A DNA stretch of 60,670 bases, filler included, from Sphacelaria rigidula (lineage: Eukaryota): NCBI GenBank assembly GCA_964200075.2. It is 4 parts of 4 records of this genome, joined end to end, with 100 filler letters (N's around TTAATTAATTAA, not from the genome) between each part and the next. Parts side by side here need not be neighbours in the genome. Positions count along the whole stretch, not along the records: positions 30,388 to 45,480 come from CAXNAA020001910.1; 3 more parts are not named here. One strand, 5' to 3'. The stretch's first letter is position 1, and each line of letters opens with the position of its first letter. Below, in pieces: positions 1 through 60,670 of this stretch. The notes beneath the pieces are model-generated. The model saw only the letters and a program-made list of their open reading frames with translations, was not told where the DNA came from and did not search any database. The position numbers were made by a program, and so were the translations under genes.

Positions 1-27
1 GATATCGGAACGGTTTTCAATGTGAAG

Positions 28-58
<31 letters not shown>

Positions 59-59
59 C
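28..59. repeat. (CAA)n microsatellite
   Basis: About 10 perfect ACA/CAA units; explains the poly-Thr of ORF 22..432. Confidence 0.95.
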
Positions 60-1070
60 CTATCGCGTGCAGCGAGCGGTGTTCTTTCTCGAGGAAGAGT
101 TTGCTCTCGAGTTCATCATAAAATTATTGATATTTCCGCTTGATTCGTTCGATTATCTATACGAGTATATATTTGCACCGGCAGTTCATCAGCGCACACT
201 ACAGTCGTACTACATGGAACTGAAAAGATACAAGAAACATGAAGCAAGACGCAAGATGCCAGATAAACTGTGCAAGATACGAAGCTGTACTTCTTCAGTG
301 AAGGTGGAAACTACAGGCGGGAGCCAGTACTTCGCAAGTAAAAGCACGTACAGGATACTTCTTCGACTTTTAATCCGTCACGTTCTCTCCTCTCTGTGCT
401 CACACGATGGCGACTCTCGAGGTCGCTATTAATTCGTCGTGTATCTACAATCCATAGCATGCCGAAAGATACAGAAAACTGTGTACAAACCCCGCGCGAT
501 GATATTGTGCGACCCCAAGAATTGATCATGTGGGGGTGGTATTCAAGGTAGGAGTAATATGCGATGTGCTCCGATACAGTACTGTAGATACAGGTATGGG
601 GTCAATCTCGGGGGTCAATCTCCTCCCCCCAAACTATGACCCTAGGTGTTCACCTCAAACCTTCAGGCGCCTATGCGCCAGCAGGTCGTTCTTGTTATTT
701 TCTTTTTCCGCCAGGGGTTCGGAATACTGTAGTTGTTACACATGAATAGACAACTCCTCCAGAGAAATAGGTCGTTGCCACGCATAAACAGGGCTTCATA
801 GGTAGCCGTGGATAAGATAAGCCACGATCAGTGGTACTGTCGTCTCAAGGCAGAATATTTTCCAACAGTTCGGTACGGTACAGAACAGGACAGGACAATA
901 GCTGTGATCGCACCGACAATGGTACATAGACGTGGTTGACACGCGTAGCTGTTGCTGAACAGCTAAACGGTATGTCGTCTTTGGTTGGGGGTACACGTGC
1001 CGTAGGCGACGCGTGCCGGTGTGGTTGGGTAGTATTTAAACTTCATGTCTGAGGTTTTCGGATAAGCCCC

Positions 1071-1101
<31 letters not shown>

Positions 1102-1904
1102 GCCGGCACCCCCCCGCACCGCGACCGCCGCCCCCCCCAGCCCCCCCCCCCGCCCCGCCACCACCCCNNNNNNNNNNGGCGACGGGTGCGGGTGGGGTTG
1201 GGTAGTATTTAAACTTCATGTCTGAGGTTTTCGGAAAAGCCCCCTGCCCCCCCCCCCCCCCGGCCCCGATAGCCAACGGAGCAGGACGAGCACAAGCTGA
1301 CACGCACACACAGGCAAGACGCATGAAACGGCAGCGGTGAGCTTACCACCCCTCACAAACCCCTGCCACTCAAGCGAGATTGTGACATTGGAGAGCTGGG
1401 GGAATGGAGCGACTTCGGTCGGCTTTCTGCGCTTACTGTGGACATGTAGACGAGAAAATGTACGAGATTTTCAACGGCTAAACCAGTCACCCAGTTGCTG
1501 CAATCTTTCAGGACGGAAACAATAATTCGCGAGTAATTAGTCTCAGCACCAATGTGGCCTGGTGGCGGTCATCTACGCCGAAAGTGGTCATCCTCCGGAA
1601 CCCTGTGGGATTGTCAGAGGCCGGATCCTCGGAACAATTAGCCTCGGGTGCCTTGAGGATCAAGGGGCTGATATTCGACGTACGCGCGTTATACAACGTA
1701 TTTCATGGTGCTTCCGTACCGTTTCCCTTTCTTTTTCGTCATACTTTCATCTTTGACCCTTCCTCAGGGCAAGTTTGTAATCCCAGGAGTTCACCCATCT
1801 CTCACTCGGTACATGCCTCACATTTTGATATCGCGGATTGGACTAGCACTCGCGCCCCGCGTCGACTTTCTGTCAGCAATTTCCCTTGCTACTGTGAAAT
1901 AAAT

Positions 1905-2130
1905 AAAAATGACTTCACGGTCGACGAGGGAAACGAACCGCTGATCCCCTCTCGCGATAAAAAATAAGGCAAGCACCGCAGAAGGAAAGTGGAATACAAA
2001 ACAAAGAGAAAAAAATAAGATCCTGTGTTGGCCTTTATCCTGTATGACCCCGGCTGATGCGCCCACATACACGTTCCGAAAGGTGTAGACTGCCGTCCAA
2101 AATAGATGGGATGGTGACACATAACATGAC
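1905..2130. repeat. Dispersed non-coding repeat (SINE-like/unclassified), copy 1
   Basis: Shares motifs GACTTCACGGT.GACGAGGGAAA.G.ACCGCTGA.C..CTCTCGCGA.AAAAA, GCACCGCAGA.GGAA.GT and CC.GCTGA.GCG.C.ACATA with 3420-3625 and 37955-38180. Confidence 0.85.
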
Positions 2131-2504
2131 ACAGTACCCACACGTCCGTCACGTTCCCAAGACGGGAATAAGATAATCCCGAGAAAAATACGTACATTAT
2201 CATATCTAAGTGGATTTGAATCTCCAATCCCGTCCAAACCCCTGACCGGTTATACGATATAACCCGCTTTACCCCGGTGGACTTATGGCCCAACTGTTTC
2301 CATAGGGATGGAGAATACGCGGGTTCGATTCACGCCAGATGCGGTGGGATGTTTTCCTAAAAAGTGTCTGATTTCCGCCGCTGAAAGCGTGAGGATATGA
2401 GTAGACAAAAATAGTTTGTTTGACTGGGTTTTTTCCACGAGAGGGGATTCGGTTCGGGAGTGCTGATCCAATCCGCGAGACCAAAGTGAAAGGCGTGTGA
2501 CGTG

Positions 2505-2790
2505 GAGGGGGGGGTGTACTCACGATCTTGCATGCCGTCGTCTTATGATCATTGACCTCGCATCCCTACAAAGCCGGGACGGAGTACACCGGCTTGTCGC
2601 CGGACCAGGCGCGAAACGCCGTGATGTGTTTGGCGAGTCGCATCAAGGGTGAGCTGCATACTGCTCAAGATTGTTTTGGCCCGGAGCGTACTGATTATCT
2701 TGCACTTGGATGATGGCCTCCAATGAGTTGCTTCACTTTCTGGTATCACCAACTCCAGAGACAAGCCACGAATTATACTGCCTCATGGGT
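2505..2790 (-). mobile_element. 3' end of a non-LTR retrotransposon (LINE), degenerate
   Basis: Minus strand reads ...VPAL*GCEVNDHKTTACK, homologous to the LINE C-terminus ...GCVVNGQTTWASNK* at 53414. Followed by a C-rich tail; a close copy lies at 30215-30287. Upstream limit approximate. Confidence 0.6.
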
Positions 2791-3419
2791 GTTTCACCAT
2801 TCAAACACTACGTAGTATGATCATCCCCTTTGCGGGGAACTGAGGTTCTTCACCCCGCACAATATGATCCAGCTCGACCACCATCATGGTCACCGCACAA
2901 AAACGCTAGCTAAAACAAAAGCAGTGACCCGATTGCCTACCGTACGCGGTGACTCGCGTGTTTTACAGCGTCATTGCCAACCGACGTCAACCTTTAAACG
3001 GGATGCATGCACCGGGGAGAGACGGGTCCATCCGTTGAGATCACGGACTCGTCCCGAGGAAGGGAGGGGTTGGAAGTGTGACGACGAAAAAACAGAGTCG
3101 AACCACCGGGACGCGTAATGCAGGTCCACAAGGGACATGCCGAAAAAATGTGATTTCGGCGGTACCCCAGCAGGGCGCCGAGTTTTTTATTACAGCAGTA
3201 CCCGCAATAATTTCATCTTACCGCTGTCTTTTCAGCCGCGTACCGTACCGTACCGCAGTATTTGATCCCGCATACGCGACAGCAAGAAATCACCCGTCCA
3301 GTAGCGTGTCCAGTAATGCACATCACAGAGCGCCGAACATTGTGCACCATACGAGTAGTGATACCGCGAAAATCGAGGACCGTATCGTGCATGATGTGCC
3401 AAAACGTGTTGTGAGTACA

Positions 3420-3625
3420 CCAAAATTGACTTCACGGTGGACGAGGGAAAGGGACCGCTGAACCTCTCTCGCGATAAAAAGAAGGTAGGCACCGCAGAGG
3501 GAAGGTGTGGTACATATTTTTTTTACCGTCTAGACCTTCGTTCTGCGCGATCCCGGCTGATGCGTCCACATATTCCGCAATGTGTAGACTGACGTCCAGA
3601 ATAGATGGAGTGGCGAAACACAACA
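3420..3625. repeat. Dispersed non-coding repeat, copy 2
   Basis: Same orientation and motifs as 1905-2130. Confidence 0.85.
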
Positions 3626-5082
3626 TCTTGCGGCGATTTTTCAGATACCACGGCGCTAAAAATTAAACCTTGTGACACGTACTGTCAGTAGAGCTTGTGG
3701 GGAATGTTTACGCTTCTATAGGCAGGGCAACGGGACCGCTTAAGAGTATCACTGCGATACTCGTTGAAAGCAAACACTGCTGCGCTAGGCAAGGTGAAGT
3801 TCATGCACGATCACAGTCATCATGCCCTCTTGCTCTGGGATGTACTGAGACCTACTTTTACAGTACAGAACAGCGCACTGTCATGGTACAGATAGTATAG
3901 TGCAGCACAATAGTAAAAGTACTGACAGTGAAGTCCGAGGTGTCCTCGTGCGCTTCACGCCTGTACAAGATCTGCTTTTTGATTCCGAAACGACGCTTCA
4001 TTTGGGGATGATTCTCATGTCAAACAGGCACCAAGTCGAAAATAGACCAGAGTCAGCGTGAATTAGACAAGGAAATGAGATGCAGCTTTGAGATATCCAA
4101 CTGTCCAGAGGTGTGTGGGCATAATTAAGTATTGGAATGGGTATAAGAGCACGACACCCCCCCATCTTGGGTCAGCAGGATATACACATGTAGTACTACA
4201 GGAACGTAGCGCAGCGAATGTTTGTGTGAGTGACGCCTCTGTATCCTCGCCACCGCGTCCCAAACGAAGTCAAGAAAATAATTCAATAAATCTTATCTAG
4301 CCCGGAAACGAGACAACTCACATTCACAGAGCTGGTGGGGGGAGGTGGGCTTCCATGCCGACTGCGCTTGGTAGGCAAAGAAGGCGTTCCAGCACCTTTT
4401 ATCATGCCGATATCACGAGCAAATCCACTTTTGTCTCCCTTTTGCGTCCTGTGCTATGTATGGACTCGCTCAGTTGAAGACAGCTGCGCAACAACTCAAG
4501 TCTAAGCTTCAATCGAGAGACCTACGTTGTTGAAACACCATCCTCATGGGTCATACAAAAGTATAGACGTTGTTCCAGAGTAGGTTGATAAAGATAATAG
4601 GAAGCACGGCCTACAGGAAGGCTCGCACCTCTCTTGTTTCGACAGACAACAACGACTATTGCTCCACAACAACAATTGTCTTATGTCCTGCGGCGAAACT
4701 GGTACAAATGCAACCCACGTACCTTTTCTATGTGTATACCTTTTCCATACCGGCGGTTACAAAACACGCCTCGACAAAAACACAACACAAGTTTGTTCAA
4801 CCGACAGTCGACAGCTGACCAATGGGTAGATAGCGGCAAGATAGCGCTCTTGATCGGACACAATCAATACCGAGATTTTTCCACTTTCGACCGTCGTTTT
4901 TTAGCCCGACCCGACACCGAGACATGTCGCCCCCCGCTCACTGATGTACTACTGACTCTTGTTCTTCAAACACACGACAACACAGACAGCGGGAAGAATA
5001 TCACCTCCAGCGCACACAACAACACCGACAGCGGGAAAATCATCGCAACTGCCATCATCATCGTCAACCCACTGACATCACC

Positions 5083-5305
5083 ATGTCGGAGCCCGTGACT
5101 AAGAAGCAGAAAACGCCCAACACTCAGTATGACCAGCTTGCAGCCCTCACCACCATAGTGGCCGACACGGGCGAGATTGCTCAAATTAAAAAATACAAAC
5201 CCACCGACGCAACGACTAACCCGTCCCTTCTTTACAAAGCCGCGAGCGCGCCCGAGCACCAGGATCTGGTCGATGATGCTATCACCTACGGGAAGGCTTT
5301 GGAAG
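5083..5305 (+). CDS. TAL1: Transaldolase, exon 1
   Basis: MSEPVTKKQK...TTIVADTGEIAQIKKYKPTDATTNPSLLYKAA contains the ADTG and DATTNPS transaldolase signature motifs. Donor GAAG|GTGTGT, phase 1. Confidence 0.95.
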
Positions 5306-6132
5306 GTGTGTGTGCATCTGTGGTCGGGTTGCTGTTGTTGCCGTCAGTTGCGTTGGTGTTGGTGTCTATGGTGTTGGTGTTGGTGTGGTTTTGGCTCATC
5401 ATGTTTCTCTTTGATTCATGAAAATTGGACGACGGGTTTGTTTTTGCGGACCCTCTCCTGTGCAACGTCGCGGCATAGATTCGATTTTCATGTTGTTTCG
5501 TGTATGCCGACTGCCTTGTATGTTGGGTTTGTTTGCTGTTTCCCGGGCGAGTGTGCTCTAGTGTTACGAGAGCGAGAGATGACGAGAGAGTCCTCGGGAG
5601 CGGGCGGCACACTGAGAAGCGACTCCTGTGCATTTTCCGTATCAAATGACGACATTTGTATGCCGGTTTTCGATGTACAAAATCGGATGTTCGTGTCGGG
5701 TAAAAACGCATCATTTTGTCCCGTTGTCTGTACAAATTATATGAAAATGTAGTTCTGCTGGGCTGTCATGCATGGGGTTCGCTACCTGTACGCAACGACG
5801 CAAGCGACGTCTCTTGGCGAGTGAACTACCAACATGGTCTGTCGCTGCTTTTGCCCATTGTTCATGGGTTCGTTGATTCAAATTGCTGGGACGTGCTCAT
5901 GTGATGACGGTACTGTCCTGTCTGTTATAGTATTGTTATCCAGTATGTCATGAACCCACGGGGAGTCGGCCTAACCAGGCCTTCACGAAACGCCGCAAGA
6001 AACCCGAACAGACGCCCCTGTATACAGTACCTTGCAGGTGCATGGTAATGTAACGACCACTTACAGCAGTACTAACCCCAGTGTAAACAAATCTGAGGTC
6101 GTGCACCGACGGTAGAGTACTGAAAACGTCCT

Positions 6133-6307
6133 TTGCTTTTGGCCCAAGAATCATGGATTATTTGGGATGTAGAAAAGACGGAAAACTACAAAAACAAAAC
6201 TGCGAGACGAAAACGCGTTCTCGCAGTTGGGAAACTATCAGCCTAACCCGAGACTACCGTATTATACTTGATTTTGGCCCGCCCTTACGGTTAGTCACTC
6301 TTGCCCC
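6133..6307. repeat. Split direct repeat (candidate B2) of the YR element
   Basis: TTGCTTTTGGC.CAAGAATCA.GGATTATTTGGGATGTAGAAAAG...AAAACGCGTTCTCGCAGTTGGGAAACTATC...GTCACTCTT.CCCC, repeated at 6656-6826. Confidence 0.85.
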
Positions 6308-6655
6308 CGCCCCCCCTCCCTCTGTCACCTCATCCATATAATCCGCACCCTGGTGCCTCCCTCCCTTGAGCGGTAGGGTGGTGGGCGGGAAAAATCGATC
6401 AAGTCCCGGGGACTTGTGTACTACTGAGACTGCTGGCGTGTCGCTGCCTGGTCGACTGGTCTCGAGTGGTACTGTCTGCTTCTTTGGTGCTCTTGCACCA
6501 GACCAGTCTCGCTCGCTTGGACAACACTCTACAACAGTGGCACCTTGGCTACACGAAGCCTTACATTTTTTTCCAAGTTCGGCATACGCCAGCGTACATC
6601 CCTCCTAATTCGTCATCCGCCAACACAAACCTCGTACTCTTGCAGAATACACCCA

Positions 6656-6826
6656 TTGCTTTTGGCTCAAGAATCAGGGATTATTTGGGATGTAGAAAAG
6701 GAGAAAAACTAACACGAGATAAACTGCGGGACAAAAACGCGTTCTCGCAGTTGGGAAACTATCGGGCTAACCCGAGACTACTGTACTTAATATTGGCCCG
6801 CCCTTTCGGTTGGTCACTCTTACCCC
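6656..6826. repeat. Split direct repeat (candidate B1) of the YR element
   Basis: Direct copy of 6133-6307, roughly 85% identical by eye; lies about 75 bp after the YR stop codon. Confidence 0.85.
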
Positions 6827-6901
6827 ATTGGGCAGCCCGATCTATACCCTCTATCCAACTCCTCTTTTTCCTCTCTTCACTTTTCATCTTTTCATTGTAC
6901 T

Positions 6902-7950
6902 TTACTCCCCAGCGAGTGCCTGCGATACGAATTTCGCTTCTTCGCCCCCCGCTCTCACGTACGTCATGAAGGCCAGCGATTTCCACCTCTACGCCCTCTG
7001 GATCTGCAGTTGCGACGCTCCCTGCGCCGCTAGATGTGTCGCCCCTCGGATCCTACCGGAGTGCAGCGCGCACTGCGTCGGGTCCCTCCCTGTATACTGG
7101 ATTTTTTTTGCCCAAGCGCGCTCGTCGCGCGCGCCCGTGTGACTGCTACCCATCCGGTCGTACCTACGGTCTGCATCAGTGGAGCTTCTGCCCCCAACTC
7201 TGAGTGGTAGTCAAGCAGCTCGAGTAGGAGCTCTAGCGCCTCCATGTCTTCAGACCTGTCGGTGCCCCCGCGCACTTCCTCCTACTCTTGTTCGAGTTAC
7301 CACTGCCCCTAGGCGTTTTTGGTCCGCCATGGAGGCTTTAAAACGCACCTCGACTCTATCAGCCAGGCCCGTGTCTGACCAGATCAGTTGGGAGTTTCCT
7401 TTGAAGAAGGTAAGGTCTCCCCTCCGGAGGCAATAATCTGGATGTACCGAACCATCGTTGTATGCCCAGATTTCGGAGGCCCTACACAGAAGAAAATACG
7501 ATAGGGCTAGGCCTATGCATGTGACTCGGCTCTGCGTCGTATTCATATCTAGCATCCTCCCTTCTACCAACGGCGAAAGCGTCAGCGGTTTTCGCACGCG
7601 GGGGCTTACTTCCGATTTTCCGTGAGCTCGATCAACCCCCTTGAGCACGGCCGTTATCATACAGTGTTTCATAGGTAACTCCCAACCGGTATACATCTTG
7701 TGGTAAAAGCTTATCGCTGACCAATACCCCCGCACTGTCCCCCTCCGGTTCTTGTGGGTAAAAAGCCGCTACGCAATAAATTCGGTAATATCGATTACCG
7801 CGCGAGCCTCGCCGTCGGTCCTTGACATATATACGGGCTTTTCTCAACGTGCCCTCCACTCGGACCACGTTTCGAACTTTTTATCGTACCCGTTTCTTGT
7901 GCTGGCGTTAATCGACGCGTGGGCTAGTAGTTCTACTAGCTTCGCAACGC
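6902..7950 (-). pseudogene. Tyrosine recombinase ORF of the retroelement
   Basis: LSYFLLCRASE (catalytic R), VEVRFKASMADQKR, ALHSGRIRGAT (HxxR), RWKSLAFMTYVR (catalytic Y). Has an in-frame TAG and frameshifts; start approximate. Confidence 0.9.
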
Positions 7951-8149
7951 CCTTCTTGTCTCTAGCGGGGCCTCCCTTTTGTCCTGCAATGGTATCACGA
8001 GTTCAGTGCGAGTTCAGTCTTCTTGTCTGGGCATTATGTTCCGAATGTGTTCGTCTATGCTGTGCTCCAGAAGGTTTCCTTGCAGAATCATTTCGATTAT
8101 CCCTCTGCCTCGATTTCCTAGATCTTGCTGATTCCCATTGAGGTCCCTG

Positions 8150-9960
8150 ATAACCGTGCTACCCTCTCGGCAACCTCCGACTCCGGCCATCCCGAGATGC
8201 CGTCTGCTAGTTTGTTTTTGACGCCGGATATATGATTCGCTATGGTACACCACCCGGTTCCAACTTCCATGTGTCCATCATTCTAAGCAGGAGGGCGGCG
8301 CGTCTGTCTTTCGAACCCCCGCACTTATTTACCCAGTGTACGGCCGACGAGTTGTCGCCGCGCATCAGGACTGGTTCCCCTCACTCTGTGGGTCTTTCGT
8401 CTTTAAACATCTGGATACAGTAGCGCAGGTGGTCATGAACATTCCATACAGTTCTAGTAGATTGATCGTGATCACGCAGGTCTCTCTTTTTCTTTCTTTC
8501 TTCTTCAGTTCGCATGTGAGCTCATGTGGAAAAGAGTATCGCCAGAATAATCCTAGCTCTGGGCAGTATCATCGTACCGCTGCCAGGCTCGCGTCGGAGA
8601 TGTATCTACGAGATGTGGTGCGTTTGGTGTGGGCAAAAAATGGGGCGCTAAGCGATTCACCGCGTTGCACCAGGTTCTCTGGATAGCCCATTTCCAAGAA
8701 GCGATATCCTCGTGAAACTCTCGTCCAAGGTTTACTGTCCGTCTCACCTTACGTTTTCTTTTTGCAGCTACATGTAGGTCGGTGAGGCGTAGTAGTTGCC
8801 ACACGAAGTATTTTCCAGGTTTTGCAACCAACGTGAGGTTCCAGAATTTCCCAGCTATGCTAAGTACGCCTTGCTGCGGTCGCGCGTGTCTTGTCCGCGG
8901 GCCAGTCGCGCTCCAGCATTTTTCTTATAGCTTCGACTTTTTCTCGAGTGACCGCTATCCTCATGGTATGTGTGTCGATCGTGAATCCCAACGCGTCTAC
9001 GGTGGTGTCCAAGTTTGTACTTTTTTGCGGTGCGAGAATGGGTATCTCGCCTGGCTCTCCGGGACCGAACAGTCTGATGTGGTCTGACGCTAGCGAAGTT
9101 GAGGCCACTAGCGCCAATTTATATTGCGCGCCGTGCTTGACCCTTGCTAGAATGTAATCACCCACGTATACGCTAACGAAAAAGGGGTCGTGCAGTCCCC
9201 CCCCCGTTTGCTGGGGGAATGGCAGCGTCGGGCGGAACCTGTGTAGGTGTCCCTTCTTCCCAGGGCTTGACTATGGTCACGGGTTTCATCATCTCTCTTC
9301 CTTTTTCGAGTATTGCGGCGTCGAGTATTGCGGTGTTGCGGTGTGCGTGCTCAGTGGCCTGTGATGAGAGTCCCCAGTAGCCGGGGGATCCCGTCCACCC
9401 GAACGTGAGCCGAAATTTTGCTACTATAACGTCGTCTACCACGTACCAGCAGTTTTGCGCCTGGTCGGACGCGATCCTAACATTTCTGAATGCATTCGAG
9501 ACATCCGCCTTTGACAGTAGGATTCTGCTATCCGGAAACTTGACGCGTAACTTCAGGAGTTCATTCAATAGCTCTGGGAGTGCTTCTCCGCACAGGTATT
9601 GCGGTACCTCATCCACGATCGTGTCCCGGTTGAGGCCCCCTTTCTCCGCCTTCGGTACGCTGGGGTCAAACGAAAAATCGTCGATAATCCTGACTTTGCT
9701 AGTTACTACTGCCTCACTCTGAGGCCGCTGATTTCGAGCGCCGCCCTTTTTTAAAAGACCATGCATCTGTTCCTTCGTACATCCTCTACCAACTTCTCCC
9801 AGGCTTGAGACATATGTTTCTCGATACAACGGTGATTACCGTATTTTAGCGCTCCTCGAAGATCGGGGTCGCGGAACGATGTGTTCATTGGGACTCCGTA
9901 CTCCATCATCGACTTTGTTGTCGGGCGTGGGCGATGCACAATGGAACTACGTGATCTAGC
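8150..9960 (-). pseudogene. Reverse transcriptase / RNase H ORF of the retroelement
   Basis: KVRIIDDFS, KADVSNAFRNV, RLTFGWTGSPGYW, SVYVGDYIL (YxDD degenerated), ALGFTIDT. RNase H motifs ISDAS, INLLEL, LMRGDNSSAVHWVNK, NKLADGIS. Frameshifted. Confidence 0.9.
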
Positions 9961-10170
9961 GCTATGACGTAGTTTAGGGTTGCTACATGCGTTGGTACTC
10001 GTGCTCTCACCCTGGAAGAAGCTTGCCGCCCCCGACTCCGGTTGGGAGGCCTGGGCGATACCCACCGACCTCGCTGAGTCCGTGACCGGTGCTCCTCCTC
10101 CCCCCAGACTGGTAGGCCCCGCCGACTGGCGGGGCCCGCACCCTCAGGTGCCCCGCCTGGCTCCACCATT

Positions 10171-11000
10171 TCAACCGAAGTTGTGGGAAAATCGTGCCAC
10201 TGTACTCGCTGCGGCCGCCGGTGGTGCTGGTGTTTTTGCCATCGCCGCCGCCGGGGCTGTTGGTGTTATCTTGACCGCCGCTGGCGGCTGGAGGGGCGGG
10301 CCTCCGACGGCTTTGTGCTTGCTGGTGTGGTCCTGGAGGTGGCAGCCGCGCCCCCGTGGGCACGTGAGGCCCTGCCATGCTCGCAAGCAGACGCCCGCCG
10401 GCGGGGCCCATGACGCCAAGTCTGTGTTGAAATCCGTGTTTGGCGGGGTGAGGTGCAACTACTGAGGCGGGTACGACGGAGGGTGGGGGACGACGCGTCT
10501 TACCGCGTTGCTCGCGCCTCCGTCGGGGAGTGCCTCCCGTTTGGCGGCTGTCTTGGGAGCGGGCTGCGCCGGTGAGCCTGCTACGGTGAGGCCGGGGTTC
10601 TGCCGTCCGATGACGCTGCTTAGGTGCCGTCGGCGGTGAGCGTCTTGACGCGGGTGAACGCTGGTACCAGCGCTGCGGGTCCCTGCCCATTGCAGGTTGG
10701 GGCGGGAGGTGAATCCATGCGCAGATTCATCCCGGCGTCCCTGCAGCCCGTCAGCCACCTGTTGACGTCGTGGTTGAAGTCGGTAATTATCCGGGTTTTG
10801 ACGGCCGTCTCGTCTCTGTGTAAAGCGGCGTAGTTTTTCCCGGTGTATGCGTCAAGCGCCGACGCCATTATTGTCAGCTCCCCCGTGATGACTCTCCTAT
10901 CCCGCCCGCTGTCATTGTCGTGGGTACCGAAGTTGATGAGGATGGCCAGCGCCTTGGTGGATGTAGTGACGTGAACCTCGGCGCGGAAGTATGTTTTTTT
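10171..11000 (-). pseudogene. Gag-like ORF1 with CCCH-type zinc finger
   Basis: CLRAWQGLTCPRGRGCHLQDH (C-x8-C-x5-C-x4-H) in a Pro/Ala-rich ORF upstream of RT; frameshifted. Confidence 0.65.
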
Positions 11001-11258
11001 ATGCTGGGGGGCACCGAGGAGTGAAAGTTGGCGACATCTACATCGGTTAGCGTCTGGAGATAGGGAGCATGTCGCGGTTTGTCTCTGCTACATCTGGGAG
11101 TTTAAGCTTGGGGTTTGCATCCGACATGGGAATGGGGAGCATGACGGGGCAATGTGCTTAGCAGCCACATCTTGACAAATCCTGGAGTGGGATATTACGG
11201 CACCTTTGCCTTCTTCTACATGGAAACGAAGCGATCCAATGTGGTCCAATGGGTGAAA

Positions 11259-11438
11259 TATTCCACACCCTGGACAATATATGGTCAATAAATGCAATAG
11301 ACAAGAAGTGTGCTGCATAAAGTATAGGCCTGTTGCAACTATTGCCGGCCGACAATACTCGCAATAGGCTTGTAGTTTATGCAGTACGTTTATCGTCTAT
11401 TGTAACTTTTGACCATATATTGTCCAGGGTGTGGAATA
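11259..11438. mobile_element. 180-bp palindromic MITE bounded by TA
   Basis: TATTCCACACCCTGGACAATATATGGTCAA ... TTGACCATATATTGTCCAGGGTGTGGAATA; arms pair almost to the centre. Related termini at ~17672, ~26338 and ~51840. Confidence 0.85.
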
Positions 11439-11546
11439 CTCTTCCTCTCCGTATGCACCAACAGCTCGCAGCGCAAATACCGCCATGGGAATGTGTTGGT
11501 CTTGTTTGTCAGCATAAAAACATATGTATTTGTGTGTCATGTTCCA

Positions 11547-11549
<3 letters not shown>

Positions 11550-11585
<36 letters not shown>
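11550..11585. repeat. (TG)n microsatellite upstream of the exon 2 acceptor
   Basis: About 18 TG units. Confidence 0.95.
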
Positions 11586-11588
<3 letters not shown>

Positions 11589-11621
11589 TTCAACTTCCGT
11601 TCTTGGTGTTCGTTTCTGCAG

Positions 11622-11801
11622 GCGTCTCTGATGATGAGCGCGTATCGAAGACGATGGATAAGCTGTCCGTAAACTTCGGGGTGGAAATTCTCTCGCTGGT
11701 GGAGGGGTATGTATCGACGGAGGTGGACGCCAGACTGAGCTTCGACACCGAGGGCACTCTCGAGAGGGCTTACAATATCATCTCGCTGTACGAGGCTGCG
11801 G
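11622..11801 (+). CDS. TAL1: Transaldolase, exon 2 (later exons are not in this segment)
   Basis: Acceptor TTTCTGCAG|GC; GVSDDERVSKTMDKLSVNFGVEILSLVEGYVSTEVDARLSFDTEGTLERAYNIISLYEAAG; donor GCGG|GTGAGC. Phase 1 matches exon 1. Confidence 0.95.
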
Positions 11802-12220
11802 GTGAGCGAGCGAGGCCATTTCTCCCTCTTTTTTCTTCTTTTGAATTTTTTGTGGTTTTATTTCATGTTTCTCGGTTCGTGTTCATTCGAACGAAGCCGG
11901 TACGTGAGTGGCGTTCGGTTCACGTCTGAGACCCCAGGACGAACAGAACTGCCGCAGCTGGTGATCTGCTGAAACCAATGGGTTACATACAGATGTTTTA
12001 CCTAATCTTGAGTTGAGAGCTTAGCTGACGTGTCGTAGTATCTTGGAGGTAGGTGTGTCCGAGTTCGCCGCCAATATATTCATGTTACATTTTTGAAAAC
12101 GGCTCACCCTAACCTTAAACCCGACCCAAGGCATACTGAGAACCATAGGGTGTGCGTCGGCAGATCTCGATTCGGCATCCCCGGCACCGATTTCGACAAA
12201 AGCGCGTTCTGTGCACGCTA

Positions 12221-13735
12221 CAGGCTGGTTCACGGTGATCACCCAAAAAACACTCATCGGCAAAACCTCACGCCGTTTCAAGGAGTTAGACCCTGAAATT
12301 TTGCACGAATGTTCTATGGGTAATACGCAACTTTGGACGGTTTGACTTTTTAAATTTTTGAATTTTTTACTTTTTCCACCGTTTTTCGGGGGTCCCAGAT
12401 TTTTGGGGGAAACCTGGACCCAACCGGACCCCCGTAAAACGGTAACAAAAAAAAACCAACCGTCAAAAGTTGCGTAATTACCCATAGAACATTAGTGCAA
12501 AATTTCAGGGCCTAGTTCCTTAAAACGGCGTGAGGTTTTTTGCTTTTGTGCGATGAACTTTGCCCTACCGCGGTGAAACCGCAAACTACTTGATTTTAGT
12601 ACCAAAACGGCGTTTTTTGGCCTTGTTTGACGTGAATATGGAAATTCAAGCATCAGTCGATCGGTTTTGGCGACGAAAATTTGTGGAGCCCATCCTTGGG
12701 TTATGCGGAGGCAGATAGTTCGCGAAAAAATGGAAACAAATATCGTAGTGCCGTTTTTTTGGGGTCCCAAAATGGAGACTACTTCGAAAAACGACTTAGA
12801 TCCCGTTGGATCCCCGGAAAACGGTGAAAAACTCAAGAAGTAAAAAAACAGTCGTCCGTAGAAAGTTGCGTAATGATACGTAGCATATTTATGCGAAGTT
12901 TCAGGATCTCACTCTTGATGACAGCGTGAAACTTTGCGCGTTTGTGGAGGACGTGAGCTTGAAACGTGCAACTCCTAACTACTTGGTTCTAGTATAGAAA
13001 CGTCTTCTGGGGTGAATTTGACGTCAAGGCAAGAAAAACTGTACGAGGTTTTCGATTTTCTCCACCAAACTTTGTACATGTAATCTCTGGAATCTCCCGG
13101 GACGCATCATTTCATTATCTTTGTTTTGGGCATTCTGTACCGCCTTCCGGGGGTCTTCATGCTGGGACCTCCGGAAGCCGGTAGAGAACGGAGATAACAC
13201 CATATATTGTCAAGAACACAATTTTTGCATTTTGAGCATCAATACCTACGGAACTGCCGAGTTTGAGGGCGATCTGAGCTTTTCTACAACAGATATAAGG
13301 GACACCGTCACGAGGCTCCTTGGATCTTTCGTGCGTATCATTAGTGGAAATTAGACGACGCCAACACCCGACATCACCGAAACATCATGGTTTCGGGTAT
13401 CATTCGACTCTAGTAACCGTTTTAAAAATATGATTTTCTCGTTAGATTCCCGTGTCGATGACGCTTACTACGATTCGAAGCATGTAGAGATTGAGTGAAA
13501 ATTGGGCTTGATATTCGTAATTTAGATCTTGAAACAGTTTGAAGGGCGCTGATCGGCTGAGACACATTTTCGTCCATAGCGCCATCGCTACGGCCTTAAA
13601 TAAAAATCCGGCTATGTCACCCTCTTTGTCTCTTAATTGCGGTGAGTATGGTACCACATATGCGACTATTGGGTGCGTATTGCGGAAGGCATTTGCTGAT
13701 GACACAATTATGGGTGATCACCGTGAATCAGCCTG
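12221..13735. mobile_element. 1.5-kb non-autonomous TIR (DNA) transposon in transaldolase intron 2
   Basis: TIRs CAGGCTGGTTCACGGTGATCACCCA (12221) and TGGGTGATCACCGTGAATCAGCCTG (ending 13735). TA on the left, CA on the right. Internal ~80-bp inverted pair at 12262-12342 / 12458-12539; no coding capacity. Confidence 0.85.
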
Positions 13736-15094
13736 CAGTGCGGAATCATCGACACCTACCGATGAAGAACAGATGTAGTATCAGTGTCAGTGTGTATGGA
13801 GACGAATGGTCCGTCCAATACAGACGAAAGTGCCTCGGGCTTTCATGTTTAGAGCAAAATCTCTCGCATAGCCATTTTCCAATTGGGCCCAACTCTCACG
13901 GGGTCATCATTGAAAGCGGACGGGTCGGAGGAGTAAAGTGGAGGAAAAACATGATCATGTTTTTGAACAAGGGCAGTGAAGGTGAAAGTCTCACATTACC
14001 ACAATTCATACCGGTGCAGGATAGTGAATACGTGAAAAAGACACGAGCAAGGCCGGTCATGTAAAATGCGTTGGAAGATCACACTATTTTACAGCGATAT
14101 ATAGATATAGATATATAGATATATAAGGTTCCCCTCCGGGAGGTTGGTACGGGCCTCCTGGGAGTGACGCAAGTTGAAAATATGTGGTCGAGAGGGGCTG
14201 TTGTATCTCAATGTACAATAGTGATCGTGGCTGTACAAAGCATCGCATGTGTTATCGGATGTCGTTCGTAAATATGGGAATTCGGACGGAGCGCGGAACC
14301 GCCGGCGTAGGACATGTGTGGTATTCTCGAGGTGCCAGAGAAGTAGCTCTCGTGCCACAAAGACATGATAGCGGGAGACACCCCCCCGAAAAATTGGAAT
14401 GCGTGGAATATTCTTGGCATGTTCTTTGTACATCACTGTGGCTTCCACATCACCGGGCCCTTTTTTTCAAATAGGGTAATTGTTTTCCGCGGCAGACTAT
14501 TCCTGTGCTGCCGTGCTGCCGAACCTTGTTCAACTCGCCAACCGCCCATTGCACGGCCTTGTGTTTTGCTGCTGACTAAGGCCAATGCAATGTTCAATTG
14601 TTTTCAAGTGCTTTCCTCTCATAGTCTCGTGGCATTGACGGCATAGCCGGTGTGCTCGTGCTCCCAAATCAACGAGAACGGGACAGAGAGAAACACGGGG
14701 GAGAAGCACACCGCCAAAAATATTCCTGTTTGAAGTTTTTCATGATCTTCAGCAGACGTTTGTGGTTCGGGTCCCTGTTCCAAGTTTTTCATGATCTTGA
14801 AAAGGCTTTTTGGGGTCGGGATCGACGCCCCGCGGAGAAGGGCCAGTTTAAGCCACTTTCGGTAACCAGAACACGCGCCACAGGTACCATCAGATGACAC
14901 CCAAACCTGAACGGCAATGTACCGCCGAGCCTTCTTGGTGCGCTGCAAAAGAAAGCGGGGGAGACAAGTGCCTTGTCGCCAGAGAAAACTCGGTAAAAGT
15001 GGTAAAAAATGTGAAATGATACATGTGCATACTTCCTCTGTCCCATAAGTAAAGTCCGTTATGGGCTTTTAATCGTTTGTGCATTCAAACTCTT

Positions 15095-15194
15095 NNNNNN
15101 NNNNNNNNNNNNNNNNNNNNNNNNNNNNNNNNNNNNNNTTAATTAATTAANNNNNNNNNNNNNNNNNNNNNNNNNNNNNNNNNNNNNNNNNNNN
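15095..15194. other. Artificial linker N44-TTAATTAATTAA-N44
   Basis: Six-frame stop linker; identical copies at 15,193-bp spacing. Confidence 0.98.
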
Positions 15195-15278
15195 AGTCGA
15201 GGAAAGAATTTTGCACACGTCGCATGAGTCATTACTCGTCGAAACGAGTGCACTCGTGGATGCATTTCGAAAACACAA

Positions 15279-15560
15279 CGAGCATGACTCGTGTGCTCGA
15301 GTCATTTTTTTTTACATCGAGCAATGACTCGTGTGCTCGCCCCTTTTTTTTCCCACAACGAGCGATGACTCGAGTGCTCACCCTACTATTTTTTTTCCGC
15401 AACGAGCAATGACTCGAGTGCTCGCCCTATTAGTTTGTTTCCACATCCAGCAATGACTCGAGCGCTCGCCCTATAAATTGTTTTCCACATCGAGCAATGA
15501 CTCGAGTGCTCGTCCTAATAGTTTGTTTCCACAACGAGCCACGAAACACACTCGTGCTCG
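15279..15560. repeat. Tandem array, ~44-bp period, 6-7 units with a palindromic core
   Basis: CGAGCAATGACTCGAGTGCTCG core at 15279, 15318, 15359, 15403, 15447 and 15491 (degenerate at 15535), separated by related T-rich linkers. Confidence 0.9.
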
Positions 15561-17171
15561 TCCGACGTATGGAATTTTGTGTAGGCAGGAATGAAGTTCA
15601 AATAATCTAGAAAAGACCGTTGTCCTCAACACCGGAATAGAGATAAGGCCTATTTATCGATAGAGTTTTCCCCGTGTCCATTGCTGAAGCAATGGGCTAT
15701 TATTGTGTCCAGTGTCCAGAGAGTGCAAAAATGATTGTGTCGTGAGAACAGTGGAAGCTGTGTCACCTTGGCTCTTGCCGCATTTGCTCGTTACAGACAG
15801 CCCTGTTACCGTTGCAATTTTCGAGAGGAACTGTATGCAATTACACTTCAGTCGTTCCAGCGTCCACGCCGTTCGCCAGGGCGATGCTGTGTGGCCCATT
15901 GATTCATGTACGCATTAATTCATGTACGGCACGCGCGGACATCTGCCATCATGTCTCGTATTTTTTGAAGGGGTCCTAAAAACGATGAACAACGTTTTTA
16001 TTTGTCGCTGGGCGTAGCGTTGGTGCGTAGTAACAGTCCATGGGACGTGGATGAAGGCGATACGAGAAATAAATTATGGCCTCCTTCTCCCTGGAAAGAT
16101 GGCAAAGCCGCAGTTCGGCGTACGTTGAGGGGGAGGACACCCATCAACGCCGTCCACAATATCTACTGCAGTATTGATAGCCATAACGACCCATACATGC
16201 CGATAGGTAGCCATCCATAGAGTCTGCGAGTTGCAGTGCTTGTAGCTGTCGAAAGTACGAAGATTTCATGGGGAGCGTCTGACGAAAAAGAAAAAGAAAT
16301 ATTTTTCGGGCCGGAGAAAAATACGAATTGCGAGCAACTTGGCTCCACCATCCGGGCTAAATCAAATGGGGAAACGCCCCTGTCACGACTCCAATCGCCG
16401 CTTTTGCTTCTGTATGGGGTCTCGAACTATATGTTTGGCATTTGACCGATGGCGGGTGCCCCGAGGACAGTTTTCCCCCTCGATACGGTTCGCATTTCTT
16501 CGGGTTGGTTGTCCGGAGGGCGTTCGGGTCTCGATCAAACAGCAAAATCAAAGCCGCATCTAATGATCAACACCTACATCCGTGTTGAATATGACACTCG
16601 GGACCGCACATCCAACTCCGTGTTCCAGCAATGACAGTGTGTGATGGCCTGGTTCCGGCGGCTAAGATGAGGACGACAGTTCACAGCTCGTTTGGCCCAA
16701 CGTCAGCGAATATAATCGCCCACATAAAATATATAATCGCCCACATGTCCATTGATCAACTTTCGAGTCCCTCGTAAAGCTTGGTGTCCAAAACTCCGCT
16801 TCTGTTGAAGAGTCTGTATGACAGCGGATTCTACTCTCTACACCACGATACTCTTTAAATTTGTGTGGAACCCACTTGCACCCCTCATTCCACCACGTGC
16901 AGTGCTACTAATGTCAACAGCCACGCTACTACCCTATTCATACTCGCCAAAACACCTACGAACTTACTATGAGAGCGAAGCCATTACTCGGTGGTCTACG
17001 TGAAACGCCAAGCCACGTTGACTACGACAGCTACGTTGTTTTGGGCGATTCCTTCTTGTCATAAATATTTCAGCTATTGATTGGATTATGTGGTCTTGTT
17101 TGGTGTGGGACGGCACCGCGGCTGGGTGGGCATGTTACCCAATCAACCCAATACTCCACACGCCGGACAAC

Positions 17172-17465
17172 GCAACTCGGGTTACTACGAGTTAACTCTT
17201 TTAGGCATAACTCACCAGTGAGTTATAGCATCACTCAGTTATGCGCACTCTGGCCGGGTGAGTTATAAACTATGACTCAGTTATGCATATCTCGAACAGG
17301 TGAGTTATAATCTATAACTCAGTTGTGCGCATTCCGGCCGGGTGAGTTATAGATTATAAGTCAGTTATGCACATTCTGGCTAGGTGGGTGAATTAAGATG
17401 AATCAGTGGTGCACATTCTGGCCAGGTGAGGTATAGAGAATAATTGAGTTAACTCATGAGTTGTC
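17172..17465. repeat. Five ~42-bp tandem units bracketed by inverted ends (MITE-like)
   Basis: Units ACTCAGTTATGC.CA.TCTGGCC.GGTGAGTTATA... from ~17233; GAGTTAACTC palindromes at 17189 and 17446. Confidence 0.8.
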
Positions 17466-18279
17466 AGACGTGTGCAACACTCACAGTGCGACTAACACAC
17501 TTGTGATACCGACCGCCGTTTTCGGTAGGAAAAACTGTTTCTCGGAAGGAAGCACAACAAGCTTGAGGTGCGCTCGCCCTATTGCAACGGGGCGACGGTG
17601 CAAAACCCAATGAGAAAACACCAACATATTTGGTGCTTGGCCGCAACCCGTGAACGCCTTGCATTGAAATTGTGCACACCCTGGACAATACAAAATGTAA
17701 TATATATATTACCTACTGAAAATGTCGGCGCGTGGACTAGTCAACATTGATTGGGCAAGCAATAAGATGACACGAGAGACAGGTCAACCTATAAAAAGTC
17801 ATCAATATGTCAAGATATGGAAGATGTATTGACCACACAATATATATTACGACACGCGTAGCCTCAAGATATATTGGCCGAGTATCATGTTGATGTGGTG
17901 AGGTGCCCATACATGTCGAGTAATACATTAGTTGCCACACGAGGACATATATATATATATATACTGACGATTTCATATGCTCAACACCCGAAGCGCCAAT
18001 ACATATCGCCGCCCCAATATGTCGTACGTCAACGTTTCAAACGTACGATCTGGGTCAGTATAGAAACGGTTTGAGCTCTCAAAGCAATATCTCATCGATG
18101 CCGACGAACCGTTTGGCCGTGATGCGCATCATCAAATACATCGTCGAATTTTTATGAAATATACTACTGGCCTTAATGTCTCCCCGCTTAGTACTGGAAT
18201 CAAGTAATTCGTGTCGTTTTGGAGTCCATCATTTGTCAAAATTATCGAATGATCCTCCTCGGAACAGCATATTTTCACC

Positions 18280-18640
18280 AGATGCTCGGACTGAAGAGGA
18301 GAAAACTGACACTCTTCTGTATCGTCCCACAGAGGCGAGGCGAGAGAAGATCCGCGATGAGCGATGGAAGTTTTATGTGAGCTCACAGAATCTGAAGAGC
18401 CCGTAGGCTCGACACTACGAGTACTGGTTCGACGCACTACACCCATGCACAGCAATTCAGTGTTTTTCGTCAGCATCACATAGCACTGTACTGTCACCTA
18501 ACCTGGACACCCATCGCCCAACAACGGGGGGTCCGACGCACGTGTGCTGCTGGAACGCAGTAGAACGCACTGCGATGTGCGCTGGTGGAAAAAGTGTAGT
18601 GCGCTGCTGTCGAACGCTTTGTCATCTTACTGCCGGGTGG
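18280..18640. repeat. Old dispersed repeat, paralogous to 24595-24965
   Basis: Shared blocks GGACTGA.GAGGA.AAA.C.G..ACTCTTCT.TATCGTC, CACCCATGCACAGCA.TTCAGT, TGCGATGTGCGCTGGT and GTAGTGCGCTGCTGTCGAACGCT. Confidence 0.8.
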
Positions 18641-18834
18641 TTGTTCCCGCCTTAGGTTTGAAAGTGATTTGTATTTTGTGTGCTGAGCTCTGGACCTTCC
18701 CTGGAAAGGATGTCGCTTTCCTCTCCAGATTCGAAGCACATTGTACATCCCCAGGGACTGTGTTGGATTTCGAAGACTATTCGGGCTGCATTATTCTTCA
18801 CACCGCTGATGTACCTCTATCTTCGTGCTTCTAA

Positions 18835-18938
18835 CCCGTTGACCGCGAGGGTGTGTGATCTGGTTCTCATGTTCACTGCTCAAGTGAGGATGGTTCCGAC
18901 CCTGCAGATGACATATGACACACTTGGCGCTCAAAGGG
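18835..18938. mobile_element. ~100-bp piggyBac-like MITE
   Basis: CCCGTTGACCGCGAG...GCGCTCAAAGGG, flanked by CTAA/TTGA (decayed TTAA). Confidence 0.65.
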
Positions 18939-20711
18939 TTGAACAATGTACACTATGCATCTACGCATCAAAAATCGGTTTTTGGAATCCACACTAAGCC
19001 CAAGTCGGGCCAACAAACCCCCACCAAGTGGTGATATTCACTGCAGCAAACACCCATTTTCCGTATATGTTGTGCTGCGGATGCACTCTCACAAGAAGGA
19101 CACAAATTACGAAGATACATGTTTGTGTACCCAGCTGTGCAGTGAACCCAAGGTGAACGGCGTGGCGTTCGCTCGAGCTGACAACATATCACGGAGACTG
19201 TATTGTGAGCTTCTGTTAGGTGCAGCTGTTCGTGATCACGACGATAGTACTGGGAGTGAGTTCAACCTCTGTAATCTACACGAGAACGGTGTTGTAACTT
19301 GCAACTTATAATTCAAAATCTATTCAACGAAGATTCAGTTTTTGGCGATCGGCTCTTGCACTATAGTCAAAGGTAGTTCGTATCTGCGGTCGCTCTTGTG
19401 GCTCGCGGCATCACCTCTCACGAAGCCGGTTGGCGTGTCCTACTTGCCTCTCTGAAAAATTAGAACATGACATGGTTTGTAAAAAAGACCAGCTGTATGT
19501 GCTCACAACAGGAACCATGAAAGAGCACCAGCCTCAGCAGTTCTTCATTACTCAGCTGCAATCGCAGTGCTGCGAGGTTCCGAGAACCGTGAGGGTTTCA
19601 ACAGGTCAGAATCGTGGGGTTCGTCCATAGGTGTAAGTCGGATCAACTTTTGTGCAGGTTTTCATCCATCATAAATGCTACACTCGGAATAATTGTAGCT
19701 CTGAAGAGAAGACGCTGGCATTTGCTCTACCAAGCCGCACAGAAGACAAGGTAGAGAGCGTAGCGTGTACCAGAAAAGACATCATCATTGCGACTGTAAT
19801 ATGCGGCCCTGTTTGTTGCAATTCTACTGTGGATGGCTCTGCGTGTTTGCTCGCGTTCGTTTGTGAACGTATAACGTCGTGTCACACTCACGCCTCTTGA
19901 TATCTCCAGACTCGTCTGCGATTTCATTAATTTAGCCGTGCTGTAGCGACTGTACTACTACTGTTGTACTGGCCACGGTTCCACCCGAAGTCCAGCCATC
20001 CCCGGTACCTTTGTGGCACACAACGGCAAGAATCAACGGTACTACAGAAGTGGGGGGTCTAACTATTCATTTTGTGGCGTTTTGTGATTTTCTCGTAATT
20101 GGCGATTTTCTTGGGCTCTTTTCGCTCGCCACCGCTCATCACATTGAAGATCTGGAAATATTTGTATCCCCTCCACATTCCAAGACAAAAAAATCATTTT
20201 CACTCAATATTGAGTGACTTACGAGCTGACCGGTCATCGGGGGTGCTGCCACGTGTCAGCCCAGATTCTCATTCTTCGGTATTTTATGTCGATCGAGCAT
20301 GTCCCGATCATATTTGTGAAGAAATGTACAGTTTAAAGTTTTTGAAATTCCACCTACTCATTGCACTAGAGCCGAAAAACTGTGTTTCACGGTCAACAAC
20401 ATCCTACTGATGAACGGGGTATGTACTCGTATCGCCCGATAACACGAACTGACGCTGACTTGGGCACCATGTTTCGAGAATGACCTGTTTATCGTACCAA
20501 AATCTATCGACGCTAGCAATTTAGAGGTCTATCGAAGAGTAGTACTCAAGAAAAGTCCCAAAACATCCCTGAATAGTTAGATCGCCCACTACTCTACGGT
20601 AAACAAGCACAGGCTGCACTTCGCACACACAGTACGGGTTATGCAGCCATTTGAAGGCGGGTCGGGAGGCAGCCTCTCATGTCGCGGCGATGTTTTCGGC
20701 TCTGCCCGTGC

Positions 20712-21190
20712 TTCTACACCGTTATGACTGCAGGATTCAAGGACATTTTGTTCATCGTACATGCAGATGCATAGGGCATGCCATACAAGTTGAACGGATA
20801 GGCCCCAGCCAAATGCGGTAGCTGGCACACACAGTACAGCACAGTGCAGCTGGTAACGATGCAGACTTCATGGTTGCTTCGAACGCTGGTCAGTGCAACA
20901 GTGCTGTGCAGTACAGTACAGTACAGGAGTGGTGCATTTCGCGGCGGTGCTGTCGGCGCTGTCTGCTTCACACCGTCGTGACTGTAGGGTTCGACGATAA
21001 TGCGTAAATGGTACATGCAGATGCATAGAGCACGGCACGCATACTGAAGGGTCGAGCCCCACAAACATTCGCGGTAGCCGGTACAGTACAACTGTACAGC
21101 AGTGCAGCGGTCCACAACGGAGATGATGAAGGTTGGACGCCTCGAACGGTGGTCAGAGCAACAGTACAGTGCAGTACATAGTACACAACA
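20712..21190. repeat. Diverged tandem duplication, ~255-bp period
   Basis: ACACCGT..TGACTG.AGG.TTC...GTACATGCAGATGCATAG.GCA...GCGGTAGC.GG...TCGAACG.TGGTCAG.GCAACAGT at 20712 and 20967. Confidence 0.85.
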
Positions 21191-21498
21191 GCGCATGCAG
21201 AGTAAAGTAGTATTTAAAAAGTGCACCACAACTAACGGGCAGAAGAGCATAATACGGACACCTAGATGTTGTCTGTTCGGGTGCGCGCCACGCTCTCTCT
21301 ACCTCGGGTTCCGCGTCCGGCTGGGTCAAGCACCGGCGCTTTTTTAACCATGGTTCTTGTTTTATCGGAGGCATTTTTCTCGGTCGAAAAAAGAAACGGG
21401 GGAATTGATTTGGGAGAAATTCGCGCATATTTCTAAAATTGTTGGGTCTAGGTAAATTTCGAGATTTTTTTATGGGAAAAATCAAGTGAATTTCTTAA

Positions 21499-21602
21499 CC
21501 TGTCTTAAGTTGCGATGCGGGTAGTCCATCCGGATCACGCATACTTCCTCGAAGTGAAATCGATGTCGATTCAGCAGGTGCCCTACCCACGCGGTCAAAG
21601 GG
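21499..21602. mobile_element. ~100-bp piggyBac-like MITE
   Basis: Internal sequence TGCGGGTAGTCCATC.GGATCACGCA shared with 35526-35627; TTAA on the left, ends CGCGGTCAAAGGG. Confidence 0.7.
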
Positions 21603-24594
21603 TGAAAGCGATATTCATTTGCACTATAATGCAGGGTGTCTGGATCAGCGATGGAACTGCGTGGTGGAGTGGGCAACCGAGTGGCGTACACACTCATAGT
21701 GGACAGTTCAGGCAGTACAACGCTCCACGCTGTTGGATCCCTTTCCACGTCACGTTGTAAGCAGAGAGAGCTGATAGTCCTGGGCTGTCTATACTCCACG
21801 TTGCCCACTTCTCCTTCAAATCATGTTGTACGAAAAATGCACACACGCACTCAAGACACACTGCTTGCAAGCAGTGCAGACAGCAAACTCTGTCTGTACT
21901 GTACGTGAGTGACCACGTACCGCTGCACCGATTTCACAGGGTTTTTTTTTCGATCGAAAGCTTGAAAACTCGCTTGGATCCAACTCGACAAAAATGAGTA
22001 AATTTTCTTGATACCAAGTCCACAGCCGCACCCTTTCGATCAAAATAAAAAGTGCGAAGACACGCCCTGAGATATGAACGAGTCCCTAGAGGAGCTGAGT
22101 GGCCATTCTGACCAATCAAAATGTCCACTTGGTTCCCCTACAGGTTGACTACCTCGCTGTCTAGCTGTTTTCCTCATCATGGTCCTGATAATTCAAAGAT
22201 AAGTGACATGGACGCCAATAACGTGCTCTTTACTCTGCATGCGGTCTGTGCCGCCTGTTCGACGCCTCATGTATTTCCAGCACGACTTCGTGCTGCTTGT
22301 AGTGTCGTTGTGGAACACGAAGTAGAGACATCAGCAGCATGCAGCAGACTGTGTCCAGTGGAGAACGATTGCACGCTTACTATTTCTTGCCGCTGCATTC
22401 AGCGAGGACATACAGCACACACACTGACTCTGCATGCAAGTGACTCTAAGGTCAAAACCGGTCAGGGGTTTTTCCTTACTCTTTTCCTTGCAGCTGCCGA
22501 ACATCCGCATGCTGATAGAAGAGGAGTTTTGTATATAGCGAGAAAACACCTGTTATGATCCCCAAAGGTGGCATTGTCCAGCTGATTCCATCTGAATTGG
22601 GTTCGCAGTCTGAGAGATAACGCACGATTTCTCCATTTCAAGGATGTAATCTAAAATCAAGTGTATCCAAGGAAAGAAAGAAAAGCGGTCGATGGTGGGT
22701 AAAAGTGTCGTCGAACAGGTCGAATATTTTTCATAGTCCAACACCCCCCCCCGTTAGCACCCCTAGCGGCCAGGCTCACTTTATTCTTTCGTAGCGGTGA
22801 CGGTTAGCCGTGGGGTTGGAGGTCCATCTCTGCTTATAATCATGAATGTTGTTGGATGCCAGGGCCATTCTGTGCCTTATTTGTTTATATTGATGGATTT
22901 TAGTGAATGTCATCGCAATTTTTGGTTTGTCGCCCTTTTATTGACCTCCACGCATGCAAGGCCGGTGGCTTTGATACCTGTTGGAAAATCGATCAAGAAA
23001 CAGAAACAAGAAGCGAAAAGTCTGGTGGGCTTTGCGACGTTGGTATATTTGCTTGCGTTCCTTGCCCGCTCCGTTACGATGACCCGGGATGCCGGCCACG
23101 CTCGAACACATGCACACGAGCGCACGGTAGCGACAGCCAGTACCGAAAGTAGCAACAATATCTCACGCCTGGCCAAACTTGCCCGGGCTGCTGGTGGGTA
23201 CTCGACGCACTCGAGACGGAACCGGTGCCCTGCGAGCAGTATTTCAAGACACCCCTTACCCTTGAATTCAAAATGAGCAGTGCCATCGGCAAGACATAAA
23301 CGGTTGTATTTCCACCTTGAGCAATGTTTTCGTGAGATTGAAATTCATTGGAGGATACAACTTAGAGTGAGAAGCGGTCGATTGATGAATGAATAGTTTC
23401 AATTCCAAAATGCCCCTCTACGAGGCCGAATACGCCTTCTGTAGTAGCTTGCCACTGAAGCCCTTGATATCCCTGAGTAAGATATGGATGTGCAGCTGTA
23501 AGCGCACGCCAGCGCTAGAGGCAAAGAAAAGCACACACTGAATGACAAAATGGTCGAGTTTTAGAGCGAATGATGAAACCCACTCTCAAACAACGCTCTA
23601 CTCTCAATCTCATGGAACATTGTTCCTGACTGTTGTCAAGTGAGGCAGAACACTCCCATGCGGAATCACCGGTGGCGTGTCCAGCACCTGCACCACGACT
23701 GACCGCGCCACTCATGGTATGGAGTTGCGTGTAACCCTGAGCGTACTCCTTTACTGTTGCGCTGTGTGGTGTGCGGTCTATTGTGTACTGCTACTGCCAG
23801 GTGTGGGCAACACTGCATGGATCTGCTGTATCCGTGTATCGTCGACTTGAGTAGGTCCATCATGTGCTCCCCCACGCCGCAGTCAAAAAGATGGCGTTAC
23901 ACGAAGGAAACGCCTCTTTTATTTTCGCGAATACAACTTTATCAACCCCTCTTTGGTATTGGCGTACAACCCTAATCTGGACTCGATCAGACAGAAAATT
24001 GGTTTTTGTTGGGGCAATCAACTTTCGAAAGTGATGTTTATCTATCGGCGTGTCTTGGTGAACGTGCGGTGGGAGAAAAAAAACGACCTGATGAATTATC
24101 ACCTCAACTCAAGTGGTGTAAGGTACGCCCTTGAGGGATATTGCTGTACCTCCAGTGGGGCGCTAGATGAGAGACGGGGCGCCATTCTTCTCGGTTTGGT
24201 CCTTGCTTCTTCGGGATATGCTCTCCACGAATGTAGCGCCGTCGGGTTGACGCAAACACGGTCAGGTCTTTATTCTTCTTTCTTCGTAGTGGTTGCGGTT
24301 AGCTGTGGGGTTAAAATTCCATATTTGTCTCTACCGATGAATTATGGTGAACGTCAGGGCCATTTTTTGTTTTTCGTCATATTATTCAAAACCTCCATGC
24401 GTGCGAGTCCTGCACCGTTGATACCTGCAGCACTGCTGCCACGCGCGTCAGCCGTGGCTCACCACTAGTCCAATGTATTGTCAGCGTAGATGTCTCTCGG
24501 CTCGATACCCAAGTTAGTACATTTGCGTCCGCTTTTTCCACACTTTATTCAAATCATGAATGATCATTTTCGGAACAACACATTACACTAGACA

Positions 24595-24965
24595 CTCGGG
24601 ACTGAGGAGGAAAAAGCCGTTACTCTTCTCTATCGTCTCGCCGAAGCAATCCGGAAGATGATCCGTGACGAACGGTCAAGTTGTATGTTTACCCACAGAA
24701 TCTAAGAGCCTCGTAGCCTCGACACTACCGATACGACGCACCGCACCCATGCACAGCAGTTCAGTTTTTGTTTAGCGACACCAACCACCGCAATCTAACC
24801 ACGCCGTGAGGGTGGGGGGGGGTGGGGGGTCCGATATGCGTGCGCTGGCAGAGCTCACTACAACGCCGTGCGATGTGCGCTGGTACAAAAAAACCCATGT
24901 CCTCAACAATGTGACGAAAAAGCGTAGTGCGCTGCTGTCGAACGCTCTGTAGTCTTGCTATCTGG
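24595..24965. repeat. Old dispersed repeat, paralogous to 18280-18640
   Basis: See 18280-18640. Confidence 0.8.
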
Positions 24966-27900
24966 TGTTTGCTCCCGCGTGGGTTTCAAGGGTGGGGTGT
25001 CGAAACGACATGCTTAATATACAGACAGCAGAGCACTAGAGCATCAGAGTCATTACAGCGAAATAACGGAGAGCAGCCGGTCCGAATCCTGGAATTGGAA
25101 GCCAACGCACGATACACTACAAAGTTATGCTCGACTGAATGACTTGGAAATGATCCCACGGTCACCTCATCCGTTCACTTAGCACGCAGTCGCTGGCGCA
25201 ATATTGTTTACGTCGCGCCCGCATCGCAAAACAGTCGATACGGCGAGGCAAACTGAAGCACAATGAAGGGTAACTGCAAAGTTTGTAAACGTTCTGGACA
25301 CTATCGATAGGACTCACTGCTGCATACATGCATGCCGTGAACAGCTGGCAGCCATTCCCTATTTTTGCAGCTGACACCCACAAAACAGTACATACCCTGA
25401 CAGCTGTCGAGCTCGTACACAGCAGAGGTTTCTCAAGCTCGAGGCTCCTGGTATATATAGCAGTGATTTACAGTAACGAATACAGGAGCTTCGAGTTTGG
25501 AATATCCCCAACGTTCCTGATTCGTTTGCTGCCCCTGGACACGGTATTGTTTCGAGTGAAAAGGATTCCGATTCATCAGATCACGTAACCTCACAGCCTT
25601 AGGATCAGGGAACTCATGAATCGGATCACCTTCCCTCTAACAATTACTCCGGAATATCCCGAAGGGACGACGCAACACTCCCGCTTACTGTTTTGTCCCG
25701 GAATGATTCGGAATGGCTCTTGTATCAGCATCCTGCATGCTAACAAGAAATATTCAAATATTTATTTTTTTGAATTACACCGAATGAGAGATTTGTTGAA
25801 CGGGATGACTTCCAGGACGCGGCACAGTACAGCACTCGGATAATATGGTTCGATGAAACATATACTCGACACCAGTGTGCCCACCCCGTGTATACTGGGT
25901 GGATTATATGCTGTAACACACGCTAACCCGATATATATATATATATGTATATATAAATACTTGTACTGGTACCCTAACCGCGCGACGTATTCGCTCTCAT
26001 ATGGCCCCAATATATGTATTGATCGGCCAATATGTTGCCACCCACGCGGCCCCGATATATATCGGTCGTGAAATATACCTTCGCCAACAATGCCCCATGT
26101 GTATTGATGGGGGAGTATGTGTGCAATCCCAGGGTACCAACATATATTGGGCGGGCAATATGTATTCAGTCCCACGACACCAATATATGTATATTGGGCG
26201 GGCAATTCGTGTGCAGTCCAAAGGTACCTATATATATATATATATATAATATATATATTACGCCCGCAATATACCACGATATTCCAGTATGATCGACTAA
26301 TATATATCGGTAGCATTTTGTATTCTCCAGGGTGTGCAACTGTCATCAGGTAGTCTATTTTGAGCACCGGAGACTACGAACAGTGTTTTTCTGAGTTGGT
26401 GCTACTCACGGTATTAACGGACACTTTTCAAAACCTGTCGCTAAAAAATATTGATGAGAGTCAAAATCCGCGGCGGGGTTGTCCTCGAGTACGGAGTTCG
26501 GAGAAGGACTACATGGTGCGGATGGATACTTGATGTTCGAGGCATGACTGCGGCACAGAGTGTGCGGTTCGACACGTGGTGGTATTGTATGTGCTTGGCA
26601 TAGCTCGGAGCACGGCATGTGGTTATCCGCATCTGCAGTGCTGGATGGTATGATACGCGGCGATTACGATGGCAGTACCTACCGCTGCAAGCACAATCCT
26701 CAGTACACAGCATTTCCAGGAGTTCTGCGGGCATGAGCAATTCCAACTTCGATGGTCATCGCGGAGGTACAGAAAAGCACTCAGAATCGACTCCGCAAAG
26801 CACAAACGGTGCAACTTGCGACTCTACCGTGGTGCCACTTTTCCTGTCGCAGATTTATTTTCAATTTGGAATAACGAAATAACAAGTCTGCCCTACCCAT
26901 ATGAGACTACACGACCCACCGCACACAAAAGGTCCTAATGACAACTAAAAAATCTGTTGTCACACCGATCTGTAAAGACACGAAGTAGCGAAAGTAACAA
27001 AACTGGCGGCGACCCCCCCCCCCCCCTGGTGGAATGCTCTATTCACGGTGTGCTCTTGTGACGCTGCCCTATTCATCGGTGCGAGCACTACACGTTTTCT
27101 TGTGCTCTCTGTTTGGCTGTGGTTGTTTCAATAAGTGGTGTGCAGGTTGAAGGGTTCGCTTCGGATGTGTTAGAGAACATATCCACCCACCTGCATCATC
27201 CTACATCCCAGACACGGTATTATCGTAAATATATGTCAAATATGTTGGACGAAAAGGTTCCGCGGGAAAAAAGTAGGCAAGAGTTAAGAGTGGGAAGATC
27301 GTAGATGTGGGCTGATCAAGTAGTAACAGACAACTCTATACATGAGGTTGTACACTAAAATGAGGTTCATGCCCCAAACAGTGCTTTTTCCACACCTTCA
27401 GCGATGGCGCCAAATAACCTTTGTGTCGGCCTAGTGCCCCTACATCGCGTACATACGTTTTCATCGCACTTTACCGGCTCTGTGAGCTTACAGCGTTAAA
27501 AACATATGTAAACGATCGAGGGGCATTCGGCCGTCAAAAAAGTCATTGGGCACGATCACTGTAAGTGTGAGGGAAACACTGTTTGGGGCTTGAACCCCCA
27601 TTTCAGTGTACAGCCTCATTCTTATAGTTGTCTGTTTAGTCGTGTCTCCTGGACATCTCAGCACTAGCATCGTGTATTGCCGGTCGTCGGAAGGTACCAC
27701 CTTTACCTTGTAGCCGTAGCACTTGAAGGGACTCATCGGGGGGCAGACACCTAGCGGGACCGATTGTTCGTTTCCAGATTTTTGGGAGCACGATATTCTA
27801 CATCTTCACGCAAAGTATGTACACGGCCAAGATCGTTTTTATCGTGCAGAAACCGCGCCTTCGTGATGGAGGCATGTCATACGTACGGGTGAAAAGCTTT

Positions 27901-29044
27901 GACAGTCAAGGCGTGTGCACTGTATATCCTTTTGTGAGGCTCTTGACGAGAAAGAGGAGAGAAGTCTAGACTACACGCGATCGGCAGCGTTTCACATGGT
28001 CAGAATTGCTACGCGTGTCTTACTCACGCGTCTATGTTACTGAACCGGTTCGAGGGTGGTCGTGTGAAGTGTTCACCTTTGCCGTCCGGTTCAAAGACGG
28101 TCATTAGACACGTGTGCTCGGTTCAAAGAGGGCCATGAGCGTCAAATGGATTGCTTGTCTCGGTGCATCTCGAGGTCTTACTAAGCAAATCCGAAATTCG
28201 CTGAACTGGGCGTGCCCCGGCGAAACTGGCCGCTGAGTTGTTGCCGATGGAACAGCACAGTACACAGGCCCGACCATGCAGAAAAGCGTCATCTGTGAAG
28301 CAATGCTATGATGAGAGTTGCACTTTTCGTTCCTGGGTCTCTTTTCTTGTAGAAGCACAAATATATGGCGATTACTGTGCAAACCAAATCTCCGGGGACA
28401 GGACTCCCAGAAACATGGTGTTTGCACGAGGGGGCCTTTTTTGAATCGGCACCATTTTCGATTTCAGCAAAAATGATGCCGATTGACAAAATGACCCAAC
28501 CAACACCCAGAGTAGTCCTAAGAAACCTTTTCTCTAGGGAAGTGCAACCCCCACCGTAGCATCACTCCACGCAAACGATGGTACCTTTCCCGAGTCCCCT
28601 GATTTGTGCAAACCACCCGACCTCTCGGAGGTATGCGTGACACCATTTTCCCTTCAATTAAGGCTCGGAAGTATGATATACTGGTCGTGCTGGTGTACGG
28701 CATTATTCGACCTCGAAGACACAGCTATTATGGCCCGCATACAACCAAACTGAAGGTCGAGAGTGGGTGCTTTGACCGACTACTTGTCGGGATTCCGGTT
28801 TTTCATGAGAGAATGCAATCCCCGACAAGCGTGCACAAGCGGGCTGCTCCTCGGCTCCAGGTCCGCCTTCGTGTATGGCATGCGTGGCGCACGGTTGAAG
28901 AATGCTTTGAGCGTAACGGAATTTCCGTTTGACAAAGATGATGAAGATAAGTGCAGCCTGCCACAGCAGCAGACAATGGAATCGCACTTAGCAGTAGGGG
29001 CAACCAAGCGGCGAGCGTCTTCAGTCTTATTGTCGCAATTTAGT

Positions 29045-29290
29045 ATGATGACATGTAAATATACGCGCGGCCGATCACTGTCGTTGCATTACACCCCTCT
29101 GCGAGAGGGCACCAATCGCTGGGCGTTCTCACTCGAGACTTCAACTTGGAGCATGACACGATATGTAAATATACGCGCGGCCGATCACTGTCGTTATAGA
29201 CCTGGGCGGCCGGAACTGACTCTGTCATCCTTGTGCATGGGCACCAAACGCTGGGCGCTCTCACCCAAGAATTCGATTTGAAGCACAATA
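29045..29290. repeat. Local tandem duplication
   Basis: ATGTAAATATACGCGCGGCCGATCACTGTCGTT and GGGCACCAA.CGCTGGGCG.TCTCAC each occur twice. Confidence 0.85.
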
Positions 29291-30214
29291 CTAGATGTAG
29301 ATCATCCTTGTATATCAGCGTCTCCGCGAGAGCACGTTTTTCATCATCTTGCACCAAATTCCACGATTGATCTCGAAGTATCACCACTATCACAATACAC
29401 GCGCGAGCCAGAGATGGACACAGAACACCTCTTCACTCCTGAGTGCCTGCTACGCAAATATGTTTTATACCTGTTTACCTCAAAACATAAGTGCCCAACT
29501 TGAGTAGCATTCCCGTTTATCTAGCACTCATTTGAACGATATGTCGTTGATACGGTAAAACTATCACCTATTCACTTTAGGAACACGGGCGGGATAATGC
29601 GTGTTCGCGCTCGAAGAGTACCTCAAACACATGCGGATATCGTCACCTTAGAACGTTTTTGCAACGGTTTTGTCGTGTATCGGCGAGTTTGCACCGATTG
29701 TCATGCATCTGCCGGTTTCCGTTGCGCCCCCCTCCCAAAAAAAACAAAATCACGGTGACGACCATTTTCATTGTGTCGTCTCAAGAGTGGTTCTACTAGT
29801 CGTATACTCTCGCGATGTATTCCTCCATTAGATGTGCAATGCACGCTACTTGAAGGTCTGGATCTCTTCCCCACCGTTGTCGCGTCCCGCCCGATTTTTT
29901 ACTCGTTCCTGACATCACACTCTGACCCCGGCGGAAGCAAGCAAATCATGCCACCCACACCATGTAGATGAGATACGAGTCGGTAAGCCCAAATACATGC
30001 GACGGAAACAAACACTATGCGACTCAAATTCGTCTGCAAAACTGGTTACACAAAGTATACATTGTGTTTGCAGTTCGGCACTGAACTAGAACAATATCTT
30101 CGTATCTGTTTTTACAGACGGTAGCCCTTTGGGTGGAAACACGTAAAACATACATACAGGGCGGCACGTGTGCGCGTGTTCTGAGATTTGGTAGAAGTGT
30201 ACACACCTCTCGAC

Positions 30215-30287
30215 ATGTACTCATGATCATGCATGCCATAGTCATACGACCATTGACCTCGCATCTCTACAAAGCCGGGACGGAGCA
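30215..30287 (-). mobile_element. LINE 3' end, cut by the segment boundary
   Basis: CATTGACCTCGCATC.CTACAAAGCCGGGACGGAG shared with 2550-2585. Confidence 0.65.
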
Positions 30288-30387
30288 NNNNNNNNNNNNN
30301 NNNNNNNNNNNNNNNNNNNNNNNNNNNNNNNTTAATTAATTAANNNNNNNNNNNNNNNNNNNNNNNNNNNNNNNNNNNNNNNNNNNN
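30288..30387. other. Artificial linker N44-TTAATTAATTAA-N44
   Basis: Identical to 15095-15194. Confidence 0.98.
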
Positions 30388-30600
30388 CTTGTACCCCGCG
30401 TCTTCATCTATGGACACTATTTCGTCTTGGTTTCCGCCAATCTCCTGCCACACTTTCTTGACTTCTTTATTCCACCTTACTCCAGCCTGCCTTATCGTAC
30501 TTTTCTCCCATACAGCCCTATCAACTATAGCTGACAATCTTCTTCTTTGCATGTTCTTTACGCTATACTGCCATCGCAATTTCCTCATGTCTCCGTTTGT
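30388..30600 (-). mobile_element. LINE ORF2 fragment (post-RT region)
   Basis: DMRKLRWQYSVKNMQRRRLSAIVDRAVW aligns with DMRRLRWKYSVKTGQRKRLPAMVEGAV at 54128-54215. Confidence 0.85.
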
Positions 30601-30879
30601 TGCAGGGAGGGGGGCAAGACAGACTTTGGTTGGAAAAGAAACCAGACGAACAGAAACCCTTCGCGGTAAGCCGATGAAAACTTCGCGGTGAGCGACTTTG
30701 ATGCGAATGTCCGACTCGTTGAAGGCTCGGTTTACCGAGAAACGAGGCATTCGTGCAGATCAGCACGTAAATCGTTTGGGCGCTAGATGGCATAGCTGGT
30801 CGAGCCCAGACTACCCACGAAAAAAACAAACGAAAAACACGTGCCCGCTGTCATGAAGCAATATCAAACGAGTCGGGGA

Positions 30880-31076
30880 AATCTGTAAGTATTCTTCGTA
30901 AATCTGGATGAGTATAAAAAGAGACTCCATATAGATCCCACACTTCACGTTCCCACCAATTAGCACGGGGGAAAAGGCTTACAACAGAAAAAATGGGGTT
31001 CATCTCATTTGTATGGGTTTTAACCCTAAGACGTACATTTATCTCAACTTGATAATTCATAAACAAATTCAAAACG
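30880..31076 (-). pseudogene. nad9: NUMT: mitochondrial nad9 fragment
   Basis: [10 protein letters not shown] (frameshift) [53 protein letters not shown] matches the complex I 30-kDa subunit signature. AT-rich codons, no intron. Confidence 0.93.
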
Positions 31077-31077
31077 T

Positions 31078-31253
31078 TATGGTGAACCCGCTTGGCCAAA
31101 TGATATATTTTATATGTTTCCAATTTGTATCTCGGGGACTTTTGCAATTGTTATTGGATTAGCTGTGATGGAACTTCAGCTGTAGGAGAAAAGGCAAATC
31201 CGTTTGCAACACCATCGGAAATTTTACCTGAGTGGTATTTTTTCCCGACATTT
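31078..31253 (+). pseudogene. petD: NUPT: plastid petD (cytochrome b6f subunit IV) fragment
   Basis: Hand translation: [32 protein letters not shown] (1-nt deletion) [34 protein letters not shown] and PEWY motifs present; missed by the ORF track. Confidence 0.95.
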
Positions 31254-31257
31254 CATT

Positions 31258-31305
31258 GAGGAAGATTTTACTAAAATTGTTTTGTTAGCTCCAGAGGTAA
31301 TATAG
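31258..31305 (+). pseudogene. rpl14: NUPT: 3' end of plastid rpl14
   Basis: EEDFTKIVLLAPEVI* matches the L14 C-terminus (F.KIVSLAPEV[LI]*); the stop abuts the rpl24 ATG as in the spc operon. Confidence 0.85.
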
Positions 31306-31455
31306 ATGCAAAAAAAATTAAAAAATATATATATTAGAAATCGTGAAAAAGTAAAAGTTATTTCTGGCCAGGATAAAGGAAAAAATGATACAGTAAAAAA
31401 AAAATCTTGTATAAAAAATCAAGTTATTATTAAAGGAATTAATATAAAAGTTAAA
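31306..31455 (+). pseudogene. rpl24: NUPT: 5' part of plastid rpl24
   Basis: MQKKLKNIYIRNREKVKVISGQDKGK...NQVIIKGINIKVK is the L24 KOW motif. Extremely A/T-rich and truncated. Confidence 0.85.
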
Positions 31456-31662
31456 AATAGGGGAGTAAGGGGCCACGGGGAAAAAAAAAAAAACACCGTT
31501 GATTGTCATGTCTCCAGGTGAAGCCAGCTTAGACTTCCTCGAGCATGCAGGCACACAAGCACACAAGCATACACGTAATCTTACACCACACATGAAAACG
31601 CGCAAGGTGCATGAACACACCTAACCGCACTCCACCAAGAACTACGAACAGCGAACACGAAC

Positions 31663-32085
31663 CTGCTGTACCGATCCTCCTTTCCCATTCCCGTCCACAC
31701 CGCCAAGAACTCCCGCCTGCCCCAACCCAAGCCCTAGCCCCACTCCCCCACCCCGGGCACCCCCCGCGCCGCCGCCGCCACCCCCCATCACCACCATTCC
31801 TCCCCTGCTGATGTCAAGCCCGCCCACACTTCCTCTCCCCAGGTCGAGCACGCTCATGTGGCCATTGCTGGTGGGGCCGCCAGCGGTGCTATTACCGGCG
31901 CTGCCACCAGCGCCAGCGCCGCCACTGCCACCACCGCCGGTACTATCCCCATCCCGTGGCTCGATGGACTTGGAGCGCGAATAGTTGATGTAGATCTTCT
32001 TGTTGCCGATTTTGGCCTCTTCGTCCTCCTCGAAATGTCGCATGGTTGCTTTCGCGATGCTCACGCTCGGTAATTGAACCAGCGC
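31663..32085 (-). CDS. PTB/hnRNP-L-like RRM protein, third visible exon
   Basis: Acceptor TTTACACAG|GCG; ALVQLPSVSIAKATMRHFEEDEEAKIGNKKIYINYSRSKSI (RRM beta3 to beta4) then a Gly-rich linker; donor CAG|GTTCGT. 423 nt, phase 0/0. Confidence 0.88.
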
Positions 32086-32654
32086 CTGTGTAAACGTCAT
32101 GTTCCAATTGGTGTATGTGAGTGTGTGCGCGCGCGTAGGGGGTGCAGAAGGTTGTCAGAAAATGATCAAGTTTGTACAAGTTGTGATAAGGGCTGTTATT
32201 AACGGGAGTTATTCTCCATACTTGTCATACATTTTCATATACCATAGTCACACTTTGCCTTCATTGTCATCCATTCAAGGATGGAAAAAATATATGAAAA
32301 AAAAACATTAATACCGCCCTTTAAGACGGTGTGGAACACGCATCTACTGCCTGTGCAAAGCTTCCGACATGCATGAACGCCAGGGAAGCTCAGCACAACC
32401 CTCTTGACAATATGTGTAGCCGCCAGCAAATACGTGGGAAATGTGGGAGGGGGGGGGAGGGACGGGGGGAAACACGGGGGGGCTAATTCCAAGAAAATTT
32501 CCAGCATCCTACATCACAACACGTTTGTCCCATGAATGCTTGACCCCCGATACAAGTCAGTCACGACCCAATACTTGTTTCAAGGATTGACGGTATTCGA
32601 AAATCACAACACACAACCCATTTCTCAGTTTCCTCGGCCTGTCTGTGACTTCAC

Positions 32655-32720
32655 CTGCCCACTGAACATCTTCACCTTCTCCACAGCACCAAAACAGCTT
32701 AGCAGCGACAGCAAGTCACC
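32655..32720 (-). CDS. PTB/hnRNP-L-like RRM protein, 66-nt exon
   Basis: CTGGCAG|GGT...CAG|GTGAAG; GDLLSLLSCFGAVEKVKMFSGQ supplies helix 1 and beta2 and joins the flanking exons in phase 0. Confidence 0.85.
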
Positions 32721-33332
32721 CTGCCAGTCATGGCCATCAACAAAGTCACAAGCATGGGACAAACACGAGATGCATGTATTTGAGGTGGCATCATGGGTCA
32801 GCGAGGCGGGGAGGGTTGGGGTGGGGAGAGTCACTTTTCCAAAAGTACCGGTACTACGGCTGTGCCAAGGTTTTTGATACGGGTACATATTGATACGGGT
32901 ACATGTCAAGGGCTTCGCGACGATTATAGCCATTTGACCGCGACGCCCATTTTCGGAACAACATCTGCTGACTGGCAGTCACACGGAACAATTTCTTCAG
33001 ACGAGAGGGTGTTATTGGCGCTTTCAGGCAATAGGGAAACACAACATTCATAACAACCGCATACTGACTTTTTATTTGCTGTTACGATGCCATAATGCAT
33101 CATATATGACGAGTGCTCGGTGGGTCCACCAGCCGAGTGGGCTGGTGTGTCCACGTTCGCGTGCGGAGAGATAGTCCGACTGTTTTGTCTCCAGAAGTCA
33201 ACAAAACTCGGCTTCGCCCCGTCGTCGAGAAAAAGAGCTTGCAGAAAGATGCACCAATCCTCGGTGTCTTGTCTCCGCATACCCGTGTTTGGTTGGGTGG
33301 GCGATGATTCAAATCGGGTCCTACTTTCCATG

Positions 33333-33486
33333 CCGTTTCTCGGTGAGCAGGAACCGATCGTCAATGAACACCTGCCCGTGCTTGGTGATCAAATAGTACC
33401 GTCTGATCACCCCGTTTCTCGGTGAGCAGGAACCGATCGTCAATGAACACCTGCCCGTGCTTGGTGATCAAATAGTACCGTCTGAT
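33333..33486. repeat. Exact 75-bp tandem duplication
   Basis: 33333-33407 is identical to 33412-33486, with a 4-nt spacer. Confidence 0.95.
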
Positions 33487-33810
33487 GGACGGGGTACCAT
33501 AACATCTACGTCTATATGTGTACATTGCTTATTGAGTATCACTTTTGTAACAATCAGTGTATCTTCATGTCGACTCTTTTTGTCAAAAATAATTAGATAA
33601 ATCTAAGGGGTGAGCACCAGCTGCGGCTGGTGTATCCACTCCGCCTGAACCCGTTTGGATCAATCCTATCAATCATTGTAAATACCCCTTGCTAGCTTCA
33701 TCGTTTAGCGATACTACACGTACAGATTAACCCCCCCTGCCAAGGTTGAAATCGACACAAGGATTACTCTCTTTTGAGCACTCACAGACGGACATACCTG
33801 AGGGGTCAAA

Positions 33811-34425
33811 GGGTTCACGCACGTCCACGTCAAATTTACCGTGGGACGGGACCCCGTGGCAGTATCCTGGTGTCGGCCGCGGGATTGCGTGTGAGGGCAT
33901 GGCCTCGTGGGCATTTGCAGCAGAGGGCAGCCGAGAGTAGAGATGGTACGACAGTACATACAGCACAGCGTGTGGTGTGGTGGTGCGGAACAACGGGTCG
34001 TATTCGGTCGTATGGAGGATGGTGGTACAGCAACACTGCCGTCTGCATTGGAGGGATGGTCGGGCATGCTGTGCCTGCTGTGTCGCACAACCAACATCAG
34101 AGACCTCTCAACGGGTTCACGTACGTCCACGTCAGATTTCACCGTGAGACTCTGTGCCAGTATTCCCATGCGGCCGCGGGCTAACGGGTGAGGACATGGC
34201 CCCGTGCGTATTTTCAGCAGAGTGCAGCCAAGAGTAGAGAAGGAACGACAGTACATACAGCACAGCGCGTGGTGTGGTCCGTCGGGATAATGGGCCGTAC
34301 TCGGTCGTATTGGGGGGTGGTGGAACTGGAAACTGGTACGGTACGCAGCAACACTGCTGGCTGTATTGGAGGGTTGGTAGGGCATGCTGCGCCTGACTGT
34401 ATCGCACAACCGACATCAGAGACCC
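33811..34425. repeat. Diverged tandem duplication, ~302-bp period
   Basis: GGGTTCACG.ACGTCCACGTCA.ATTT at 33811 and 34113; ACGACAGTACATACAGCACAGCG.GTGGTGTGGT in both units. Confidence 0.9.
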
Positions 34426-35074
34426 CGAGGTAGCAGCAAAAAAGCCGCCCAACTGCCCGGGCGTGGTCGAACCACAGTGAAAGGAGTGACGGTCACTTCC
34501 TACTCCGCGGCCGTATCGGTGTCAAGTCCCGAGAAACGTGAACACGGCGCTCCATGTTTCCACTGCTGCTGCCATGACAACGAGCACAGAACAACGCAAG
34601 GGCCATGCATCATGACATAACACGAAGACAAAATACTCCCCCCACCCAACCCCCACCCCCATTACTACATACAATCCACGTTTCTCCCCGACAACTAACA
34701 GCATGCGTTGAAGATTTTGTCCGCACGCGTCCGGCCTACATTTGAAACACCACGGAACCATACCCGCGCTCGTCGCCTGTAGCACGTACACCCCCAACCA
34801 TATACGCGACGCCCTTCAGCTGTTCAGCAACAGTCAGTGGTGTGTCTTGAGTACATGCATGTACTGCTGTTGGTGCAGTCACGTCGGGCGCTGAAAGGGT
34901 TAATTCGACCGGCAGGGTGGGGCTTCGACATCGGTTTTCACTTGAAAATTGACTCAAGGCCAACGTGATCAATTGACCCGTTGACCCCCGGTTATGCCCA
35001 TATATGGCATCGGTATGTTCGTGTTCACCTGAAAAAAATGGAAGGTTTACGTTGTCCGTCTGCGGGGACCTTGA

Positions 35075-35172
35075 CCCTTAGACCGCGAGGTTGGTCTTCT
35101 GTTGATTCGACATCAATTTCAAGTGAAAATAAGTATGCATGATTCAGAAAGGCTAATCTCGCGGTCTAAGGG
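35075..35172. mobile_element. 98-bp piggyBac-like MITE
   Basis: Perfect 15-bp TIR CCCTTAGACCGCGAG / CTCGCGGTCTAAGGG, flanked by TTGA and TTAA. Confidence 0.85.
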
Positions 35173-35176
35173 TTAA

Positions 35177-35279
35177 CCGTAAGACCGCGAGGAGGCGGGG
35201 TCACCTGCTGAATCGGCATCATTTCACTCGAGAGAAGCACGCATGATCCAGATGGACAACCCGCACCGCGGTTCAAGGG
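35177..35279. mobile_element. 103-bp piggyBac-like MITE sharing a TTAA with the previous copy
   Basis: TTAA|CCGTAAGACCGCG...CGCGGTTCAAGGG|TTAA. Confidence 0.85.
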
Positions 35280-35525
35280 TTAAACGATCGAACTTTGACC
35301 CTTTACCCTTTGAGTACGAGAGTCAGTCATATGGCCTTGCCGTCGTTTTTCAAGTGAAATTGGTTCAACAGATGACTTGTACTCGCAGTAGAAGGGCTGA
35401 ACCATGGTGGAATCAATCATCGTAGTAGGGGTCCCAGCACTTCAGGGGTCAAATGAATGAATGATTCATCTGTAAATTACTTTATTTTAGTGTGACTGAT
35501 TTGTACGGTACGATTCAATCCTCAA

Positions 35526-35627
35526 CTCTTAGACCGCGGTGCGGGTAGTCCATCTGGATCACGCAGAATTTCACCAAGAGAAAATTGATACCAATTCAGG
35601 TAGTGACCTACCCTCGCGGTCTAAGGG
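35526..35627. mobile_element. 102-bp piggyBac-like MITE, inverted relative to 35177-35279
   Basis: TCAA|CTCTTAGACCGCG...CGCGGTCTAAGGG|TTGA. Confidence 0.8.
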
Positions 35628-35634
35628 TTGAGCT

Positions 35635-35815
35635 TTGTTTTTAGCGTTGTAACCCAGGTACGCGCAGCCCAGTCACGTGGAATGGCAAGAATTGCGTGGA
35701 GACTTTTTTTACCAGCGGTCAGCTTTCTACCTCTTTCGAGCAATCAGGTCTGAAAAATCGTAGATTTGGTGATTCGAACCGGCGATGATTTGCCCGAATC
35801 GTGCAGCATTTTGCC
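35635..35815. repeat. Dispersed repeat, paralogous to 52070-52260
   Basis: AGCGTTG.A.CCCAGGTACGCGCA...CACGTGGAAT...CTTTCGA.C.ATCAG..CT shared between the two sites. Confidence 0.75.
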
Positions 35816-37954
35816 GTTGATCGCCAGCCCGGCACACCGCACTATGCTGGGACCTCGCGCCATACCAGCAGTGCTATACTGTATGAGTGGTAGAAGTATA
35901 GTGGATAGGACTTGTGATAAGTGATTGTGAACAAACTGTAGCGGGACCCCTACCGTACAGGTACGAACCTAGCGACTTCATGACACAAGTCGTACCGCGA
36001 TGAGTTTAACCTCTTCCCGCACGGCACAGCCTCGTTCCACTACTCTCGACCATCGGGGTACGAACCGACTACTTCGCTCGAACTGTTCGGTCATGTACCA
36101 CTTCAGCGACGGGGGTGAAATCTGACGCGAACGATGCTCGGCGGTTGAGTGGTCAAGTTGCATTTGGACAACTTAGAGCAGAGTTAGTGGGTTCAAACCC
36201 TGGTATCGCCCCCCCCCCCCAAAAAAAGACACAAGTTCGATGGCGATCTATCGGAGTTTGCGAGATTCTACAGTATTTGATTCCGAGAGGCTTCGCACTC
36301 GTCTCTTGAGGGAGAGGGGAAAAAATACCAAACCACGATATTGCGAAAGAAAAACACTCGAGTGATAGGCGAGCGCAGCGAAACGAAGCGACTCGTCTGC
36401 AAGGACAATACTCACCCTTCGGCGACGATTTTTCTGGGGTCATCTCTATTGAAAGGCAATACAGGTAACTCTCACGAGGCCCGAAGACACTGTTCCGCGA
36501 TCAAGAGCTGTTTACTCTCGGTACTTGGCAAGAGGTAATTAGGACGGGTCTTGACACGGACGAATGGGCTTCATCGACTTCCCGACAAATACGACGAGAC
36601 GAGGACACTTCACTTTGCTGATCAATAGCTACAGCTCGAGCCATGGTCAGAGGGGGGGACTGCAGCCGCTACAAGCGGTTATGCTGTAGGTCCGTGTCAA
36701 ACAAGTTCGTGCGCCGCCCCGTAATCGATACCTTCATATTAGCCTAGCCTACGGACGCACATCATTAATCGAACCGGCCATTATGATTTTTTTGTATCTC
36801 TTAACTTTATAAAAGTAAACACAAGGAGTGGGTGAGGTAGGGGCGGGGGGGGGGGAGATCGCGACAACCCATTGTATCGCGTGACTGGAAGGATTGTTTT
36901 GATCTTGTACTGTTACGACCTTTTTAGCTGGACCTGGGACACGACCCAACGGAGAATATTCTTTGGGAACCGGAGCGCCGAGCGACCGAGGGGTCTGTTG
37001 AGGGCATGCCGACGTCAACGTTTCTGTTTCGGCTTGCCAATACAGTAAGCGGGAACCCTCGAGTCTTGCTGTTGGAGGTATCTCAACCTCGAGATTCTCG
37101 GTATGTTTCACAAGTAATTTTCAGTCACTGTAAATATACGGGGGCGCTGGAATTTAATACACCTCTGTCGAGGGGTGGCGACAGGCTGCTGGTGCCCAAT
37201 TAGCTCATGAATCAGCCAGAAACATATACGCGAAAATTCTAGACTAGTTCACTACATCATGGTTTGCCAGACAATATCGAGCGAATATGGCCATAACAAC
37301 GTCGCACGGTACTTAGAACAGTACAGCACAGCACAGCACATCGGGCAACGAACAAAACAACGAACGCGTCAGTCACACGCACAGAAACTCAACAGCCTGT
37401 GGTCCCCCAGTCCACAGCTTCGTCCTTCAACATAAACATATGCATGCCAGGTGCTGGAGAACAGAGACTACTGTTCGCTGATAATTCGGAAAATAAGTTA
37501 AAACGTGCGTCCTCTTGTATGTAGACGGGAAAACAGGAAATAGGCGTTTTCCTTTCTTGTGTTTGGGGATGGTGAAAGGGTTAACTCTTCGCCATCAAGA
37601 GTAGGTCGGCTGTTGAATCGGTATCAATTTTACTTGCAAGAAATACACATGATCCCGATGGACTACTCTCAGGGTATCATCAGGGTTGAGGATGGCATGT
37701 GAACACTTTGAACTGGCCTGAAAGCACGTGTTTCGGGTTTCCAAGTCGAAGTGGCGATATTGAGAGAGGGGAGGGCTCATCGAGGATGGGGTGATGTGCT
37801 ACGATCAATGCACGTGCACGGTAGGGATCAAAGGAGCGATCGATGCCACAGACGAATCGTATCTCTTGAGGGGGGGTTACTTCTCGTCCCGAAAAAAAAA
37901 GTAATGAAAATATAAACCAATGAAGGCAGTGGAGAGCAAGTTTGTCGTGGGTAC

Positions 37955-38180
37955 AAAGTTCGACTGCACAGTCGACGAAGAAAAGGGACCGCTGAGCCCC
38001 TCTCGCGACAAAAAGGGCGAGCACCGCAGAAAAAAGGTAGGGGTACTGTAATGAAACAAAAAAAAAACGGGAAAAAAACGCCGGTAGTGACCATCCTTCC
38101 TGTGTGACCCCAGCTGACGCGCCTACATATATATATATATATATATATGACGAAAGGTGTGGACTGGCGTGCAGAACAGA
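37955..38180. repeat. Dispersed non-coding repeat, copy 3 (same family as 1905-2130)
   Basis: GTCGACGAAGAAAAGGGACCGCTGAGCCCCTCTCGCGACAAAA...GCACCGCAGAA...TGACCCCAGCTGACGCGCCTACATA. Confidence 0.85.
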
Positions 38181-41100
38181 TGGCTTGACAACCCACACTC
38201 TCACTGACGATACCACGAAGAGACAACATTGCTACAGGGACAACAGAAACAGCAATCTACTTGCTGTTGAATATGTCAGGAATCCAGAGTTCATTTGAGT
38301 TACAGCACCTCGAATATTCGAACTTGCCATGACACGCTTTTTCTGTCGCATAATCAAAATTTCAGAACTTCTTCTCTGATATCAAACTGGTGCCGCGCTA
38401 TCTTGATAAAATATGGATCTTCACAGAAGGAGAGATGGATCAATACTGGTTCGTAAGTGATCGTTACGGAGCCAAATCGACACGGACGACCAACACATGA
38501 ACGACCAGTGAACCAAAACATGACCACACGTATTGCTGCCTGAAGGTCGAACCAGGACCACGGGAAGCTCAACAGTTTACTCGGAGAATGTTTTGGGAGG
38601 CTTCTTTGATTTTTCATCAAACCGTATCCACGGTGGCCGTAAAAAAAATGGTGCGAACGTTCGATATTTGGATCTTTAACCGCGCCGTTGGCCCCCTGCG
38701 CCCGCCAGCGTACGGGGTTCACAGTCTCATCAACCTCTACACAACGCACACATTGCTCAGAGAGCATCCTGTGTAACATGGAGGTGGAGTAGCAAATGCC
38801 GTACAAAATACGGACGCCACGCACGTCATCATGAATAATACTTCCAGCAGCAACGCAACTCTTTCTCAGCTACAGGGCGTTTCACTTCGTCAAGACCTCA
38901 TCACAAGACGGAACTCCCTTCAGCTTGCTCGGTAATTTCGGCAAATCGAAAATGAACCGGGACAGAATCTGCATAATTAAATTAGCGGGCTTCGAAGCCC
39001 GCATCACGAGCCAAACCTCCCACGCACAGATTACGGTAACCCAAAGTGAACTGACAAAAGCGCGACTCTGGCCGGGTGTTCTAACTCGGCACTGGCCCAA
39101 AATTGAACACCTACCCACGATCAGACGGGGGACTAAAACATGGGACACGTCCTATTTCACCACTGTACCGCAGCAAACACACTCAAGCCTTCCCTCATGT
39201 GTTGGAGCTCCCACTGTCTGTTGTGTTGTGGTGTATTCACGCATTGCGAAGACGGTTTGGATTGCATGAGCTGCGATATTGTCGTTGTGTTCGTCTCTCC
39301 AGAAAACAATGTTAGTCGGCCCGCAGTGCTGGCTGCACACTGTTGAAAGCTTCATGGGTGAGTTGACTGTTTCGTCTTCGGTAAGACGAACAACGCGCTA
39401 TCCGTTACTGCGACACCCCTGCTGGTGCCGTGCGTTGGGCGCCTGCACTCTACCGTACTGCTGTACTGTGTTCGGAGTACAATACTGTATCACCTATGGT
39501 ACTGTATTTGTCTGAAACGCGCCACGAGTTAGACCGCACAACGTTTGGTTTTAGATTACTGCCCTGGCGATTCCCAAGCGAAATGGAGCGATATGATTGC
39601 TAAGTTACCGAGCGATCTGTCCCGCTCCAAATGCAGTCTGCAGTAATTTCATGATTTCGTTGTGGCTGCGATCAACTACTGCTTCGAGTCGAACCATGGA
39701 TATTTGTGAACATAGATACAGCGTTTTTTCTTGTGGTGGCTTTAGTACTTTTCGTATTTTACGAGCGCAGGTACAGGGTAGAGTCATGGTTGGGCCCGCC
39801 CGTTGCCAGGGGGTCCCTGGTCGGCTTTTAATGGGGTCAGGAAAATAATGAAAACTAACTGGGGCTGCGTGAGGTTATTCCCAGGAAGATCTATTTGTGC
39901 CACACGTCCTGCGACTACTGCTGTACTATTGTAGATTTATGAATGATGTTCCCTAAGCAAAGCTACTCGTAGTGTCCATCGTACGAAGGACTTGAATAAA
40001 AAAATGTTAGAAGCGAGACCCGCCGAAATGGAAATTTCAAGGACGATTTTTACGGGCCTGGGCGGAGGCAACCTTGAGATACGGATAGTGCACATATGCA
40101 CGTGATATGCACGTGAAACTCTATTCTGCTTAACTTGGTCGAAGTATAAAGTAGGAAATACACTGGTATACTACCCCACACAAGAGTGGAACGATCCACT
40201 ATCGATTATACCTGTGGTCTCCTGTTTTCATTTCTTCTCGGCATACGACAAAACTTCAACACGCCTGAACACAAGAGTCACGGATTGACACATGGTAATT
40301 TTAGGTGAACGGATTGGGGTACGCTCTACTGCGCAAGAGGCAGCCCCCGTGGATCGGTTGGAGGCCGCGAAGTCAAGTACCCGCGGTGGGGACGAAACAG
40401 AGTACAGGAGATTTACGGTACGCCAACCAGTTCATCGGGATAAACATACTCACACCAAATACAGTGTCACAAAGGCAGCATATAAATACGTACATGTCAC
40501 ATGAGCGGGAGGAGGGAGAAACTCATGCATGTACTGAACGCATGTCGGTGATGGAAAAAACGCCAAAACCGAGTTCCTTCCGACTGCAAGCTCTCACTGG
40601 GACACCCATCCGTCAACGACATTGACATAAGGTAGGATGAACTCATACGCGAAAGATAAAAACAATGACGCAGTTCGTCGACCAATGCTGTGATTGGGGT
40701 ACAACCCGACATGAGCGCAAGCGCCAAGACGTACGGGGATAGGAAGGGTGCGTTTCGCGTATACCGGTGCCCAAAACGTCACCTCACGAGCAAAAAAAGT
40801 TGCCAGCTACACTCGATCTGAACAAAGTTGAGGAATAACCTCGAAGACCGAAAAGTGCTGTGGTTTTGATATCACGATCATCACGATGAAAAAACAGGAT
40901 GCATGTGCGCCTGGCTGTCGTTTCGAACTTGTACCCCCGATAAAGGCGTTCCGAAAAATCATCCACGCACTGCAAAGTCCGCACAACGCATTTGACACCG
41001 CATAGGACACTCTACAAGTATCGAACACTTGACCTTGTGTGATCAGTTCGTATGCAACATTCGTGTAAAAGTATACGAACAGAAATCACCACATCTGACG

Positions 41101-41880
41101 TAAGGGAGCATGCTGTTGCGATATCAACACAACAACGCAGAAACTGCGGTCATGACAAAACAGTAACTGTTGGCTGCACACACATGCCCTCTCCGCCAAA
41201 ACGCTTCACAACTTTTTCTTCTGGGAGAACCGAGTGACTGTAAAGGATTATATAAAACCAGTGGCAGCGTTTGTTCGGCGATGACCACGTCGTACAGGTA
41301 CACTATCTGTGGTACGAGCAAAAGTAAACATGACTGAACAACTGTTCGGTTCAGCAGCTCGCAGCACGCAAGACTCAGGTCCGTTTGAGGCGCGATATTC
41401 TTTCATCATCGTATGGAGCGTCCCCTGCAGGCGTTCCGAAGAGGAGGATGAGGAGAACACCCCAAATCGAGAGGGCAGATCAAGAGCTGAAATCTTCGAT
41501 GTAGAACACACAAGAAAAACCAGCACAACACAGCAACAACGCAGAACACACAACCAAAAACAGCACCAAAAAAATGCGTCCTGTACACACCCGCCCGCCA
41601 CATTGAAATGCGCGCACCGTACATGTAGAACCGCTGTAGGGGGAACGCATCAGTAGCCGAGAAAGTTCCCACTATGAACTTCATACAAGACAAATCGTGG
41701 CGACAAAATGCGGTAAACACCGTCGGCAGAATGCATCACACGTTGCGTGGCCTGCCCAAGTCGATCGAATGTGTGGGTATTTCTCGAAAATCACAGCAGG
41801 ATCAGCAAACAGGGGCTCGCCAGTGTAAAAAGGCTCCATAGAACGCCCAAAACACGAAAAACAAAACACTGATGACTAAC

Positions 41881-42879
41881 CTGGGTGACGGGATGCCCAA
41901 CATTCCTCACGTGGAGCACCTTCGAAGGCTCCAAATCAAAGTCGCCAGGTCTGGGCGAACCCCCCCCACCCCCTCCTCTCCTTCTTCTCGGCGAAATATC
42001 TATCTTCAACTCCCCATTCCCTGCTGCTGTATTATCGACGCCACCTTTCGACCTAGGTGACAGGCTGTTGCTGCTGCTCCCAGTGCCACTCCGAGAGCGC
42101 TGCCTATTGTGCCCACCCGGGGTATACTGTTGGTGGTTGCTGCTGCTGCTGCTGCTTCTGCTTATGTTGTTGTCACGGTCGCGGCTCCGGCTCCTGTTCT
42201 CCCGCCGGCCATTGTAGTTAGTGATGGCCGAAGCCGCGCCGATTTGGGGGGACAACGATACAGAGGACATGCTGCCAATGCCACCGCCACTGCCCCCTCG
42301 GCGATGCCTGCGGCGGCGGCCCCCACCGCGCCTGTTGTTCTGTCCTCCCGAACCCGACCCTCCTGCTGCCCCCCTCCCGGACGCTGCCCCTCTGTTTCTA
42401 CTTGTCGATCTCCTCCTTCGTCTGCTGTATCCTCTTCTACTGCTGCTGCTCCCCTCTGGGCTACTACTCCTGCTACTGCCCCTGCTGCTGCTGCGGCCGT
42501 GGCTACTGCGGTCCGAGTTACCATGGCTACGCATGCTGCCTCTGCTTCGGTGGCTCAGTGTATCATCTTCATTGTTGCCATTTTGAAGAACTATGTTGTG
42601 CTCGCCCCCGTGCATGCCGTCATGATGTTCGACGGGAGATGATTTTTGCTCCCTGCCTTCGGACACGGAGTTCATTCCTAGGTGCGTGGTGACACTGTTT
42701 TGGAGATGCTGTTCATGAAATACCCCTTGTTCTTGGTCTTTCGTCTTCAGCGGCGACGAGGAAGGGCTCATGCTTTCAACCACATCCATGCTGGTCGCGA
42801 TATTGCCATCGTCGTGCAACATTCCTGTTCGAGGATTGCTGTTGTTGCTGTTGTTGTCCTCTGCAAACAGATGCGTCAT
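41881..42879 (-). CDS. PTB/hnRNP-L-like RRM protein, first visible exon (long Ser/Arg/Gly low-complexity N-terminus plus start of RRM1)
   Basis: Open frame of more than 330 codons ending DLEPSKVLHVRNVGHPVTQ|GTTAGT, matching the PTB/hnRNP L RRM1 start PS[RK]V[IL]H[IV]R. First ATG at 42879; the frame is open past 43002, so the true start is uncertain. Confidence 0.85.
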
Positions 42880-44114
42880 GCCTTGTGTATCTTCAGTCCT
42901 CCCCCCGCACCCCGCGCCCCCTTCCACCTTGCCCAAATGAAGTTTACCCAACGCGAAGAACAGAAGTTTCGCAGGAACCACAATGTCACACACAAGCCAC
43001 AAATGTTTCGTTGCACGGTCTTTTCGTATTCAACGAAACTGCTACACACTCAGCCTCGTTCTCTTGACCGTCTTTCCTGCCATGACGAAGTCAACAATAG
43101 ATAACGAGAGGCACGAGGAACCAGCAGTGGGTAAAGGCAGCCCAGTAAACTCAAGTACAAACAGTACACAACAGTTCAGTAGTATTGCGCTGACTGTACT
43201 GACTGTACTGACTACTGCCATACTCTTATTACACCATCTGTAGTCCTGTACAGTTGCGAAAATGAACGAATCGCCGATTGCGCGCATGCATGCATACCAG
43301 CGGAGGAACCTGCACTGGGAAGAATCAAAAACACAAAACACGCGTTCTTGTGGAGAGGCCTGGGACTCAGGTATGTTGGATTTCTAAAAAAGTAAAGTCA
43401 CAAGTGAGAATGGTAGTGTCTGTTGCACGCGTGAAGGGCCGTGTGCACTGGTAGAAAGGGATCAAGCAACCAAAGCATTTTTTGCCAGGAGTATTCATCA
43501 ACGAACAGCGTTGTTCTTCTGCCATGCTAGCTATGCGCGTAACGGCATTAACAATGGCAGAATTGATGTGGGGTGATGTGCAAAAGGGCAGTGGTGGTGG
43601 CCGCCTCGTGAGTTCATGTGTTTGATGTGTGTTCTCTCGCGGTGTATAATTATATATACCGAAAACTAGACGTCCACGTGCTTGCATAAATGCAGGTAGT
43701 ACATATCTGATGCATGCTTGTGCAGCAAGACATTCCTCATTATAGTGCCTGACCTGGACTACTGCTACGCACGAAGCCCCGCACAAGCCTTTGATTACTC
43801 ACCCTTCGTGTGGCCGCTGCAAAAAGTAATGTTCGCTCGGGGCGGCTGGTCTCTTACTTTGTGTAAGGACCCATCGATAACGCATACCCTGTGTCGTTTT
43901 CTAAACCTGTCTAGTTTCACTATGAACCATTTTCAATAGGGCACAGTTTAGTGAAACACCATGTACAGTCTGTAGTACACCGTGGTAGACAACAACACCA
44001 CAGGAGACAGCTTTCTACACGCCTCGGGCTTATCACATACATTGTGTAGAACACTCTTGGATACATGCACGCTTTGGGTTTGCCGTTGATATCCAACTAA
44101 CATCATTCGCGACG

Positions 44115-44513
44115 ATGTACTTCGTGTACGGATGTCCCAAGGTGCTATCCCTCAAGTCACATCAGCAACAACATGGCGCTGCCACCCCACCCGTCGACAA
44201 CAGCTCCAACGTAGGCCAAGAGGAAATCCTGGCTATCGCCTTCAATCCCTCGGGTTCCCTGCTCGCCGTAGCTTCCACATCCCGCATTTGCGTATGGTCC
44301 GGGGGCAAAGACCACGTCCCGCTGGGATCCACCGCTGTGCGATTGCGAGCGCTGTCTTCCGGCGGCTCGGGCCTTCTCTGGCGGCGAGATTCTGGAGCAG
44401 TGAGTGTGGTATCCGAAGCGGGGAAAGTCTTGTTGGTATCGATCACCCGGAAGACCGGACGCGCGCCGACTGTGGGGGAGAGGTTTGCTGTGCCAGATTG
44501 GTTTGAGCCTCAG
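44115..44513 (+). CDS. RIC1: RIC1 (Rab6/Ypt6 GEF subunit, WD40 N-terminus), exon 1
   Basis: MYFVYGCPKVL resembles the conserved RIC1 start MY[FM]xxGWP, followed by WD-like ILAIAFNPSGSLLAVASTSRICVWS and LLWRRDSGAVSV. Donor CAG|GTGTGT, phase 0. Confidence 0.8.
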
Positions 44514-45480
44514 GTGTGTATGAACGATGAAGAGATATAGGTCTCGAATGTTTGTGCTGGCAATGAAACCTCATGGGTGCATTTGTTTCCAGCAGCGATG
44601 CTTGCATGACTGTGATGATACGTTACGGGTCCTTGATGGAACAATCCACGGTTAGGACAAATCATCACGACTCAAAATCATCGAATTCACGATTCCTTCG
44701 GCCTGATCGCCAAAAAGAGAGAAAAACGTGCATCGCTGGTTCAAGGGGTATCCACGCAACTTTTGCGCCNNNNNNNNNNTCGTCACGAGTCGACTCACTA
44801 TACTAAAACCAAGTAATTTTCAGACGAATCATTATTTGTCCGACCCTTGGAACAATCAGTAAAGGGAGCTGAAGCACCAAGGAATTGCCCCAGAGAGATA
44901 CACCTTGCACCCTCGCCGTGCAATTTTCTGCTCCGTGCATCATTGACGCAGCACTCTGGCCAAGTAATTATCTCCCTGATGGTGGGTATGTGGCACGTGT
45001 ATTCCCAAAGGTGTGGACATGAATTGTTTCCCTTGTGGACTATGGCACGATGGTGCAGTGCGATGTGTTCTGATTTGGATCCTGCCAGAACATGGACAAG
45101 ACGAGTCGTGTGCCAGAGACGGCCATGATGTCGGAAGGGAAAGCAGTTCGCTCGCGTGCTGGTTGGGTACGCATTTTCCTATAACTCTGCATGATCTCGA
45201 GTTTCTCTGTATATAAAGTAGCAGGGTGACTACAGTATAGTACAAGTCGGTGTGCAACAGTTCAATAGTTACCTCGTTGCACCGGACAGGGTAAGCAACG
45301 CCGGACTTGTTGTAAGAGCAGTGGTGAAAAAAGTCACCTTGTATTTCGTGGTTTCTGGCGATTCTTCACGGTACAGACGTTGATTGTTTTTTCCAGCGTT
45401 TCGCCGGCGATAAGGTCATCTTATCACAGGCACCGTAGGTAAGGTACCGTACCGAGCGTACCCCCAGTATTTCCCGGGGT

Positions 45481-45580
45481 NNNNNNNNNNNNNNNNNNNN
45501 NNNNNNNNNNNNNNNNNNNNNNNNTTAATTAATTAANNNNNNNNNNNNNNNNNNNNNNNNNNNNNNNNNNNNNNNNNNNN
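45481..45580. other. Artificial linker N44-TTAATTAATTAA-N44
   Basis: Identical to the other two linkers. Confidence 0.98.
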
Positions 45581-48500
45581 CGAGTGGCGTGTTTTATAGC
45601 GTTATCGCCAACCGACGCCAACCCCATCGGGGGTCCATTAGAGGGGGGGGGGGGGAGGGGGTTATCAAGAATGAACGCAAGCGGTTTGCGTAATTTGAAT
45701 TCCAACGTGTATGAACGACGATCCCGCCATGTCTTGACGCGTGCTCAAAAATACGGTTTCTTCACCGAGAGTTCACGTTCACCTTTCCCCGTAAATGTCT
45801 GCCTTCCTGCCCAAAACAAACTGCCGAGAGAAGTGACCACTAGAACTCGAGCACCACGTACACGAAAATACACGTTGCTGCTGTTCGTAGAAAATACGCT
45901 TACAAAACCTCGGAACATCTTCGCAGAACAAACTTCTCGAGATCAAGTGCAAGATGCAGTACGAGTTGCTCGTCTCATTTCCGATTTCAAAACCGCACCT
46001 CTTCCATCGCTTCCTTCGGAGGCCCCCCAGGTACCCAAATCCCACCCCTCGCTGCCCACACCCAATATCGACTCGCTTCTCCAGTAGCCCCGAGGGATTC
46101 CACGCCGGCGCATGGGTCTCCTGTAAACCAGGAAAAGCACACTTTACTCCGCCCCGCTTCTCCTTCAGTTCCATTCACCAGACCTTTCCCCTCCGGCCCA
46201 TCATGAGCCACGCGCGTTTCCTCACGAGAAGCGGCTTCACCGTTCCCGGTGGCTTCAACTTCTTGCGCAGATTGGATTTTTGTGGAGGCCTCGTTTTTGA
46301 CTGTGATGCCGTCGCCACCTCTGCACCATGCAACGTTTCCCCCGATTTTCGTATCCTCTTCTCCACACATCTCAAGCGACAGCTGTGCAGATTCGTATCT
46401 AGGCAAAATACGTTTGGGATATGCGTTGGTGCAGTGGTTAGTCGAGCGCTGTTCGGGCGGTGGATGCGAATGCATATATAGCGACTGGGTAGATGGGCAG
46501 GGTGTATCTGATGTTGTTCGTCGGGATTCAAGAAATAGCTGCTCCAAATACATACGCAAGTTAAGCGGCAGAACTAATCGCGGTTCAGCATCAGTAGCAC
46601 AGATCGCAGTAACTGAAGAGGTAGACCACCCGTCGTGGGATAGTGAAGAGCTCACTGTAAAGACAGAAGTGTCACAATCATCAAGAGCTGTCAGGACAGT
46701 GAAGAGTTTGGTACGTGACGTCAAAGCTATGACGTGTTGGATGAATGGTCGAGAGGTTGACATCGCTTGATATCGCTTGACATCGCCTTCGCTATTATCC
46801 TTCAAAGCTACCTATCTCAAGCAGGCTCACCAGCTTGTCATCAGTTTGGTTTCTAATAGAAACTGATTGTGTTCGATTCTGTGTTCGCCCATGTGAAGCA
46901 CCAGTGAAACCATCTTTTTCGCCTCTGCTGCACGAACCAACTGTTTTACCAACATTATACATCCTCTGCGAGCTCCCTTGTCAGAGCTGGGTTTACGAGT
47001 TGAATCGTTGTTCCTATCTCCTGGCAGTTGCAACACTGTGCTGCACATTTTTTGACACAGGCAAGTCACATTTCCAATACTGTGAACCCAAGCGGAGTAA
47101 GCATCAAGGTGAACACAAAGATAGCGATGAGAGACTGGGTACCCAACACCTCTTCATGCCCAAGCATCTACGAGAGAAAAAAAACGCCGAGGCAGAGGAG
47201 ACATGTCCGTAACGCTAGTATGGACAAAGGTATCCAAGGTAATATCTTCACCTTGATAATCCGGCGTGGAAGTATACCAACGCACCAACCCGGGAGTGTC
47301 TCGTAACGCAAAGGTAACGATAAACATGTTACGAAGGACGAAATACGCGGCAAGCCGTACAGACAGATACCGGTATAACACTACCGTATCATACGGTCCA
47401 GTGTGCAAGTCGCCCCCCGAGAGCTTTCATCTTGTGCTTGAGAAAAAAACGAGATATTTTTATGTTATTACAACCACCTCTTGTGCGAAAATCTAGCGAT
47501 GGAATCCAATCCGTACTCGGAGATGAGACTCGGTAAACCAAGTCCGGGTTTCCGACCCGTACCCTTTTGCATATTTGCGGGTATGCGTGATCCGGATACA
47601 GTACAGCAAATATTGGCGATCCGAAGCCGATACGCCGACGCGTCGATCAAATGCATGTTTCCCCTCTTATTTACTCCGGTCGATTATTCCTTTGTCCTCT
47701 CGAGAAGCAATGCTGCGATGCTCGCGATGGCTCAGAGGTGTCGCGCTAACTGCGGCAAATCTTTTGCAATCTTACTTCGGGGATGTACTTTGCAGCTGTC
47801 TCAGTGGGTCTGCACAAACCGCACAGTTTTCCCGGAGGGGAATATAAACGTGGCAACCATAGGGGCCATGCCAAGGTGTACCACATAATCCAACAAAAAC
47901 CACATGGACCAGGGAGCCCCTTTGAACCCGCGAACCAAAAACATACGAGTACAGCCCAGGCCGAAGTTGTTGATCAACTTAACGCGTAGTCCTTGGCTTC
48001 CGTCAAATCTGTATACAATTCAGCGAGTAAACCTGTATTAAACGCGTACCGATGGCACCTAAACAAAAGGCGATCAGCGGCAGTTTGTGACCGTGAAAAC
48101 AATATGTACGCGATCGCCGATCGTCCAACCCCGAAACGGAATATCGCTCAAGGCCACTGTGTGTATATGAGCAAGGACTAGCTGTGGAGCCTGTGGGCGT
48201 GAGAGGTGGGAGTCTGCACGCGTTTTGGGGAGGCTCAGTATGAAGGTGATTCCTTTCTTTGTCTCGCCTGTTCTGTACCAGCATGATGAGGTTGGATCAA
48301 ACTACCACTGCTGGAAACGCCGCGTGTTGATGACTTTGCACAGAATTAGATCGGATCTGGGAAACCAAATTTCTTCCAATGAGAATCGAAGTCTTCGGAG
48401 ACCGATTTGACGGTAAAAGAAAATCTGTCCCGACAACACACGACGAGATGATGACGCTCAAATTGCCATTTCACGGAACAGGGAGAAGATAAGCATTTAC

Positions 48501-49517
48501 ACTCCGTTCAAAACATGACACAAAGGAAGACATGAGCACGGGTCACGCACAGCACAATACGTGAGCCGAAACAAACCACGAGAAAAACGGGAGCACTGTT
48601 TTGTCCTCGAACGGGCCGCATAAACAAGGAGCTTCACGCGTGAGTTCTAAGAGCAACAAAACAGAAAAATGATGTATCATGCCAGAGGTCCCGACGGAAC
48701 GGAACATCGAGAAAACAGTCACAACAGAAAAAGGTTGGAGTAAGGGGAAGCGAATGGCGATCAACATCCTCGCGACCACAACGATGCTGGGAGCCTCAAG
48801 GGAGAACGGGCCGATCCTCACCCCTGAGTAAACTCCACCGCCAGATGCAGTAAAGGAGCGGACGGTACCGTCTCCTCGTACATGCGCATCATCTGGGATT
48901 CCTGGGGAGTGGCCGCAATGTCGAGGTACGCGCGCTCCAAGACAGTTTCACCCTGCGGTGAAAGAAGCGCACCATGTGAGAGCATTGTCATTTTCTGAAA
49001 GAGAGACACTTGCTATGGCGCGGTTTAAAACGGGTCAACGAGACCGACCTCGACGATACACAGACACCAAATGGGTGACTTGCTTCACTCCGTGCGACAG
49101 CCAGGTGTTGTGGGCACGAGAGCGCTCTTTGCAGGTGTTTACAAAAAACGACCACGTCGCGGGAATGTTTGTTTTTGTTTCCCCGAAGTTGTGTGGCTCG
49201 CGACCACAAATGTTTCTCTTCCAAAATGGGCACCCCAATGTGGCGAAACAATCGAAAGACTTCAAAATGAAACAAAATGCACTACAATATACCACATGGT
49301 GTGTCATGCTCCACCAACATAGCATAGTGTTGCACCGCACCGAAGACACGCCAAGGGTGTGTCGGGCAGGGTATTTCTTGCATGTGGGAACTGTGAACAA
49401 TCGTAGTCGAAGCACGGAAACCTCGGGTAGAGGCTTGAGATCATGCTTAACAATACTCAGACTTTCGGTACAATGATGCGATCGTACCTGACTCAAGCCA
49501 ATAACTGGGTGTAAAGG

Positions 49518-49518
<1 letters not shown>

Positions 49519-49581
<63 letters not shown>

Positions 49582-49635
49582 GCTGCTACTACTACTGCTG
49601 CTGCTACTACCACCACTACTACCACTACTACTACT
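49519..49635. repeat. (ACT)n microsatellite with GCT/ACC variants
   Basis: About 39 trinucleotide units; the source of the poly-V and poly-S ORFs. Confidence 0.95.
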
Positions 49636-52389
49636 GAAACGAAAAACGTTGCGGGTAAAAGAATTGTGCACCTTTGACAATAGGTGGTGCAGTAAACAGT
49701 TACAACAGGAAAAACGTGTACTGAGTAAAATATTGAGTTTATCGCCTACTGCCCAGTGTAATCTCATAGATAATGCACCTCTTTCATCTCAAAATACACG
49801 CACTGAACGGAAAGAACATGTCCAATGCACTTTCATTTCAACTAGCATTCAGGTGAGAAGAACCATGATCACTATGTCTGTACTGTATGGTGCAACAAAC
49901 ACCACGGGGCTGTACTGTCTTGCGACACTCACACGTTACACAATGAGCGTAAGGTCGAGGAGGTTGTTTGCTGGTGATTTCCCATGACGTGGTAGTATGG
50001 CAGCTGACGACCACCGTCAAACAGGCTTCCTGTCTGTTGGCAGGCCGTCGGAGCTAGTGTATTGGGAAATTCAAAACCATACTTGCAAATTATGTGCATT
50101 GGTCGTTGCGAAAAACTCCCATCCAACCTTGAATGGCGAACTCAGCGGGTGAAAATGGTGAGCATCGAATGAATGCGTGCATTATCATACAGCACCGGCT
50201 TCTTCTTCAGGTGGAAATGCAGCTAGTGGGAAAAACGGCGCCTGCTGCAAAAACAGGTATGCTGCTCGTCATATTTTCTCGTATACGTACTTCGTTCAGT
50301 ATATATTACACAGAACTTCTCCGTATACCAGCGCCGACACGTGTGATGCACATTGAAGGAAGCATCGACAAAAGCATAGTCTAATGCATTGCAGGTTCAC
50401 CGTTATTTAATCGGCGGGAAAGGCGAACCCATCTTGGTTTCATGACAGTGTTTCAGCATCGCGCTTCCCCTGACCAATGAAAAAACAATCCTAGCTCCAT
50501 CTGTATGTACAGATCGCCCACGGTGGAGGTCTTCGTCGTACCAAAGCGTGGTGCTTGTTTCGGCGTCTTTTGTGCAGAAAGGATGGGCATGCACTCCGGA
50601 AGCAAATCTTCTTCACACTCGCACAAATCGCTCGAGTTAATATGATACTGAACGAATACTCGTGACCCAACACACATCGCGGTCGGGGTCATGACTGACG
50701 ATGCTTACTCATCTCTGGCATCGATGTCGCCGCATCGACATAGCAGCGGCCTTTTACACCAGAACAGGTTGAAAACCAGCACGACGTCACACCCTGGACG
50801 ATCTGTGATCAAAGGCTGCAGCAGGAAAGAGCTGTACTGCGTGAAATGTAGGTCTATTGAAAAAACTGTCGGAAAAAAGAGCAGGTGCTGCGTAAAGTAT
50901 AGGTGTATTGAAACTACAGTAGTTTTCATCTGACGTGGGAGATTTTCGTAGTTTTTTCGTAGTCGGGAATATTCGAAAGTGTTTCGTGTGCCGCCGCTCA
51001 TCCCAGTGAGCGTTTGATCCCAAACTTTGGGGATCGGGAATCGACTACACATCTCGAAATAATCTACCTGCGCTCATTATCGAACGACTCACGGCCTGCT
51101 CGGTTTTTGGGGGTCCTGAGACTACCCAGCTCCAGTTTTTGACCAAGTTTCATTTATTGCGCTAGAGCCGGAACACTGTGTTTTTTGGACCAGTGACGGT
51201 CGATAACACCTCGTGATGGCAAGATACTTAACTCGTATCACCCCGACAACAAGATATTGAGGATTGTGTTCTGAGCGCGACCTGCTCCTCTCCCCAGTGT
51301 ATATCGACGCTAGGACTCTTAAGCGCCAAGGACGGATACTACACGAGAAAATTTAAAAAGGTACTCGGAGACAAAATTGTCTAACTGAGCTCGGCATAGC
51401 ACAGGTGAGGGTGAACCATTTCTGATCACTGTCACGAATGATTTCATAGAACGTTTTTTGTATTTTTACCTCTTCATTGCGCTAGAGCCGAAAGGAGGTG
51501 TGTTTTGAACCAAAAACGGTCGATAAAACCTCCATCAACTTAGGTCGGAAATCGTCAATATTGAGCGCAGAGACGACTTTCTGTTTCGGAATGTGGAGCG
51601 GATACCTTGTATCTCCCGATTCATAAACGTTGGGATCAACCGTTCGCTGGGATGGGTGGTGGCACACGAAAAAAACAGTGAAAATCGCCGACTACGAAAA
51701 AATGACAAAAATGCCCTACTTCCTACGAAAACTACTATCATATATTTTCGGTTCCGACGATAGATGCAATGGACTTCTACTCTACGCAGCACATTTTATT
51801 TCTCATACAGTTATTGGACATATACTGCCTAGGGTGTGCACGACTTGCAATACCCAAAGCAGCTGTGGTCCTGGAATTGGCGAGCGATCGCAGTTTCGGT
51901 GTTCGACTTCAAGACGGGGTGGAAGACTTGGACGACTTTTCCACAACTGAAGATCCCCGCGGTGGTGGCCTCGAGTCTCGGTTTCAAGGATTGGACGAGT
52001 AACGATTCGTCTGAAAATTGCTTACTTTTATTGTGACTGATTCAGACCGTAAAAATCAATCCTTGGGGTTTCTTTTTCAGCGTTGAACCCCCAGGTACGC
52101 GCACTACCGGCACGTGGAATAACGCAAAAATTGCTCAAAAGCTTGTTAGACCTGCCTGCGATCAACTTTTCTCCCACTTTCGAACGATCAGACCTCACAA
52201 ACCATGCAACTTGTGATCCGAACAGGCAATGATTCATCCGACCCTTGCGTGGTTTGCAGTTCGACACTGGTGTCTCGGGGGTGCTTCCGTTGATGGGCTA
52301 GATGCCAGGAGTGGCGGGCAATCTAACGGTATTGATGTTCGTGAAACGATAGATTCATCTCGTCACGCGTCTTCACTTCATGAAACGTT

Positions 52390-52600
52390 TGATATCAAGC
52401 CGTTCGACTTCCCCTCGATTATAGAGTGCACGCGGAGCGATCCTGGTGGGGACTTCGAGGGGCCTTCTAGTGACCTGTGCGGGGAGCGATTCATAAGGCA
52501 GGAATTGAACCCTGTCTACAGTCCTGAGTATAACGGGGTGGCAGGAAGTTGTATGGCGATGATAGAGGCAGCAGCAATGGCAGCTTGACAATATTCGGCA
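52390..52600 (+). mobile_element. Ty1/copia integrase core relic
   Basis: IECTRSDPGGDFEGPSSDLCGERFIRQELNPVYSPEYNGVAGSCMAMIEAAAMAA is a degenerate RSDNGGEF...P..NGVAER motif. Confidence 0.8.
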
Positions 52601-53413
52601 AAAGCAAGCATAGTGAGTGTAGGTGATTACAATTTCAGATCCCCACACTTGATTCAAGTATGGTGCCAACCACTTGATCCAAGTATACCCTCTAAACCCC
52701 ACACAAACGCGCAGATCACCGAAATCATGATCTATATGGAACAGATCAGGTCCGAATCTGGGAAAGCGTTGACTCACCTGCGGTGGCGCAATACCCCAGT
52801 TGTGGAGCAATGTACATTCAGCGTCCATGTACACCTACGAACCCTATCCTCCAAATCTTCGCGAGGCTACCAGCATATTATTCTCATAACAGAAACTGCG
52901 GGAGTTGAGACAGGCAACATACCTCCCACATCATATCTTCCAGTCTGCTGTACATCTTGCAGTCAGGGCGCACGACCAGGAAGTCTGGATGCCGGCCTTC
53001 AACTAATGACTTCATATAAGGGCTCAGGCGATCAAATCCCTTCTGCTTCATGCAAAACAGGCCACGGGGGGGGTGAGGACGTCGGTTGGCGGCCGGGGGT
53101 CAGAAGCGGAGGCGGGAGGAGGCATACCTCCCTTCACCTGGCTCTTTTCTTACATGGAACAAGCACCGATACCTACGGCGGGCTACCTTTCTTTATGAAG
53201 AGATTATGATATATTGTTCAAGGGGTCAACGGCGTGAGACACAGTACACGCTGTCATGGCGTTTAATGGAAAATGACAATCGATATGTGGCGCGGTACGA
53301 CATTTCGGAAGAGTGGTGAAGGCTCCCTCGCCTACCAAAGAATCCACGAAGGGGATCGACGCCGGGGAGGGGGGGAGAGGGGGAGAGGGGGAGAGGGGGA
53401 GGAGAGGTGGCAC

Positions 53414-54335
53414 TCATTTGTTGCTTGCCCAAGTCGTTTGACCATTGACCACGCATCCCTTTCGAGGCGGAGCACCGTTCCTACTCCTGATGAAGGCAAT
53501 TCCAACATTCTGGCGTTCATTACGTTTCTTCCACACACTACACAAAAACCTTTCACATATCTGATCCCCGTCCTGTTTCGCCGTCTGTGGCCACAATCTA
53601 TCTCCTGGTATAGCCATTGTTTTCTCCCTAGTGTCTACTGCATCAAACGACCACATCTGTTCACGTCCCTCATTTTCCCCTCTGGCGCGCCCCGTTCCTC
53701 CTTGCGTACTTCACATTCTGCAACAATATGAGTTCTGCTCCCTATTGCTTTGCCACAGGGGCAACTCTGTGCATCTACTTTCCCCTCCTCTTGGCTACTG
53801 GCACATTTATTAATTCTCTCTGGCAGGTGCAGGTCCCCCACAAGAAATCGCAGTTTCATCTTTTTCGCCGCGTCCATTGGGCCATTCGGATGTATTCTCG
53901 TCGCTATTCCCTCCCTCAACCCCCCGTCTCTACAGGTGTTCGTCCTCGTCTACTTTGCGTCTGAGCGCTTCTTTCCCCCGTATTTCCATCATGTCTCTTA
54001 CTTTTGTCCTGTACCCCGCACCTTCACGTATGGACAGTATCTCGTCTTAATTTCCTCTCAACTCCTTCCATACTTCCTCGACTTCTCGATCTCCTCTCAT
54101 TCCAGCCTGCCCTTTCCGAATTTTCTTTCATACAGCCCCTTCAACCATGGCTGGCAATCTCTTTCTCTGCCCGGTTTTCACGCTATATTTCCATCTCAAT
54201 CTTCTCATGTCCCTGCTGGATTCAAGTGGGTACATTTCCAACTCTTCTCTCAATGCTGTACTACTCATCGTTTTCGAGCAGCAATGAGGACAACTGTATT
54301 CCAGACCACCATGAGTACCCCACCCTGAAGAATAG
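53414..54335 (-). mobile_element. 5'-truncated LINE (3' ~0.9 kb of ORF2 with Cys/His motif)
   Basis: ALREELEMYPL...; KLRFLVGDLHLPER...SCPCGKAIGSRTHIVAEC (CxC..H...C knuckle); ends GCVVNGQTTWASNK*, then a C-rich tail at 53363-53406. Confidence 0.85.
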
Positions 54336-57290
54336 ATGTCGTTGAAAAAACGTGTGCTGCGCACAGTATGAAATATATTGTCAATAGCAATAGACGCAAA
54401 AGTCGATACTGTACGCAGTACCCCGTCCGAAAATGCAATCGGTTTTCAGAGTGCGCTGAGTACACGACCTCCGAAAAATCGAGTACTCCAGTATGGACTG
54501 CCGCATACGCTGAATATCCCAGGGTACCTAGGGGGTGGTATTCCGGTATGTCCTTGGGTAGTCGCCTTCAACTACTGTGAAAAACCTCGTACTGGGCGCA
54601 GGGCAGTGGACGTACGGTCGGGAGATGTGAATGCGAATCAATGCGATTGATGTCGGGGTAATACGGTGTGCGGTACAAGGTCTCACACCATTACACCTGG
54701 CATCACACCACAGTATGCCTATTTTTCTCTGGCGTCTTTGCGGTCTAGTTCGAAGACCTATTGTGTAGGTATCAATGGTGTCGTCGACTTATGGCAAAGT
54801 CATTGATTCATATATCTGGATGGTGCCTTTCGTTTTCAGTGTTTATGCAGTGCTCAGTATTCAAGAGCACGTGAAGTATTCGGCTGCCGAAAATACTTGG
54901 AATTTCACAGCACCTGGAGCCTTGTATCGTCCCGGGTACTGGGTATTCTAACACAAGTTAGGACTCGACTGCCAGAAATATTTGTTGTTCCAATGTACAT
55001 GTGGGATCGGCTATTGCAGACACGGAATATCTCGGTACTTAGATTTTCGGTACCTCCACCTACCCGAACATACTCGGACGCTCCCCAATTCTAGGCATAC
55101 TGGAGCGTTGTTGTGTCGAGTGTATCTGTCCGTCTTTTCCAGAAATTTTACCTCTCCCTCCATATGGTGATAATCAAATATTTACGGCACGAAGAACATG
55201 GCACTGGGTGCTGAAAACAAACGCGTACCTGCTTGTCTACATGCATGCGTACATGTGGGTATGCAGGTAAATGTATCCAGTTAAATACGTCACTGTTCAT
55301 CATATTTGCAGCGCCAATACCTACGAAACTCTTATCAAGTTGGTGATAATGTGTGCCGCAGTCGTGTAGCCTTCCGATGTATCCCTTGCGGCGAAGGTCC
55401 TCACCCGGTGAGTCAACATACCGTGTCAGAAAAGGCGTCGTTGCGGACAGGTTCCCGAGGTCAAAGTATTCTTGAACGATGTTAATCGTCGCCGTTCCCG
55501 TTGTTTTATTTCAAGTCCCTATATGATTTCACGCAACGTAGAAAACGTGTCGTTATGACGTACCGCTTGGTTCTTCGCTGGCGTATTGGGGTGTCGAGTT
55601 TTTGCAGTGGAGGGGGAGAGGATTTGCAACATCTTGGCCCCCGCGTAGGCTATTAGTGTGCTGTCTATGTTTGACGCCATGGTCATTCTACAGAACAGGC
55701 TTTCAATTTTCGAAGGATGAAGAGAAACGCCTCAGTCTCCGGCTTGTAACTAATACCTAGGGCCAAAGCTCATAGGAGTAGGGCGATGCGTGCACTGCGC
55801 CAAATGGACAGGGTGTTGCAGTGCGTTCGATCTCCACATCGCCTTGAGCTTTCCCAACGCTCCAGGCGCCTACCCCGCATGACTGCCACTAGGCGATCTA
55901 GCGGAGCCTCCGGGAAATCGGCACGCGAACTCGCTTTCGGGGCAAGTGCTCAGTGACGTTTCCTATTTCCATCAATGAAAAACCCTCTCAACAAACACGA
56001 CAATCCCCCTCTATCGTTGAACGACTCGTGCGCATAGTTGATATTTCTTTATGTAGATTCTAGCTCCGGTTGAATCTACCGGTGCAAGTACAGACACTAC
56101 TCTTCGAAGGCTCGGAGAGGCATTTCGGAACTGAACACAGTCGATAGAATATTCGGGGACGGAACTTTTCGTTGGGAATTAGGAAACCCCGGAACGGTGC
56201 GCGGAAAGTGCCCATACATACATTTTCCCAAAAATATTTCGGTAGTTACAAGAGGCTCCGCAACGATTTGGCGGCGACCTCGACCAAGTTGGCGGTGCAC
56301 TCGGGGGAGCGCGGTAACGGCTTGTCGTCAAAGCCATCCCAACGAAGTTGATGGCGCACTGGGGAGAGCTAGCGACGGTTTGTCATAATCTTTCAATACA
56401 AGACATCCTCTCCCTTGCGTGGATTGCTAGTAAGCAAAGTGAGTTTGTGTTGCTACTGAGCGAAAATACAGTCGCCATGATGTGGTCTGTTCCGGTACAC
56501 ACCATGCTCTCGACCTTGGGTTCTCTGTGCGGCCGGGTACATCAGCCGGCAGCTCTTTCTCTTTATAGTATGTCGGGGGTGCATTTTGACACATGGGTGA
56601 GAAGCAGGCGAAGACAGACTCTTGAGCTTTGATATTGCAAAAAATCAACGCACAACACTTTTTCATTTTCAAGCTGGCACTGGGGGGTCACGCAGACAAC
56701 GGGAAGTCGGCCACGCGACGAGTAGTGAGGGAAAACAGGATCATTTTGCTGCACTGCACCGTACTGTACTGTGCTTTGCGCTGGTTGTGCTGACCCCGAT
56801 TGAAAGTGTGATCCTAGTATCCACGGTTCAGGTCAGAAACGTTTACTGCTTGGTACGGTTAAGTTGGCCCAACTTGTTTATCTAGTGTGGACTCCGAAAT
56901 CCGGATCTTTAATGCGGGATGTCCTCCTAGCGTCCGAAGAACGCACTTTTGTCTTCCGTCGCCTGCGGCGCCGATTTAAGGTCCGGCAATACACACTTTG
57001 CCCGGGAAACTTTTGCGACCCTATACGCTTTCTGTTCTAGGTTGCCACTGAAGCATTTGATACCCTTGAGTAGGACATTGACCTATAGCTGTAGCCAGAC
57101 ATTGATACAGGCAAAGAACGGGACACAAAAGATGAAAAACTGGTCAAGTTAGAGCGAATAGTAAATCTCGCTTTCAATCAACGCAAGACTCTCAATCTCA
57201 CGGACAAATCGTTAGTAGCGAACGAGCCCCAAAACATGACCCCACCTCTCACGCGTGTCGCATCCCTTACCTACCGAAATAATCACTCAC

Positions 57291-57497
57291 CCCCGCTGTA
57301 ACTGCCGATCCATTCGCAGGAGCAAACGCCACGTTCCACTCAGACTTCTCTGGAGACCAACACGTTCCATGTAAACCTCCTTCGCGAGATGTAGAAGAAA
57401 CCTCTCGGTCGAGGCGAGGTCTCTCAGCTTCATGTCCCTCGGCAGAGCTCGCTGCTGTTGTTGCTCTACTTTCGAATCCGGACGGGATAATGATCAT
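57291..57497 (-). CDS. Candidate exon with an AP2-like beta-sheet segment
   Basis: CCCTACCCAG|ATG...GGG|GTGAGT; only one open frame; LHGTCWSPEKSEWNVAFAPANGSAVTAG resembles the AP2 pattern GVxWxxxxxKWxAxIxxNGKxxxLG. Confidence 0.3.
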
Positions 57498-57721
57498 CTG
57501 GGTAGGGTGGGTACGAGGTGGGGTCGAGAGCGTGACAGGAATCATTTTCCATGCGCGTCGATTAAGTGGATGGTATAGTAAGGGGCGGTAAGTTGTACTC
57601 AAGACTCGAACTACTCGCTGTGCAACCGTCACGACAGAATCAAAGGCCAAAACGTGTATATGCGGAAGTTTCGGCTCCATAGGAAGCTATGACGCTGTTT
57701 ACAGCCAGATCTGTTCCTCCA

Positions 57722-58158
57722 TAGAACACGGGAGTTTACAAATTGGGGATGGATCGTTTATTGGGGATGAAAACTCGGAGGATTCAAATCTCCGTATCCA
57801 CACCAAATCTTCGAATTGTGCTTTCATTTCTTCACTTGCTGGTGGCTCATGACAACTACTACCCGCCATTCAAAATTGGAATCTGATAACCGAAATGTCG
57901 GGGTCCTAGGGGGAAAACCAATTATGGGGAATTTTAGGTGCCCGATCGGACGCCAAAATTAGTTTTTCACCTAGAACCCCGACATTTTGGTTATCGGAAT
58001 CCATCTCTGTACGGCGTGTAGTAGTTGTCAATAGCTACCAGCAACTGAAGAAATGGAAGCATACCTCGAAGATTTGGTGTGGATATGAAGATTTCAATCC
58101 TCCGGGTTTTCATTCCCAATAAAAGATCCATCCCCTCTTTGTAAAATCCCGTGTTCTA
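57722..58158. mobile_element. 437-bp foldback/MITE with ~205-bp inverted arms and TA ends
   Basis: TAGAACACGGGA.TTTACAAA...GTCGGGGT.CTAGG pairs with the reverse complement ending ...TTTGTAAAATCCCGTGTTCTA. About 84% arm identity by manual count; loop about 25-30 nt. Confidence 0.92.
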
Positions 58159-58734
58159 GACGCAACCTTCAAGTTGTGCTAATGGCTAATGTACCATGCA
58201 GCTTTGTACTCGCTGTGCAATTCATGACACACTGCTTGTGGAAAATAGCTTCTGCGGTTCAACGCAAGAACCTTGCCGCTTTCGTTCGCACCAGCAACCG
58301 TGAGGCCAAGGGCACAAAAGGACAAGAGGAAAATGCCGGTATTTTTTTCAACATGGCTGTACCACGTTTCACTGTGGTTATCATCTCGCCATGGACACAA
58401 ACACCTAATAACTGCTATATTCACCCATCGGTGTGCTGTGCCATCAATCACTCCCTCCTTTGTCGAGACGGAGGCCGTAGCATCAGGGTATGAAGCCATT
58501 TCTGCCCCGGTGTATATCTCTCTGCGTATTTGTTCGCAATGGATCTAAACTCTTTTACCGTGATACCAGCATTCTTGGGTTTTTGTCCACGTGAACGAGA
58601 TTCAGCACTGAAGCATCGTATCCATAATGTTCCGAACACATTAACTTCGCCAAAATTGTCCCGTTACATTACCCGTAGGCCAACCAGTGTGAATACCTCA
58701 TACGTTCCACATTGCGTTGCTCGATGAAGACTAC

Positions 58735-58885
58735 CTTTTGGTCTAGCACTAGAACCTCCTCGTAGTCGTGCAGCAGCAGAGCTTCCAGGGCCAGCAAATT
58801 CCGCCCCCGTTCCGCGGCCAAGGCTTGCTGCACGAAACGCCCACTCGACCTCCACGCCGGGGCGGGACCATCTGCCGTGATGACC
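58735..58885 (-). CDS. Candidate exon (GC-rich, coding-like), phase-compatible with 57291-57497
   Basis: GCATCGCAG|G...AAG|GTAGTC; VITADGPAPAWRSSGRFVQQALAAERGRNLLALEALLLHDYEEVLVLDQK. GC3-rich codons; ends in phase 0. Confidence 0.4.
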
Positions 58886-59494
58886 CTGCGATGCACAACG
58901 TGGCATGCGAGAACAAGTGAGCAGTACAGTTTTCTTGTCATTTGTCACACGTTTACTCTTTTGGCACTGACGATGAAAAAGTGCGGATTTCGAGATCCTG
59001 GTTCTTGATTGACTCATGGTTGAGGTTCAGTCAGCTTTCACGCAAAGCTATTAGCCCGGGGAGAGTGTTTCAGACACATAAATGTGCCCCAGTGGAGCAC
59101 GGGACGTAGTATATCGAAAATAGACAGGTGGTACCGATTTTCGTATGCAATTCAGGCACGCAAGTGCTAATTTTGGCCGTGTGAACAAGGTTGAGCACGC
59201 TTGATCCGTGAGGTCTTTTCATTGGGCAAAATTAATCCGACCGCACCGGGGTAACATTTTGGGTGCGCGCATGAAGTATGCTGGTAAATTCTTTTGTGGC
59301 CTTCCGCCGTGAAAATGGTTGCCATCGGGTTTTTTTCTGTTCTCTTTTTTTTTTCAGGGCTTGAAATAATGAGGCGTTTGGCTCGGGGACAGAAGGGGAG
59401 GGTTGCCGATAAGTTAAACCTGTCCGTCCCCACCCTCGGGACGGGTCCGTGGTCTCAAGCGATCAATCCGTCTCTCCCCCGAACACGCCGGAAG

Positions 59495-60045
59495 ACGTAG
59501 CAAATAACACAAATGAAGATTTCCGTGGCGGGATGAAACAAATGTGGGTAGTGATCAAAGGGATAATAGGAAACCGGGCAAAAAAGACAGGCAACAGAAT
59601 AGCCGCACTCCGGGCACAGAACGGTAAAATGGTCAGTAGCTCGAAGAGGAGGAGAGAAGCGCTGGTAGCTAGTAGAGCACTCCCGTTAGCTAGTAACACC
59701 AAACACTAAACACGAAGTTCGACATGGAACTCGAAAAATAAATCAACACGTGGGCAGAGGCAAAATGTAGAGACGTCAACACGAGAGGATACGGACTGCG
59801 AAGAAAATGCAGACAGAATTTACCAGATACACACCAAAGGAGTGCGTAGCTAAACTCAAAAACAGAAAGGCAGCAGGGGCAGACGAAGTAGTGAATGAAT
59901 TTCCGAAGTACCAAGGGAGAGGGTATGGTCACCATGTTGATTATGCTAAATAACTGGATCCGGGAAAACGAGTACACACCCACGAGGTGCAGAGAACGCG
60001 TAGTAGTCACCCTTTTCGAAAAAAGAGACAATGCTGGCCCAGGAT
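59495..60045 (+). mobile_element. LINE ORF2 fragment (region just upstream of and into the RT domain)
   Basis: GMKQMWVVIKGII...; KAAGADE...GEGMVTMLIMLNNWIRENEYTPTRCRERVVVTLFEKRDNAGPG resembles the non-LTR RT pattern P..W..A.V..LFKKGD..DP.NYR. Frameshifted. Confidence 0.8.
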
Positions 60046-60299
60046 TATACTTCCTCTGTCCCGTAAGTCTTGTCGATTATGTTTGTGCGAGCCCTTACCC
60101 GTATCCGGTCTGATTTTCGATGTTATTTTTCGATTTCTCGGCTGTTTATTTAGTTGGATGCACACACATATATATATATATATATTTACAGCTCGCTGTT
60201 GAACTAAGCTCGCTGTTGAATTATGCGGCCGAACGGTCGCAAAACCATCAGTCGGCCTAAAAATGGCCGTATTTCGGCCCTCTTTCAGGGGTAAAAAAA

Positions 60300-60575
60300 G
60301 TGACCGATTCTGGTTGTTGACGTTCTTCAGCGCCGCAACCTTTGTTGGCCTCAGGAATGACGGGCGTCTAGTCCTTGTATTATTCGAAAGGTCGACCTCC
60401 TGAGTAGCGCAGATCTGGGCTTTGGCGTTTTTCCACATTTTCGTCCAGTACTCAGGACCAACACCGTAGCGTTCGCATATTGGCCCGAGCGAGCCCTTGC
60501 ACACCCTTCCCTTGCCCGGTGGAAAAGCGAGCGCAACCTCCATCGAAATCGCATAGCGGCGACCCAATTGTAGTC
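60300..60575 (-). mobile_element. Tc1/mariner-like transposase N-terminal (HTH) relic
   Basis: RRYAISMEVALAFPPGKGRVCKGSLGPICERYGVGPEYWTKMWKNAKAQ...RTRRPSFL resembles the HTH plus GRP linker of mariner-type transposases. No DDD domain is visible. Confidence 0.45.
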
Positions 60576-60604
60576 GCCACCCGTTTGGCGAGGAGGGGGG
60601 GGGG

Positions 60605-60670
60605 CGTACTCATTTGTTGCTTGCCTTAGTCATTTGACCATTGACCACGCATCCCTTTCGAGGCGGAGCA
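60605..60670 (-). mobile_element. LINE 3' end, cut by the window end
   Basis: ACTCATTTGTTGCTTGCC.TAGTC.TTTGACCATTGACCACGCATCCCTTTCGAGGCGGAGCA is nearly identical to 53412-53474. Confidence 0.9.

Follow-up and report, generated by a model that had tools for sequence, protein, structure and literature searches.

A putative mixed mitochondrial and plastid insertion, probably intronic, in the nuclear DNA of the brown alga Sphacelaria rigidula

In the nuclear DNA of Sphacelaria rigidula, a patch of 580 nt (30880-31459) is made of three adjoining organelle fragments, one of nad9, one of petD and one of rpl14-rpl24. How did DNA of the mitochondrion and DNA of the plastid come to lie end to end at one nuclear locus, and did they arrive in one event or in several? 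A preliminary description of this DNA had reported the same three pieces in the same order at 30880..31455, and all three are present there. Our reading, to which we give a probability of about three in four, is that the patch is a numin, a NUMT and a NUPT together, which resulted from one end-joining capture of mixed organelle DNA in an intron.

The window, by which we mean the whole stretch of DNA that was analysed, has 60,670 bases and is composed of four blocks of about 15.09 kb each and three identical 100-nt linkers. The linkers (44 N, TTAATTAATTAA, 44 N) lie at 15095-15194, 30288-30387 and 45481-45580, with a spacing of exactly 15,193 nt. The patch belongs to the third block (30388-45480), 492 nt from its left end. 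Sequence to the left of 30388 is unusable as context for the patch, as an artificial linker stands there, and features are not readable across linkers. Two runs of 10 N, at 1168-1177 and 44770-44779, are separate from the linkers and resemble ordinary assembly gaps.

Gene fragments were located through stop-to-stop frames and then with Pfam, and the short rpl14 and rpl24 pieces through searches of PDB sequences. Of the 12 public runs found, four were compared with 30388-32600 at 80% likeness. Runs X1 and X3 belong to one study, X4, labelled 'algae metagenome', to a second, and X5, which we guess to be RNA, to a third. In these runs, contigs of organelle type have depths of hundreds to tens of thousands, and nuclear depth, as read on the unique flanks, is 6-65. 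The limits of the pieces and of their surroundings are given in Table 1.

Table 1 Features of the patch and of the DNA around it, in positions of the window
Feature	Positions	Strand	Remarks
Very high-copy dispersed repeat fragment, outside the insertion	30388..30601		At least thousands of contigs, 80-95% identity
Unique nuclear left flank, putative intron	30602..30879	-	Ends GGGGA; GC 0.518
nad9 internal fragment, mitochondrial (NUMT piece)	30880..31078	-	199 nt, decayed; Pfam and mitochondrial-depth contigs
petD internal fragment, plastid (NUPT piece)	31078..31257	+	180 nt; 1-nt deletion frameshift after 31173
rpl14 last codons and stop, with the first ~51 rpl24 codons, plastid (NUPT piece)	31257..31459	+	203 nt
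Unique nuclear right flank, first 203 nt after the donor	31460..31662	-	Begins GGGGA; GT at 31662-31661
Host-gene exon, conserved brown-algal protein	31663..32085	-	tblastn with relatives P0001-P0003; AG acceptor, CAG/GT donor

Identity and source of the three pieces

The nad9 piece was recognised in the minus-strand ORF 30851-31150, which matches the Pfam family Complex1_30kDa with an E of 2e-19. Its best named relatives are brown algae (Phaeophyceae), namely Protohalopteris (83%), Dictyopteris (81%) and Pleurocladia (77%), and a Sphacelaria rigidula protein, from a contig of 38,553 nt, sits in the cluster that is 91% identical to it, in agreement with the earlier view of the host as a brown alga. 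When proteins of similar length were searched with the 99-aa ORF that spans both 30880 and 31078, only nad9 fragments were retrieved, none of which extended over the part antisense to petD. For petD, 31078-31185 corresponds to residues 27-58 of cytochrome b6-f subunit IV (E 1e-11; six of six PDB matches), and the second half, which lies in a different frame, matches Pfam Cytochrom_B_C with an E of 2e-5. The stretch 31306-31458 matches the N-terminus of L24 (best E 1.2e-4, PDB); of the 59 PDB matches listed, one is named only KOW-domain protein and nearly all others are named L24 or uL24. The stop at 31303-31305 is preceded by 20 codons that resemble the end of L14 weakly (E 0.5-1.5), and the PDB matches obtained with them are L14 in three cases out of three, aligned to residues 104-122 of 122. 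Pfam recognised neither the short rpl14 piece nor the short rpl24 piece. The GC content is 0.357 in nad9, 0.383 in petD and 0.207 in rpl14-rpl24, with 0.518 in the left flank and 0.584 in the right one.

The minus-strand ORF 31321-31620, which lies partly in the right flank and partly in the insert, gave five protein matches, all of them long and with 6-31 matched stretches; these were read as low complexity and set aside. When the two ORFs of the window that span an outer junction were looked up exactly in the protein collection, neither was found.

Contigs of organelle depth follow each piece at 90-93% identity. The nad9 block (30880-31078) aligns with record 12 of X3 and record 29 of X5, with 19 mismatches and 2 one-base gaps. 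The petD block (31078-31257) aligns with record 30 of X5, of plastid depth, with 12 mismatches and 1 gap, and the rpl14-rpl24 block (31257-31459) with record 13 of X3 and record 31 of X5, with 14 mismatches and 11 gap letters, the two plastid pieces lying on different plastid contigs of X5. The mismatch between the nuclear and the organelle copy is 9.5% for nad9 (19/199), 6.7% for petD (12/180) and 6.9% for rpl14-rpl24 (14/203). Past every block limit, the loose ends of the contigs translate as the neighbouring nad9, petD, rpl14 or rpl24. As the organelle contigs continue into normal gene sequence at every boundary, the junctions of the patch are absent from the present organelle genomes. The alignments establish the organelle origin and the exact limits of each piece, as well as its divergence from the present organelles. 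Together with the contigs of nuclear depth that bridge the outer junctions, they support the earlier proposal of a nuclear patchwork to which both the mitochondrion and the plastid contributed.

Some details of the preliminary description change with these limits. The pieces had been given as ~197, ~176 and ~200 bp with an end at 31455; the contigs of organelle depth give 199, 180 and 203 nt with an end at 31459. About 4 nt of filler had been placed before rpl14-rpl24, where the contig alignments overlap by 1 nt and the filler is 0. Finally, the rpl14 stop had been described as fused to the rpl24 start. The stop does stand directly before the rpl24 ATG, but this is the native arrangement and not a fusion, as the plastid contigs are colinear across that point.

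Single bases are missing in the window after 31039 and 31046 in nad9 and after 31173 in petD, which makes three frameshifts. In addition, the nad9 translation has replacements at residues that are invariant in eight of eight brown-algal nad9 sequences, for example S for F in GVFF. Among the 28 differing places listed, the window has G or C against A or T in the organelle at 19, the reverse is seen at 5 and the remaining 4 are neutral. This bias fits a drift of AT-rich DNA towards the nuclear base composition (~50% GC). An assembly chimera of present-day organelle reads was also considered and rejected: it would equal the organelle sequence, and 45 mismatches plus indels and frameshifts are found instead. 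The divergence, the frameshifts and the replaced conserved nad9 residues therefore mark the pieces as old nuclear pseudocopies and not as misassembled organelle reads. The patch combines what defines NUMTs and NUPTs, that is, organelle homology, nuclear embedding and a diverged or broken pseudocopy, with weak support for the rpl14 part.

Two other sequences resemble pieces of the patch. In X1, a contig of 952 nt (record 7) lies on the petD piece at 31077-31246 with ~85% identity and then runs on unlike it; its depth, 66.1 compared with 65.5 for the unique flank, is nuclear-like. It may be another nuclear copy of petD, older than the one in the patch, or else the plastid of another organism. 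The second sequence, P0126, is a Sphacelaria rigidula record on an 8,674-nt contig, in which an 83-residue decayed nad9 fragment is annotated as a protein. This fragment is 83% identical to the nad9 piece of the window and has replacements at invariant residues. Since it extends further towards the C-terminus than the window piece, the two are separate nuclear copies of nad9. Gene annotation in this lineage seems to include pseudogenes of organelle origin, and organelle pieces may be mis-annotated in this manner, the fragment filed for Sphacelaria rigidula being one example. Nuclear organelle pieces may also confuse organelle barcoding.

Host gene and outer junctions

At the left end of the block, the dispersed repeat has a summed depth in the millions, and the matching contigs all stop at 30601 in every run compared. 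A second copy of this repeat, 76% identical, is found at 54010-54211. To the right of the patch lies the host gene, whose exon has a weak RRM_5 match (E 0.004, below the Pfam cut-off). In a relative's protein, P0003, this exon is joined to upstream and downstream exons. The upstream exons were located at 32652-32723 and at about 41794-42264, and the downstream exon was found by tblastn nowhere in the window. Record 32 of X5 covers 31800-32088 with 0 differences and carries, at the upstream-exon end, 66 more letters that are off the stretch, as expected of a spliced transcript. A comparison of the host exon with metagenome contigs gave 597 pattern matches, none of which was confirmed by tblastn.

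Because the patch begins 203 nt past the CAG/GT donor of the host-gene exon, and a relative splices this exon, we read its site as intronic; most likely the intron has at least 1,275 nt and leaves the window. The preliminary description had also placed the patch inside an intron, and its distance from the donor and the splicing of this exon in the relative support that placement, with the downstream exon lying outside the window.

Elsewhere in the window, a Pfam scan of the 56 long ORFs (at least 140 aa) found only two transaldolase exons and no further organelle-type domain. The transaldolase ORFs, 4945-5418 and 11321-11926 on the plus strand, match profile positions 1-50 and 52-106 with E values of 2.6e-8 and 4e-12. 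These two successive matches imply that the first block contains a nuclear transaldolase gene, interrupted by an intron of ~6 kb.

The left junction, between 30879 and 30880, is bridged at nuclear depth in two of the four runs, from two studies, by record 11 of X3 (30572-30924, 1 difference) and record 22 of X4 (30564-30924, 4 differences). The right junction, between 31459 and 31460, is bridged at nuclear depth in three of the four, by record 8 of X1 (31288-32600, 1 difference), record 14 of X3 (31368-31701, 0 differences) and record 24 of X4 (31426-32600; 12 differences and 7 gaps, ~1%). Both outer junctions are kept in X4 despite the ~1% divergence of its flank. The insertion is carried by three samples from two studies. 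Cover has holes in X1, with no contig over 30684-30831, and in X5, over 31498-31793, which do not count as evidence. Among the contigs listed for the four runs, none has an empty-site joint or skips the insert.

A direct repeat, GGGGA, flanks the insert at 30875-30879 and at 31460-31464. In the window, a 5-nt flank repeat at a spacing of 580 nt occurs at 0.12% of 59,370 control positions (a chance of 0.0012). The GGGGA repeat suggests a target-site duplication from a staggered break.

One capture or several events

The internal junctions are flush: at 31078, and again at 31257, one T is common to both alignments and there is no filler, an overlap of 1 nt arising by chance at roughly one junction in four and being weak when taken alone. 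The outer junctions are blunt. Microhomology had been suggested as something to look for at the joints, and inspection finds it to consist of these 1-nt overlaps inside.

We favour a single event with an end-joining mechanism. Three short unrelated fragments, one mitochondrial (nad9) and two from separate plastid sites (petD and rpl14-rpl24), would have been ligated to one another and taken up as filler at a single double-strand break in a chromosome. The repair route would probably have been non-homologous end joining, and the break would have fallen inside an expressed gene, in one of its introns. The block would since have decayed neutrally, as a functionless insertion.

The strongest competitor, although we consider it improbable, is that two or three independent organelle insertions hit one spot over time, or were joined later by deletions. 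According to the available part of PMC5570036, organelle insertions become fragmented and nested as time passes, and further nad9- and petD-like nuclear copies seem to be present in the lineage (P0126 and record 7 of X1). The nad9 piece is also nominally more diverged, at 9.5% compared with 6.7% and 6.9%. However, this difference is not significant (Fisher's test of 19/199 in nad9 against 26/383 in the plastid pieces, p = 0.25, with little power at 45 mismatches in total), and petD and rpl14-rpl24 do not differ from each other (p = 1.0). A comparison of divergence had been proposed as a way to tell one event from serial insertion, and its outcome, at this low power, fits one event. Moreover, if the mitochondrial genome evolves more rapidly than the plastid genome, a higher divergence of nad9 is what one would expect. 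The anatomy of the patch also weighs against repeated insertion: the internal junctions are flush within 1 nt and no nuclear DNA lies between the pieces, so that the exact end would have been struck twice. As the serial route needs two later strikes within 1 nt of the end of the insert, one capture of pre-joined or co-joined fragments is favoured.

It is less probable still that the three pieces were assembled beforehand, inside an organelle or as an extrachromosomal concatemer, and then copied once to the nucleus. Plastid DNA is found inserted into the mitochondrial genome in land plants, and flush junctions fit joining at any place. In the available part of PMC6215612, joining before integration is among the options discussed for plant numins. 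However, the organelle contigs of all four runs run straight past 30880, 31078, 31257 and 31459, and the nad9-petD and petD-rpl14 junctions are absent from them. If the pieces were concatenated in the cytosol or nucleus immediately before they integrated, the outcome would be indistinguishable from the single capture that we prefer.

The near-equal lengths of the pieces (199, 180 and 203 nt) could be taken to indicate a defined route, in which organelle DNA would be cut to ~200 nt, for example in programmed organelle degradation, and then captured at a staggered break with a 5-nt target duplication. The secondary plastid of brown algae has four membranes, and DNA from such a plastid and from the mitochondrion would have had to be at the same nuclear break simultaneously. 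This would be the first documented mixed patchwork of a brown alga. We give this elaborate scenario as slim a chance as prior assembly; with only three fragments, their similar sizes carry no supported meaning. A joint release of organelle DNA during organelle elimination in the gamete or zygote is speculation.

Across 31078 or 31257, no bridging contig is found among those listed for the four runs, short-read contigs break within the pieces, and a 26-nt pattern across the nad9-petD junction has 0 matches in the JGI metagenome contigs. An assembly misjoin of real NUMT and NUPT copies of different loci between 30924 and 31288 is nevertheless the least credible of the alternatives, as the pieces have no common sequence able to misguide an assembler, contigs of nuclear depth tie each outer piece to its unique flank in two to three runs, the window's own letter at 31202 has a nuclear-like depth (57.8 in X1 and 26.2 in X4, read only from depth differences), and the loose ends listed at 31078 and 31257 belong to organelle contigs only, none being at nuclear depth. 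The suspicion of a chimeric assembly raised in the preliminary description is thus answered at both outer junctions, by contigs of nuclear depth, and at 31078 and 31257 none of the contigs listed runs across. The capture of all three fragments in one repair event remains the reading that we prefer.

Comparison with known organelle insertions

A quantitative study of nine land-plant genomes describes numins whose junctions are blunt or show microhomology (Portugez et al. 2018, PMC6215612), and the end-joining signature described in the available part of that paper is a blunt joint or 1-7 nt of microhomology between fragments. The patch has adjoining mitochondrial and plastid fragments, as nad9, petD and rpl14-rpl24 abut, and it carries the end-joining signature in its 1-nt T overlaps inside and its blunt outer junctions, a 1-nt overlap being weak alone. 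Similar to the plant numins, as far as the available text of PMC6215612 describes them, it unites both organelles at one nuclear locus, with non-adjacent sources, mixed orientation and decayed pseudogenes, and its junctions are blunt or have 1 nt of microhomology. The host is different: Sphacelaria rigidula belongs to the brown algae, which are stramenopiles with a secondary plastid, whereas the available part of PMC6215612 deals with nine land plants only and has 0 occurrences of 'alga' or 'stramenopile'. Our observation also concerns a single case of 580 nt and not a genome-wide survey.

The NUMTs and NUPTs of algae and protists described in the available parts of PMC3101015 and PMC5570036 share with the patch that organelle fragments of a few hundred bases lie in nuclear DNA and are non-functional. 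Species whose cells contain many plastids are expected to carry such insertions (Smith et al. 2011, PMC3101015; Hazkani-Covo and Martin 2017, PMC5570036). The stramenopiles surveyed in the available parts of these two papers are diatoms, Aureococcus and Nannochloropsis, with no brown alga among them; mixed insertions are not treated there, and the word 'mosaic' has 0 occurrences in the available text of PMC5570036. A full-text literature search for NUMTs, NUPTs or mosaics in brown algae found no description, and 'numt' and 'nupt' have 0 occurrences in the main text of a large brown-algal genome preprint. Mixed mitochondrial and plastid patchworks are known from land plants and, apparently, have not yet been described for brown algae.

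From a biological perspective, the patch would be ordinary, a neutral and decayed insertion, and one case says nothing on the rates or routes by which organelle DNA escapes. Non-homologous end joining may take up filler DNA while it repairs double-strand breaks, which is a general mechanism. It is summarised in the background section of PMC6215612, in the part available. Similar to filler captured at breaks, the patch consists of unrelated pieces ligated with 0-1 nt of homology, next to a short putative target duplication, although here we infer the mechanism only from the anatomy of the junctions. On this reading, a repair scar known from land plants, filler DNA of mixed organelle origin, extends to a brown alga and with it to a lineage with secondary plastids.
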